64,000 bases of DNA from Candidatus Ruthia sp. Plio_17_S18. GTDB taxonomy: Bacteria > Pseudomonadota > Gammaproteobacteria > PS1 > Pseudothioglobaceae. This document shows positions 1 to 64,000 of the stretch, piece after piece. Made by a program: the position numbers and the translations under genes. A model generated the notes under the pieces. The model was not told where the DNA came from, searched no databases, and saw only the letters and a list, made by a program, of their open reading frames with translations. Position 1 is the stretch's first letter, and each line of letters starts with the position of its first letter. The DNA is taken from the NCBI GenBank assembly GCA_021730105.1, contig CP072538.1:989161-1053160 (forward strand), given 5' to 3'.

Positions 1-985
1 TTGACGCGCGCTCAACTTGTGGTTTGCCCATTAATTCAAAATTCACAATCGATTTTGCACCTTGACGTAGTGCTGTGCCAATACAATCTGTGCCTGTATC
101 GCCACCACCAATCACAATCACATCTTTGCCTTTAGCGGATAAATCTGATGCGTCTTCACGTCCGGTATTTAACAAGCTTTTGGTGTTTTTAGCTAGGTAT
201 TCCATCGCCAAATGTACACCTTGTGCTTGGCGATTATCTACCAATAAATCACGTGCTTTACTTGCACCCGTGGTGAACACAAGCGCATCAAAATCTTGTT
301 GTAATCTTGTGGTGGTAATGTCTTTTCCGACATCAACATTGGTTATAAATTCAACCCCTGAATCTTGCATTAATTTAACACGGCGATCAACCACATCTTT
401 ACCAAGTTTCATACTCGGAATACCATACATTAATAAGCCACCAATACGATCATCGCGCTCAAATATAGTAACACTATGACCAATTTTATTTAACTCGTCT
501 GCCGCTGCCAAACCTGCTGGACCAGAACCAATAATACCAATTTTTTTACCTGTCCTATACTCAACTGTATAGGGCTTCATCCAGCCTTTGTCAAAACCTT
601 TGTCAATAATAGCTTGCTCAATATTCTTAATCGCAACTGCAGGATTATTAATACCCAATACGCAAGAACCTTCACAAGGCGCTGGACAAACCCGACCTGT
701 AAATTCTGGAAAATTGTTGGTTTTTAATAAACGTGCTAGTGCTTCTTGCCATTTATTATGATAAATTAAATCGTTAAATTCTGGAATTAGATTATCAACC
801 GGACAGCCATTTTCTGACTGGCAAAAAGGCACGCCACAATCCATACATCTTGCACCTTGCTCTTGAATATGAGCCTTGTCATGATGCGTTGTAAAAATCT
901 CACCATAATCTTTAATGCGCAAATCCACAGGACGATAAGCCTCGGTTTTTCTATCAAATTCTTTAAAGCCAGTTACCTTTCCCAT
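1..985 (-). CDS. gltD: Glutamate synthase small subunit (3' end runs off window)
   Basis: Manual translation from ATG at 985: MGKVTGFKEFDR..., ARCMDCGVPFCQ, CPVDNLIP, GRVCPAPCEGSC, GSGPAGLAAA, IGGGDTGTDC. Missing from the ORF track because it has no stop in the window. Confidence 0.95.
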   Translation of the reverse strand, partial: MGKVTGFKEFDRKTEAYRPVDLRIKDYGEIFTTHHDKAHIQEQGARCMDCGVPFCQSENGCPVDNLIPEFNDLIYHNKWQEALARLLKTNNFPEFTGRVCPAPCEGSCVLGINNPAVAIKNIEQAIIDKGFDKGWMKPYTVEYRTGKKIGIIGSGPAGLAAADELNKIGHSVTIFERDDRIGGLLMYGIPSMKLGKDVVDRRVKLMQDSGVEFITNVDVGKDITTTRLQQDFDALVFTTGASKARDLLVDNRQAQGVHLAMEYLAKNTKSLLNTGREDASDLSAKGKDVIVIGGGDTGTDCIGTALRQGAKSIVNFELMGKPQVERAS

Positions 986-1084
986 GACAAATAAACACTC
1001 AAATATAAATCTAAAATATTATGCCATATTTATCGTAAAATTGCACTACTCAAAAACTAGATAAAATTATATGACATTCTTGTC

Positions 1085-1113
1085 TTGTTCACTGTTCAAA
1101 ATAACGGTATAAT
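1085..1113 (+). promoter_or_regulatory. Putative sigma70 promoter for rplS
   Basis: TTGTTC-17 nt-TATAAT, about 40 nt upstream of the rplS ATG. Confidence 0.5.
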
Positions 1114-1155
1114 TGTTTCTTTTTTTTATGAAAGTTTATTCAAGGGGACACTCAA

Positions 1156-1509
1156 ATGAATTTAATTGATCAAATTGAGAGCGAACAGCTAAGAACAGAC
1201 TTACCTTCATTCTCATCAGGCGATACTATTGTTGTACAAGTAAAAGTACGTGAAGGTGAGCGTGAAAGATTACAAGCGTTTGAAGGTGTTGTTATTGCTA
1301 AGAAAAACCGAGGCATCGGTTCAGCATTCACAGTTAGAAAGATTTCTCATGGCGAGGGTGTTGAAAGAGTGTTTCAAATCCACTCAAAAATGATTGATTC
1401 AATTGAAGTAAAGCGTCGCGGTAAAGTTCGTCAAGCAAAACTTTATTATCTTCGTGGTCTTGCTGGTAAGAAAGCTAGAATTAAAGAAAAACTCCAGCTT
1501 AAAAAATAA
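1156..1509 (+). CDS. rplS: 50S ribosomal protein L19
   Basis: [50 protein letters not shown]. Confidence 0.98.
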
Positions 1510-1548
1510 ACGAATTTTTTATAAGCCATTATCTGTCATAATTTATTA

Positions 1549-2430
1549 ATGGATAATTCAATACTTATTGACCAATTTTTAGACAACTACTGGCTTGCAT
1601 CAGGCGCCAGAAAAAATACGCTATCGGCTTATCGTTCTGACATTAATTTATTTTCAAAATGGGTCGACAAATCACTCACTGATATTAACGATACACATAT
1701 TAATCAGTACTTTAATGAGCGTCAATCAGCATCTATGAGCACTGCCACACAAGCCAGAATACTCACCTGTTTACGTATTTTCTACCAATACTTAATGAAA
1801 CAAAAAGTCATTAAAAAAAATCCGACTGATAAATTACACCGCCCTAAACAAGCACAAAAACTACCCGTTTTTTTAAATATTAATGAGGTTGAAAGACTAC
1901 TTAATGCCCCTGATCACAAGACTATTTTTGGATTACGTGACCAGGCCATGTTAGAACTTTTATATGCTTGTGGACTGCGCGTTTCGGAGTTGATTAATCT
2001 GAGTTATCATCATATTAATCTAGCTGATGAATATATTCTCATTCATGGTAAGGGTGACAAAGAGCGCCTTTTACCCATGGGTGAAATAGCAATGGATTGC
2101 TTGGCAAAGTACGAAAAAAACGCAAGACCATTTTTATTAAAAAATGGCCAAACTGATGGTTATTTTCTAAGTAATCGTGGCAGCAATATGAGCCGACAAA
2201 ATTTCTTTTACATCATCAAAGGCTACGCTATCAAAGCAGGTATTAACAAACCCTTATCGCCACATACACTGCGCCATGCTTTTGCCACACATCTTGTACA
2301 AAAAGGAGCAGACTTACGCAGTGTGCAATTAATGCTCGGGCATAGTGACATTTCTAGCACACAAATCTACACCCACATTCAAAACACCCAACTTAAATCA
2401 CAACACAGCAAGCATCACCCCAGAGGATAA
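1549..2430 (+). CDS. xerD: Site-specific tyrosine recombinase XerD
   Basis: Catalytic set intact: LRVSEL (R), GKGDKER, SPHTLRHAFATHL, LGH, TQIY. XerD-type N-terminus NTLSAYRSD. Confidence 0.92.
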   Translation: MDNSILIDQFLDNYWLASGARKNTLSAYRSDINLFSKWVDKSLTDINDTHINQYFNERQSASMSTATQARILTCLRIFYQYLMKQKVIKKNPTDKLHRPKQAQKLPVFLNINEVERLLNAPDHKTIFGLRDQAMLELLYACGLRVSELINLSYHHINLADEYILIHGKGDKERLLPMGEIAMDCLAKYEKNARPFLLKNGQTDGYFLSNRGSNMSRQNFFYIIKGYAIKAGINKPLSPHTLRHAFATHLVQKGADLRSVQLMLGHSDISSTQIYTHIQNTQLKSQHSKHHPRG

Positions 2431-2510
2431 CCATAAATAAACCATAATCTTATGTCAAAATAAGAGATAATAAACATAATGTAGTTTCTAGTGACTTAAA
2501 CTTTTCTTGG

Positions 2511-2559
2511 AAAGCCCTAGTTTAACCCATGACTAAAGCATTTAACACTAGGGCTTTTT
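2511..2559. terminator. Inverted repeat, possible terminator after xerD
   Basis: AAAGCCCTAGT (2511-2521) pairs with ACTAGGGCTTT (2547-2557), followed by more T. The long loop makes it atypical. Confidence 0.35.
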
Positions 2560-3782
2560 CCAATAGAGCCTTGTGTGAAAAAATGAAATACTTTGCTACT
2601 AAACACTTGCAATATATAGCATCTGAATTAGTAGAGGGGAATATTGGGCCATGGGTTAGGGTTTATATGAATGACCATTATGGTGATTGGGCGTACTGGT
2701 GTCAAGGCTTGGTATGTACCATTTTGGACCAAACTTTTCGCACTATTGGCGAATATTTTAGTGAATACTACACCGATACTTGGACAATTGAAGTTATGCT
2801 CAAAAAAGCACGCACTAAAGAATTATTGGTTACCCATCACCCATCAGCAACTCAAAGATAAAACATACGCGCCCCAAGAGGGCGACATTGTGTTGTACAT
2901 ATCCACTATATGATCACGTTTACCACACGGAAATTATTTATCAGATTTTAGATAAAAAAATGTCGATATACTTACCATAGGTGGCAATACTAATTTTTCT
3001 GGTGGTAGAAATGGTGTGGGTAAATTTTTGGTAGATAGAAATTTCTTAGATAAAGATGTAGAAGTTATTAATCAACATAAAAAATATCCGAGCAATGTAC
3101 GAAAATTACTAAGAAGCTACCCAAATATAATTGCTACTTTTAATGACAATCACATCATCTTTAAAGATGGCAAGCGTTTATTATTTGATGATAATAAAAC
3201 CAAAACACCTGATGAATGACTCACTAGCCCAGACATTAAAGATCAATTTTATTACCCTTATCAAAAAGGCGTGGCTACAACGCCACTCAAACCTAGTTTT
3301 GACCCAGGCAGAATTACTAATCAAAATTTTTTCAAAACCATGTATGGTAATACTCAAGAAAAAGTTGAACAAAACCTTACTGAAATTATTTGGACACCAA
3401 AACTTGATTGATGTAAAATTCAAGTAACTAAAATCAATGGCATAGCAAGCAAAATAAAAGCCATTGGCGAGGAGTTATACAACTATCCAGAACTCAAATC
3501 ATTCATCCACAATATTGCAGGAAGCTATAAGTGGCGTAAAGTTAAAAGCACTATCGATTAAGACTACATAGCTTTGGTATTGCGATTGACCTTAATGTTG
3601 CTGAATCTAGTTACTGGGAATGGGATTGTAAATGTAACGATAAACACCAAATTCTTGCGCCCCATGTTAATAAAATCCCACCAATTATTATTGATACTTT
3701 TGAGACATATGGTTTTATTTGGGATGGAAAGTGGTATCACGACGATACAATGCACTTTGAATATAGACCTGAATTATTATAA
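2529..3782 (+). pseudogene. Cell-wall hydrolase pseudogene: CHAP-like domain fused to an M15-family D-Ala-D-Ala/L,D-peptidase
   Basis: Stitched frames give GPWVRVYM..WCQG..EGDIVLY..HTEII..TIGGNTN (CHAP-like), then DPGRITN..FFKTMYG..HSFGIAIDLN..YWEW..GFIWDGKWYHDDTMHFEYRPELL* (M15). Several frameshifts and in-frame TGA stops. Confidence 0.8.
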
Positions 3783-4265
3783 AACGTTTAATATATACTC
3801 AACACTTAGTATTTCATAAACAATATCACCCTTAGGTGCTTTCACTGTTATTTCATCACCTTCTTCGTTGCCCATTAATGCACTAGCAATTGGTGAATGA
3901 CACGAAATCTTACCGAGTGCAATATCAGCTTCATCTTCGCCCACAACTTGATACGTAGTTTCACTACCATTTTCAATATTCATTAGGGTAATGGTAGTAC
4001 CAAAAACACAACGACCATCTTGGTTAAGTTTAGCAACATCAATCACTTGCATACGAGAAAGTTTCGATTCAACCTCTTTAATGCGACCTTCAACAAAGCT
4101 TTGTTCTTCTTTAGCGGCGTGATATTCGGCGTTTTCTTTAAGATCACCATGAGCACGTGCTGTGGCAATATCTTCAATAACGCGTGGACGGCTAACATCT
4201 TTAAGTTTAAGTAGTTTTGCTTCTAATGCTTTTGCACCAAAAACGGTCATTGGTATATTTTCCAT
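3777..4265 (-). CDS. greA: Transcription elongation factor GreA
   Basis: ARAHGDLKENAEYHAAKEEQ, ISCHSPIASALMG. Confidence 0.97.
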   Translation of the reverse strand: MENIPMTVFGAKALEAKLLKLKDVSRPRVIEDIATARAHGDLKENAEYHAAKEEQSFVEGRIKEVESKLSRMQVIDVAKLNQDGRCVFGTTITLMNIENGSETTYQVVGEDEADIALGKISCHSPIASALMGNEEGDEITVKAPKGDIVYEILSVEYILNVL

Positions 4266-7200
4266 TATGAGTGTAGTGATTGAAGCTTAGTTATGGTAAG
4301 CTTATTATTGGCTTTCAAGCCATCCAACATAGCAAATGCAGCTGCTACTGTGGTTGTAAATGGCACCTTATGTACTAATGCTTGACAACGAATCGCTGCA
4401 GCATCAGTCACACCTTGGGTGTCTTCAATTGAGTTAATAATCAAATCGATATCATCATTTTTAATCATATCGACAATATGTGGCGAGCCTTCTGATACCT
4501 TATTAATCACTTCGCATGCAAGCCCAGCTTCATTCAACATATCTCTATTACTGCGTGTTGAAACCAAGCTAAAACCTTGTGCTGATAATTTTTTACCCAA
4601 ATCAATCAGCTCATTACGATCAAGCCTGCGCAAACTAACAAACACCTTGCCATTTTCTGGTGCGCGATCGCCTGCTGCTAATTGAGCCTTATCAAAAGCC
4701 GAGGCAAAATCTTTACCAATACCCATTACTTCGCCTGTTGAACGCATTTCAGGACCTAAAATTGGGTCCACGCCTAAAAATTTATTAAATGGAAATACAG
4801 CCTCTTTGACACTAAAATGCTTGGGAATAATCTCTTTGGTAAAATTCTGAGCTTTAAGTGACACACCTGACATCACACGTGCAGCAATATTAGCCAGTGG
4901 CACGCCAATCGCTTTAGAAACAAAAGGCACTGTGCGTGAGGCACGTGGATTAACCTCAATAATATAAATCTCACCATCTTGATAGGCTAATTGGGTATTC
5001 ATTAAACCAACCACGTTTAATTTTTTAGCCATGGCAACAACCTGAGCACGCATTTCATCCAACACGTCGCTGGCTAGCGAATAAGGTGGTAATGAACAAG
5101 CAGAATCACCTGAATGAATGCCTGCTTGCTCAATATGTTGCATAATACCACCAATCACCACATCTTCACCATCACAAATTGCATCAATATCAACTTCAAT
5201 GGCATGGTCTAAAAAAGAATCTAGCAAAATAGGGGAATCGTTTGATACTTGAACTGTTGTGTGCATGTAACGCTTAAGACTGTCTTTGTCATAAACAATT
5301 TCCATTGCTCGACCACCAAGCACATAAGAAGGTCTAACCACTAGTGGAAAACCAATTGCATCTGCAATGTCTTGTGCTTGTTCTAGTGAACGCGCCGTGC
5401 CATTTAGTGGCTGCTTAAGTTCTAACTCTTGCAACATTTTAGAAAAACGTTCTCTGTCTTCAGCTAAATCAATAGCATCTGGGTTTGTACCAATAATATT
5501 TGCACCACTTTTTTCCAATGCTTTAGCCAGTTTAAGTGGTGTTTGACCGCCATAATGTACAATAATGCCATCTGGATTTTCAACCTCAATAACAGCCAAA
5601 ACATCTTCTAAAGTTAATGGTTCAAAATACAAACGATCTGAAATATCATAATCGGTTGAAACCGTTTCAGGATTACAGTTTATCATAATCGTCTCAAACC
5701 CATCTTCTCGTAAAGCAAGTGATGCATGCACACAGCAATAATCAAACTCAATGCCTTGCCCAATGTGATTAGGCCCACCACCCAAAATCATAATTTTTTT
5801 CTTATCAGTTGGGTTGGATTCACACTCAAGCTGATAAGTTGAATATAAATAAGCAGTCTGAGTGTCAAATTCTGCCGCACAACTGTCCACTCGCTTAAAC
5901 ACAGGTTTAATGTTAAGCGTATGGCGACGTTCACGCACTGAAGATTCGCTACAGCAGAATAATTGTGCCAAACGCGCATCAGAAAAACCTTTACGCTTTA
6001 AGGCAAACATTTTGTCAGCATCAATATCAGTGACATTTGTGCCATTAATTTGCAACTCAGTTGAAACAATACCTTGTATTTGCGCTAAAAACCAAGGGTC
6101 AACCTTAGACAAATCAAACACCTCTTCAACACTCATGCCCAATCTAAAGGCATCAGCCAAATAGAAAATGCGTTCGCCTCGAGCTGAAATACACTCAGAA
6201 CGTATTTTATTGCGTGCATCGTCAGCTCTCAAATCAACAATAGGGTCTAATCCGACCTTGTCGGTCTCTAGCCCTCTTAATGCTTTTTGTAAAGATTCTT
6301 GGAAGGTTGAGCCAATAGCCATTACTTCACCTACAGACTTCATTTGTGTGGTTAAACGATCATCTGCGTTGGGAAATTTTTCAAAGTCAAATCTTGGAAT
6401 TTTAGTGACTACATAATCAATACTGGGTTCAAAAGAGGCGGGTGTTTTACCATTCGTAATCTCATTATCAAGCTCATCTAAAGTGTAACCTATGGCTAGT
6501 TTTGCAGCCACTCTGGCAATAGGAAAGCCTGTTGCTTTTGATGCCAATGCTGATGATCGAGACACACGTGGGTTCATCTCAATAATGGTTAAACGACCAT
6601 CTTCTGGATTAAGCGCAAATTGCACATTTGAGCCACCTGTATCAATCCCAATTTCACGAAGTACTGCTAATGAAGCATTGCGCATCACTTGGTATTCTTT
6701 ATCAGTTAGTGTTTGCGCAGGTGCAACAGTAATTGAGTCGCCTGTGTGAATACCCATAGGGTCAAGATTTTCAATTGAGCAAATAATAATGCAATTATCT
6801 TTGCTGTCACGTACTACTTCCATCTCAAACTCTTTCCAACCAAGAATCGACTCTTCAATTAAAAGTTCATTAGTCGGTGAGAGGTCTAAACCTCGTTCGC
6901 AAATTTCAACAAATTCTTCTTTATTATAAGCAATGCCACCACCACTGCCACCCATGGTAAATGAAGGACGGATAACAGTTGGAAAGCCGACTGTTTCTTG
7001 TACAGCGTGCGCTTGTTCCATATTATGAGCCACAGCAGCTTTAGGCATATCAAGGCCAATTTTTAACATTGCCTCACGGAATAAATCACGATCCTCAGCT
7101 TTATCAATGGCTTCTTTTTTAGCGCCAATCATTTCCACGTTATATTTTTTAAGCACACCATGACGCTCTAAATCTAGTGCACAATTAAGTGCAGTTTGCC

Positions 7201-7474
7201 CACCCATAGTCGGTAATAACGCATCGGGCTTTTCTTTTTCAATAATTTTTTCAACCGTACGCCACTCAATTGGCTCAATATAAGTTGCATCTGCCATTTT
7301 TGGGTCAGTCATGATGGTGGCTGGATTGGAATTAACCAAAATAACACGATACCACTCTTCACGTAGTGCCGTGCAGGCTTGCGCACCAGAATAGTCAAAC
7401 TCGCAAGCTTGACCAATCACAATAGGTCCAGCACCGATAATTAAAATACTTTTAAGGTCTTGTCTTTTTGGCAT
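4265..7474 (-). CDS. carB: Carbamoyl-phosphate synthase large subunit
   Basis: [30 protein letters not shown], duplicated ATP-grasp halves, C-terminal MGS domain, 1069 aa. Confidence 0.99.
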
Positions 7475-7496
7475 TAGTGTTGTGCTTTAAATTAGG

Positions 7497-8183
7497 TCAG
7501 AAATCATCATCTTCAATAGGCGGATTGCCATCAAAGATATCAAATTGTCTCTTTTGTAAATAAGAAGAACGTGTTGCAATGTAAACATCATCTGAATTTT
7601 TAAGTAAATCCGTTGCTGGCAATAATTTAACTCTAGTATCAACAGCTCTAGTGAGTAATAAAGCTGTTTCTTCAGTGGTATTTAATCCCTTGGTTACATC
7701 AACATTTTCGGTAATATCAATATAAGCACCTGCTGAATCGCGCATGGTTGATGGACCCAAAATCGGCAAAACCACATAAGGGCCGCTTGGCACGCCCCAA
7801 ACTGCCATAGTTTGACCAAAATCTTCATCGGTTTTTTCTAGCCCAATATAGCTAGCAACATCAAATAAACCAGCCAATCCCATGGTACTATTCACTAAAA
7901 TCCTGCCAAACGTGTTCACACTATCAAATAATTCAAACTGCAAAATTTCATTACCCAATGTGGAAATATCGTCCAAATTAGAAGAAAAATCACTAACTCG
8001 CTTTTGCGCTGTTTCAGGTACAGATTCTTTATAAGCCCTAGCTGTAGGCTCAAAGAAATTTTCATCTAAGGTTTGATTAAACTCAAAAACTGCTCTATTT
8101 GATTCTTCAAATGGATCAACATCTTCAGCCATAGTAGTTGCGTCGAATGCTAATAATAAAAAACTCATTAATAAATTTTTCAT
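7497..8183 (-). CDS. mlaA: MlaA/VacJ family phospholipid-asymmetry protein (no lipobox cysteine)
   Basis: [57 protein letters not shown]. Confidence 0.9.
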
Positions 8184-9301
8184 TCACTCATCTTCTTAAT
8201 AAATGTATCAAATAAACCACTCATATCGTGAGGCCCTGGTGAGGCCTCAGGATGCCCTTGAAAGCCAAATGCTTTTTTATTAACAACACTAATACCTTGG
8301 ATGGAATTGTCAAATAACGAGCGATGTGTCACTTCTAAATCATTGGGTATATTGTCCTCTGATACTGAAAATCCATGATTTTGAGAAGTAATCATCACTT
8401 GCTTGGTGTGCAAATCTTGCACAGTATGGTTAGCACCATGATGGCCAAATTTCATCTTTTGCGTTGTTGCACCAACTGCTAAAGATAACAATTGATGACC
8501 CAAACAAATGCCAAATAACGGCACATCTTTTTCTAACAAGGTTTGAATGCTTTTAATAGCGTAATCGCATGGTTCAGGATCACCCGGTCCATTGGATAAA
8601 AATACACCGTCAGGGTTCATCGCTAATATTGCTTCTACCGGTGTTTGTGCATTAACAATAGTTAAATCACAGCCTCTGTCTACCAACATCCTTAAAATAT
8701 TTTTCTTAACGCCATAATCATAAACCACGACTTTAAACTTAGCATCTAATTTGTTAAATTTAGTCTTTTCCAATGAATAAGAACCTTGATTAAATTCATA
8801 CGACTGAGCAGTTGAAACCACTTGTGCTAAATCCATATTTTTAAGACCAACAAATGATTGAGCATTGGCAATAGCTGCCTCTTGATCAATGTCATCACCT
8901 GTAATAATACACCCTTTAAGTGCACCCTGTGTTCGTATGTGGCATGTTAATGCGCGGGTATCAATATCACTAATAGCAACAATATGATTTAGTCTTAAAT
9001 ACGCACCTAAAGACATATTTGAGCGCCAATTACTTACTGCCAAAGGCAAATCACGGATAATTAAACCTGCTGTATGAACCTTGTTTGATTCTTCGTCAAC
9101 TGGATTAGTACCTGTATTGCCAATATGTGGATAAGTTAGTGCAACGATTTGTTGTGCATACGATGGGTCGGTTAAAATTTCTTGATAACCCGTTATTGAG
9201 GTATTAAACACCACTTCGCCTAAAGTTTCACCATTAGCGCCAATAGATTTTCCATGAAAAATTTTCCCATCTTCTAATGCTAATAAGGCAGCTTGTGACA
9301 C
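8180..9301 (-). CDS. carA: Carbamoyl-phosphate synthase small subunit
   Basis: [55 protein letters not shown]. Start re-called at GTG 9301, which has a GGAG Shine-Dalgarno 6 nt upstream. Confidence 0.97.
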
Positions 9302-9420
9302 CAAATACTCCAGAATGAAAAACTTCGACAATTTTACCATAGCATTACACTGCTTTGGCATCCAAATGCACAAATCAATAGTGATACAATAACGTTTTTA
9401 AAAACCAAACAAGAGGCGTT

Positions 9421-9690
9421 ATGAAAATAACCGTTGACAATATCAAATGTGATGGTTGTGCAAACACCATTACTAAAAAATTAACAACAACTTTTGATAC
9501 CGAAAATATCGATATTAACATTGAACAAGGTATTATAAATCTTGACGTAGATGATGCTAAAAAAGCCGAAGTTGTCAAAGTTCTACTCAATCTTGGCTAC
9601 CCTGAAATCGATTCAGTGCATGGGTTTAATTCTGCCAAAGCCAAAGCAAAATCCTTTGTTTCTTGTGCCATTGGCAAAATAGATACATGA
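9421..9690 (+). CDS. Heavy-metal-associated (HMA/CopZ-like) domain protein
   Basis: N-terminal IKCDGC (CxxC), LGYP, C-terminal AKAKSFVSCAIG. Confidence 0.85.
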   Translation: MKITVDNIKCDGCANTITKKLTTTFDTENIDINIEQGIINLDVDDAKKAEVVKVLLNLGYPEIDSVHGFNSAKAKAKSFVSCAIGKIDT

Positions 9691-9887
9691 CGCTCACCCT
9701 AAATGGCAAGTCGCTAAAGGTAGCTGAAAACTTAAACGCACATGATTTGATTGTTCAACTGGGTTATGAAAATCAGCGCATTGCGTTAGAAGTTAATAAA
9801 GCCATTATTCCTAAATCCAAACATGCTGAATTCACCCTAAGCGAAGGTGATGTTTGTGAGATTATTAAGGCTGTTGGTGGTGGTTAA
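9687..9887 (+). CDS. thiS: Sulfur carrier protein ThiS
   Basis: MTLTLNG..RIALEVN..IIPKS..EGDVCEIIKAVGGG*, C-terminal GG. ATG overlaps the upstream TGA (ATGA). Confidence 0.92.
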   Translation: MTLTLNGKSLKVAENLNAHDLIVQLGYENQRIALEVNKAIIPKSKHAEFTLSEGDVCEIIKAVGGG

Positions 9888-9964
9888 ATACTATAAATTA
9901 CGCCTAAGTACAAACTTAAATGTGCTTTTTGACTCCCATTTAATAGCTTATCAGTCAATCTTGA

Positions 9965-10258
9965 TCACAATCCACTACGAGTCGTTTTTAATCTTTTGAC
10001 GTGGACATCTAATCTATTAATTCTATCTCTGGTCATTGAAATATTGATTTTTCTAGTTTTATTCAAATTCTCAGAATCTGGAATAATATCTTTATTTTTG
10101 AGTGCAGCATCAAGATAGCATTTAAAAGCACTTTTCACATCTATAATTACCTTGTCTTTGCTACTGCCATCACCCATAACACCACTACTGTCCTTGTAAT
10201 AAGCAAAATACCCACCACAATCTTACTCATCTAATTTGTATGCAATAATGTCATAATC
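9965..10258 (-). pseudogene. HicB-family antitoxin remnant (HicB core plus RHH tail)
   Basis: In frame upstream of the 70-aa ORF: YDIIAYKLDE*DCGGYFAYYKDSSGVMGDG..DVKSAFKCYL, then KINISMT..RSGL*. Internal TAA, probable premature TGA, no start codon and no recognisable HicA. Confidence 0.7.
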
Positions 10259-10561
10259 ATAAATAGTGGTTAATAATTTATAACTATTATTAAGGCAGTA
10301 AGCGGTTAAAGCTTTACTACTTATATTCAAATATGCTGAATTTACCATAAATGAGGACAGACTATTAAGGCGGGTTGGTAGTTAAGACCTAAAGTAGATC
10401 ATAAATTTGAACCAACTCTCACAGCTTATCTTTGTTAATATTTTCGGAGCGAGGCAACACTCTAGACATAATTATTGGTTTCTGCGATTGCTTGTGCAAT
10501 TGAGCTAGAAACTGAGAATGGTTCGACCATTTTTGCATTATGTTTTAACACATGCATATTT

Positions 10562-10945
10562 TTAATATTGAATGCCGTATCTGTAGTAATTAAAAGCTAT
10601 GAGTGAGCGTAATTCGTTAACGTTTGGCAGACGCCAATCTTTATGCTCTGCAAAGCTTGAATATGCTCTGCAAAGCTTGAACCTGCATTTAAGGTGAGTG
10701 GTATTTGCAGGGCTGTCTTCCAAGTATGCATTGATGCTGTGCCTGTGGCACAATACAATCACACTGCCAATTAAACCTTCAGCACATTGTTTCCACATAA
10801 GTTTTGTAGTGTTATCGGTGATTGTGCTGTTGTTATGATCGGTATAGCGAGTATTTTGCCAATCATTAGGTATGTATTTTTTGCAAGTTTGGGCATTCGC
10901 CAAGCATGCTAAGAGGGCTAGAGTCAAAAAGAGTGATGTTTGCAT
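10562..10945 (-). pseudogene. Secreted DUF1566 (Lcl/C-type-lectin-fold) protein, internally scrambled and C-terminally truncated
   Basis: Signal peptide, RYTDHNNSTITDNTTKLMWKQC.EG, DWRLPNVNELRSL. The middle is frameshifted by duplications and the FWSS/VRLVR C-terminus is missing. Confidence 0.8.
10642..10681. repeat. Exact 20-bp tandem duplication
   Basis: TATGCTCTGCAAAGCTTGAA twice (10642-10661, 10662-10681). Confidence 0.95.
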
Positions 10946-11115
10946 GATTTGTTCCTATGGTTAAACCAAGCAAAGCTGGCTGATGCAATTTAGCGCCTTG
11001 CTTTTTAAATGATGGCTAATAAACAAAACTGCCTAACTCGGAGTTATTTAAGGTGATTATGCACGTAGCATTGCTCATTGCTTGCTAACAAAGACATAAT
11101 GTGGTTTAAAAATAT

Positions 11116-11170
11116 AATCTATCAACTTGCCACTATAACTTTGTGGCATTTTTTATAAGCTTGATAGATT
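11116..11170. other. Nested inverted repeat (hairpin/cruciform) just 3' of the DUF1566 lipoprotein gene
   Basis: AATCTATCAA (11116-11125) pairs with TTGATAGATT (11161-11170). Inner TGCCAC (11128-11133) pairs with GTGGCA (11143-11148). Confidence 0.7.
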
Positions 11171-11191
11171 TGTTGTACAGATACCTCCATA

Positions 11192-12262
11192 TCACACTTC
11201 GAGACGAACCAACCGAACCCTAAGACTATTGCTACGAAGGTTGTCGAAATCATCGCCGTTATAGAAATCCAGTAGCCACGCATAGCTAGAACTGGTAGAA
11301 TCGATAACATTAGGCGAGGACGACCAAAAGAACTCGGCAAATGTATTCGGAAAATAATTTGTATCAATGGTTGGATTAGTTTTCCCATTGTGAGTAATAT
11401 TACTTAACTCATTAAGAGTAGGTACTTTCCAATCGGTAAATCCACAGAGTCCACTGCCAGAATTACTGCCATCCACTAAGCCTGTCCAATCCTCATAATA
11501 ATTGCCTTGTGGGTTGGCATGAGTTTTACCTAGGGCTGTTTTCCGCCACAGCGATAACGATTGTCTTTATGATGAATATTGGTGTGATTACTATCAGTTG
11601 TGTCACTGTCTTTACTACCATTGTCAGTTTTAATCTCCCAAACTAATCCTGTTGTATTGTCAAGCACGCAAGACCATTTTGTGCCAGTACTGCCTGTTGC
11701 CCATGTTGCGTTTTGGATGCTAAGTGCAGTGCCATTTACCCCTAATTTGGTAAAGTCAAACCCCGCCATGCCGCCCCTATTTTTGTTAAAGTTTGTACAT
11801 CCAGCCCATGTGAGCAGTCTTATGCTGATATGGTCTCGCCTGTACAGTCTGCATTGTTGTCTGATGGATAATCCCCGCCCCAAGTTATGCCCGTGTCATT
11901 TAGTGTGCTAGTGGCAACTGCTACTGGTAGTGCTGGTGTAGCATTGACTTAATTGCTGGATGTGCTTTCGGTGCTGTTTTTTACAGCGGTAACAACAAAA
12001 TAATAAGTGGTGGTGTTAGACAAGCCTGTAATGACATGATTATTTATAGCAATATCGTTAATTAATATACCGCCTGTTAATGCTGCATAGTTACTAATAT
12101 CGCCGCTTAAAGCAACAAAACGCAGGCTTACTTGTTGATTCCTTACTGTTGTCGTTAAATTTGTTGGCGTAGATGATTGCATATGGCGTGTTTTTAGCCA
12201 CTGCCACAAGAAAACAACAAACTAGAAAGAATTATTAGACCTAGAATTCTTAAATGTTGCAT
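11192..12262 (-). pseudogene. Lipoprotein with fibronectin type III and DUF1566 domains, pseudogene
   Basis: AAGGAG SD, then MQHLRILGLIILSSLLFS-C-GSG* (lipobox-like). FN3-like ITGLSNTTTYYFVVTAV. LNDTGITWG..DCSHG..AGFDFTKLG..WSCVLDNTTGLVWEIKT..LCGFTDWKVPTLNEL..YFPNT..FWSSS..AW..F..G..VRLVR. Multiple stops and frameshifts. Confidence 0.85.
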
Positions 12263-12279
12263 AAGACTCCTTGTTAAAA

Positions 12280-12643
12280 ATGGATAGTAAGAAACTACAA
12301 AACAATACAATTGGTGAAAGGATTGGAATGGCGAGTGAGAATTTAAAATTATCAAAATCAAAACTTTCTACAAAAATGCATTTGTCTAGGTCAACTTGTG
12401 GACAATGGGAACGTGGTATTTCTAACATATCCACTGCACATTTGATGAAACTCGCTTGTATTATAATGGTGTCATTTGAATGGCTGGCAACTGGTGGAGA
12501 CGACAGACACCAAAGATGATGATAAAAATAACAGTTATGTTGATGATAATACTAAAATGCTAGAAATCAATCCACTGTTAGACAAAACTACATCCAAACA
12601 AAAAGATTATTTACTTGAGCTGTTAAACGATATTACCCACTAA
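12280..12643 (+). pseudogene. XRE-family HTH transcriptional regulator, frameshifted
   Basis: IGERI..LSKSKLS..LSRSTCGQWERG..VSFEWLATG. Removing one GACA of GACAGACA (12502-12509) restores the frame to ..DTKDDDK..LLNDITH* at 12643. Confidence 0.8.
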
Positions 12644-12664
12644 CCTTAACAAGGTTACGTCTTG

Positions 12665-13015
12665 TCAATGCTCATCATAAAAACCTAGTATCCGCTCAAG
12701 TTTTTCCTCAATTTCTTGCGTTTCTATTGTAGTTAGCTTGGTAAGTGCATCTGAGGTAAATTTATTAACATCAATCGCACGAATATAGTCACAAACAACA
12801 TCTGAATCGTATTTTAATCGGTCTCTCGCTATTTAATTCTACAGCGTAGCGTAGAGTTGTCAATCAATGCTGTGCTTAAAGGTAAAATATTAACCGTTTT
12901 GTGGCTGTTTAAGTTATTAGATTGAAATAACTAAAACTGGGTGGGTTTTGCCAATTTCAGCACCCCTGCTAGGATTCATATTGGCTAAATAAATATTACC
13001 CCTAACAAAATTCAT
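12665..13015 (-). pseudogene. MazF/PemK-family toxin pseudogene
   Basis: MNFVRGNIYLANMNPSRGAEIGKTHPVLVI, then (frameshift) KTVNILPLST, then (stop, frameshift) DVVCDYIRAID..LERILGFYDEH*. Confidence 0.85.
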
Positions 13016-13265
13016 TTTTCTTCCCAAGGTGTCAGTAGATATGCATCATCCATGGCCTCAAAATCTCTAATCAATTCATCATCCATACCTATGAGCGCAA
13101 AGAATCTTCTCGCATTTTTTTGGCCATTTCCCCGCCTTTGACTTTCTTTTGATAATCCAGAATGGTTTTACGAATGAATGAACTTTTAGATAGATGTGCA
13201 TCGAACGCCATTTGATTAATTTGCTCAAAAAAATCGTCTTGTGTTTTTAAAGTAATTGTTTTCAT
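13012..13265 (-). pseudogene. CopG/RHH-family antitoxin, frameshifted
   Basis: MKTITLKTQDDFFEQIN..LSKSSFIRKTI. The restored C-terminus ..DFEAMDD..WEEK* overlaps the toxin ATG (ATGA). Confidence 0.75.
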
Positions 13266-13278
13266 AATACTTTTTTTA

Positions 13279-14325
13279 CTACACCATCCAATCTTTTTGA
13301 ATTTCATCAGCAGAAAACGGCTTAACGCTTAATTGTTGTATCACGCCAACATTAAGTTTAACTTCCACATCAACTGAGTCTTCTTCTCTACCTTGAGAAT
13401 AGCGTGCTAATATTTTAGCGGCAATTTGCAAATCTTCTTGATTGGGTTCGCCATCAATCAATGCTAAAGGGCCATTACAACTGGTTGGATACAAATTGTC
13501 ATATTGATTACGATAACCTTCTAGGAATTTAACTTCTCCCTCTTCTCTAGCAACAATCATTTTAAAACGAGGATTTGGGCGAATATGTCTGCCAACTTTG
13601 AGCATCATTAAATCATCCAATTGATAATCACGATTGCCACGTGATTGCCACATATCGACCAATTTATCAGAATATTGCTTATCGGTTAGAAAACAACAAC
13701 CACCTGCCGGGGTGGCGTAATCATCAAAGCCATATTCTTTTGCTAAAGACATTTGTGGCTTGCGCGTACGCCCTGAAAAATCCAATAATTTTTCTCTGTC
13801 CACCCAACCTTCAAGTTCTGCTTTGGTGGCTGGTAAATGTTTTGCACATAAGGGTCTTAGGAGCAAATCATTCGCACCTGATTCTGCTTGGACAATAGGC
13901 ATGGTCTCTTTACGCTGTGACATAGGACGTTGACCCATGACTTCGCCTGTAATAATAAAATCAAATTCATGTTCAGTCATCCACTGTTTGGCTTTTTTGA
14001 CCATAAAGCCTTTGCAATCTAGGCATGGATTCATATTTTTGCCATAACCATGCTTAGGGTTTAAAAGTACGTCACGATATTCTTCAATCACATCAATAAT
14101 GTGTAATTTGATACCTAGCTGCTCTGCCACCCACAGTGCATTATTGCGTTTTTGTTTGTCTTTTTTTTGCTTGCGGATGGCGTGTGTATGCCCCTCCACA
14201 CAAAAGCCAGTAAAAAAATTAATGCCTTCTACATGAATGCCTTGGTCGAGCATTAGTTTAGTGCTTAATAGCGAGTCTAGTCCGCCTGAAATTAACGACA
14301 CAGCTTTAATTTGTTTGTTTGTCAT
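13279..14325 (-). CDS. ThiI/MnmA-like PP-loop tRNA sulfurtransferase with C-terminal DUF814 (NFACT-R)-like domain
   Basis: SGGLDS PP-loop, NPCLDCK, TGEVMGQRPMSQ, LLLRPLCA, GRTRKPQ, PAGGCCFLTD, GRHIR..MIVAR.E.E. Confidence 0.8.
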   Translation of the reverse strand: MTNKQIKAVSLISGGLDSLLSTKLMLDQGIHVEGINFFTGFCVEGHTHAIRKQKKDKQKRNNALWVAEQLGIKLHIIDVIEEYRDVLLNPKHGYGKNMNPCLDCKGFMVKKAKQWMTEHEFDFIITGEVMGQRPMSQRKETMPIVQAESGANDLLLRPLCAKHLPATKAELEGWVDREKLLDFSGRTRKPQMSLAKEYGFDDYATPAGGCCFLTDKQYSDKLVDMWQSRGNRDYQLDDLMMLKVGRHIRPNPRFKMIVAREEGEVKFLEGYRNQYDNLYPTSCNGPLALIDGEPNQEDLQIAAKILARYSQGREEDSVDVEVKLNVGVIQQLSVKPFSADEIQKDWMV

Positions 14326-14327
14326 GC

Positions 14328-15206
14328 TTATTTCCTAGTGCCATCTACACGATACCAGTCACTTTTTTGTTTAACACTCAATGTTGAAAAATAATAACCA
14401 TACGCGTCTAAAACCATCTCTACTTGATATTGCAAAATACCAGATAGTACAATTTTTCCGCTTGATTTAATTCGCCTAGAAAAGTGCTCACACAAACCAA
14501 CCAAAGGATTGGCCAAGATATTAGCAATCAATAAGTCAACTTGATTTAATTCGCCTTCTTCGTCATTATGTAATACAGTTATTTTAGAGTCAACATGGTT
14601 AGTTTGAATATTGTTCGTAGTAGCAAGCACTGCTTGTGGGTCGTTATCAATAGCGATGACCTCTTTTGAACCTAACTTAGCTGCAGCAATTGCCAACACA
14701 CCAGTACCCGTACCATAATCAATCACAGTTAAATCTTTGGGTGGGTTTTGATCTAAATATTGCAAACATAAATCTGTTGTTTGATACGTGCCTGTGCCAA
14801 ATGCCAAGCCAGGATCCATGTCAATAATAACGGACTCTTTTGACAAAGTGGATGGATCTCCCCAAGAAGGGCAAATCCAAATATTTCTACCAAATTGCAT
14901 TTTGTGAAAATCTTTTTTACATTCGTCTTCCAAAATACGACTTTTTAACAATTCAAAAGAGACTTGTTCAATATTACAAATTTGCTTTAGCATCATCTGT
15001 ACATGCGTCTTCTCCACATCTACATTAAACAAAGCGCTGATCGTCGTATCTTGCCATAAAGGTGTTTCGCCCACAGACGGCTCAGAAATAGCATCATAAA
15101 ATGAATCACCAAAGGTAATAGATAAAGCATCCAAACCCATCAACACCTCAGAAATAAAATCCGCCTGGTCTTTGTTTGTTCTAATAGTGAGTTGCATCCA
15201 GTCCAT
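14328..15206 (-). CDS. prmA: Ribosomal protein L11 methyltransferase
   Basis: GETPLW, MQFG..WICPSW, DPGLAFGTG, DYGTGTGVLAI, ANILANPL, LSGIL. Confidence 0.93.
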   Translation of the reverse strand: MDWMQLTIRTNKDQADFISEVLMGLDALSITFGDSFYDAISEPSVGETPLWQDTTISALFNVDVEKTHVQMMLKQICNIEQVSFELLKSRILEDECKKDFHKMQFGRNIWICPSWGDPSTLSKESVIIDMDPGLAFGTGTYQTTDLCLQYLDQNPPKDLTVIDYGTGTGVLAIAAAKLGSKEVIAIDNDPQAVLATTNNIQTNHVDSKITVLHNDEEGELNQVDLLIANILANPLVGLCEHFSRRIKSSGKIVLSGILQYQVEMVLDAYGYYFSTLSVKQKSDWYRVDGTRK

Positions 15207-15356
15207 AGCGGATAAATTATACCCTACAGAATACTGCTAATACCTCGTCACACACCTTCTTTACAAACATAATGGATATTTCTATAAAAACCTAGTAAAA
15301 TATTAAGGTATTAGGTATAATAGGTTCACTTTTTCACAAAATAACTAGGCAATCAA

Positions 15357-15647
15357 ATGGGACTAGAAAGAACAGGCAATGGCTACTTAGCTGATCCAAC
15401 AATTTGGACGCAAGATATTATGCATGAAATGGCCAAGGAAGATGACATTGAATTAACTGAAAGTATGGTTAATCAAATCCTTGTAGCCAGAGAATATTTT
15501 GAGGAAAATTCATCAGTACCCCCAATTAGAACTTTTGCTAAAGTTGTGGGTATTGATAAAAAAATCCTATTTAAAGAATGGTTAACTGGCCCGATGAAAC
15601 CTATTACCAAATATGGTGGTATGCCCCAACCAACAGGTTGTGTTTAA
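15357..15647 (+). CDS. TusE/DsrC/DsvC-family sulfur relay protein (single C-terminal Cys)
   Basis: GYL.DP..W, AREYFEEN..PPIR, C-terminal GGMPQPTGCV. Confidence 0.88.
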   Translation: MGLERTGNGYLADPTIWTQDIMHEMAKEDDIELTESMVNQILVAREYFEENSSVPPIRTFAKVVGIDKKILFKEWLTGPMKPITKYGGMPQPTGCV

Positions 15648-15665
15648 TCATTAACTTAACATAAA

Positions 15666-18263
15666 TTAAATTAATGATTTAACTGAGGCAAGTGCCTTGG
15701 TTAAATGCTCAGGCTGAGTGCCACCGCCTTGTGCCATATCTGGGCGACCACCGCCTTTCCCGTCAATTTGCTCTGCAACATGGTTAAGAATTTTTCCAGC
15801 TTGATATTGCTTAGTCAAATCTTTTGTTACGCCTGCAACTAGCGATACTTTATCATTACTTACTACTGCTAATACGATAATAGCTGAGCCCAGTTTGTCT
15901 TTGAGTTTATCAGCAATATCACGCAAATCTTTGGCACTCACCCCTTCTACGACAGTTGATAGTAATTTAATACCTTTTACTTCTTGCGCTTGTCCAACCA
16001 AATCATCGCCTTGATTGCTGGCTAATTGTTTTTGAAAAGTGGCAATTTGTTTTTCTAATTCTTTTTGATGTTTAATTAATTGCGTGACTTTTTCTACCAC
16101 TTGCGCATTACTTGACTTGGTTATTTGTGCAATTTCATTCAAGCTGTTTTGCGTTTGATTGTCAAATTGATATGCATCGTAGCCTGTTAGCGCTTCAATA
16201 CGACGCACACCAGCAGAAACACCACCTTCTGAGGTAATTCTAACAAGTCCAATATCGCCAAGTTGATTTACATGCGTACCGCCACACAATTCCACTGAAA
16301 AATCATCTTTACCCATGGTTAAAACGCGCACAGTGTCGCCATATTTTTCGCCAAATAGCGCCATTGCGCCTTTCTTTTTTGCATTTTCAATATTAGTAAT
16401 ATCGGTATGTACTTTTGTGTTTTCTAAAATCTTACGATTAACCATGTTTTCAATTTTTTCCAAGTCTGACTTGGCAATCACCTCATCATGCGAAAAGTCA
16501 AAACGCAGTTTTTCACTATCAACCAAGGATCCTTTTTGTGTTGCTGTCTCACCCAGCACAATGCGAAGTGCAGCGTGTAATAAATGTGTTGCTGAGTGGT
16601 TTCTAGCAATGCATTTACGAGATTTTTTATCAACATTGGCTTGTACTACATCACCAACTTTTAAAACACCTTTATTTAGAATACCATGATGCTCAAATGC
16701 ACCTGATTTTTGCTTATTCGTATGACTCACTCTAAATTCAACTTGTGTATTAGACAACACGCCACTATCGCCAATTTGGCCGCCTGACTCGGCATAAAAA
16801 CTTGACTGAACTAAAACAACAACGCCGTACTCACCTGCTTCAATTTTTTCAACCAATTTTCCACCTTTAACAAGTGCTACAATTGAAGCAACATTTTCCA
16901 ATTGTTCATAGCCTAGAAACTCAGTTGCCTCACTAATATCAACTTTTTTTTTCAACGTTTTAAAATCGCCTGCTTGTCGGGCGCGGTCTCTTTGTTTGGT
17001 CATCTCAAACTCAAAGCCTGACATATCAATGGTTAAATGATGCTCACGAGCAATATCTGCTGTTAAATCCACTGGAAAGCCATAGGTATCGTAAAGTTTA
17101 AAAACTGTTTTACCATCAATCTCACCACCTTTAAGATTGACAATTGCCTCTTCTAAAAGACTCATACCCTGGTCTAGTGTTTGTGCAAAGCGTTGTTCTT
17201 CGCGCTTTAGTATTTTTTCAACCTTGGGTAAAACTTGTTTTAATGCTGGATAAACATCTTTAAGCTCTAATGCTAGTACTGGTGCTAAACGGTAGAAAAA
17301 TACTTTATCAACACCCATCTTATGCCCATGACGAATTGCGCGTCGAATAATACGACGAAGTACGTAACCCCTACCTTCATTTGAAGGAATGACACCGTCA
17401 ACAATCATAAAAGCAGTAGAACGAATATGATCAGCAATCACACGCACCGAGGCATTGTCATTTTTAATATTATTGGATTTAGGTGGTAGGTCCACGATGG
17501 CCTTAACAAGACTTTGAAAACCATCTGTATAGTAATTGTTATTCTTGTGTTGTAACACAGCGGCTAAACGTTCCAAGCCCATACCTGTATCTACACAAGG
17601 CGCGACCAATGGTTTTAAATAGCCATCTTCTTGTTTATCAAATTGTGTAAATACCAAGTTCCAGATTTCAATATATCGGTCACCATCTTCATCAGCATGC
17701 CCTGGTGGACCACCGGCAATATGCTCACCATGGTCATAAAAAATCTCACTTGATGGACCACATGGGCCTGTATCACCCATTTGCCAAAAATTATCTTTAG
17801 CACCACAACGAGAAATGCGATTTTTAGGAAAGCCAATTTCATTAACCCAAATGTATTCTGCCTCATAATCCTTTTCAAATACACTTACCCAAAGCTTTTC
17901 TTTGGACAGGTTTAACTCTTTTGTGAGAAATTCCCAAGCATAATGAATGGCTTCACGCTTAAAGTAATCGCCAAAACTAAAATTACCTAGCATTTCAAAA
18001 AAAGTATGGTGGCGCGCTGTATAACCAACATTTTCAAGATCATTGTGCTTGCCGCCAGCGCGCACGCAACGCTGAACCGATACAGCGCGCGTATATGGAC
18101 GCTTTTCTACACCACTAAATACATCCTTAAACGGCACCATGCCTGAATTAACAAACAATACAGTTTTATCATTATGAGGAATAAGTGATGCACTAGACTC
18201 AATTGTATGGCCTTTTGATTCAAAATAATCTAAGAATTTTTGTCTAATTTGTGCGGTTTTCAT
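15666..18263 (-). CDS. alaS: Alanine--tRNA ligase
   Basis: QRCVRAGGKHNDLENVGYTARHHTFFEMLGNFSFGDYFK, HSATHLLH, ELCGGTH, GGGRPDMAQGGG. Confidence 0.99.
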   Translation of the reverse strand: MKTAQIRQKFLDYFESKGHTIESSASLIPHNDKTVLFVNSGMVPFKDVFSGVEKRPYTRAVSVQRCVRAGGKHNDLENVGYTARHHTFFEMLGNFSFGDYFKREAIHYAWEFLTKELNLSKEKLWVSVFEKDYEAEYIWVNEIGFPKNRISRCGAKDNFWQMGDTGPCGPSSEIFYDHGEHIAGGPPGHADEDGDRYIEIWNLVFTQFDKQEDGYLKPLVAPCVDTGMGLERLAAVLQHKNNNYYTDGFQSLVKAIVDLPPKSNNIKNDNASVRVIADHIRSTAFMIVDGVIPSNEGRGYVLRRIIRRAIRHGHKMGVDKVFFYRLAPVLALELKDVYPALKQVLPKVEKILKREEQRFAQTLDQGMSLLEEAIVNLKGGEIDGKTVFKLYDTYGFPVDLTADIAREHHLTIDMSGFEFEMTKQRDRARQAGDFKTLKKKVDISEATEFLGYEQLENVASIVALVKGGKLVEKIEAGEYGVVVLVQSSFYAESGGQIGDSGVLSNTQVEFRVSHTNKQKSGAFEHHGILNKGVLKVGDVVQANVDKKSRKCIARNHSATHLLHAALRIVLGETATQKGSLVDSEKLRFDFSHDEVIAKSDLEKIENMVNRKILENTKVHTDITNIENAKKKGAMALFGEKYGDTVRVLTMGKDDFSVELCGGTHVNQLGDIGLVRITSEGGVSAGVRRIEALTGYDAYQFDNQTQNSLNEIAQITKSSNAQVVEKVTQLIKHQKELEKQIATFQKQLASNQGDDLVGQAQEVKGIKLLSTVVEGVSAKDLRDIADKLKDKLGSAIIVLAVVSNDKVSLVAGVTKDLTKQYQAGKILNHVAEQIDGKGGGRPDMAQGGGTQPEHLTKALASVKSLI

Positions 18264-18311
18264 TTTGCCAAAAGTGCTTGATAAAAAATGCGCATTATAC
18301 GCCGTAAAAGC

Positions 18312-18926
18312 TTATCCAATAAGGGAAGTGTCTCCTGCACCTTGGCGAATAATATCAGCACCGCCTGAAGATAAATCAATCACAGTGGTTGGTTCTAATG
18401 GACAATAACCCCCATCAATAATCACATCTACATGCTTTTCTAATGCATCACGTACATCATCAATATCAAAAAACTCACAATCTTTGATAATTAATGACAC
18501 GCTCATCATTGGCTCATTTAATGTATCCAATAAAGCCTGCACCACACCATGATTAGATACTCTAAGACCAATGTTTTTTTTCTTAGCATGTAACAAGCGA
18601 TTAGGTATGTCGCGTGTACCTTGTAAGATAAATGTATATGCACCAGGTAGAATTTTCTTGAGCAGTCTAAAAGCAGTATTGTCCAACTTGGCATATTCAC
18701 CGATATGCGCCAAATCACGCATCATCAAGGTAAAGTGATGTCGTTTTGAAAGATTACGAATGCGTCTAATACGCTCTAACCCGTTTTTATTGCCTAACGT
18801 TGTCCCCAATGCATAGCCAGAATCTGTTGGATAGGCAATCACTGCACCACGACGCAACTCATCAACTACCTGTTCAATCAAGCGCAGCTGTGGGTTTTTC
18901 GAGTGAATTTCTAATAATTTTGCCAT
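18312..18926 (-). CDS. yciO: Sua5/YciO-family (threonylcarbamoyl-AMP synthase-like) protein
   Basis: IHSKNPQLRLI, IAYPTDSGYALG, PGAYTFIL, PTTVIDL. Start taken at ATG 18926. Confidence 0.88.
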   Translation of the reverse strand: MAKLLEIHSKNPQLRLIEQVVDELRRGAVIAYPTDSGYALGTTLGNKNGLERIRRIRNLSKRHHFTLMMRDLAHIGEYAKLDNTAFRLLKKILPGAYTFILQGTRDIPNRLLHAKKKNIGLRVSNHGVVQALLDTLNEPMMSVSLIIKDCEFFDIDDVRDALEKHVDVIIDGGYCPLEPTTVIDLSSGGADIIRQGAGDTSLIG

Positions 18927-19750
18927 GTCCAATTTCTCCATATTGCTTGTCCAAAATTAGGCAAATCTTGCAAACAACCAATTTGTATTCTTTGATTGGA
19001 CCAGCCGTGATAATCAGAACCACTTGACGCTAACAACCCCAGTTCACTCGCCCATTGACTAGCAAGTCTAATTTCATCAGCACTGCTTGTGGCTGTTACC
19101 ACTTCAATCCCGCCACAACCATTAACCGCCAAATCACTCATCATGCGTTTAATTTTAGTATGTGTCATTCTATAACGAAAAGGATGTGCCAACACTGCCA
19201 CGCCACCTGCATCGCGTATCCACCCAATCACCTCATCAAATTGCGCCCACTTGACTCCTATACCACCTGGTTTTTTGCCTGCTAAAAAACGCCTGAATAC
19301 TGATTTCATGTCCTTACAAATACCTTCTTGAATCAGCATTTGGGCAAAATGTGTGCGAGTAATCATACCTGTTTTAGCAAGTGCTTTGGTTTTTTCCATG
19401 GCGCCAATAATGCCAGCCCCACCCAGACTACGTGCTATTTTTTCGCTGCGAATTTCTCGAAGCTGTTGGTGTTGTTTAAGCCCAGCTTGCAATGCTTTGT
19501 TATTTGGGTTAATCTTTAACCCAAGAATATGAATCGTCATATTGTTCCATATGGCTGATATTTCAGTACCAAATACAAATTCTAAATTTAATTTATGTGC
19601 TTCAAGACTGGCTTCAGCAAGTCCATCAACCGTATCATGGTCTGTTAATGCAAACACGTCGCAGTTTTGTTTTTTGGCCAAGTGCACCACTTCAGTAGGT
19701 GATAAAACCCCGTCTGAATAATACGAATGATTGTGTAAGTCTATGACCAT
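18911..19750 (-). CDS. PHP-domain protein (YciV/TrpH-like)
   Basis: DLHNHSYYSDG, ALTDHD, GTEIS, HILGL, VLAHP, GSDYHG. Confidence 0.9.
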   Translation of the reverse strand: MVIDLHNHSYYSDGVLSPTEVVHLAKKQNCDVFALTDHDTVDGLAEASLEAHKLNLEFVFGTEISAIWNNMTIHILGLKINPNNKALQAGLKQHQQLREIRSEKIARSLGGAGIIGAMEKTKALAKTGMITRTHFAQMLIQEGICKDMKSVFRRFLAGKKPGGIGVKWAQFDEVIGWIRDAGGVAVLAHPFRYRMTHTKIKRMMSDLAVNGCGGIEVVTATSSADEIRLASQWASELGLLASSGSDYHGWSNQRIQIGCLQDLPNFGQAIWRNWTWQNY

Positions 19751-19831
19751 AAGTTGTTTATTATAATCTATCTGTTTTGCAAGCGTAATTGGCTATAATC
19801 TCAAACATAACTACTTAATACAATCAACACC

Positions 19832-21679
19832 ATGTGCGGAATCGTTGGCGGCATTTGTAAAGACAACATCACCCCCATTCTACTTAGTGGGTTAAAACGC
19901 TTAGAGTATCGTGGGTATGATTCAGCTGGTGTTGTAGTTTTGTCAAATGACAATAAACTAAATCGTTCGCGCGCAGTAGGTAAGGTGGTTAACCTTGAAA
20001 CTAGTATTCAAAAACAAAGTCCGAAAATACAAGGTGGTGTTGGCATTGCACACACTCGCTGGGCAACCCATGGCGAACCATCAACACAAAATGCGCACCC
20101 TCATATTTGTTTTGGCACGGTTAGTGTTGTACATAATGGCATTATCGAAAACTTCCTTAAACTCAAGCAAGAACAAAAAGCACAAGGTTATGCATTTACT
20201 TCAGATACCGATACTGAGGTGATTGTTCATAGTATTCATCAGGCTCTGAAAACCTCAGAAAATTTACTTAAAGCCACTCAAAAAGCTGTTAAAACCTTTG
20301 AAGGAGCTTATGGTTTAGGGGTGATATCATCAGAATATCCAGAGCATATCGTTGTTGCTAGAAGTGGCTCACCACTCATTATAGGTATTAGTAATGAAGG
20401 TAATTTTATTGCCTCAGATCAAGTGGCTTTACTCGACATCACCAAGAAATTTATTTTTTTGGAAGAAGGAGATGTTGCCGATATTACGCTTGACTCAATT
20501 ACTATTTACAATAAAGACGGCAAACAAGTTAATAGAGCCATTAAAACTTCAAGTCTTAACAGTGAACAAATTGATCTAGGTGATTATAAACATTACATGC
20601 AAAAAGAGATTTTTGAACAACCGCAAGCAATTCGTGACACGCTAGAATCGCGCATTACCAAAGACACTGTATTGCTTTCTGCCTTTGGTCATCATGCTGA
20701 AACTATTTTCAAAAATATAAAACACATTCAAATTATTGCTTGTGGCACGAGTTATAACGCAGGTTTGGTCGCTAAGTACTGGATTGAAGACATTGCAAAA
20801 ATGCCAACTAATATTGAAGTGGCTAGTGAGTATCGCTACCGCAATCCGATTGTGCTTGATAACACCCTATTAGTTACCATCTCCCAAAGCGGGGAAACTG
20901 CCGATACGCTAGAAGCGCTAAAATCTATCAAAAAACGTCACAAGAACATTCACACATTAACCATTTGCAATTGCGCAGAATCTTCCCTAACACGTGAGTC
21001 TGAACTTACCTTGTTAACCCATGCTGGCCCTGAAATTGGTGTGGCTTCTACTAAAGCCTTTACCACACAACTAGTGTCTTTAGCATTGTTGTCAGTTGCC
21101 ATTGGAAAATGCCATAAACAAGTGGATAAACAACAAGAAATCTCTATTGTAGAGGGTCTAAATCGCTTGCCGGGTTTGATTAAAAAAACACTCGAACAAG
21201 AAAATCAAATTATTGAACTTGCACAATCTTTTAAAGATAAGTTTAATGCCATTTTCCTAGGAAGAGGTACAATGCATGCTATTGCCATGGAGGGTGCGCT
21301 TAAACTTAAAGAAATTAGCTATATTCATTCGGAAGCTTTTCCAGCAGGTGAACTTAAACATGGTCCTATTGCTCTGATTGATAAGGACACGCCTGTTATT
21401 GCAATTGCACCTAATGACCAACTATTAGACAAGCTCAAATCAAACTTGCAAGAAGTCAAATCTCGTGGCTCACAAATGATTGTCTTTGAAGATGAAATGT
21501 CCAATGTGCCTCCGATGAAAAATATGACTGTCATGTCAATCACACACAACCTTGGTAGAATTACAGCGCCTATTATTTTTACCATTCCTTTGCAATTACT
21601 CAGCTATCACGTCGCATTAATCAAAGGCACTGATGTTGATAAACCTCGCAATCTAGCTAAATCAGTCACTGTAGAATAG
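19832..21679 (+). CDS. glmS: Glutamine--fructose-6-phosphate aminotransferase
   Basis: MCGIVG, LEYRGYDSAG, HTRWATHG, SQSGETADT, GELKHGP, PRNLAKSVTVE. Confidence 0.99.
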   Translation: MCGIVGGICKDNITPILLSGLKRLEYRGYDSAGVVVLSNDNKLNRSRAVGKVVNLETSIQKQSPKIQGGVGIAHTRWATHGEPSTQNAHPHICFGTVSVVHNGIIENFLKLKQEQKAQGYAFTSDTDTEVIVHSIHQALKTSENLLKATQKAVKTFEGAYGLGVISSEYPEHIVVARSGSPLIIGISNEGNFIASDQVALLDITKKFIFLEEGDVADITLDSITIYNKDGKQVNRAIKTSSLNSEQIDLGDYKHYMQKEIFEQPQAIRDTLESRITKDTVLLSAFGHHAETIFKNIKHIQIIACGTSYNAGLVAKYWIEDIAKMPTNIEVASEYRYRNPIVLDNTLLVTISQSGETADTLEALKSIKKRHKNIHTLTICNCAESSLTRESELTLLTHAGPEIGVASTKAFTTQLVSLALLSVAIGKCHKQVDKQQEISIVEGLNRLPGLIKKTLEQENQIIELAQSFKDKFNAIFLGRGTMHAIAMEGALKLKEISYIHSEAFPAGELKHGPIALIDKDTPVIAIAPNDQLLDKLKSNLQEVKSRGSQMIVFEDEMSNVPPMKNMTVMSITHNLGRITAPIIFTIPLQLLSYHVALIKGTDVDKPRNLAKSVTVE

Positions 21680-21688
21680 CGTAATATT

Positions 21689-22924
21689 ATGATTAACACA
21701 CTAGACTTTGATTCTGATTTTGACCCTTGTCTTTTTGGTCGAATTATCAATGAAAAAAAACAGATTGGCTATTACAATTTACCTGATCAAGATACCACTT
21801 ATATTCATCATTATTTAAAGCAATTAGACAAAAGGCAAGATTTAAACAGCATTAGTGATGTTGTTGTTATCGGCATTGGCGGGTCAAGCTTAGGTGCTAA
21901 AGCAGTTTATCATTTTATTAAACCCATCAGGCAATTAAAACGAAACCTGCATTTTATGGATAGCACTGACCCCGTTACTATTGCCAATATGTGCAATAGT
22001 ATAAACATAGACTCAACACACTTTATTGTTATCTCTAAATCAGGCACAACCATTGAAACAATTGCGGCGTATAAGCATATTTTGGCAATAACTAAAAGCG
22101 CTCAACTTTCGTACTTCCCCTTTACTTTTATTACCGACCAAGACTCATTACTAGCGCAACATGCTCAAAAAGTTGGTGGCTTAATTATTAACATCCAACA
22201 AGATATTGGCGGTAGATTTTCACTTCTAAGCAGTGCAGGTATCATCCCATTGGCATTAACAGGTATAAAAATTGATTGTTTACTAAAAGGTGCTGCAAAG
22301 ATTAAAGACAGTTTTTTTAATCAAGGCTATATGCAAAATGTATTGCTCAAAAAAGCAACTTTTTATGCTAATAATGCTTCAAACTACAACATTAATGCCT
22401 TGTTTTCTTACACCGATTCACTTAAATATTTTAATGATTGGTACGTGCAATTATGGGGAGAAAGCTTAGGTAAGAAACAAAAAAACTCGGCCTTTAATGT
22501 TGGATTAACGCCTATTGGCCTAACTGGACCTAAAGATCAGCATTCTTTTTTACAATTATTGTCTGAAGGCACTCTAGATAAAAGTGTCACCTTTATTAAA
22601 CTTAAAGCATTTGACAATCACCAAAAAGTACCTCACATTACCTTAGAAAAATTAGAAGCATTAGATCTAATTAATCAAGTTGAATTTTCAACATTGATTA
22701 ATATGCAAGCTGATGCTATTATAGAATCCTTAAAAGAACATACAAGAATTCCGCTTGATGAAATTACCTTGCAAAAGCAAGATGAATTCAGCATTGGTCA
22801 ACTGATTTATTACTACGAGTTGCTAACATCACTTGTTGGGGATTTGCTTAATATTGATACTTATAATCAGCCTGGTGTCGAATCTGGCAAAAACATCCTC
22901 ATTAAAAAATTACAACAATTATGA
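21689..22924 (+). CDS. pgi: Glucose-6-phosphate isomerase (short form)
   Basis: IGIGGSSLG, ISKSGTTIET, IGGRFS, QLWGESLGK, GPKDQHSFLQL, YNQPGVESGK. Confidence 0.93.
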   Translation: MINTLDFDSDFDPCLFGRIINEKKQIGYYNLPDQDTTYIHHYLKQLDKRQDLNSISDVVVIGIGGSSLGAKAVYHFIKPIRQLKRNLHFMDSTDPVTIANMCNSINIDSTHFIVISKSGTTIETIAAYKHILAITKSAQLSYFPFTFITDQDSLLAQHAQKVGGLIINIQQDIGGRFSLLSSAGIIPLALTGIKIDCLLKGAAKIKDSFFNQGYMQNVLLKKATFYANNASNYNINALFSYTDSLKYFNDWYVQLWGESLGKKQKNSAFNVGLTPIGLTGPKDQHSFLQLLSEGTLDKSVTFIKLKAFDNHQKVPHITLEKLEALDLINQVEFSTLINMQADAIIESLKEHTRIPLDEITLQKQDEFSIGQLIYYYELLTSLVGDLLNIDTYNQPGVESGKNILIKKLQQL

Positions 22925-23751
22925 TTAAAAAATGCCTCTTCCCTGCAGCAGGCTTTGGCACTAGATTCTTACCTGCCACGAAAGCAGTACCCAAAGAAAT
23001 GCTACCTATTCTAACCAAGCCATTGTTACAATATGCCGTAGAAGAAGCACTTGATGCTGGCATGAGCAATATGGCCATCGTCACTGGCAAAGGCAAGCGA
23101 GCTATTGAAGACCATTTTGACCGAAATTTAGAGTTGGAGGCTCAAATTCAAGGCACGCAAAAGGAAGTGTTATTAAAAGAAATCAATGCTGTTTGCAACA
23201 ATGCCACTTTTACTTATGTAAGGCAAAAACAAATGTTGGGACTAGGGCATGCCATTCTCACTGGCGAACCGCTAATTGGCAATGAGCCCTTTGCTGTTCA
23301 TCTAGCTGATGATTTGTGCACATCAGAAAAGGATAGTACGCTCACTCAAATGATTCAAGTATACAACAAATATCAATGCTCAATCGTGGCTATTGAACAA
23401 GTACCCATGAATCAAACCCATAAGTACGGTGTAATTGCTGGTGACTTGATTGATAATACTAATGACACATGTCGTGTTACTAATATGATTGAAAAGCCAG
23501 CACCAAAAGAGGCACCCACTAATATGGCCATTATAGGTCGTTATATCCTAACACCAGATATTTTTAACATCCTTAAACAAACCAAACCGGGTAAGGATGG
23601 TGAAATTCAAATCACTGATGCACTACTTACCCAAGCAAAACAAGGTAGCTTGATTGCTTATAAATTTAAAGGCAAGCGATTTGATTGTGGTAGCATCCAA
23701 GGCTACGTTGAAGCAACAAATTACTTTGCCAAACAACAAGGTATTATTTAA
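22921..23751 (+). CDS. galU: UTP--glucose-1-phosphate uridylyltransferase
   Basis: PAAGFGTRFLPATKAVPKEMLP, RQKQMLGLGHA, GEIQITDA, RFDCGS. Confidence 0.97.
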   Translation: MIKKCLFPAAGFGTRFLPATKAVPKEMLPILTKPLLQYAVEEALDAGMSNMAIVTGKGKRAIEDHFDRNLELEAQIQGTQKEVLLKEINAVCNNATFTYVRQKQMLGLGHAILTGEPLIGNEPFAVHLADDLCTSEKDSTLTQMIQVYNKYQCSIVAIEQVPMNQTHKYGVIAGDLIDNTNDTCRVTNMIEKPAPKEAPTNMAIIGRYILTPDIFNILKQTKPGKDGEIQITDALLTQAKQGSLIAYKFKGKRFDCGSIQGYVEATNYFAKQQGII

Positions 23752-23808
23752 TAACTTGTATTCTTGAAGTTATTCTTATTTTTTTTAAAATAAGTAAGGT
23801 TTGTTCAT

Positions 23809-24306
23809 TTAGATTGGTTTATTAAATAATAAGTCATTAATACCGCACTGTGGCTTAAAAACTGGCACAAGTTGTATTAACAATGAGCGTAGTTTATTTT
23901 GATCATGGCTAGTGATAGCAAGTTCTATACCATCTAATAACAATCTTAACTCACGCCAAGAAAGCATATTTTCTTGAGCCTTAATAATCATTGAATGACT
24001 GGTATCCAACGCATTGTCATCAATTAATAGCTATTCAAAAAGTTTTTCTCCGAGGCGAAGACCTGTGATTTTAATCTCAATATCTCCATTTAAGTTGGCT
24101 TCATCTTTAAGCTCTAATCCCGTTAAGTGCATCATCTTTAAAGCCAAACCGTAAATTCTAACAGGTTTACCCATATCCAGCACAAACACATCACCGCCAG
24201 AACCCATAGCACCCGTTTGAATGAACAATGCCATTGCTTCAGGTATGGTCATAAAATAACGAACAATTTTCTTATCAGTGACCGTTACTGGTCCACCTGC
24301 TTTAAT
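23809..24306 (-). pseudogene. C-terminal remnant of a CapD/PglF-type nucleotide-sugar 4,6-dehydratase
   Basis: [55 protein letters not shown]. The N-terminal part of the gene is absent. Confidence 0.88.
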
Positions 24307-24501
24307 AGGAAACGATGCTCAATATTGCAAACAATTATAGGGTCTATAAAATTATCTAACCCATTTAGGCGCAAAATTATTTCTTGTAACATGCTTTTAT
24401 CACTCACTAAAGGCAGGTACTGTTTAGGGTGTTGCTTGCGAGATCGGCCATAATCTCGTGCCATAACAACCGCCAGATAAGATAACTGACACTATATTCA
24501 T
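24307..24501 (-). pseudogene. N-terminal remnant of mannose-1-phosphate guanylyltransferase (ManC/CpsB)
   Basis: MNIVSVILSGG.YGTRLWP, then (frameshift) RKQHPKQYLPL..SMLQE...[15 protein letters not shown], then an abrupt switch to capD sequence. Confidence 0.88.
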
Positions 24502-24811
24502 AAATAATATCCTTGAATAAACGAGTTGGGACTAATCACACACAAGTTGGTAAAAAATTTGTTATTACACCATTTTATTTTAAAAACTCATAATGCTCTT
24601 TAGATAAAAACATAACATTAGATAATTACTATTAAAAAGTGTCTTAAGTAATATACCGTATATGCCCTTTATTAATATAAAATATTCTATCAGTTATAGC
24701 ATTATAAACGGAATAATTCTCTAGACTCAAACTGGAGTTTTGCCTGATTAACAAGCCAGTAATTTTATACAAAAGAATAATTTTCAAAAAGAGCAACTAG
24801 ATAAAAAACAA

Positions 24812-25540
24812 ATGAATAAAGTTAATATTATATGCATGAAATGGGGTGATAAATTTCCTGTTGAGTATGTTAATCGACTCTTTGGTATGGTTTCTAGCCA
24901 TCTTTCTATACCATTTAGATTCGTGTGTTTCACTGAAAATAGTGCAGGTATACGGGATGAGATAGAAATACAAAATTTGCCAGAGCTAGATTTACCATCT
25001 GGATTGCCAGAAAGAGGTTGGCGAAAATTAACTGTGTTTAAAAAAGACTTTGGTGGTTTATCTGGATCTACTTTATTTCTAGATTTAGATATAGTGGTGG
25101 TTGGAAATTTAGATGAATTTTTCACTCACCCTGGTGATTTTCTAATTGCTCATGATAAGAAAAATCCAAAAAACATAGAGGGCAATTCATCAATATTTAG
25201 GTTTGAAATTGGAAAGCATTCGGAAATTTTAAGTTATTTTGAGCAAAATTCTAAATTAGTGCAAAGCGAAGTGCGCCATGAACAGGCGTACTTATCACGT
25301 GAAACGCACCAACAAGATCAATTGAAATATTGGCCAGATGAATGGGTGCCAAGCTTTAAGTATCACTGTTGTCCCTCTTGGATAAAGTCTTGGTTTCAAG
25401 CGCCTTTTATACCCAAAAATTCAAAAGTTATTTTGTTCCATGGCTTGCCCAATCCATCCGAAGCAATTATTGGACGTAGTGGAAAATGGTATCGACACAT
25501 CCAGCCATCGCCCTGGATTGAAAAATATTGGAAAATCTAA
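24812..25540 (+). CDS. Putative glycosyltransferase (CMKWG..YVNRL family)
   Basis: ICMKWGDKF..EYVNRL, GWRKL.VF, LFLDLDIVV (DxD), GNSSIFRF, EQAYLS, FHGLPNP. Confidence 0.75.
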   Translation: MNKVNIICMKWGDKFPVEYVNRLFGMVSSHLSIPFRFVCFTENSAGIRDEIEIQNLPELDLPSGLPERGWRKLTVFKKDFGGLSGSTLFLDLDIVVVGNLDEFFTHPGDFLIAHDKKNPKNIEGNSSIFRFEIGKHSEILSYFEQNSKLVQSEVRHEQAYLSRETHQQDQLKYWPDEWVPSFKYHCCPSWIKSWFQAPFIPKNSKVILFHGLPNPSEAIIGRSGKWYRHIQPSPWIEKYWKI

Positions 25541-26267
25541 TGAACGCTACAACAATTTCTATTTATATTATCAATTTATATAGAAGTCCTAACAGACTAT
25601 CCTATATGGACAGACAGTGATCTAAATTAAAAATGCTATTTGAAAGAATAGTCGCAATTGATGGTCACCAAATTCAATTTAAAATATTACAATCCTACCA
25701 ACAACAATCAAAGTATTCATGGGTTCATTATGCCACTTATATCTTCAGGAGAAATAGGCTGTGCCCTTAGTTGACACAACGCTTGGCGGACAGTATCAAA
25801 CCATAACTCTAAGGCATGTGTGGTATTAGAGGATGATGTTAAAATACATGATAACTTCAAGAATATAATTGACACTTTATTTAAAAATTTGGATGAACAT
25901 ATTGTGATTGATTTGTCTGGCAAGAGGGGCACAGTAGAAAAAGAAAGAAAAAATATTAATGGCATTGTGCTTATTCGTTATCAAACGCCGCCACTTACTA
26001 ATCTTTTATGGCAAGTTAGCTGCCCAAGTTTTTTTAAATAAAATGCAAAATTTTAAAGCACTCGTTGACACATTACAACAAATGCTCTGGCTTCATAATG
26101 TACAAACTTGGAGTCTAGATAAAGGCTGCATCTCCCACCAAGGTTTTGAAGTAGGCGGTTCAACAATCTCAACCAAGAAAAAGAAATTATCAACAAAAAT
26201 AAAAAATGAACTAAGTCGTCCTTTATGGAGAATATGGATTGTTATTAGAAATTTTTTGTCAAATTAA
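25540..26267 (+). pseudogene. Glycosyltransferase family 25 pseudogene
   Basis: IYIINL.RSPNRL.YM.RQ*..FERIVAIDG..GEIGCALS*HNAW..VVLEDD. In-frame stops and frameshifts. Confidence 0.85.
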
Positions 26268-26275
26268 CTAAAAAA

Positions 26276-27016
26276 ATGGAGCGCAGAGATAAAAGTAAAT
26301 TTGATAAATGGTTTTCGTTAAGTCGTCATCAAAGGCGGCTTGGCGCAAAAAATCTATCCAATCAGATTGATACAGATTTTAGAAACCAAACAAATAAATT
26401 AATTGCCGATGGTAAAATCCTATACACACACGGCAGTTGTAACAATATTGAAAAACACTTTGGCGCTTTAAAAAATGAGTTTTCTGGACAAAGTGAACTT
26501 TGCTACACTCATGCAAAAATTATTGTCTTAATTAGGCGGGAATTTGAAATAAAAAAACATTTTTCTCTTTTTGAAAATCTTTGGCATACAGAGACAAAGT
26601 TTTTACTCAAAAATTTAAACACACGATGGCTATCTTCCGCAGCTGACACCTTTGCAGATTGCTCTGATGACAATGCACTTAGAAGTTTATCTGTAGCATG
26701 CTCGTGCCTACTAAATACCGTAAAGATACAAGAAAGTGAGCGCTTCATTACCAATGCACAGAACTACAAAGATGATAAAGAAAAAATCATCAGACTAGAT
26801 AATGAAGAGAGGGTGGCACTTTTTGATGGCATCTCAGTATTTAAAGTCGGTACTGATGATACGCTTAGAAATATGCGTTGGCGTATTGATAAAGCAGCAA
26901 AAATTAATATGGCAGGTCAAATATTACTTGAGGTATTTCTAAGATTACAAAAATTTGATACCGCTTATAAGCGCCTAAAAAATAGGCACACAAGAGAAAA
27001 AACTGGTTGGTGGTAA
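26276..27016 (+). CDS. Hypothetical protein in glycan locus (246 aa)
   Basis: Intact ORF tightly packed between GT25 genes (HAKIIVLIRRE, LNTRWLSSAADTFAD, GTDDTLRNM). No family recognised. Confidence 0.8.
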   Translation: MERRDKSKFDKWFSLSRHQRRLGAKNLSNQIDTDFRNQTNKLIADGKILYTHGSCNNIEKHFGALKNEFSGQSELCYTHAKIIVLIRREFEIKKHFSLFENLWHTETKFLLKNLNTRWLSSAADTFADCSDDNALRSLSVACSCLLNTVKIQESERFITNAQNYKDDKEKIIRLDNEERVALFDGISVFKVGTDDTLRNMRWRIDKAAKINMAGQILLEVFLRLQKFDTAYKRLKNRHTREKTGWW

Positions 27017-27826
27017 ATGGATATTTTTATTATCAATCTAGCAAGCTCAACCAAACGACGAGAATTTCAAGAAAAGCAATTGTCATCATTAAAATTAGAT
27101 TACCAAATAATCAATGCTGTATCTATCAAAGATATTAATCATAATACATATCAAAAACATCATTATGACTGGCAAAGACCACTAAAAAATACTGAAGTTG
27201 CCTGCTATTATTCACATAGACTAGCATGGCATAAGATTATTAAAAACAATCAACCAGCTTTAATACTAGAAGATGATGCCTTATTATCAAAATGCGTGCC
27301 AAAATTACTTTCATGCCTTTCTGACAAAAAAGACATGGATTTAGTCAATCTTGAAAATAGAGGTAGGAACAAATTCATTTCAAAATCTGGCACAACTCTC
27401 GAATGCAACTCAAAACTTATTCGCCTTTATCAAGATAGGACAGGTGCAGCAGGATACATACTCTGGCCAGAAGGAGCTGAAAAACTTATTCAATGTGAGA
27501 AAAGAAAAGGAATTGCACTAGCTGATGCGCATATTACCGCTTGCCATAGTATTCGTGCCTATCAAGTAGAGCCAGCACCTATTATTCAACTGGATCAATG
27601 TACTTATTACGGGTTAAGCAACACCTGTTCGGATGAAATATCCACCTCAACCATTAATAATTGCAACAACCAAAAAAGTGGTCTTTCATTCCGAATTAAA
27701 AGAACTTACTTCCAATTGAAACTAGGATTATACCAATTACTGTTAATAACAAAATCAGATAGGCGTTATATCAAAACAAGAAAGAGAGATTTTTTTTCAT
27801 TAACAACATCAAATCATGGAAAATAA
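27017..27826 (+). CDS. Glycosyltransferase family 25 (LOS biosynthesis)
   Basis: IFIINLASSTKRR, EVACYYSH, LILEDDA, GAAGYIL. Confidence 0.9.
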   Translation: MDIFIINLASSTKRREFQEKQLSSLKLDYQIINAVSIKDINHNTYQKHHYDWQRPLKNTEVACYYSHRLAWHKIIKNNQPALILEDDALLSKCVPKLLSCLSDKKDMDLVNLENRGRNKFISKSGTTLECNSKLIRLYQDRTGAAGYILWPEGAEKLIQCEKRKGIALADAHITACHSIRAYQVEPAPIIQLDQCTYYGLSNTCSDEISTSTINNCNNQKSGLSFRIKRTYFQLKLGLYQLLLITKSDRRYIKTRKRDFFSLTTSNHGK

Positions 27827-28862
27827 AAACACAATTGTCATAGTCATTCCAGATTTAAAAGGGAGTGGTGCTGAACGGGTTATGTTAAGTTTGGCAACTG
27901 GTTTACAGCAAAATCACTGCGACGTTCATATTATTATTTTTAAAGAAATAATCGAATTAGAATATAACGACAATATCAACATACACGTCTTTAAAAAACA
28001 CTATCGCTGGATTCCTAGGAACGTAAGAGGATTGATTTTATCCACTATTTTAGATAAATTTATCATACGCCATTGCGGCAAGCCTGATTTGGTGCTGTCT
28101 AATCTGTTGCCAATTGACCGATTGCTTGCTTACAGTAAACTAAATAGCTATCTTGTCATACACAATACAATGAGCTTAGAAACAAAATCTTATACTAGAA
28201 ACTTTAAAGAATTAAAAAAAATCTACACTAAAAAACCAGTAGTTTGCGTTTCAAAGGGTGTGCAAAGTGACTTTATAAAACTATTTAAACCATCAAAAAA
28301 AGTTCAAACAATACACAATCCGATTGATATTAAATTTATTCAAAAAATGGCACAAAATGATAATTTAACAAGCCTTAATGATTATATTATTCATGTTGGA
28401 AAATTTGCCCACCAAAAAAGACATGATGTTCTAATTAAGGCTTATAAAGAAAGCAACATAGAAATACCTCTGATATTAATTGGGCAAGGTCATCTTGAGA
28501 ATAGCATAAGAGCACTAGTCCGAAAACTTAATTTAGAAAACAAAGTTATTTTTTTAGGATTTCAGTCAAACCCCTACCCTCTCATTAAAAATGCCAAGCT
28601 GATGATCTTATCTTCTGATTTTGAAGGACTTGGTATGGTAATTTTAGAGGCGTTAGCACTAAATATAGCTGTTATTAGTACCAATTGTCCATCAGGGCCA
28701 TCTGAAATATTGCCCAGTCAAAATCTATGCCCAGTTGAAAATGTTGGCAAATTAGCCCAATTAATAAAACAAGCAACTAATAACCCACTAGCCTTCATCC
28801 AGCCACTTGATGAAAAATTTCATATTAATCTTGCAGTTAAAAAATATATTGATTTAGTTTAA
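27816..28862 (+). CDS. Glycosyltransferase family 4
   Basis: GSGAERV, HVGKFAHQKRHD, GFQSNPY, SSDFEGLGMVILEAL, STNCPSGPSEI. Confidence 0.9.
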   Translation: MENKNTIVIVIPDLKGSGAERVMLSLATGLQQNHCDVHIIIFKEIIELEYNDNINIHVFKKHYRWIPRNVRGLILSTILDKFIIRHCGKPDLVLSNLLPIDRLLAYSKLNSYLVIHNTMSLETKSYTRNFKELKKIYTKKPVVCVSKGVQSDFIKLFKPSKKVQTIHNPIDIKFIQKMAQNDNLTSLNDYIIHVGKFAHQKRHDVLIKAYKESNIEIPLILIGQGHLENSIRALVRKLNLENKVIFLGFQSNPYPLIKNAKLMILSSDFEGLGMVILEALALNIAVISTNCPSGPSEILPSQNLCPVENVGKLAQLIKQATNNPLAFIQPLDEKFHINLAVKKYIDLV

Positions 28863-29554
28863 TAATTTAGAAGGTAGTTGAGCACACTCAAATAAATATA
28901 ACATCCCCTCTTCCCTTATATTGTATAAAGACTCTTTCATTCCAATTAAAAGGCTCTGTAAATAAATTTATTTTAAGAAAAGCCACAGTAATAATATCAG
29001 TATTTTTTTACTTCAATATGACCAGTTGTTAGAATGTATTTTATTTTTGATTTAGATAAGTTTTTTAGGAAAAAAGCAGTATCAGCATAACTCAAATGAA
29101 ACAAACAAGCTCTTACAATTATTAGATCTGCATCTGGCAATAAATCTTAGGTGATATCGAGTATTATAAATGAAATATGATTTGATGCATATTTTTTATT
29201 ATTTTCAAGGAATAACATATTAACAATATCCCCACCAATGTAGTCAATCTCATTATGATTTTTTAAAACATGTTGCATCCAATGAAAATCTCCACAAGGA
29301 GTGTCTAGAATGCTAGAAATATTAAATTTAGTAAATATTTTTGGGGGAAGGTGCAGCCTAATATTTTTAGTAAAATCTAATGGTGAGCCCGTACCGCTGA
29401 TTGACTCTTTGCTACTCCAAAGCTTTTTGTATATGTGTTCAAATCTTTGGCTGGCATTTTCCATGCTAAGAATTTTTTTATTTTGAATTTGTTTTCTTGC
29501 TTTTCCACTATACAAAGACTTTATCTTGTTGAATAAAATATTCACTTTTTGCAT
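28859..29554 (-). pseudogene. Class I SAM-dependent methyltransferase pseudogene
   Basis: ESISGTGS, SILDTPCGDFHWM, YIGGDIV, then in-frame TAA at 29147 followed by DLLPDADLII..CLFHLS..YILTT..NLFTEPFN. Confidence 0.8.
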
Positions 29555-29584
29555 TCTTTATTACTGTTTCTTAAAACTATTATT

Positions 29585-30667
29585 TTATAATCTTTGGCAA
29601 AAATATGGACAAGAAAAACACAAAAAAGAGTTTTCTAGGGTGACACTAAGCATGCCGTTGGTTACATAACTACTCATCAACAAGGTGCCTAAAATTGCAT
29701 ATTTAGTATTGTTTTTTGCTTGTAATGATTGCCAAAACTTTTTCAAAGGAAACAATAATAAAGCTAGTGTTGTCAATAATGCAATAGCGCCCTCATAAAC
29801 CAAGGAGTTGATACAAATATTATGTAAATGACTATGCTTAGCTATTTGAGTAGCTAATTTTTTGTTGTTTCATCAGACTTACTCTTAGTTGATGTGTGTA
29901 AATCTTCAATAGAAGATCCATTTTCAGAAAATAAGCTTAAAAATGCAATTGCTATAGAAAATCTATTTATCAAATTGGAATGGGTCAACAAAAACGATGT
30001 ACAAGTTAGAATTAATACTGAAATAAGAATTTTATATCTGTATTTATTGACTAGAGATTTAGCGTTTAAAAAGATAAACAACACACTTAATATAATAAGA
30101 CTCAAGAATGCACTACGCCCATCACCAAGGGTAATGATATTAAGTGTCAATATAGAGCTAACTAAAGTTAGTGAGAAGTTGTATTTATTTTCATGATTGA
30201 TGTTAATCCATGAAAAGGTTAGCATTATCGTGGTTAAAATTTGGAAAATGCCTCTAGAAAGAATCCAATCTATTTCATCGTAGTCTTTTGTTAAATACTG
30301 ATAATAAATCAAAATTAAACTTAATTGCATCGATAAAATTAATATTAGCTTTGTAAATTGCCAATGCAACCAAAGGGGCAAATAAAAAATATGAAACTCT
30401 ACTAGAAAAATGTAATAGTTCAAGCCTTTTATCGGAAACTATGATAGACAAGATAACAACGCTAAAATAAGTAACACAGAGTTGTGAGAATAATTTTAAT
30501 TCTATCTGTTTAAATGGATTTATTTTATCTTCAAAAATGGTATAAAGACCCATTAGCATCAATAATAATAAAATAAAATCCCCTGATATTTTGAGATTTA
30601 GAATACCAATTGGAAATAAAAATAGCAGTGTATTAACAATACTTGAATAAGTAATCGGCAATCTCAT
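29585..30667 (-). pseudogene. O-antigen ligase (WaaL/Wzy_C-like) pseudogene
   Basis: Fragmented multi-TM ORFs with GDGRSAFL, ..RFSIA.., H.HNICINSLV.EG and a C-terminal TM segment. Several frameshifts. Confidence 0.65.
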
Positions 30668-30708
30668 GGAGCGCATTTTACATTTATATTGACTATAATC
30701 TGATACTT

Positions 30709-32367
30709 ATGAATAAGGACACTTACACCAACTTTATACGCAACCAAATTGATAACGATTTGGAGCAAAAATTGCATACTTTTATTCAAACACGCTTCCC
30801 ACCCGAGCCTAATGGTTATTTGCATATTGGACATGCTAAATCAATTTGTCTAAATTTTGGCCTAGCAAAAGATTACAAGGGGCAATGTAATTTGCGATTT
30901 GATGACACTAATCCAGCTAAAGAAGATATTGAATTTATAGATGCCATCAAAGCAGATATTAAGTGGCTTGGGTTTACGTGGGATGGTGGCGTTAAGTACA
31001 GCTCTCATTATTTTGAGAAGTTTTATGAGTATGCCATTGAACTTATTAATAAAAGTTTGGCTTACGTTTGTTTTTTATATGCAGATGAAACTCGTGCTTA
31101 CCGAGGCACTTTAAAAGAGGCTGGGAAAAATAGCCCTTATCGAGATACATCAATTGCAGAAAATCTAGAATTACTTGCAAAAATGAAAGCAGGTAAATTT
31201 TCAGAAGGTGCATGCGTACTGCGCGCCAAAATTGATATGAGTAGTTCATTTATGTGCATGCGCGACCCAACTCTGTACCGCATTCGCTTTGATAAACATC
31301 ACCAAACTGGCAATCAGTGGCGTATTTACCCCATGTATGATTTTGCTCATTGTATTGGTGATGCAATTGAAGGGATAACTCACTCTTTATGCACATTGGA
31401 ATTCCAAGACAATCGTCGCCTATATGATTGGATATTGGAAAATCTAAATGATTTTAATAAGCCTAATCGCCCACATCAGTATGAGTTTTCACGGCTAAAT
31501 TTAGAATACACCGTCATGTCAAAGCGTAAATTACAAAAATTAGTCGAATATAAGTTGGTATCTGGCTGGGATGACCCACGCATGCCTACACTTTCAGGGC
31601 TTCGTCGTCGTGGCTATACTGCGGCTAGTATTCGCGACTTTACCAATCGAATTGGCATTTCTAAAGTGGGTAGCATGACTGATATAGCAATTCTAGAAAC
31701 TGCTATACGTAATGATTTGAATATCAAAGCGCCGCGCACAATGGGTGTTATTGATCCAATACGTGTTATTATTGAAAATTACCCTGAAGGTAAAATTGAA
31801 ACCTTGAAAGCCCCTATTCATCCACAAAATGAGTCAATGGGCAAACGTGATATATTCTTTTCTCGTGAATTATATATCGATAGGGCAGATTTTAAAGAAG
31901 TGGCACCGAATAAAAAATTTAAACGATTGGCAATCAATAAAGAGGTTCGCTTGCGATTTGCTTATGTCATTAATGCCACTACTTTTGACACCGATTTTGA
32001 TGGAAATATTACCACCGTATACGCAACATACGACCCTGATACATTAGGTAAAAATCCTGCAGATGGTCGCAAAGTTAAAGGCGTGATTCACTTTGTTGAA
32101 ACCAGCAAAGCACTCAAAGCAGAATTTAGACTATATGAACGATTATTCACAATTGAAAACCCTGGAAAAAATGACCACTTTGAACAATTGCTTAACCCGC
32201 AATCACTCATCAGCACTTATGGCGTGGTAGAACCTAGTATGGCTAATAGCAAACCTGAATTTGCTTATCAGTTTGAACGTGAAGGGTATTTTTGTCGAGA
32301 CAATCAATCAAGCGATGAACTGGTATTTAACAAAACTACAGGTTTGCGTGATACTTGGTGTGCTTAA
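30709..32367 (+). CDS. glnS: Glutamine--tRNA ligase
   Basis: [49 protein letters not shown]. Confidence 0.98.
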
Positions 32368-32445
32368 TCCTTACAAACATAGTTAATGTTTTATGGCATG
32401 ACAATGAAATAAGAAAATAAATCCAATGGATTGTAATATGAATTT

Positions 32446-34178
32446 ATGAAATTGGTGAACAACGGTTTAATTATCTGGCTTAGTGTTGTACTTATCTGTG
32501 TTGCATGACAAGCACCTTGGGTGTGGTCTTATGGTTTTTATGGTTCCAGTTTTGCAAAACTATATGCCGCAACTTTTGGCATTGGTTTTGTGTTTATTTA
32601 TACATTATGGGTAAATCGTCAGCATTTTTCTTATCACTTTAGTGATTTGAAAATATCTTTTAAGCACTGGTAGTATTTTTTGGAGTGTTAATGTTGATTT
32701 TTTTATCGGTAAATGGCTGCTATGGTTAATTATCTTTTATGCATTCTTTGTTGCTTATTGCATTAAACAAACACATACCAATCTCTTAAAGTTTGCTTTT
32801 GGTTTGGACTGTTGCAGGTGGGCTTATTTCCATCATCGGTATATTCCAATATTTATCACCTGATATTGAATTTTTATTACAATCAGCGCCGCCATCCTCC
32901 ACATTTGGCAACAAAAATATAGCAGCACATCCACTTGTATTGATATTTACAGTGGTTTTATTTATTATTTTTTATAATAAAATCAATACAATGCAAAGCT
33001 TTTTGACTGGATTTTTGATGGCAGTTATTGTTATTTATATTTTTTATACCGCTACCAAATCAGCATGGCTTGCTATTTTTATTGAGTTGTTATTTGTTAC
33101 TCTATTTTTACGATTAAAGCGTAAAAAAATAAACAACTGCATTTGCTGGAATCGAACTAAAACTCTTGCCTTGTCACTGTCTGTGTTATTGATTTTTATA
33201 ATTATTAATTTATCTGCCGATGGTTTTACACCCGTTTGGCAAACAGCAACCAACGAAATATCAAGCATGATACAAAGTATCAGCAATAAGAATGGCATTT
33301 GTTATGAAATTTCTATCAATATGATTAAAGATGCGCCATTGTTTGGTACAGGTTTTGGCAGTTGGAGTCATAATGAGGTTCAAGCAGAATATAAAAATGA
33401 ATTGTTCTATCTTTTATTATTGGTGGCACTTGGTGGCTCATTTATCAAAATGCCATTTAGTTTGCCTTATCAAATGTCAATGCCATCACTTTTATTCGGA
33501 TTATATCTTGGATTGATTGCCAAACAATCAGAACGCTTTCTTGAGCCAAGAACAATACTATGTATTAAATCGATAAAAAATATTAATGAGTCTTGGTGTT
33601 ATGTCGTTTTTGATAGTTTGTAGTATTTATATTGATTGGATAAGGTTTTATAATGAGTTAAATACAAGACATTATAAAAACGTACAACAACTATGTGCTG
33701 TCATGCCTTATGTTTATTCTTATCATGTTCATTACGGGTACGGGCTAAACAAATTTAACCGCCGTTATATAAATGCTGGAGATTTTGATAAATATTTTCA
33801 GTTTTCAAAGATACTGTTACAACGCTTATCAAATGATAATTTGATACTTTATGACCATATTCTCACGCATTAATAAAAACCAAACAGTTTGATGAGGTAT
33901 TGACAGAAATTAGCACACTTTCGAAAGTAATTAATGATGGATTGTTTATTGACTACCAATTGAAATTAGAGTTGTATGCCGCATTAAATGATGTTAATCA
34001 ATATCTTGCCACCTATCAAGCATTTGCTAATAAACCAGAGAGGCTTTTGGCATTAAACCAATATAGTTATAAACATCTAAATCAATTTTCTATGCGCAAT
34101 ACGAACCTGTATACATACACGCCAATAATGTACAAAAATCTCATGGCCATGACAACCAATTTGAGAAAAAATACTTGA
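32446..34178 (+). pseudogene. O-antigen ligase/PglL-like membrane protein with soluble C-terminal region, pseudogene
   Basis: Fragments with PSSTFGNKNIAA, TKSAWLA, MIKDAPLFGTGFGSW, FSLPYQM. Many stops and frameshifts. Confidence 0.7.
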
Positions 34179-34199
34179 TTTTTATGGACATGGAAAACA

Positions 34200-35106
34200 T
34201 AAATTAAGCTGCCTAAATCCACTTCTGTTTTTAATTACTGGTCTATTTTATCAAAAAGACAAGTATCGCCCTCATTTCTTACTTAAATCAACCTTTATAA
34301 CCTTTGAAGCAAGCTGCACACAATATCTGCTTGTGAGATTGGTCTATTTGTATTTATTTTAAGCTGTGCGTAATATTCTAGTGGTGGTGAAATTAATAAC
34401 GGATTATGAGTGGTATTTTTATTAAAATCTTGGCTAAACATACCAGATTTTCCGCCTAAATCTTATGATCAATAAATAATTCTTTAATATGACCACAACT
34501 GCTGTCTTGAGCGCTAATAAAAGCAGTATTGTAACCACGAGCTTTGGCATATTTAAATTCTAATGCTTGCTCCTGAATAATTTGCAATAATGTTTAATAA
34601 AAAGCCATGGTTGAATGCTGAAAGTTACTCACATCGTACCAACTAAAAATTGTGGGTAACTATAACAAAATAAAGCCAAGAACATTCACACTATAACGCT
34701 ACTTTAGCGTCTTTTTTTGAATGTTTGATAAAAGATTAATAGATCAATAAACAACGCTCAAGATAATCATAGATTTAAATAAATTGAATTGCGCCATCCA
34801 AAAATCTTCTACAAAAGCATAAAAGCCAAAACTGGATGTGAAACTTTTATAAACCTCAAAATGAGACATTTGCACCAATACTGGTAGGTAATACTATTAA
34901 TACGAGAACAATATTTTTACTAACGCTAGATTTTGTAACGAGGGGTTTTAAAATAAACAACAGTGATAGCATCGTTAAAGATGACAAGTCAAAGTTAACC
35001 ACACCACAACGCGTTTAATATCCCAATTATCCATCACCCACAAATAATCACGAACAACAAACAAATCTAGTAATACTAAAATTAACCAAACAAATAAGGT
35101 ATTCAT
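34200..35106 (-). pseudogene. Heavily decayed membrane-anchored sulfatase/phosphoethanolamine-transferase-like remnant
   Basis: ATG overlaps the surE stop (TAATG): MNTLFVWLILVLLDLFVVRDYLW.. Later fragments FKYAKARGYNTAFISAQD and HNPLLISPP..NRPISQADI. 3' boundary is approximate. Confidence 0.4.
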
Positions 35107-35855
35107 TATTTGATTTGATTTAGCCATTCTGACACCGTATAAATCTCGTTATATTTAGTCAAATCAATTTGCAAAGGGGTGACTGACACATAATGATTAG
35201 CAATGGCATGAAAGTCTGTACCTACGCCATTATCGGCCTCTTTACCGTTTTTACCAATCCAGTACAGGGTTGGGTCGTCTTTATCAGCAACACTTTGCTC
35301 TGACATATGGCGTTTTCCTAAGCGCGTTGTTTGAAACCCTTTAATATCATTCAAAGCCACATCTGGTACATTGACATTCAACACAGTATCATGTGACAAC
35401 TGAGCATGAGATATTTGGCTAATTAATTGTTTAGCAATAACACCTGCTGTCTCAAAATGCCGACCTTCCCCCTCCCAACTTGCTAGTGATATCGCCAATG
35501 ATGGCAAGCCTAAAAAACGCCCTTCTATCGCACCAGCAACGGTACCTGAATAAATCACATCATCGCCTAAATTAGCGCCAAAGTTAATCCCTGTCACCAC
35601 CAAATCAATTTTTTCATTTAAAAAGCCACATAGAGCCAGATGCACACAATCACTTGGCGTTGCGTCAATACTATAAACATTATTTGATATTTGATTTGGT
35701 CTTAAAGGTTTATCAAGTGTAAGCGAACTACTGGCAGCTGATTTATTTTCACTGGGTGCAACTACGATAACGTCATGCTCATGTGCTACAGATTGGGCGA
35801 GTTGCACAATACCTTGGGCTTGATAACCATCATCATTGCTAATTAAAATCTTCAT
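35106..35855 (-). CDS. surE: 5'/3'-nucleotidase SurE
   Basis: ILISNDDG, VVAPSENKSAAS, GINFGANLGDDVIYSGTV, VSVTPL. Confidence 0.97.
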   Translation of the reverse strand: MKILISNDDGYQAQGIVQLAQSVAHEHDVIVVAPSENKSAASSSLTLDKPLRPNQISNNVYSIDATPSDCVHLALCGFLNEKIDLVVTGINFGANLGDDVIYSGTVAGAIEGRFLGLPSLAISLASWEGEGRHFETAGVIAKQLISQISHAQLSHDTVLNVNVPDVALNDIKGFQTTRLGKRHMSEQSVADKDDPTLYWIGKNGKEADNGVGTDFHAIANHYVSVTPLQIDLTKYNEIYTVSEWLNQIK

Positions 35856-35879
35856 CTTTCAATTAGAAAATATTTTTCA

Positions 35880-38102
35880 TCACGATTGTATTGCAAGGAT
35901 AATCTTATCTTTTTTAACACCAACTTTCACTAATCCACCATTGATTAATTTACCAAATAATAACTCATCTGCTAGTGGTTTACGAACTTCTTTTTCAATC
36001 AGGCGCGCCATAGGTCGTGCACCCATTTTGGCATCATAACCATGCTTTGCAAACCATTTCCGAGCAGTGTCAGATACAATGAGAGAAACTTGTTTATTTT
36101 CTAACGCTTCTTCTAATTCAAATAAGAACTTATTCACCACATAAACAATGGTTTGCTCGTTCAGTGCATTAAAATAAATAACTTCTGACAAGCGATTTCT
36201 AAATTCTGGTGTGAATAATTTCTTCAATTCAGTTTCATAATCCAGTGAATGGTCTTGCTCACTAAAACCCATTAACGTACGTTGAATACTTTGTGCGCCG
36301 GCATTTGATGTCATCACCAAAATTACATTTCTAAAGTCAATCTCTCGACCATTAGCATCAGTCATTTTGCCGTTATCCATGACTTGTAGTAATAGATTAA
36401 AAATACCCATGTGGGCTTTCTCAATCTCATCAAGCAGTAGCACAGCATACGGACTGGCATTAACTGCTTCAGTCAACAAGCCACCTGCATCATAACCCAC
36501 ATAGCCTGGTGGAGAGCCAATGAGTTTGGAAATTGAATGACGCTCTCCATACTCGCTCATATCAAAACGCAACAACTTAACTCCCATAATTCGAGCCAAT
36601 TGCTTGCAAATTTCTGTCTTACCCACGCCCGTTGGACCCGCAAAAAGAAAAGACCCCATTGGTTTATCAATTTGCGCTAAACCTGAGCGTGACAACTTAA
36701 TCGCCGTAGATAAACTACTCAGTGCACAATCTTGTCCAAACACGCCCAATTTAAGTTCTGATTCTAAGTTTTTAAGTAACGATTTGTCGTCGTTAGTCAC
36801 TTGTTTAGATGGAATACGTGCTAATTTGGCAATAATATTTTCAATATCACCCACACCAATATTAATTTTACGTTTTGATTTAGGCTGAATCTGTTGATAA
36901 GCACCTGCTTCATCTATTACATCAATGGCCTTATCTGGCAAGCGACGATCATTCATATAACGATGGGATAATTCAGCAGCAGAGCTTAATGCTGCTGCTG
37001 AATATTTAACCTTATGATGATTTTGGTAATATTTTTTAAGACCTTGTAAAATTTTAACCGTATCTGCTACCGAAGGCTCATCAATATCAATTTTTTGAAA
37101 ACGACGCGACAGCGCATGATCTTTCTCAAACACTTTCCGATATTCTTCATAAGTGGTTGAACCCATACACCTAAGAGTGCCATCAGCCAATGCAGGTTTT
37201 AATAAATTAGAAGCATCTAACGAGCCACCAGAAACACTACCTGCACCAATTAATGTGTGAATTTCATCAATAAACAAAATAGCCTGAGGAATTTTTTCTA
37301 AATCTATTAGTACTGCTTTAAGGCGTTTTTCAAAATCACCTCGATATTTTGTACCTGCAATAAGCACGCCAATATCTAATGAATAAATACTAGATTTCTT
37401 TAAAACATCTGGCACTTTTCCTTCAACAATTTTCAAGGCAATACCTTGTGCAATGGCTGTTTTACCAACGCCAGAAAGACCTACAAACAATGGATTATTT
37501 TTACGACGTCTGGATAATACTTGCACTGTGCGAATAACCTCCTCCTCTCTACCAAATAGTGGATCTATTTGCCCAGATTTAGCTTTTTCGCATAGGTTTA
37601 TTGTATAAGTTGCCAATGATGGTTGTTTGGGTCTTTTCTTGTCTAGTTCAATTTTTGGCTCACTTATGATAGGTTCTGGCACTCTATTTAAAATGCCTTC
37701 CATGGCATCTAGGCGTGAAATACTATTAAGTTTTAGCAAATAAACCGCATGAGACTCCTTTTCAGAAAAAATACTCACCAATACATTCATTGCATATACC
37801 GTATTTCTTTGTGCAGATTGTGCCTGATAAACACTGCGTTGTAAAACACGTTGAAAGCCTACTGTTGGCACAATATCAATATTAGAATCAAGCGCAATGA
37901 GTGGTGTATGTGAATCAATATAGCCTTCTAATTCATTTTGCAATTCATCAATATCAACACGCTTATTTCTTAAAAACGTGACCACTTCATCAATATTAAG
38001 TAGTGCTAAAAGCAAATGCTCAACCGTTACAAACTCCAAACGATGATTGCGCGCTTGAGCCATAACATAATTAATCTCTTGTTCTAATCCTATCTCAATC
38101 AT
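35880..38102 (-). CDS. clpA: ATP-dependent Clp protease ATP-binding subunit ClpA
   Basis: EFVTVEHLLLALL, PTVGFQRVLQR, GTKYRGDFEKR, GPTGVGKTE, GARPMARLI. Start at ATG 38102. Confidence 0.96.
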   Translation of the reverse strand: MIEIGLEQEINYVMAQARNHRLEFVTVEHLLLALLNIDEVVTFLRNKRVDIDELQNELEGYIDSHTPLIALDSNIDIVPTVGFQRVLQRSVYQAQSAQRNTVYAMNVLVSIFSEKESHAVYLLKLNSISRLDAMEGILNRVPEPIISEPKIELDKKRPKQPSLATYTINLCEKAKSGQIDPLFGREEEVIRTVQVLSRRRKNNPLFVGLSGVGKTAIAQGIALKIVEGKVPDVLKKSSIYSLDIGVLIAGTKYRGDFEKRLKAVLIDLEKIPQAILFIDEIHTLIGAGSVSGGSLDASNLLKPALADGTLRCMGSTTYEEYRKVFEKDHALSRRFQKIDIDEPSVADTVKILQGLKKYYQNHHKVKYSAAALSSAAELSHRYMNDRRLPDKAIDVIDEAGAYQQIQPKSKRKINIGVGDIENIIAKLARIPSKQVTNDDKSLLKNLESELKLGVFGQDCALSSLSTAIKLSRSGLAQIDKPMGSFLFAGPTGVGKTEICKQLARIMGVKLLRFDMSEYGERHSISKLIGSPPGYVGYDAGGLLTEAVNASPYAVLLLDEIEKAHMGIFNLLLQVMDNGKMTDANGREIDFRNVILVMTSNAGAQSIQRTLMGFSEQDHSLDYETELKKLFTPEFRNRLSEVIYFNALNEQTIVYVVNKFLFELEEALENKQVSLIVSDTARKWFAKHGYDAKMGARPMARLIEKEVRKPLADELLFGKLINGGLVKVGVKKDKIILAIQS

Positions 38103-38109
38103 GGTTTTA

Positions 38110-38409
38110 TTATATCTCCAACTCACGCAATACGCACATTAATGGTTGTTCATTTTTACGTGCAAAGTCTATCACCCGTGTTACTTTAGTTTGTGCAATA
38201 TCATACGAAAAAATACCGCAAACCCCCTCTCCTTCTATGTGAATTTTAAGCATAGTTGCCTGAGCCGCTTCTTCACTTTTGGAAAAAAATTGCACAAGCA
38301 CATCAATCACAAATTCCATGGTTGTGTAATCATCATTTAGCAACAGTACTTGAAATTTATTTGGTTTTTTTAATTTTGGTTTTGAAGTTTGTACTAGTGT
38401 CTTTGTCAT
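38110..38409 (-). CDS. clpS: Clp protease adaptor ClpS
   Basis: VLLLNDDYTTMEFVI, MLKIH..G.GVCG, AQTKV, PLMC. Confidence 0.95.
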   Translation of the reverse strand: MTKTLVQTSKPKLKKPNKFQVLLLNDDYTTMEFVIDVLVQFFSKSEEAAQATMLKIHIEGEGVCGIFSYDIAQTKVTRVIDFARKNEQPLMCVLRELEI

Positions 38410-38411
38410 AA

Positions 38412-39494
38412 CTAAGTTGCTGATTTTTTCTTTAACAATGCCCACACAAAAACCAATATTACCAATGTTGGTATTGAGGCACTCAAGAAGTGATTATAGT
38501 CAAACCTAAGTGACAATACACCACCAATACGCGAGGCTAACTCAAAAAACAAGCTCATCATTAATCCTAAGAAAATCTTTTTACCAAGCGATGCATCACG
38601 AAGTGAGCCAAAAACAAACAACATTGAAAATAATATCATCGCGATCAAAGTAATGGGCTTCATAAGACGCTTATATATTTCAACCTCAAAAACATCGGAG
38701 GCAAGATGATTAATTGTTAAAAAACGTATTTGTTGATAAAGATGCCAAGTGGATAGTTCACGCGGGTCTTTTTTAAGGCTTTCTATCAATTTTTGATTAA
38801 ACGACACTTGGACACTGTATTTCTCAAAATTATTTTCAAAAAACGTTATCAAATTACCATTCTTACCTAACTGGTAATGGACTGACTGACCAAGCTCTAA
38901 GTTACTCCCATTAGAAGTAGCACTATCAGAATGTACGATAGAATCCAATGTATCTGGCGTTAGTAATTTAATAAGGGTGACATCTTGGAACAATTTACCA
39001 TCAAAATTTTTCTTAACATGAATAAAAAGCCCACTGTCTTTCAGCCAAAATCCTTGTTGATTCTTAAACGTCATATTTTGTCCTAGTGCTCTATCGCGTG
39101 AACCTTCTGCATACTCAGTCGTTATTGGTGCAATCAGCTCACCTATAACAATAACAATTGCAATAAACACCAGCGCAGCCCGAATAACAATATTTGAAAT
39201 CTGCATGATTGATACACCTGCACTTCTAATAACAACCAACTGAGAAGTAGATGCCAGATGACCCAATGCCAAAAGCGAACCTAATAAAATAATAACTGAT
39301 GAATGCGAATACATCACTGCAGGAATGTCTGAAATCACGTATTTTGTCGCTTCAAATACCGTGTAATCAGCTTGCCCTATAAACTTAATCTCTTCAAGAA
39401 AGTTAAAAAACGCATAAATACCTAGCCAAAACAGCATAACGGCTAATGTGTAAAAGGCCATGGTTTTAACAATGTAGCGGTCTAAAATGTTCAT
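38412..39494 (-). CDS. lptG: LPS export ABC transporter permease LptG
   Basis: ILDRYI, LGHLASTSQLVVIRSAGVS, GFWLKD, FVFGSLR. Confidence 0.85.
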   Translation of the reverse strand: MNILDRYIVKTMAFYTLAVMLFWLGIYAFFNFLEEIKFIGQADYTVFEATKYVISDIPAVMYSHSSVIILLGSLLALGHLASTSQLVVIRSAGVSIMQISNIVIRAALVFIAIVIVIGELIAPITTEYAEGSRDRALGQNMTFKNQQGFWLKDSGLFIHVKKNFDGKLFQDVTLIKLLTPDTLDSIVHSDSATSNGSNLELGQSVHYQLGKNGNLITFFENNFEKYSVQVSFNQKLIESLKKDPRELSTWHLYQQIRFLTINHLASDVFEVEIYKRLMKPITLIAMILFSMLFVFGSLRDASLGKKIFLGLMMSLFFELASRIGGVLSLRFDYNHFLSASIPTLVILVFVWALLKKKSAT

Positions 39495-39536
39495 TAAAAT
39501 AGTCTTTTTAAAATAGAATTATTTAGCGTTGACACC

Positions 39537-41114
39537 ATGATGAACAATATTCACTTTGATAAAATCCTTATTCTTGATTTTGGCTCTCAATATACCCAAC
39601 TTATTGCCCGTCGTGTGCGTGAAATTGGCGTTTATTGTGCATTATTTCCCTACGATGTAGATAGTGACTTTATTAAAACATTCAATCCTCAAGGCATCAT
39701 TCTTTCAGGCGGACCTGACACAGTAACACTTAATAACTCTGCCAGAGCACCAAGTATTGTATTTGATCTCAACGTACCGATACTGGGCATTTGTTATGGC
39801 ATGCAAACCATGGCGATACAACTTGGTGGTCGTGCTACTTCATCCAACAAACATGAATATGGTTTTGCCAAGGTTCGTGCTCGCAACCACTCGCCACTAC
39901 TCAGTGACATTAGTGATGAAATTAGTGATAAAGGTCATGGTTTATTAGATGTATGGATGAGCCACGGAATTGAAGTAGAACAATTACCAGATGGATTTAA
40001 ACTGATTGCTTCTACAGATAACTGTGATATAGCAGGATTTGCCAATGTAGAGAAACATTATTATGGCTTACAATTTCATCCAGAAGTTACTCATACCAAA
40101 CAAGGTGAACACATTTTAGAACGCTTTATCAGCGGTATTTGTCAGTGTGAAAAAAACTGGACAACGGATAATATCATCACTGAATTAGTACAAAGCCTTA
40201 AAGACCAAATTGGTGATGCCAATGTCTTGTTAGGACTATCTGGTGGTGTAGATTCCTCAGTAGTTGCCGTACTTTTACAACAAGCGGTGGGTGAACAACT
40301 CACTTGTGTATTTGTTGATAATGGTCTTTTGCGCCTCAATGAAGGGGATGAAGTTATGCAAATCTTTGCGCAAAATATGGGTGTGAAAGTCATACGTGCT
40401 AATACTCAGGAAAAATTCTATGACGCTCTATCAAATGAAAACGAGCCTGAGGCAAAACGCAAAATTATCGGCAGTGCATTTATTGCAGTGTTTGAAGGAG
40501 AAGCTAAAAAACTCGACAATATTCAATTTTTAGCCCAAGGAACGATTTACCCCGATGTTATTGAATCAGCAGGTGCAAAATCTGGCAAATCTAAAGTCAT
40601 TAAATCACACCATAATGTTGGTGGCTTGCCAGACGACTTACAATTCAAATTGGTGGAGCCTCTTAAAGAATTGTTCAAAGACGAAGTGCGCAAAATTGGC
40701 GTTAAGCTCGGCATTCCACCGCACATGCTTTATCGCCATCCATTCCCAGGCCCTGGGCTAGGTGTGCGCATCCTAGGGCAAGTAAAACAAGAATACGTCG
40801 ATATTTTAAGACAAGCTGATGCTATTTTTATGGACGAGTTGTATAAAAATGGTTTATACGACACAGTAAACCAAGCCTTTGCTGTATTCCTACCCATTAA
40901 ATCAGTCGGTGTTACTGGGGATGAACGTCGTTATGACTACGTTATTGCATTACGCGCTGTTGAAACCATTGATTTTATGACAGCTCGCTGGGCAAGATTG
41001 CCGTATGATTTTCTAGATTTGGTGTCTAACCGAATCATGAATGAAATCTCTCGTATTTCACGTGTGGTTTATGATGTGTCTGGCAAGCCCCCAGCAACTA
41101 TTGAATGGGAATAA
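39537..41114 (+). CDS. guaA: GMP synthase
   Basis: [48 protein letters not shown]. Confidence 0.99.
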
Positions 41115-41587
41115 ACACATCGACTGATATACAATGGATGATGCTTGCTATTGAACAAGCCAAACAAGCACAAGAAGTAGATGAGGTACCTGTTGGTGCA
41201 ATTTTAATACAAAACAATCAATTAATTGTTAGTGCACACAACCAACCCATTTCAAACAGCGACCCAACTGCCCATGCAGAAATACAATTATTACGCGCTG
41301 CAGGCAAACAATTAAACAACTATAGACTGTCTAATACAACCCTATATGTTACCTTAGAACCTTGTGCTATGTGCTTAGGCGCTATAGTGCATGCGCGAGT
41401 ATCACGTATCGTGTTTGGTGCTTATGATCAAAAATCAGGTGTTTGTGGATCATGTATAGATTTGTCGAACAGTCAATGTTTTAACCATTCAATTAGAATT
41501 CAAGGTGGCATGCTAGCTAACCAATGCAAAGATCTATTACAGAAATTTTTTAAAAATCGTAGGAAAACTCCCAATAAAACAAACTAA
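41105..41587 (+). CDS. tadA: tRNA adenosine(34) deaminase
   Basis: [21 protein letters not shown]. Confidence 0.95.
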
Positions 41588-41590
41588 ATT

Positions 41591-42337
41591 TTAGACTGTA
41601 TACATGCCGCCATTCACATGCAATGTTTGTGCTGTGATATAGGAACCACTATCACCTGCTAAAAACAATACTGCATTAGCAACTTCATCAACTTCACCTA
41701 AACGATTCATTGGAATTTGCTGAGTTAAAGCCACTTTTTGCTCTTCAGGTAGTGCATTAGTCATATCTGTTTCAATAAAACCAGGCGCAACTGCATTAAC
41801 GGTAATACCACGAGAACCCACTTCACGAGCCAATGACTTGGTAAAGCCCATGATGCCTGCCTTGGCAGCAGCATAATTAGTTTGGCCTGCATTGCCCATA
41901 GCGCCTACAACAGAAACAATAGAAATAATGCGACCTGCTTTTTTCTTCATCATGCCACGCAATACGGCTTTTGACATTTTATAAACAGAAGTCAAGTTGG
42001 TACTCATAATATCATCCCATTCATATTCTTTCATACGCATGAGTAAATTATCACGGGTAATACCTGCGTTATTAACTAATATATCAATAGCACCATAAGT
42101 GTCAACAATAGACTTTATTACCCCAGCAATTTGATCATTATTAGTTACATTAAGTGTCATGCCTATACCTGACATCTCATTGTCTTTTAATGTGGTGCTA
42201 ATTGCACTTGCTCCTTTATCGCTAGTTGCTGTGCCAATGACAGTTGCACCTGCTGCACCTACAACCAAAGCAATTGCTTGACCAATACCGCGACTTGCAC
42301 CTGTTACTAATACAATCTTTCCTTTCAAATTGTTCAT
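41591..42337 (-). CDS. fabG: 3-oxoacyl-ACP reductase
   Basis: TGASRGIG, NNAGITRDNL, NYAAAKAG, NAVAPGFI.TDMT. Confidence 0.96.
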   Translation of the reverse strand: MNNLKGKIVLVTGASRGIGQAIALVVGAAGATVIGTATSDKGASAISTTLKDNEMSGIGMTLNVTNNDQIAGVIKSIVDTYGAIDILVNNAGITRDNLLMRMKEYEWDDIMSTNLTSVYKMSKAVLRGMMKKKAGRIISIVSVVGAMGNAGQTNYAAAKAGIMGFTKSLAREVGSRGITVNAVAPGFIETDMTNALPEEQKVALTQQIPMNRLGEVDEVANAVLFLAGDSGSYITAQTLHVNGGMYTV

Positions 42338-43266
42338 GATAAAATTTCCTCTAAAGTTGTTTCTATGCTGGATGAATCCAATATGGCATTAGCCGTTAAT
42401 GATTTTTCAATTCTTCTTGTTAGACCTGTAAGAACCTTGCCTGGACCAGATTCAATTAATTTTTCAACACCCATATTGTGCATTGCTTGAACGGTGTTTG
42501 TCCATAATACTGGCCTGTATAGTTGTGCGACTAATTTGGCTTTTATATCATCAACATCAGTTGCTTTAAGTGCATCAAAGCTATGTATCACATCAACATT
42601 ACTTTGATTAAATTGAACGACATCTACAGCGTTTTTAAACTCAATTGCCGCATCATTCATCAGTGAACAATGTGATGGCACACTAACTGGCAATATCACC
42701 GCACGCTTAGCACCTTCAGTTTTCATCAATTGACAAGTGACTTCTACAGCCTCTTTATTGCCTGCAATAATCACTTGTCCTAATGAATTAAAGTTAACTG
42801 CTTCAACAATGCCACAACCTGAATAATCTGCACATAATTTAACCACAACACTATCCTCTAAGCCCAAAATAGCCGCCATTGCACCCACTCCTTCAGGTAC
42901 TGCTGATTGCATCAATTCTGCGCGCTTTCTAACCAGTTTAATGCCATCACTAAACCCTAAAGCACCCGATGCTACTAAAGCTGTATATTCACCTAAACTA
43001 TGACCCGCCATACAAACAGGTGATAAATCATGTTGATGAGTAAGCGCCAAATAAGTTGCATAACCTGCGGCCAACATAGCTGGTTGGGTATTTTGTGTTT
43101 GATTAAGGGCATCTTGGTCTTGTTGTGTTAATGCCCAAAGATCAAAGCCCAACGTGTCACTTGCCTCAGTGAATGTTTCTTTTACAATGGAATAATGATT
43201 AGCAAGTTCTGACAACATACCTAAAGATTGTGATCCCTGACCTGGGAATATGATGGCGTATTTCAT
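42334..43266 (-). CDS. fabD: Malonyl-CoA-ACP transacylase
   Basis: FPGQGSQ, TQPA, GHSLGEY, VSVPSH. Confidence 0.97.
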   Translation of the reverse strand: MKYAIIFPGQGSQSLGMLSELANHYSIVKETFTEASDTLGFDLWALTQQDQDALNQTQNTQPAMLAAGYATYLALTHQHDLSPVCMAGHSLGEYTALVASGALGFSDGIKLVRKRAELMQSAVPEGVGAMAAILGLEDSVVVKLCADYSGCGIVEAVNFNSLGQVIIAGNKEAVEVTCQLMKTEGAKRAVILPVSVPSHCSLMNDAAIEFKNAVDVVQFNQSNVDVIHSFDALKATDVDDIKAKLVAQLYRPVLWTNTVQAMHNMGVEKLIESGPGKVLTGLTRRIEKSLTANAILDSSSIETTLEEILS

Positions 43267-43305
43267 AAAATTTTAAACAAACGAAATAGCCATATTTTAA
43301 TTAAT

Positions 43306-43331
43306 AAAAAAGCGCTCTAAAAGCACTTTTT
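43306..43331 (-). terminator. Intrinsic terminator after rplU-rpmA
   Basis: Minus strand reads AAAAAGTGCT-TTTAG-AGCGC-TTTTTT: a stem with one G-U pair and a U-tract. Confidence 0.6.
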
Positions 43332-43354
43332 AAAAAAAATATTGATGCTTGAAA

Positions 43355-43612
43355 TTATGCAGTTTCAATTGAAACATATTGGCGCATAAATTTACCTTTT
43401 TGAGCAAAGACAACTCTGCCATCCATTGTGGCGAATAATGTATCGTCTTTACCTTTGCGAACGTTAGTACCTGGATGAAATTTAGTGCCTCTTTGACGGA
43501 CTAAAATATTACCAGCTAATACAGTTTGACCGCCAAATCTTTTAACACCTAGACGTTTTGATACGGAGTCTCTACCGTTATTAGTACTACCGCCTGCTTT
43601 TTTATGTGCCAT
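43355..43612 (-). CDS. rpmA: 50S ribosomal protein L27
   Basis: [22 protein letters not shown]. Confidence 0.99.
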
Positions 43613-43623
43613 AAATTACTCCT

Positions 43624-43935
43624 TTATGCCTTAATTTTAACAATTTCAATTTCAGTAAACAATTGGCGATGACCCTGTTGTTTCATTGAGTGTTTACGGC
43701 GACGGAATTTAAGAATGTGTACCTTCTTTCCCTTACCTTGTGAGATAATTTTCGCCTCAACAGTTGCTTTAGGCACAAAAGGCGCTCCTACTTGAACATT
43801 ATCGCCATCGGAAACCATTAATATTTCTTTAAAAGTAACTTTCTTACCAGGCTCAATCTCTAATTTTTCAATTTTTAGAGTTGTACCTTGTTCAACTCTA
43901 AATTGTTGACCGCCTGTCTTGATAACTGCGTACAT
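43624..43935 (-). CDS. rplU: 50S ribosomal protein L21
   Basis: MYAVIKTGGQQFRV, QGHRQ. Confidence 0.99.
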   Translation of the reverse strand: MYAVIKTGGQQFRVEQGTTLKIEKLEIEPGKKVTFKEILMVSDGDNVQVGAPFVPKATVEAKIISQGKGKKVHILKFRRRKHSMKQQGHRQLFTEIEIVKIKA

Positions 43936-44059
43936 AACATATCCTAAATATGATTGGCTAAAAAAGGACGTAATTATACTTGAACGTTTAAGTTTGTGCA
44001 GTGTGTTTAATGAAATTCTAACGTATAATTACATTTTTTCTTCAAACGGATTTTAACAC

Positions 44060-44548
44060 ATGGTTATTTTTGAAACCAACATGGGTAATATTCACATTTA
44101 CGTTGACACTAAAAACGCACCGATCAGCGTGCAAAACTTTATTGATTACGTAAATGATGGCTTTTATGATGATACTATTTTTCATCGTGTAATTAAAAAT
44201 TTTATGATTCAAGGTGGTGGCTTTACAAAAGACATGAGCGAAAAAAATACCAAGGCTAACATTGAAAATGAAGCCAAAAATGGCTTAAAAAATACCAAAT
44301 ATTCGCTGGCCATGGCTAGAACTTCTGCACCACACTCCGCCAGCTCACAATTCTTTATCAATACATCTGATAATTCATTTTTAGATTTTCCCGGGCAAGA
44401 TGGTTGGGGTTATTGCGTATTTGGTGAAGTTGTTGAAGGCTTTGAAATCGTTGACAAAATCAACCAAGTTTCTACTGGAAATAAAGGTGGACATGGTGAT
44501 GTGCCAAATGACTCTGTTATTGTCAACAAGGCATATAGCGCTTCATGA
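44060..44548 (+). CDS. ppiB: Cyclophilin-type peptidyl-prolyl isomerase
   Basis: FHRVIKNFMIQGGG, AMART..PHSASSQFFIN, GYCVFGEV. Confidence 0.93.
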   Translation: MVIFETNMGNIHIYVDTKNAPISVQNFIDYVNDGFYDDTIFHRVIKNFMIQGGGFTKDMSEKNTKANIENEAKNGLKNTKYSLAMARTSAPHSASSQFFINTSDNSFLDFPGQDGWGYCVFGEVVEGFEIVDKINQVSTGNKGGHGDVPNDSVIVNKAYSAS

Positions 44549-45267
44549 TGAGCAAAACGCTTATCATAGCAGATTTACATCTTGCTACTGATGAGACGGA
44601 CAAAACCCATCTTTTTATTAGGTTTTGCCAAGAACAGGCGGTTATGGCTGATCAGCTTTTTATTCTTGGAGATTTGTTTAATGTTTGGTTGGGTGATGAC
44701 TTGTCAATTAATTATTATCAGAAAGTTGTCTTAGTACTAAAAACACTGAGTCTTAAAACTAAAATTTTTATCATGACTGGCAATCGTGACTTTTTACTAG
44801 GTGATGAGTTTGCTAAACAAACTAATTGCATTTTGATTGATGCACCTTATTTGCTTGAAATCAATAACCAGCAATATGTACTCACACATGGCGATGAGTT
44901 GTGTACTGATGACAAAGGCTATCAGCGTTTAAAGAGCGTACTACAACATCCAATTACAAAATTTATTTTTCTAAATTTGGGAACAAAACTACGCTTAAAA
45001 ATTAGCGCTCAATTGCGCCAAAAGAGCATCAAGGCTCAACAACATAAATCATACGAGATTATGGATGTCAATACGGCAACCGTCAATCAACTAATGCAAA
45101 AATACCCCAGTGCAAATCTTATTCACGGACACACACACCGATTAGACACTCATGTTCATGATGGCTTTACTAGATACGTGTTGGGAAACTGGTCAAACAA
45201 CCAAGGCAATGCGGTTGAAATTAATCACCAATTAAATCGCCTTGAAATTAGCACGGCGGTCAACTAA
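44545..45267 (+). CDS. lpxH: UDP-2,3-diacylglucosamine hydrolase
   Basis: IADLHL, LGDLF..W.GDD, GNRDFL, HGDELCTDD, IHGHTHR. Adjacent to ppiB as in other gammaproteobacteria. Confidence 0.93.
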   Translation: MMSKTLIIADLHLATDETDKTHLFIRFCQEQAVMADQLFILGDLFNVWLGDDLSINYYQKVVLVLKTLSLKTKIFIMTGNRDFLLGDEFAKQTNCILIDAPYLLEINNQQYVLTHGDELCTDDKGYQRLKSVLQHPITKFIFLNLGTKLRLKISAQLRQKSIKAQQHKSYEIMDVNTATVNQLMQKYPSANLIHGHTHRLDTHVHDGFTRYVLGNWSNNQGNAVEINHQLNRLEISTAVN

Positions 45268-47037
45268 ATCAACGGTTGTTACCTTTAGCACTATCTTTTC
45301 ATCTAGCTTGGGCAAAATTTTAAACTTAATCTGCGTCACCATACCCAGTTCAGGGATCATAAATAACGCTTTATCGCCACGTGTATCCACCACCACACCC
45401 TCGCCTTGCCATGATGGGTTATCAAGTAGATAGACGCATTTGTAATGGTCATTACTAGAACGCACTGTCTTGCAAACACTGGACATAGTGGCATTGTGAA
45501 TGCCGATAATCTTTTTAACATCTTCCTTGCTTAGTGTATCTTCACCTTCGATAAAACAGCTAAGCTGCTGATGCGCAAGCAAATCAAGATACCTTCTAAG
45601 TGGACTGGTAATACGTAAATACGCCTTAAGTCCTAGACCAAAATGTGGTAAATGCTTGGTGGATGTGGCTGAGCGTTTAAAAAACTTTGTGGCTTTAAAT
45701 GACTCAGACAAAGACAATGTGTCCTTATTATCCAACGTTTCTTGTGGAAACTCGCCTTCATCTTGAATTGCATAAGGCATAACAATGTCATTATCAGCAG
45801 CAAATTGTGCAACAACACGACCTGCCATTACCATCATTTCAGCCACCAATTCACGACTTTGACTTGAGCTTTGTGGCATAATTGACACTTGACCTTGCTT
45901 AAATCTAACATCAACATTAGGTAAATTTAAATTAATTACACCACAATTGTCTCTATATTGTTTATGCGCTTTTGTAATGCTTTGTAATTTTGATAAATGC
46001 TCATTAGACACTAAAATGCCATCTGCATCATCGTAACTGATATTAGTCACTTTGATCAAACTATGAACCACTTCAATGTTATTAATCTCATCTGATTCTA
46101 AAGTAAACCCTATCGATAAAGCACTTGACGTTTCAGACAACCCCAATGCACACATTTTTGTAGCAGCAATAGGCAACATATGAATAATTTGCTCAGGCAG
46201 ATATAAATTAGAAGCACGCTCTTGTGCGTAAGCATTCAACTCAGAACCAGCAGCAGCAATCAAAGACACGTCAGCAATATGAACCCAAATTTTATCCCCA
46301 TCAATACTAATTGCATCATCAGCATCATTTGAGTCAGCATTGTCTATTGCATAACTAGATAAATGCGTTAAATCAACCCGCTCAACTTGTGCCATGCTAA
46401 CATCAATTTGTTCGTCCTTAGAAATATCATAACGCACCGGATAAGGATTAAAACTTGGCTTGAAATAGTTAAGTCTTAATAATAATTTATACGCAGATTC
46501 AGGCGTATTTTCTACACCAATATTAACCAAAATCTTTGCGTGCTTAGATTGATTTAGTGCAACTTTTTCAATCTCTTCAATATATGGCAAATCTTGCTCA
46601 TCAAAGATATTGTTAGCAATATGATCTACACAGTGTTTAAGACTTTCAGCCTCAAGAATTTGAGCATCGCGCTTAGTTTGGATGCTTTCAACTTGAGAAG
46701 TTGGGCGTATAAAAACTTTGTCTTTTTGCCAATAAAAATACAAACCGTCTTCAATTAAAACACAACTACACCAAGCATTTTTGGCGCTATATTCATCAAA
46801 CAACCATTGTGTTATTTCTTCTAATGTTAGTGTTTCTTCTTGGAAATCTTCAAGAACAGCAATATCTGCATGTGCGCAAGTATCATTTATTTGAACAAAT
46901 TCAGGGTGAATAAAACGAAAATCTTTTTCCCGTACCGAACGCGAAGAACCATCAGTAAACTCTAATGCAAATTTATGCATCGTTTGACTAACAATACGCG
47001 CAGGCTTGCCTTTATAGGCAACTAAAGCGTTAATCAA
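45232..47037 (-). CDS. RNB-domain exoribonuclease (RNase II/R family)
   Basis: AIDNADSNDADDAIS, VHIADV, VAEMMV, TSPLRRYLDL. Confidence 0.9.
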   Translation of the reverse strand: MINALVAYKGKPARIVSQTMHKFALEFTDGSSRSVREKDFRFIHPEFVQINDTCAHADIAVLEDFQEETLTLEEITQWLFDEYSAKNAWCSCVLIEDGLYFYWQKDKVFIRPTSQVESIQTKRDAQILEAESLKHCVDHIANNIFDEQDLPYIEEIEKVALNQSKHAKILVNIGVENTPESAYKLLLRLNYFKPSFNPYPVRYDISKDEQIDVSMAQVERVDLTHLSSYAIDNADSNDADDAISIDGDKIWVHIADVSLIAAAGSELNAYAQERASNLYLPEQIIHMLPIAATKMCALGLSETSSALSIGFTLESDEINNIEVVHSLIKVTNISYDDADGILVSNEHLSKLQSITKAHKQYRDNCGVINLNLPNVDVRFKQGQVSIMPQSSSQSRELVAEMMVMAGRVVAQFAADNDIVMPYAIQDEGEFPQETLDNKDTLSLSESFKATKFFKRSATSTKHLPHFGLGLKAYLRITSPLRRYLDLLAHQQLSCFIEGEDTLSKEDVKKIIGIHNATMSSVCKTVRSSNDHYKCVYLLDNPSWQGEGVVVDTRGDKALFMIPELGMVTQIKFKILPKLDEKIVLKVTTVDLVDRRANFKAI

Positions 47038-47038
47038 T

Positions 47039-47419
47039 TTAAATTCTAGTTAGTGTTTGCGCGTAAGCAACGGCATCCATTAAGTCATCAACTGCATGAG
47101 ACCTAAATTTGACCAACCAACCGTCATCATAACAACTAGCATTAACCAGTTCTGGCTCGTCATCAAGAGCTGCGTTAGCTTTAATAATTTGCAAATCAGC
47201 AGGTGCATAAACTCCACTAGCCGCTTTAACGGATTCAACCACGCAAAATTCATCTTCAATAGAGACTTCATCATCCGCGTTAGGTAATTCTACAAATACC
47301 ATATCACCTAATAATGCTTGTGCATGGTCAGTAATACCCATGGTATAAGTACCATTGCCATGATCTAAAATCCACTCGTGGGTTTGTGTGTATTGTCTAT
47401 CGTCTCTTATTTCACTCAT
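47039..47419 (-). CDS. gcvH: Glycine cleavage system H protein
   Basis: [29 protein letters not shown] (lipoyl Lys), N..CY..GWL. Confidence 0.96.
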
Positions 47420-47461
47420 GTTATTCTCCTAAATTTTCTCAAGCAGGACTTGCATACTTAT

Positions 47462-48538
47462 TTAAACCAATACTTTTCCATTGCGTACGAATGGCGGTTT
47501 GACTATTTTAGCGCAAACTTGCTTTTTTCGTATCTCAATTTCACATAAACCAAGGTTGCCCTTAGGTACACTTGCCAGTGCAATTGCCTTACCCATAGTG
47601 GGTGAAAATGTACCTGAAGTAACTTCACCTTCGCCCAGACTGGTGATTACCTTTTGATGGTCGCGAATCACGCCCTTACCTTCTAAAACTAGCCCAACAA
47701 TAGTCTTCTCAACACCTCTTTCTTTTAATGCTTCTAATGCATCACGCCCTATAAACGCACGATTTTCATTAGTCAGATCAACCGTCCAAGTAAGTGCTGA
47801 TTCAAGTGGTGAAACCTCATCATTCATCTCTGAACCATATAAACTCATACCCGCTTCTAAGCGCAAAGTATCACGCGCACCCAAGCCACAAGGCTTAACG
47901 CTAGCCTCAAGCAACATTTGCCAAGTAAATTTTGCCGCACTTGAAGGCAGCATAATCTCAAACCCATCTTCGCCTGTATAGCCTGTACGTGCAATAAATA
48001 ATCCACCTAAACTAGCTGCATTAAATGGCTTTAACTCACCACAAACCTCTTCAATCCCTGGCATAGCTGCAAATACTTTTGCCCTTGCATTTGGACCTTG
48101 TACAGCAATCATTGCTAAATCAGACATACACTCAACTGATACATCAAAACCATTTGCCTGAATGTGAATCCAAGCCATATCTTTTTCAGTAGTGCTTGCA
48201 TTAATTACCATACGATAATATTCGTCATTTTGATAATAAACAATCAAATCATCCACCACCCCGCCTGACTCATTTAGCATGCAACTATATAACGCCCTGC
48301 CTTGTGTTTTTAGCTTATCGACATCATTAGCAATCAAAATTTGCAAAAATGCTTTTGCTTGCACGCCTTTAAAATCCACCACACTCATGTGCGAGACATC
48401 AAACATACCTGCATCACGGCGCACTTGATGATGCTCCTCAATTTGTGAGCCGTAATTAAGTGACATTTCCCAACCTCCAAAATCAACCATCTTTCCTTGC
48501 GACTCTATGTGCATTTGATACAAAGGTGTTTGTTTCAT
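47462..48538 (-). CDS. gcvT: Glycine cleavage system T protein
   Basis: KQTPLY, FDVSHM, ARTGYTGEDGFE, GLGARDTLRLEAG. Confidence 0.97.
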   Translation of the reverse strand: MKQTPLYQMHIESQGKMVDFGGWEMSLNYGSQIEEHHQVRRDAGMFDVSHMSVVDFKGVQAKAFLQILIANDVDKLKTQGRALYSCMLNESGGVVDDLIVYYQNDEYYRMVINASTTEKDMAWIHIQANGFDVSVECMSDLAMIAVQGPNARAKVFAAMPGIEEVCGELKPFNAASLGGLFIARTGYTGEDGFEIMLPSSAAKFTWQMLLEASVKPCGLGARDTLRLEAGMSLYGSEMNDEVSPLESALTWTVDLTNENRAFIGRDALEALKERGVEKTIVGLVLEGKGVIRDHQKVITSLGEGEVTSGTFSPTMGKAIALASVPKGNLGLCEIEIRKKQVCAKIVKPPFVRNGKVLV

Positions 48539-49191
48539 TATTTTTTATCCTCTTTAATATATTTCTTAATAAAAACTATCGTGATAATAATCAATATAAA
48601 TGTTAGCCCCATGGTACCAAATAGCTTGAAATTAACCCAAGATTCTTCAGTTTGTTGGGCAACAATACAAAGTTGTTCCATCGTTGTATTTACACAATCT
48701 AGTCCTGTTAATTCAATTTTAGAATCAAGCTCAGTGGCGGTAAATAACGCCTCTCTAGCACCTAAAGCAAGATTAACATAATAGACATTAACAATTGCAA
48801 TGCCTGTAAAGCCAAGCCCCCACAGCCAACTAAGTTGATGCCACACATTTGCTGGCAATTCTAACTCTTTACCCAACATACTTTGCAATAAAGTTTTCTT
48901 GCCAATCCACATACTTAACACCAACGCAAAAGCAAATATCACATATAGCACGCTAACTTTCCACATTAAAAATTCAGGGTCTCTAAGAACAAGTGTTACA
49001 CCACCTAAAACCACCAGCAAACCAAATGTTATTAGATGGATATTTTCAAACTTGCCAGTTCGATAACGGGCAATCATCATCTGCAAAAAAGTTGCGCCGA
49101 TCATGGCATAAATTGCCATATATAAACCCATCGTCTTATAAATAACAAAAAATAGGGCGATAGGAAAAAAATCAAGTAAAAATTTCATCAC
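48538..49191 (-). CDS. yciB: Inner-membrane protein YciB (IspZ/IspA family)
   Basis: KFLLDFFPIALFF, F.MWK, WVNFKLFG. Carries an extra loop of about 35 aa. Confidence 0.88.
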   Translation of the reverse strand: MMKFLLDFFPIALFFVIYKTMGLYMAIYAMIGATFLQMMIARYRTGKFENIHLITFGLLVVLGGVTLVLRDPEFLMWKVSVLYVIFAFALVLSMWIGKKTLLQSMLGKELELPANVWHQLSWLWGLGFTGIAIVNVYYVNLALGAREALFTATELDSKIELTGLDCVNTTMEQLCIVAQQTEESWVNFKLFGTMGLTFILIIITIVFIKKYIKEDKK

Positions 49192-49401
49192 TTACTCCAA
49201 ATGCTCTTTTGAGCAATACACCTTATTATTTTGAATGATTGCCTCATTTTCAGGAATATGAACCTTGCAAACACTACAAGCAAGCATTTTATTAACCGAT
49301 GAATTTTGGTCAATACAAGCATCTGGTTTTCTAAACTTTTTTAAAAACCAAAAGCCCGTCCACACAAGTAAAACAACAATAATTAACTTAACAATCATCA
49401 T
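49192..49401 (-). CDS. PP0621-like small membrane protein with CxxC
   Basis: N-terminal TM segment, then M.ACSVCKVHIPE.EA..YCSKEH. Confidence 0.8.
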   Translation of the reverse strand: MMIVKLIIVVLLVWTGFWFLKKFRKPDACIDQNSSVNKMLACSVCKVHIPENEAIIQNNKVYCSKEHLE

Positions 49402-49485
49402 ACAATTCAACTATGACAAAAAGTGAAATTTTACCAATGCTTAGTATATAATTGCTTCTTTTTATGTACAGATAATTCACAAACT

Positions 49486-49572
49486 GCCCGGGTGGTGAAA
49501 TTGGTAGACACACAGGACTTAAAATCCTGCGGCTTCACAGCTGTGCCGGTTCGATTCCGGCCCCGGGCACCA
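49486..49572 (+). tRNA. tRNA-Leu (anticodon TAA)
   Basis: Acceptor stem GCCCGGG..CCCGGGC-A-CCA, anticodon stem CAGGA/TCCTG around CT-TAA-AA, long variable arm, T-loop GGTTCGATT. Confidence 0.97.
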
Positions 49573-49790
49573 TCCTTAAATTCGCATCTTATTGTAATTT
49601 ACAATAGTCACACAACTGCCTTTCAATATATTTGAATAGTGTTTTTACTAAAAAAATATTCAACTCCACTTACTAGTCAAATTAATCATATAATAAGAAT
49701 CTTATAAACCTTAGTACTTATCAAAAAAAATCCGCCTCAATCTATTAAAGATTTCGTATAATTAATACATTCTAACTTAGGCACTTTATC

Positions 49791-50210
49791 ATGCAAAAAC
49801 ATATTATTTCAACTAATAAAGCCCCTAAAGCAATTGGCACTTACTCTCAAGCAGTGTGCATTACTGGCGGCTACAGCGTTTATTTATCTGGACAGATCCC
49901 TCTAATACCAGAAACAATGGAAATAGTCAGCGGTAGTATCGGTGAACAAATTAATCAAGTGTTTAAAAATCTAATGGCTGTTTGTCAAAAATCCAATGGC
50001 GACTTAAAAGATATTGTCAAGCTTAATATCTATCTCACTGATCTTAACAATTTTCCAAAAGTTAATGAAATTATGTCCACCTATTTTGATGAGCCTTATC
50101 CCGCACGTGCAGTGATTGGTGTGAATGAATTACCCAAAGGCTCAATGGTGGAAATGGATGGAATTATGGTGATAGAGTCCTGTGATTACACTTACCTAAA
50201 TGCACCATAA
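49791..50210 (+). CDS. RidA/YjgF-family enamine deaminase
   Basis: APKAIGTYSQAV, LSGQIP, YPARA (catalytic Arg), LPKG..VE. Confidence 0.93.
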   Translation: MQKHIISTNKAPKAIGTYSQAVCITGGYSVYLSGQIPLIPETMEIVSGSIGEQINQVFKNLMAVCQKSNGDLKDIVKLNIYLTDLNNFPKVNEIMSTYFDEPYPARAVIGVNELPKGSMVEMDGIMVIESCDYTYLNAP

Positions 50211-50276
50211 GACACAATATTCTCAAATAACTTGGTACAATCTTGATGATTTGTTTAGATAAAACTCCATTTATTC

Positions 50277-52343
50277 ATGAATCGATTATCTGACCCAATC
50301 ATTGCATTAAATGGATTAGGTCCAAAAGCACAGCAAAAACTAAATGCTATTGGCATTTTTAATGTAGAGCATTTATTGTTTCATCTGCCAACGCGCTATC
50401 AAGACAAAACCAAGCTAGCCAAACTAAATCAAGTTCAAGTAGGTGATGAGGTGTTAATTCAACTAACCATAGAACGTATCGAACAAGTATCAACTCGCCA
50501 GCGACAACTATTATGCTACTTATCTGATTCTGGTCATCAAGACTTATTACTTCGATTTTTTCATTTTAATCAATATCAAAAACAAAACTTCATTCGTGGA
50601 GATATCATCCAATGCTTTGGTGAGATAAAAATTAGCAAAAATGGCCTAGAAATGCACCACCCTGAATATCGATTGATCTCTAAAGGACAGACCCATTTAT
50701 TAAAAAAAACACTCAGTCCTATCTATGCATTAACTGCCAATATTCACCAAACACAAATGAAAAAATGGGTTGATATTGCATTAGCAACTTTGCAACAATC
50801 AGACTTATCTGACAACTTTAAAGATCTAGCAAACAATTCTATGCCTACTCTTAAACAGGCTTTGGATACACTACACCATCCTACAGTTAATGATAATATT
50901 GAACAAATTACTAATTTTAAACACCCTTCACAACAACGCCTGATTATTGAAGAGTTATGTGCACAACGACTTAGCTTGCTCCAACTCAAAGATAAACGTA
51001 AATCCGAAAAATCTAATACCTTTAAGATTAAAAATGCTTTAACCAAAAAAGTACTCAACGTCTTAGAGTTTCAACTAACACAGGCGCAGCAACGTAGCAT
51101 TGATGACATTAATTCAGATCTTGCATCGAACCATCCAATGCTTAGGCTATTGCAAGGTGATGTAGGCTCAGGAAAGACTATTGTGGCTGTATTTGCTTGT
51201 CTGCAAGCAATCGAAAATGACTTTCAAGCAACCATTATGGCACCCACTGAAATACTTGCTGCACAACATTTACAGGGATTTTCAAATTATTTAACCCCTT
51301 TGGGTATTAATATTGCGTTTTTAACCGGCTCTCAACACGCAGCACAAAGAACCAAACAACTTGAAAAAATTAACTCAGGCGAAGCGCAAATTATCATTGG
51401 CACCCACGCATTGTTCCAAACCCAAGTTGTTTTTGATAAATTAGGCTTGGTAATTATTGACGAACAACATAAATTCGGCGTACATCAACGCTTATACCTT
51501 GTACAAAAAGCACACAACACGCCCCATCAATTGGTCATGACTGCCACCCCTATTCCAAGGTCATTAACCATGAATGCCTATGCAGATTTAGATTGTTCAG
51601 TTATTGATGAATTACCCCCTGGCAGAAAACCCACTAAAACCATTGCACTTGGTAATGATAAAAAAGACAAGGTGATTGAAAAAATCAAACAAGTTTGCAC
51701 TACGGGCAATCAAGTGTATTGGGTATGCACACTGATTGAAGAATCAGAAACGCTTCGTGCTGAATCTGCCACCAATACTCATCACTATTTACAGCAAAAT
51801 TTAGAAGAATTAAACGTAGTGCTGATTCATGGAAAGATGCACAAGGATGAAAAATCCATCATTATGGTGCAATTTTCCAAAGGACAGATTGATGTTTTGG
51901 TCGCCACCACAGTCATTGAAGTGGGTGTAAATGTCACCAATGCGTCACTCATGGTCATTGAAAACTCTGAAAGACTGGGGCTTGCACAATTACACCAATT
52001 ACGTGGTCGTGTAGGGCGAGGCACTGATGCTAGTATTTGTATTTTGATGTATCAGGCGCCACTCAGTCACAATGCTTTTGCACGACTTGACACCCTAAGG
52101 AAGACAAACGACGGCTTTAAAATTGCACAAAAAGACTTAGAGCTTCGTGGTCCTGGTGAAATTCTAGGCACACAGCAAACAGGCATTGCTAATATGAAAA
52201 TTGCCAATATTGTGCGTGATAGGTATTTACTCAAACAAGTACATTTTTACTCAGAACAATTCTTGGGATTAAGTAAAGACAAGCAACAAGCACTTATTAC
52301 TCGTTGGATTACTAATGATAAAAGCAAATATGGCAATACTTAA
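50277..52343 (+). CDS. recG: ATP-dependent DNA helicase RecG
   Basis: QGDVGSGKT, DEQHKFG, MTATPIPR, QLHQLRGRVGRG, DLELRGPGE. Confidence 0.97.
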   Translation: MNRLSDPIIALNGLGPKAQQKLNAIGIFNVEHLLFHLPTRYQDKTKLAKLNQVQVGDEVLIQLTIERIEQVSTRQRQLLCYLSDSGHQDLLLRFFHFNQYQKQNFIRGDIIQCFGEIKISKNGLEMHHPEYRLISKGQTHLLKKTLSPIYALTANIHQTQMKKWVDIALATLQQSDLSDNFKDLANNSMPTLKQALDTLHHPTVNDNIEQITNFKHPSQQRLIIEELCAQRLSLLQLKDKRKSEKSNTFKIKNALTKKVLNVLEFQLTQAQQRSIDDINSDLASNHPMLRLLQGDVGSGKTIVAVFACLQAIENDFQATIMAPTEILAAQHLQGFSNYLTPLGINIAFLTGSQHAAQRTKQLEKINSGEAQIIIGTHALFQTQVVFDKLGLVIIDEQHKFGVHQRLYLVQKAHNTPHQLVMTATPIPRSLTMNAYADLDCSVIDELPPGRKPTKTIALGNDKKDKVIEKIKQVCTTGNQVYWVCTLIEESETLRAESATNTHHYLQQNLEELNVVLIHGKMHKDEKSIIMVQFSKGQIDVLVATTVIEVGVNVTNASLMVIENSERLGLAQLHQLRGRVGRGTDASICILMYQAPLSHNAFARLDTLRKTNDGFKIAQKDLELRGPGEILGTQQTGIANMKIANIVRDRYLLKQVHFYSEQFLGLSKDKQQALITRWITNDKSKYGNT

Positions 52344-52374
52344 AAGTGCTTAGTTGACGTAAAATAACCCAACT

Positions 52375-52848
52375 ATGATTAACACAAAAAACTTGATATG
52401 GTCAAACTTAAATAAAGCAAATAATATACCTAATCACGTTCTTACTTGGCTTGATGACCAGCAATCCTTAACCGCTAAATTAAAGCAAAAATTTAATCAC
52501 TTTTCCATCAATGTTTTATCACAAGTAGAATCTCTTGTACATGTGGATGAAACAGAATTGCTGAACTGGAACGGTCAATCTATCGTGCGTGAAGTAGAGC
52601 TTTTAGGGGATAATCAGGTTGTTGTGTTTGCTAGATCAATCATACCCATCACTAACGACACACAAAACTTATTAAAAATTGGCAGGAAGCCTTTAGGCGA
52701 GGTATTGTTTAATGATAAAAATATTAAACGCAGTCAACTACAAATCACCCACACACATGGCACTTGGGGCAGAAGGTCTATTTTTACCATTGGTTCAACT
52801 CAAGTACTGGTCAGTGAGTTTTTTATAAAAAATTTATATGCCGTATAG
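52375..52848 (+). CDS. ubiC: Chorismate pyruvate-lyase
   Basis: WL....SLT.KL, REVEL, FARSIIP, KPLGEVLF, WGRRS.F, LVSEFF. Confidence 0.9.
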   Translation: MINTKNLIWSNLNKANNIPNHVLTWLDDQQSLTAKLKQKFNHFSINVLSQVESLVHVDETELLNWNGQSIVREVELLGDNQVVVFARSIIPITNDTQNLLKIGRKPLGEVLFNDKNIKRSQLQITHTHGTWGRRSIFTIGSTQVLVSEFFIKNLYAV

Positions 52849-52884
52849 ACCTTATAAAAACAAACAAATTAGTCAGCACAACTA

Positions 52885-53598
52885 ATGCGCGATAATATGT
52901 TCACTAAAGAGAACGACTTAGTTGATTTCTCCTTTGATGCACAAGTGGCTGATGTATTTGATGACATGGTTAAACGCTCAGTACCCGGTTATCAATCTAT
53001 GATTGAGATGGTTAACTTGAGTGTTAAAACTTATGGCCAGGACAATACTAATTATTATGACCTGGGCGCTTCAACAGGCGCCACTTCCATTGCACTAGGC
53101 ATCAATAACCCACACTCAAATAATCAAATTATTGCCCTTGACAATTCACCAGACATGGTTAAAAAATGCCAGAAAAATTTATCAGGCAAAATTGATAATG
53201 TTAATGTAATTTGTGGTGATATTCTTGATATGAGGTTTGAAAATGCATCCATTATTGTGCTTAATCTCACTTTACAGTTTATTACACCGAGCAATAGGCA
53301 GACTTTAATTGACAAAATTTACAAGGGTTTAAATACGAATGGCGCACTGATTATTTCTGAAAAAATTCATTTTGATAACCAACAAAAACAAGAACAAATA
53401 AGCAGGTTGCACTTAGACTTTAAACGTTCCAATGGTTATAGCGAGCTTGAGATTGCAAACAAACGTCAATCGATTGAAAATATACTAATAACAGATAGTA
53501 AACAAACCCACTTTAAGCGATTTAACACAGCAGGTTTTAAAAACAGTGTTTGTCATTTTCAGTGTCTTAACTTTGTTTCCTTTTTATCGGTAAAATAG
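52885..53598 (+). CDS. cmoA: Carboxy-S-adenosyl-L-methionine synthase
   Basis: [50 protein letters not shown]. Confidence 0.93.
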
Positions 53599-53606
53599 AA
53601 CACATT

Positions 53607-54194
53607 ATGCTACTGATGATTGACAATTACGACTCATTTACCTATAACTTGGTGCAATATTTTGGCGAGTTAGGGCAAGCTGTTGAAGTGCATCGTAACG
53701 ATGAAATTACAATACAAGGCATTGAAAAACTTGCACCTGAATTTTTGGTAATTTCACCAGGTCCATGTACACCAAATGAGGCGGGAATTTCAATTGAGGC
53801 TATTAAACACTTTTCTAAGAAAATACCAATGTTAGGGGTTTGCTTAGGGTTTCAGGCTATGGTTCAGGCTTTTGGTGGGCATATTATTGGTGCAAAAAAA
53901 ATTATGCACGGCAAAGTGTCCAATATTCATCACATCAATAAAGGTATATTCACAAACCTTAAAAATCCACTCAATGCAACACGCTATCACTCGTTGGTAG
54001 CGCAGCAATCAACCCTACCAGACTGTTTTGAGGTCACCTCATGGACCAATAATAGTAAGGGAAAGATAGACGAAATTATGGGCGTTAGGCATAAAGAACT
54101 TGCTATTGAAGGGGTGCAATTTCACCCAGAATCAATTTTGACTGAACAAGGTCATGAAATGTTGTACAATTTTTTAACAGGGAAAACTTTATAA
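53607..54194 (+). CDS. Anthranilate/aminodeoxychorismate synthase component II (TrpG/PabA; the two cannot be distinguished here)
   Basis: [36 protein letters not shown]. Confidence 0.93.
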
Positions 54195-54197
54195 ACC

Positions 54198-54617
54198 ATG
54201 GAAATACTTGGATTTTTATTTGCTGATGAACAAATGTTTACAACCATTACACTCATATTATTAATTGCTTTGCTTGTTGGCAGTATTGTTGTTGATAAAT
54301 TAAAAAAATATGAAGATATTGATGCCAATGGGGTGGTCACACTCATGGATGGTAACGACCTTATCCTGTTAGATGTTAGAGAGGAAAAAGAGAGAAAGGC
54401 AGGATATATTGCTGGTGATATGCACATTCCACTTGCTAGTGTTAAGAGTAAATTGTCTTCATTAGATAAGCGTAAAAAAGTACTGGTATATTGTCGTAGT
54501 GGCTCTCGTTCAGCACACATTGCTGGATTATTAACACGCAATGAGTTTGAAAATGTATACAGTTTAAAGGGTGGTTTCCAAGCATGGAAAAAAGCCAAAC
54601 TACCTATTAAAACTTAA
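54198..54617 (+). CDS. Membrane-anchored rhodanese-like protein (YibN-like)
   Basis: N-terminal TM segment, LDVREE.E...G.I, YCRSGSRS, LKGGFQAW. Confidence 0.9.
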   Translation: MEILGFLFADEQMFTTITLILLIALLVGSIVVDKLKKYEDIDANGVVTLMDGNDLILLDVREEKERKAGYIAGDMHIPLASVKSKLSSLDKRKKVLVYCRSGSRSAHIAGLLTRNEFENVYSLKGGFQAWKKAKLPIKT

Positions 54618-54623
54618 TTAGTT

Positions 54624-54878
54624 ATGGAAAAAAATATTATTTATTGCTCAGATTCTTGTTTTTTTTGCCAAAGAGCCTATCAATTGCTTGAAAAAAGAGG
54701 CATTCCTTTCAAAAAATACTACGTTAAAAATCAAGGTGACTGGAATGAAGTCAAAGAAAAGACAGGTAGAGAAACCGTGCCACAAGTGTTTATTAATGGC
54801 TTTCATATAGGTGGATTTGATGATTTATCAGCTGCAGACCAATCTGGAAAATTAGATGAAATTCTAAATCAGCCATGA
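54624..54878 (+). CDS. grxC: Glutaredoxin 3-like
   Basis: CFFC active site, TVPQVFING..IGGFDDL. Confidence 0.85.
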   Translation: MEKNIIYCSDSCFFCQRAYQLLEKRGIPFKKYYVKNQGDWNEVKEKTGRETVPQVFINGFHIGGFDDLSAADQSGKLDEILNQP

Positions 54879-55852
54879 GTAAAAACCTCAGTATTATTGG
54901 TTCTGGCGCTTGGGGGAGCGCTCTAGCCATTGCCCTTTATGATAATTTTGATACAATTTATCTACACGCCCACACTCAAGATAAAACCAAAACACTAAAA
55001 CCAAAACATCCTGAACTACCCACACCCTACCCCAACAATATAAAAATTACCTGTGATTTTTCTAAATTACAAGATACCAAAGACATACTGATTGTTACAC
55101 CTAGTTATGCATTTTCTGAGGTATTAGAAAAAATAAAACCACTCATTAATGACGCTAATAAGATTGCTTGGGGCACTAAAGGCTTTGATACCACCAAGAG
55201 ATGTTTTTTATATGAAAGTTTTGAGCATATATTCCCCAATCGCAATGGCTGTGTTATCTCTGGACCAAGCTTTGCCTTTGAGGTGGCAACGAATAAACCT
55301 ACTGCATTAGTCGTGGCATCCGTTGATAAAAATACCAGAAACCATTTTGCAAAATTAATACAAACAAACACCCTGCGTGCTTATACCAATGCTGATATTG
55401 TTGGTGTGGAGATTGGTGGGTCAGTTAAAAATATCTTAGCCATCGCTGCGGGTATCGCTGCGGGATTAGGTTGTGGCATTAACACCCAAGCAGCATTGAT
55501 TACTAGAGGCCTAGCAGAGATGTCACGCCTAGGAATAAGTCTTGGTGCAAAAAATTCTACCTTTGTTGGCTTGTCTGGTTTGGGAGATTTGGTGCTTACT
55601 TGCTCAGATGACTTATCTAGAAACAGAAGGTTTGGCAAAGAATTAGCCTTTAATCACAATATTAAAGATGCATTAGCCAATATAGGAAGTACAGTTGAAG
55701 GTCTTAATACACTTGAGCTTATTTTATCTATCGCCAATAAAGAGCAGGTGGAAATGCCAATTTGTGAACAAGTTTATCAGGTTACTCAAGGCAAGCTAAC
55801 ACCTACTGAAGCAGTCAACTATCTAATGTCTAGAGAGCAAACTAACGAATGA
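54875..55852 (+). CDS. gpsA: NAD(P)H-dependent glycerol-3-phosphate dehydrogenase
   Basis: GSGAWGSAL, SGPSFA, GGSVKNILAI, GLGDLVLTC..SRNRRFG. Confidence 0.96.
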   Translation: MSKNLSIIGSGAWGSALAIALYDNFDTIYLHAHTQDKTKTLKPKHPELPTPYPNNIKITCDFSKLQDTKDILIVTPSYAFSEVLEKIKPLINDANKIAWGTKGFDTTKRCFLYESFEHIFPNRNGCVISGPSFAFEVATNKPTALVVASVDKNTRNHFAKLIQTNTLRAYTNADIVGVEIGGSVKNILAIAAGIAAGLGCGINTQAALITRGLAEMSRLGISLGAKNSTFVGLSGLGDLVLTCSDDLSRNRRFGKELAFNHNIKDALANIGSTVEGLNTLELILSIANKEQVEMPICEQVYQVTQGKLTPTEAVNYLMSREQTNE

Positions 55853-56376
55853 AACTAGACTTACTTAGGCATGGCATGCCTATTGGTGGTCATATTTATC
55901 GTGGCAATCAAGATGATCCTCTTAGCCAAAATGGCTGGCAACAAATGCTTGACGCTACCCAAGGAAAATCATGGGATTATATTGTCAGTTCACCCTTGAT
56001 ACGTTGTGCTGAATTTGCCAAGTATTTGTCTAACAATCAAAATACGCATTGCAAAATTTTCAATAACTTTAAAGAGCTTGGTTTTGGTGATTGGCAGGGT
56101 AAAAGTACTGATTCTATTGGTCAAACATTGGTTGATCATTTTAAATTAGACCCTATTAGTCACCAACCACCTAATGCAGAAAACCTTTATGATTTTCAAG
56201 CACGAGTCTTATCCTCTTTTAAAGACATTGTACTTCATCATACTAATGAATCAGTTTTAATTATAGCGCACGCTGGTATTATCCGAGTGATTAAATCCTA
56301 TTTATTAAATCTACCCATTGAAAAAATGTTTACAATGGAAGTTATTTGTGCATCCAGTGAGCACTTTGACATTTAA
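55849..56376 (+). CDS. Histidine phosphatase family protein
   Basis: LLRHG, SSPL.RC, E.GFGDWQG, AHAG. Confidence 0.9.
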   Translation: MKLDLLRHGMPIGGHIYRGNQDDPLSQNGWQQMLDATQGKSWDYIVSSPLIRCAEFAKYLSNNQNTHCKIFNNFKELGFGDWQGKSTDSIGQTLVDHFKLDPISHQPPNAENLYDFQARVLSSFKDIVLHHTNESVLIIAHAGIIRVIKSYLLNLPIEKMFTMEVICASSEHFDI

Positions 56377-57006
56377 AATTTTAATCATTAGTATGATGTT
56401 TTTAGCCAGCCCAATTCAAGCAAATGAATTTCTAGGGTTAAAATCATGGATAAATTCTTTTACAACACCAGACTTTAGTCAAAGAAAAATTAGACTACCG
56501 AGGGCGTTGATTAAAAACAATCGGCTCAACAAAATACAAATTAATAAAGAAATATCGACTGAAAAAAAGCACTATTAAATGTTATTGACATTATTCAAAG
56601 CTCCATGATATTGGCACAATCAGCAATAGAGTCAAACTGGGAGCGTTCACTATTTTCTCAACACTGGCATAATTATTTTGGCATTTTGTGCTTTTAAGCC
56701 TGGTTGTGGCGTTGTGCCTAAACAACGTCCTGAGAATGCTACACATGAGATTGCAATATTCTCTTCAGCATCCAAATCTGTAGAATATTATATGCTTAAT
56801 ATTAATCGACACTTTGCGCCTACACACTACTTAGAAAAATTAGGCAATATAAGCGTAATAACCATCTCTCAGTGACTGGTATTGCTGTATCAGAAGGGCT
56901 GGGAAATTACTCTGGAATTGGCTTTGATTATGTTGAGCAGGTGCAAAGCATTATTAGATATAATAAAAAGCCTGCATTTATCCAAAATAAATGCAGGCTT
57001 TTATGA
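56357..57006 (+). pseudogene. Bax/FlgJ-type glucosaminidase (peptidoglycan hydrolase) pseudogene
   Basis: Signal peptide, then DII..SMILAQSAIESNW..NYFG..CF, (frameshift) KPGCGVVP..R..THEI..F....SVEYYMLN.N, GL.NYS..G.DYV. Internal deletion and stops. Confidence 0.8.
56966..57002. terminator. Bidirectional intrinsic terminator after rpsI
   Basis: Perfect 16-bp inverted repeat AAAAGCCTGCATTTAT / ATAAATGCAGGCTTTT with a 5-nt loop and T-tracts on both strands. Confidence 0.85.
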
Positions 57007-57021
57007 GCGTTTGAAAGTGAC

Positions 57022-57417
57022 TTAACGCTTAGAGAACTGCTCACTTTTACGTGCCTTCTTGCGACCGACTTTTTTACGCTCTACAATTCTAGCATCACGT
57101 GTTACAAAGCCTGCTTTGCGTAATTCGCCCCGTAAGTCATTATCATATGCCATTAATGCACGAGTCACGCCCAGTCTAATCGCACCGGCTTGACCTGTAT
57201 CACCGCCACCTTTGACCATGATATTAAAATCAAACTTATCTCTCATTTCAACCGTATCTAATGGTTGATTGATGATCATTGAAGAGGTTTCACGTCCAAA
57301 ATATTCATTCATTGGGCGCCTGTTAACTGTAAAAACACCCTTGCCTTTAGTCATATAAACACGAGCTACTGATGTCTTTCTTCTGCCTGTTGCGTAATAA
57401 GTTTCTGTCTTTGCCAT
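57022..57417 (-). CDS. rpsI: 30S ribosomal protein S9
   Basis: [30 protein letters not shown]. Confidence 0.99.
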
Positions 57418-57430
57418 AATATTTTTTACC

Positions 57431-57859
57431 TTAAATATCTAAAACTTGAGGTTGTTGTGCACCATGTGTGTGCTCGCTACCTGCAAATACTTTCATTTTT
57501 CTAAGCATGTCTCTACCTAAAGGACCTTTTGGTAACATGCCTTTCACCGCTTTATTGATAATTTCCTCTGGCTTTTTGGCTTGTAAATCTTTAAATGCAA
57601 TTGATTTTAAATTACCAACATAACCTGTGTGATGGCGATACATTTTGTCTTCAAATTTATTACCTGTTACCTTAATTTTTGAAACGTTGATAATAACAAT
57701 ATAATCGCCCGTATCCGTATGTGGTGTGTATTCAGGTTTGTGTTTACCACGAAGACGAGAGGCAATTTGCGTTGCTAAACGACCTAAGGTTTTACCGTCA
57801 GCGTCAACAAGTAACCAATCCCTTTTGACTTCATGTGCTTTAGCGCTAAATGTTTTCAT
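57431..57859 (-). CDS. rplM: 50S ribosomal protein L13
   Basis: MKTFSAK, LGRLA..IA..LRGKHKP.YTPH.D.GD, GMLPK. Start re-called at 57859. Confidence 0.99.
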
Positions 57860-57995
57860 AATCCAATCTATCTTCATGCAGAATAATCGGGCTATTATAA
57901 TCATTTTTAACTTTAAATGTTCAACTATATTCCAATACCAACATAATTCATCACATAGACTATACACTTTAAAAAAAATAGCCAATGCCGTTAAT

Positions 57996-59591
57996 TCATT
58001 CGATATAACGAATGTAATCCAACTTTTCTTTGTAAACAAGGGTATCAACATTCATTAGCCCTAATAATGTGTGAAACATGCCATCATGAGAAAGTTTGGT
58101 ATTTGCTTTTTTATTTAACAATTCTGTATCAATATCCTTAGAAAATTCATCACCAAACCATAAAATTGAGCCAACATGAATTTGCGCCTTAGGTGCGATA
58201 AAATAGGGCATTCCGTGCAGATATAGTCCATTCTCACCTAGAGATTCTCCATGATCACTCATATAAAACATAGCGGTTTTAAATTGACTTTGGTTGCTTT
58301 TTAAAAAATTGATTGTTTTGGATAAAAAATAATCCGTATAAACAATGGTATTGTCATATGCATTGTTAATTTGCTCATTGGTGCATTTATTCAACTGGTT
58401 AGTTTCACATATAGGGGTAAATACTTTAAACTTTTCAGGATAGCGTTTGTAATATGCTGGGCCATGGCTACCCATCATGTGCAAAACAATAAACATGTCC
58501 TTGTCATAATGAGTACCAACATATTGTTGTAAACCAACCAGCATGCCTTCATCTCTGCATTCAATATTACAAACTGTATTCAAACGCTTTGATTTAAAAT
58601 TCTGATAAGTGAGACGATCTGCCACACCTTTTGAGCTAGAATTGTTATCTCTCCACAAGATTTCCACACCCGCACGGCTTAAAATATCAAGTGCATTACT
58701 CATGTTTTTACCTTGGACGTGTGTGTAGTCACTTCGACCTAAGTTTGAAAACATACATGGTAATGAATAGGCGGTGTCCGTACCACAAGAATACATCTGG
58801 CTTAAACTAATCACATTTTCATTTGCTAGCAAAGGATTGGTCATTCTTTGATACCCATTCAAAGAAAAACGATCTGCCCTGGCTGTTTCACCAACAACCA
58901 TAATGATTAACTTTTTTTTATCACTAGCTCGATTGATTAACGCATCCTGAGCAATCACCTTAAAAGGAATACTGGCAGTTTCAAATTTTGAATTGATGTG
59001 TTTACCAATGGCATATAAATAATAAGTTGGATTAATATATAAGCGAAGCTGCTTATTTTCTCGAATAAGAGAAGTGTATGATTTAGAAAAAGTCAAAGTT
59101 ATTAGAACAAACATAACCAACAAAACAACAATCACTTTTAATTTAGACCACAATTGTTGTAGAAAATTTTCTTTAACAATTTGAACTTTATAAACCCAAT
59201 AACTAGGCATTAACCCCAACAAAACAACATATGCAATTAGCTCAAAACTAAATAAGTCAACCGACTCTGCTACATTGGTTTCTAAACTATTAGCAATCAT
59301 ATTATCATCAAAGATGATGCTATAATTATTGGCAAAATAAGCAACAATAGCCGATGCAATAAGCAACAAGATTAATATTGGTTTGGCACTATATCGATAG
59401 CAAACCAAGAGCAGTACTACCACTAAAAATACAAGCAACCAGATTAATAAGGACGTCACAAATGCGATATTATCAACCAAAGGATAAATTTCAATCACCT
59501 TTGAGAAAAATTTAAAATTGCCTGTCGTGGTCAAAAATATCGCAACAATAAGCACCAAACTGGTTGTTGTGACTCTTTGGGAAAACTTCAT
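57996..59591 (-). CDS. eptA: Lipid A phosphoethanolamine transferase
   Basis: N-terminal TM block, [22 protein letters not shown] (catalytic Thr), [24 protein letters not shown]. Confidence 0.93.
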
Positions 59592-59654
59592 TAATAGCTA
59601 AGTTGAGTGTAAATAATGGTTATTATATTGTCTAAATCATAACGACACAAATCA

Positions 59655-60329
59655 ATGATTAACTCACATGCCCATTTGGACTTTGACCACATCCACACAA
59701 CCGCTGAAAATGCAATGGCAATTGTGCCTAGCATAGGCAAACAAAACTGGCAACAGGTGCAAATATATCCATATTTTTCGTTGGGCATTCACCCTTGGTT
59801 GTCCGAATCACACACTCAAAAAGATTTAGACGCCTTGGAGTGCCTGATTAAATGTAGCAATCCTATTGCCATTGGTGAGTGCGGGTTAGACTTTGCTAAA
59901 GACATTGATAGGCGTCAGCAACTTTATATTTTTGAATGCCAATTACAATTGGCTGAAACTTACAAATTGCCAGTGATTATTCACGCAGTAAAGGCAACTG
60001 AAGAAGTGATATTGTTTTTAAAAAAATACCCAAAAGTCACAGGCGAAATTCATGGCTTTTCAGGTAGTGAAATGCAAGCTAAAACCTTGGCAGATATGGG
60101 GTTTTATTTGGGATTTGGGTTGCAAATTCTGAATGATAAATCTCTAAAATTAATAAAAATTGCTCAAAATTTAGCGATTGAATCTCTACTAATCGAAACA
60201 GATGACCATGCTAACCCGAATGACTTAATGCTAGTTGCTCAAAAGATTGCCCAATTAAAACACATATCAGTAAAAGACTTGAGTGAGCAATGTGATAATA
60301 ACGCTATTTTACTATTTGGATTGCAATAA
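59655..60329 (+). CDS. TatD-family deoxyribonuclease
   Basis: SHAHLD, GIHPW, IGECGLD, IHAVKA, LLIETD. Confidence 0.9.
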   Translation: MINSHAHLDFDHIHTTAENAMAIVPSIGKQNWQQVQIYPYFSLGIHPWLSESHTQKDLDALECLIKCSNPIAIGECGLDFAKDIDRRQQLYIFECQLQLAETYKLPVIIHAVKATEEVILFLKKYPKVTGEIHGFSGSEMQAKTLADMGFYLGFGLQILNDKSLKLIKIAQNLAIESLLIETDDHANPNDLMLVAQKIAQLKHISVKDLSEQCDNNAILLFGLQ

Positions 60330-61066
60330 TGAGTAGTAGTTGCGCACGAACTGAAATACTATTAGGTCAACAAGGATTGGCACGATTAGCAGAATCTCAT
60401 GTTTTAATTGTTGGTCTTGGTGGCGTTGGTGGTGCTTGTGCAGAAGCGCTTTGTAGAGCCGGCGTTGGTACATTAACTCTGATTGATTTTGACATTGTAG
60501 AAAAAACAGATCTTAATCGTCAAATTATTGCACTTAATTCAACACTTGGGCTACCCAAAGTAGATGTGCTGACTGATAGATTACGTGATATCAACCTTGA
60601 TACTATTATCATCAAACGTCATGAATTTATAGATAAGAATAAAGCACAAGCCATTGCACTTGATGCCAATCTGGATTTTATTGCAGATTGTATTGATGCT
60701 ATTACTTATAAAACCATACTTATTGACAGTTGCAATCAATCCAAAAAACCTATTATTTCAAGTATGGGTGCGGGCGGAAGGCTTGATCCTACTCAAGTTA
60801 AAATTTCACGCATGGATACAACACAGAACTGTGCTTTAGCACGTGAAATGCGCAAGCAACTTAGACGTATTCACGCTTCACTTAAATTTCCAGTGGTACA
60901 TTCAACAGAAGTGCCAATTAAGGCATTACCACATCAAGCAGTGCGCGCAACCGACACCGTCCATGCTGGTAGATCTAGAGCAGTGAATGGTGCAATCTCG
61001 TATATGCCTAATATTTTTGGGTTAATGATAGCAGGTTATATTATTCAAACTCTATTAAAATCATAA
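60329..61066 (+). CDS. tcdA: tRNA threonylcarbamoyladenosine dehydratase (ThiF family)
   Basis: GLGGVGG, DFD.V..TDLNRQ, DCIDA, SSMGAGGRLDP. Confidence 0.85.
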   Translation: MSSSCARTEILLGQQGLARLAESHVLIVGLGGVGGACAEALCRAGVGTLTLIDFDIVEKTDLNRQIIALNSTLGLPKVDVLTDRLRDINLDTIIIKRHEFIDKNKAQAIALDANLDFIADCIDAITYKTILIDSCNQSKKPIISSMGAGGRLDPTQVKISRMDTTQNCALAREMRKQLRRIHASLKFPVVHSTEVPIKALPHQAVRATDTVHAGRSRAVNGAISYMPNIFGLMIAGYIIQTLLKS

Positions 61067-61111
61067 TCTTTTAAAAAGTGAGTCTTATCTGTTTCAAGAA
61101 AGAGGAAGAAA

Positions 61112-61675
61112 ATGGTTAGTACACAAACTCCAATTTGCGATTTTAACACCCCAGCAATTGACTTTAGCCTAAAAGGCGTTGATGGGACAATGCACAATTT
61201 AAAAAGTTGCCAAGGTGAAAACGGCCTATTGCTGATGTTTATTTGCAATCACTGCCCTTATGTTAAAGCAATTATTGATCGCATCATTCGTGACACCAAA
61301 GCACTCAAAAAAATAGGGGTAAACGCCATTGCAATCATGTCAAACAACCCAAATGAATATGAGGCTGACTCTTTTGAAAATATGCAAAAAATTGCCATAA
61401 GCATGAACTTCCCATTTCCGTATCTAATAGATGAAACTCAGCAGGTCGCTAAAGCCTATGGTGCTGTATGTACACCTGATTTCTTTGGCTATAATGCTAG
61501 TTTAAAATTGCAATATCGTGGTCGTCTTGACGTTTCACGCAAAGAGTCTGCAGCAGTGGATATTAAGCGTGATTTATTTGATGCAATGAGCCAAATAGCC
61601 ATAACTGGCAAAGGTCCATTTAAACAAATGCCCTCAATGGGTTGCTCAATCAAATGGTTACCTACTGTTGATTGA
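61112..61675 (+). CDS. Thioredoxin/AhpC-TSA family protein
   Basis: FICNHCPYV, DETQQVAKAYGAVCTPDFF, YRGRLD, SMGCSIKW. Confidence 0.92.
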   Translation: MVSTQTPICDFNTPAIDFSLKGVDGTMHNLKSCQGENGLLLMFICNHCPYVKAIIDRIIRDTKALKKIGVNAIAIMSNNPNEYEADSFENMQKIAISMNFPFPYLIDETQQVAKAYGAVCTPDFFGYNASLKLQYRGRLDVSRKESAAVDIKRDLFDAMSQIAITGKGPFKQMPSMGCSIKWLPTVD

Positions 61676-62393
61676 GTATAACGTCGTGCAATATGGTTAA
61701 AAACGACGCTGGCGTTAAAAATTTATTACCCCAAGTTTTATCTAAATCGGCATTGGACTTTAATTTGATAATTTCATCAATCGTCTTGCCTGGGTTTATC
61801 AGGTTTTTCATACGCTTTGTAACAAGCACCAACATGTCTCGATAACGCACCAAAGCCGCTTTATCGCCTAACGGACCATGACCAGGTATAATTTTTGTAT
61901 GCTCATCAATTTGGCTTAAAACCTGATTAACATTGCCAATCATGCCTTCAACATTACCACCACTTGAAGAATCGATAAAGGGATATATAAACCATTAAAG
62001 AAGATATCCCCCATGTGTACAACATTTGCAATTTTAAAGAGACAATGCTATCACCATCAGTATGTGAATTATCTTGGTGTATTACTTGTATTTCTTGATT
62101 GTTTAAATGAAAGGTAATGATAGGCAAAGCAACTTTGGGAGATGCGGGTATTTTTTTATTAAAAGCCTTAATAAAATTATCATGACTCATGCGCTTGCGA
62201 ACTTCGTCGTGTGCCACAAATAATAACATCTGCCTTGCCCATGTTTTCATTGCCACCTGTGTGGTTAAAATGCCAATGCGTATTAATCACAAATTTAATC
62301 GGCTGGCCTTGTTATTTTAGCAATAACAGTTTGACCTGCTGCAAAATAAATAAAGAAAATTAGACTTGATAGAGATATTTTTATAAGTTTCAT
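61662..62393 (-). pseudogene. Secreted metallo-beta-lactamase-fold (cyclase-like) hydrolase pseudogene
   Basis: Signal peptide joined directly to QPIKFVINTHWHFNHTGGN (HxHxDH with D to N), then HTDGD and IIPGHG in different frames. Internal deletion. Confidence 0.85.
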
Positions 62394-62460
62394 GTGCATT
62401 ATCTGAAAAACGAATGAGACTTATGATTTTCTCACAAATTTTCTTTATCGCTTGTAATAT

Positions 62461-62698
62461 TTATAAAGAACGCCGTAAATAAGGAATAGTACTTAAGCAC
62501 AATCCAACAATAATTAGATACAAAAACTGGTCAACAAAATAACCATAAAAAATAAGTCCTAATCCACAAGCAATAGTTAAAAAATCGTATTCACGCTTAC
62601 CTTTTCGATAATATACGATACCTAACGTGGAAAAAATCGCTCAAATGTGGGTGATTAGCGTACTGTTCGCTTAGTTGTTGTAATTGTGAAATATCCAT
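62461..62698 (-). pseudogene. Small membrane protein, frameshifted
   Basis: MDISQLQQLSEQYAN.., then (frameshift) FSTLGIVYYRKGKRE..ACGLGLIFYGYFV..LSTIPY*. Confidence 0.55.
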
Positions 62699-62700
62699 AT

Positions 62701-63274
62701 TTATACCTTTTTAACAAATTTTGTCAAAATAACGGTTCTCTGCCCTTCTATTTTGTTTTCAATATGCTCAGTATTATCAGTTACTAATGATATGTTACGT
62801 ACTGCTGTACCACGTTTAGCAGTAAAGTTTGCGCCTTTAATTGTAAGGTCTTTGGTTAGGATAACCGTATCACCAGAGTCTAACTGCGTACCATGATTGT
62901 CTTTGTGTTTTAATGTTTGTTCGTTAGCTAGTGCGTTCATCCATTGCTTGCACCCAAGTCAATGTTTCGTCATCCAAATAAAGCATATCAAGCAAGTACT
63001 GTGGCCAGCCTTCACTACTTAACTTAGTCAATATACGCCAAGCCACCACTTGTACTGCTGCTATTGACGACCAAATAGAATCGTTCAAACAATGCCAATG
63101 GTTAATATCTCACTGCTTAGGATTATGGCAAATGTTGCAAATTAAAATAGATTGATTGTCGCTATTATCTGAAGGCATCACTGCAAATACTGACAAATCA
63201 TACTCATTGCCACACAACTCACACTTGAACTGGCTACGACTTAATAATATTTGTTCAGTGTCCAAAATTGCCAT
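62701..63274 (-). pseudogene. PhnA-domain (zinc-ribbon) protein pseudogene
   Basis: CELCG..CNIC, TGA at 63110, HWHCLNDSIWS..VQVVAWR, then (frameshift) KDNHG..L..GDTV.LTKDL.IKGANFTAKRGT.VRNI. Confidence 0.85.
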
Positions 63275-63389
63275 TTATATTGGAAATGAATTATATTTCA
63301 ACTGATAAATATAATAAAAAACTAATATAGTTTGCTAAGGCATTGCCTAAATAGGTATAATTTTTGTCTTCATTTATCCCACAAATCAC

Positions 63390-64000
63390 ATGTCTGAAAA
63401 TAAACCTGACCATAAGCCATTATCCAAATTTGAATGTTTAGGATTGTCTAATACTATTTTAAAAGTATTAGATGCCATTGGCTATGAAACGCCTTCTCCT
63501 ATTCAAGAGCAATGCATCACTCATTTACTAAATGGAGAAGACATTATAGGTCAAGCACAAACAGGCACGGGGAAAACAGCAGCATTCGCTCTGCCACTGC
63601 TTGACAAAATTGACTTAAACATTAACGTACCACAATTATTAATCTTAACGCCCACCCGTGAACTTGCCATTCAAGTATCAGAAGCAGTACAAACCTATGC
63701 ACGAGGCATGAAAGGTTTTCATGTGTTGCCTATTTATGGCGGACAATCTTATGACATTCAACTAAGACCACTTAAACGTGGTGTACACGTCATTGTTGGC
63801 ACGCCTGGTCGAGTGATGGATCATATTAAAAAAGGTACTTTAAAACTAGAGCATCTTAAATCCTTCGTGCTAGATGAAGCCGATGAAATGCTCAAAATGG
63901 GCTTTATCGATGATATTAAATGGATCATGCAACGCATTCCTGAACAACGACAAATTGCCCTATTCTCTGCCACCATGCCAAACGTTATCAAAAAAGTGGC
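63390..64000 (+). CDS. deaD: DEAD-box RNA helicase DeaD/CsdA (runs off window)
   Basis: Manual translation: GYETPSPIQ, AQTGTGKTAAF, PTRELAIQV, YGGQSY..Q, GTPGRVMDH, LDEADEML.MGF, FSATMP. Confidence 0.92.
   Translation, partial: MSENKPDHKPLSKFECLGLSNTILKVLDAIGYETPSPIQEQCITHLLNGEDIIGQAQTGTGKTAAFALPLLDKIDLNINVPQLLILTPTRELAIQVSEAVQTYARGMKGFHVLPIYGGQSYDIQLRPLKRGVHVIVGTPGRVMDHIKKGTLKLEHLKSFVLDEADEMLKMGFIDDIKWIMQRIPEQRQIALFSATMPNVIKKV

Follow-up and report, generated by a model that had tools for sequence, protein, structure and literature searches.

Gene content of the locus

The window is the whole stretch of DNA that was analysed, 64,000 nucleotides in length, and it lies within a closed 1.23 Mb genome; the sequencing runs that contain it are labelled mollusc metagenome. 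The locus described here occupies a small island of the window (Table 1) and consists of two damaged genes on the minus strand, a larger one for a lipoprotein and a smaller one for a secreted protein, with relics of a reverse transcriptase (RT) gene filling the space between them. The names big target and small target are used below for the two damaged genes, after their counterparts in the diversity-generating retroelements (DGRs) of related bacteria, in which a template repeat (TR) and one or more variable regions (VRs) accompany the RT and the accessory gene avd.

Table 1. Coordinates of the features of the locus, given as positions of the window.
Feature	Position	Strand	Description
Variable island with relic	9888..13280	.	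3.4 kb, between a thiS-like gene ending at 9887 and a gene at 13279..14325
Small target	10562..10945	-	Small secreted Lcl_C protein (second DGR target), truncated, internally scrambled, own VR lost; from alignment to relatives
RT 3' end relic and RT-to-small-target spacer	10950..11077	-	From blastn and tblastn against G122
Slippage-deletion junction and RT residues 26-45	11084..11145	-	QSYSGKLIDYIFKPHYVFVS, out of frame; from tblastn and DNA alignment with G122
Nested inverted repeat	11116..11171	-	Wholly inside the RT 5' relic
RT relic, codons 1-17	11140..11190	-	MEVSVQQIYQAYKKCHK; starts 1 nt after the big-target stop; 14/17 aa as in the G122 RT N-terminus
TGA stop of the big target	11192..11194	-	Followed by T and then the ATG of the RT; junction type seen after TRs, not after VRs
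Ex-variable region	11195..11329	-	135 nt, FWSSSP...VRLVRLEV; homologous to the VR/TR unit of related DGRs
16-codon NNY run	11222..11269	-	DFYNGDDFDNLRSNSL; loop 2 of the ex-variable region
11-codon NNY run	11282..11314	-	PNVIDSTSSSY; loop 1 of the ex-variable region
Big target, now pseudogene	11192..12262	-	Lipoprotein of ~355 codons: signal peptide and lipobox (MQHLRILGLIILSSLLFSCGSG), fn3 domain, Lcl_C/DUF1566 domain

Pfam recognizes both the fn3 and the Lcl_C domain of the big target. The gene aligns along its whole length with an intact 364-aa lipoprotein (residues 26-363) of G122, a genome of the same family, with the alignment spread over three reading frames. It is broken in at least five places. 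A TAA at 12194-12196 stands directly after the lipobox, two more stops interrupt the frame further on, and 16 aa of the fn3 domain are missing relative to G122. A minus-strand ORF of 94 aa (11192..11476) represents the C-terminal two thirds of the Pfam Lcl_C/DUF1566 domain, with an E-value of 1.4e-20. Against the Lcl_C family itself (PF07603, gathering cut-off 34.9), the score is 74.1 bits for the tail of the big target and 52.5 bits for the small target. The small target matches residues 20-117 of its 171-aa counterpart in G122 and residues 24-116 of the 170-aa counterpart in a second relative, G034, and no trace of its variable region (VR2) was found downstream of it in 9880-10620.

The sequences flanking the island are conserved in all 11 same-genus genomes. 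Only ~50-75 bp occupy the site in G004, G003 and G008, G007 keeps 81 bp there that are 95% identical to window 10522-10602, and no DGR protein parts were found at the site in other members of the genus. This distribution across the genus fits progressive erosion of the island.

Homologous cassettes in related genomes

In the prototype DGR, that of Bordetella phage BPP-1 (Mtd), adenine-specific mutagenic retrohoming transfers sequence from the TR to a C-terminal VR of C-type-lectin fold. Scanning one genome per species for relatives of the window tail yielded 80 loci with Lcl_C tails 38-68% identical to it. At 10 of these 80 loci a repeat scan detected TR/VR pairs in which the VR is the homologous Lcl_C tail and 88-100% of the mismatches fall at TR adenines, examples being L068 (15/15 mismatches at adenines), L109 (25/25) and L067 (18/19). 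The order of genes within the cassettes is constant: the big target with VR1, avd (~125 aa), the TR, the RT, and a small secreted target of ~172 aa with VR2. In proven cassettes the RT starts 1-2 nt after the TR, and the RTs of the relatives match RVT_1 in Pfam. For avd, DivGenRetAVD is the best NCBIfam match.

Cassettes of this type survive in various states. G122 (Thioglobaceae, contig C102, locus L152) has an intact one, comprising avd, an Asn-rich TR at 558-700, an RT of 489 aa (MEVAIQQLYQAYKKCHKGKAK...) and a small target with its VR at L152 2583-2722, in which 14/17 mismatches to the TR lie at adenines (p=1e-6). G034 (OZ255703.1, locus L051) retains an Asn-rich TR reading FWSSSPNANNSGNAWQLNFSNGNDNNNNRNNSNRVHLVRLGT and an intact avd, which matches bAvd (PF22296) at 45 bits vs a cut-off of 40, while its RT is cut to residues 1-57 plus a C-terminal part. 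G036 and G032 carry up to five pairs of big and small genes, with no RT in the genome and truncated avd relics between the two genes of a pair; all pairs examined contain such a relic apart from L054, in which the search detected none. A graded decay is thus visible within one family, from the intact cassette of G122, through G034 with its RT core deleted and G032 and G036 with avd relics only, to the window, in which VR and RT stub are fused. The surviving pieces of the locus, from the big target through the ex-VR, the RT 5' end and the RT 3' end to the small target, keep the order seen in G122 and G034.

The ex-variable region

The ex-VR forms the C-terminus of the C-type-lectin-like (Lcl_C) domain, the same position as that of the proven VRs of the 10 loci, and it aligns with the proven VRs and TRs of L067, L068, L109, L113, L128, G034 and G122. 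The letters TGG TCG TCC TCG CC of the tail are identical to those of both TR and VR in L067 and G122; scaffold letters of the ex-VR such as TGGTCGTCCTCGCC are shared with these two relatives. Earlier reading of the window had found the scaffold codons to be GC-rich and unlike those upstream in the same gene, a contrast that is only partly sustained, with 46% GC in the last 45 codons vs 37% in the first 49 of the ORF.

Two runs of 11 and 16 consecutive NNY codons, that is, codons ending in T or C, had been an observation of the first-pass annotation, and its quoted codons are exact at the positions given in Table 1. The longer run lies opposite the AAY-rich block of the TRs in a gap-free alignment, in which the CGT (Arg) at the centre is conserved. 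The first loop carries a 9-nt insertion, which is not attributable to DGR mutagenesis and must belong to later, post-DGR decay.

The abundance of NNY codons was considered as proof of a DGR and rejected. NNY accounts for 54.8% of ORF codons in this 37% GC genome, runs of at least 16 such codons occur 21 times among 283,000 ORF codons, and only 1.6% of 45-codon windows in the genome's ORFs hold 33 or more. The last 45 codons of the big target contain 33, vs 28.7 expected from the amino acids (P=0.06), since D, N, F and Y force NNY; such codons are as abundant in the upstream half of the ORF (34/49 vs 33.1 expected). The excess is mostly a matter of amino-acid composition and is not diagnostic alone. 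The window tail has an NNY fraction of 0.84 and a K/E/Q/M/W fraction of 0.03, which DGR-positive tails (0.83 and 0.06) match better than do the tails of RT-less paralogues (0.72 and 0.105). Its Asn content is 12%, vs 48-62% in the nine TRs listed.

Reverse transcriptase relics and the inverted repeat

When 58,636 six-frame pieces of the genome were scored with an RT N-terminus HMM, the relic of codons 1-17 came out first (E=0.006). Beyond it, RT residues 26-45 are 13/20 identical to the G122 RT in tblastn, for a joint E-value of 7.6e-6. DNA alignment with G122 places an exact gap between these two pieces: 28 nt are absent between two CACAAAG direct repeats, of which the remaining copy lies at 11139-11145. 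A breakpoint at 11140, with the right arm of the hairpin explained as a fold-back copy, was also considered; it was rejected because tblastn with the G122 RT shows the repeat-bounded deletion, with the RT continuing beyond it.

The other end of the RT gene is preserved closer to the small target. Window 11077->11009 corresponds to G122 2047-2113 at 75% identity (blastn, E 1.4e-9), window 10965->10937 to G122 2186-2214 at 83% (blastn), and tblastn with the last 150 residues of the G122 RT gives a match to residues 105-129 of that segment at 48% identity (E 4e-4). Some 1.2 kb of RT core present in G122 is absent between the 5' and 3' relics. The first-pass annotation had stated that no RT was in view; the relics of the two ends of an RT gene in fact fill the interval from 11190 down to ~10950.

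That annotation had also described a nested inverted repeat about 21 nt after the stop. The repeat is real, with an inner stem of GCCAC/GTGGC and a 9-nt loop, and folds at -25.2 kcal/mol (z = -2.9), with 1 of 200 shuffles folding as well. Its proposed identity as a VR/IMH-type hairpin was mistaken, as the RT 5' coding relic encloses it and the intact RT 5' region of G122 has the same outer arms (TCTATCAA/TTGATAGA) together with an inner 5-bp stem and a AAAGTTATA loop of 9 nt. Because the same arms occur in an intact RT, the repeat was inherited from the RT gene. RNAalifold predicts no pairs at the corresponding site across nine more distant DGRs, so the repeat is assigned no function, and a consensus scan called no intrinsic terminator at the repeat. 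No IMH with a hairpin was found just 3' of the VR, where the downstream flank is of the TR type and consists of the RT start.

Search for a working element in the genome

The search for a TR gave the same negative result by several methods: blastn at word size 7 matched the tail nowhere else in the genome, a genome-wide self-comparison found no A-biased repeat pair, and the G122 TR used as a query matched only the ex-VR itself. RVT_1 had no match at E<=10 in the 1.23 Mb genome and none in the 11 same-genus genomes, and tblastn with the G122 RT recovered residues 1-17 and 26-45 and a short 3'-end piece only. Likewise, tblastn with the avd proteins of L067, L128, L068, L109 and G122 gave nothing significant in the window or the genome. 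In G016, a same-family genome used as positive control, the identical scans recovered an RT at 1.4e-18 as well as TR/VR pairs whose mismatches fell at template adenines in 14/14 and 19/19 cases.

The DGR is therefore dead, since an intact RT, avd and a TR are all missing from the genome, as they are from the 11 same-genus genomes. Of the RT gene, only the short relics survive. Two sets of assembled reads bear on variation at the site. A 60-kb Logan contig of depth 91 crosses the region free of variants, although rare population variants may be hidden in assembled contigs, and a second sample provides an identical Logan contig of 295 bp.

Adenine bias against the template repeats of relatives

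The genome's own TR is lost, and the tail was compared with three independent TRs, those of G034, L067 and G122. Relative to the G034 TR, the tail is changed at 19/38 TR adenines and at 20/87 other positions (p=0.003); relative to the L067 TR, at 20/38 and 16/87 (p=1.6e-4); and relative to the G122 TR, at 16/36 and 16/90 (p=0.0025). Adenine positions are thus changed in 44-53% of cases and other positions in 18-23%. The enrichment at adenines is absent in the reverse control with the window taken as template (p=0.86-0.97) and in a control of TR against TR (p=0.88-0.98).

The signal is diluted in that roughly half of the tail differences lie at A, vs 82-100% in live TR/VR pairs, and the dilution is attributed to later drift. 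The differences lack the near-pure pattern of a live pair and are consistent with past mutagenesis; their bias toward adenines suggests that this very VR was once diversified.

Flanks of the variable region and proposed route of decay

The two sides of the ex-VR are of different types. Its 5' side is continuous with the lectin domain of the target, as expected of a VR, and its 3' side is TR-type, with avd and the body of the TR missing. The DNA from the stop to RT codon 17 is identical at 49/56 positions to the flank downstream of the TR in G122 and at 46/56 to that in G034, vs only 23/52 and 25/48 for the flanks downstream of the VRs in the same two genomes.

The ancestral cassette would have comprised the big lipoprotein target (VR1), avd, the TR, the RT and the small secreted target (VR2). 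Its RT presumably made cDNA from TR RNA, misreading adenines, and this cDNA would have taken the place of the Lcl_C (C-type-lectin-like) tail in each target, so that the ligand-binding loops of both proteins varied. A deletion would then have brought VR1 and the TR 3' end together, removing avd and the TR and freezing one VR variant directly in front of the RT start. Because the 3' flank is TR-type, recombination between VR and TR probably accounts for the loss of avd and the TR; the likeliest event would be homologous recombination between VR1 and the TR acting as direct repeats, with the crossover in their invariant 3' block (...GTTCGTCTCG...). We infer this to be the simplest cause of the mixed flanks, while noting that an unrelated deletion ending in the VR and the TR would look identical and that the crossover point is not locatable. 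Later, the RT would have lost 28 nt by slippage between the CACAAAG repeats as well as the ~1.2 kb of its catalytic core, the big target would have gained stops and frameshifts, and the small target would have lost its VR.

Interpretation and alternative explanations

The reading favoured here, with a probability of roughly 0.87, is of a dead (fossil) DGR: the broken surface-lipoprotein gene ends in its frozen variable region, to which scraps of the RT gene remain attached. The first-pass annotation had taken the gene for an orphaned DGR target, once hypervariable and now dying in a host-restricted genome, and evidence from beyond the window's letters bears this out: the tail is homologous to proven VRs, the locus is collinear with the intact DGR of G122 and the half-decayed one of G034, an RT relic abuts the stop, the differences from the TRs of three relatives are biased toward adenines, and the genome contains no intact RT, avd or TR. 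Its wording had been "remote or orphaned", of which the second part stands and the first does not, as nothing in the genome is able to diversify the tail in trans.

Three other explanations were weighed. The tail could belong to an ordinary Lcl_C/DUF1566 lipoprotein that was never a DGR target, with the NNY runs reflecting lectin loops rich in D, N, S, Y and F. The non-significant NNY count agrees with such an origin, and so do the tails at loci where no TR was found in the fetched sequence, which also average 0.77 NNY. Already contradicted by the RT relic, this explanation is very improbable: relics of both RT ends occupy the space between the big and small targets in the order of intact cassettes, the 3' flank is TR-type, the differences from three TRs are biased toward adenines, and avd relics are found in all paralogous big/small pairs examined except L054. 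Alternatively, the segment could derive largely from the TR, joined in frame to the target through a crossover close to the TR 5' end and mutated afterward, as its TR-type 3' flank and the identity of its scaffold codons to TR scaffolds would allow. Such a fusion is improbable too, given that the tail has far less Asn than the nine TRs listed and that 16-20 of 36-38 template adenines are changed vs ~20% of positions elsewhere, a pattern that ordinary decay in an RT-less genome would not give.

Remote VRs are known in DGR biology, and the tail retains a VR-like composition, which would fit a DGR at another genomic site, or on a co-resident element, that acts on this target in trans to the present day. 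The probability of this third explanation is close to negligible. The complete 1.23 Mb genome has no RVT_1 match, avd, TR-like copy or A-biased pair, the G122 RT finds nothing there except the relic, the target gene is itself multiply broken, and the contigs from two samples are identical.

Relation to known systems and significance

The DGR of Legionella pneumophila with the lipoprotein LdtA belongs to a category, termed 'd', with a CLec2 VR and DUF1566/DUF823/Fib_succ_major targets, and the DUF1566 target class, to which the targets of the related cassettes belong, makes up 14% of DGRs, with about half of its members being short DUF1566-only proteins and half carrying adhesion-type extensions (Wu et al. 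2018, PMC5758913). Like the big target of the window, LdtA is a surface lipoprotein with a diversified C-terminal tail of the DUF1566 lectin-like type, and the division into short and extended proteins has its parallel in the small and big targets. In Legionella the element is active, with RT, avd and TR, whereas the window has relics of the RT ends only, no avd or TR, and two targets that are both pseudogenes.

Among relatives, G122 shares with the window the RT N-terminus (14/17 aa), the scaffold letters of TR and VR, the nested inverted repeat, the small target (49% identity) and the 364-aa lipoprotein related to the big target; its Asn-rich TR, full 489-aa RT and adenine-differing VR are all lacking in the window. 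The closest homologue of the big target is found in G034, with a tail identity of 59-64%, and there the genes follow in the order of the window and the RT has likewise lost its core, yet an intact avd ORF and a recognisable TR remain between the big target and the RT relic, where in the window the VR is fused directly to the RT start.

The mechanism suggested for the ancestral element is that of BPP-1. The two differ in that the BPP-1 DGR is phage-borne, with an Mtd-type fold, a GC-rich IMH and a short-loop hairpin 3' of its VR, whereas the window has a TR-type flank and no demonstrable IMH hairpin.

DGRs are usually catalogued only when intact, and their loss is rarely documented. Among the papers searched, none links DGRs with SUP05, Thioglobus or vesicomyid symbionts, and nothing relevant on the decay of DGRs turned up. 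The locus documents a route of DGR loss in a host-restricted lineage, in a series of stages that includes a probable scar of fusion between VR and TR. The ancestors of a vertically transmitted, genome-reduced mollusc symbiont would accordingly have varied two surface or secreted lectin-like proteins and later discarded the capacity to do so.

A broader proposal, which is tentative and on present evidence rather doubtful, is that recombination between VR and TR is a general one-step death of DGRs, in which avd and the TR are deleted and the current VR is locked, and that host-associated Thioglobaceae repeatedly froze a hypervariable lectin repertoire by this means. In G032 and G036, the RT-less big/small pairs, which occur in several copies and mostly contain an avd relic, would then be a fixed set of adhesins, still functional and derived from dead DGRs. 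DGR decay would in any case explain the paired big and small DUF1566 genes, sometimes in five copies, that are scattered in SUP05-type genomes, and short relics of an RT N-terminus in combination with TR-type flanks can expose former DGR targets that standard DGR finders overlook.

Lesions in the two targets and the surrounding island

Both targets of the fossil DGR carry lesions. In the big target, the broken Lcl_C lipoprotein gene, loop 1 of the former variable region is three codons longer than in all template repeats (TRs) and variable regions (VRs) compared. These additional 9 nt, around TCTACCAGT / TCTAGC, resemble a short tandem duplication that has since decayed. The small target contains an insertion of 11 amino acids, together with a stretch of ∼30 residues (GSVIVLCHRHSINAYLEDSPANTTHLKC..) that has no remaining likeness to homologues.

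The variable island also holds an XRE/cI-type HTH gene in divergent orientation to the big target, and the part of the island with this gene is common, at 73% identity, to genome G010, which lacks the cassette.

When a second mollusc-metagenome run (X2) was searched, the 1.9-kb stretch was matched by only two contigs, of 295 bp and 194 bp and at low depth. These lie at 11197-11491 and 12269-12400 of the window and are both 100% identical to it, and could derive from a low-abundance identical strain or from sample-to-sample carry-over.

Positions of the features discussed, in the window and in related genomes
Feature	Sequence	Position	Strand	Remark
Former VR, loop 1	window	11282-11314	-	
Small-target segment with both lesions	window	10571-10891	-	
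XRE/cI-type HTH gene	window	12271-12519	+	HTH_3, E 9e-10
Island part with HTH gene	window	12247-13022		
Truncated RT	G034, L051	3623-4255		
Second Lcl_C pair	G122, L152	2857-4554		
First copy of other DGR	G016, L060	C1:6000-24000		
Second copy of other DGR	G016, L061	C1:53000-71000		
RT ORF	Lysobacterales MAG, L067	9427-11442		671 aa

Dead and degraded cassettes in the same family

Two genomes of the family, G032 (loci L053, L055, L056, and L057) and G036 (L052 and L054), are without any RT, yet have up to five big/small Lcl_C pairs, with big genes of 377-900 aa and small genes of about 175 aa. In every pair examined except L054, the big and small gene are separated by the truncated remains of avd, and these pairs are therefore multiple dead DGR cassettes. 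The tail at L057 is unusually rich in asparagine (30%) and could be another VR/TR hybrid.

The gutted RT of G034 persists as a single, still open reading frame of 210 aa, in which the N-terminal residues 1-57 are fused in frame with the C-terminal domain, and it adjoins a TR and an intact avd ORF. Immediately after the intact DGR of G122 lies a further Lcl_C pair (big 364 aa, small 170 aa) that lacks an avd, a TR, and an RT. The tails of this pair share only about 62-67% identity with the TR of the intact DGR, and the two genes could represent either a cassette frozen at an earlier time or a pair of remote targets.

Other DGRs among the relatives

Genome G016, of the same family, carries two copies of another DGR, unlike that of the window. 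It encodes an Avd of 135 aa, an RT of 381 aa, and targets of which one reaches 1890 aa, and it is apparently active. Mismatches fall at adenines in 14/14 and 19/19 cases in its TR/VR pairs, and adenines account for 11 of 13 mismatches in a third VR at L061.

The RT of L067, a relative with a proven TR/VR pair, is interrupted by an inserted segment present in two copies (..QSPK(S/L)SSVLN(K/R)FP..TRNDESGP..), which may be a small mobile insertion within a DGR RT.
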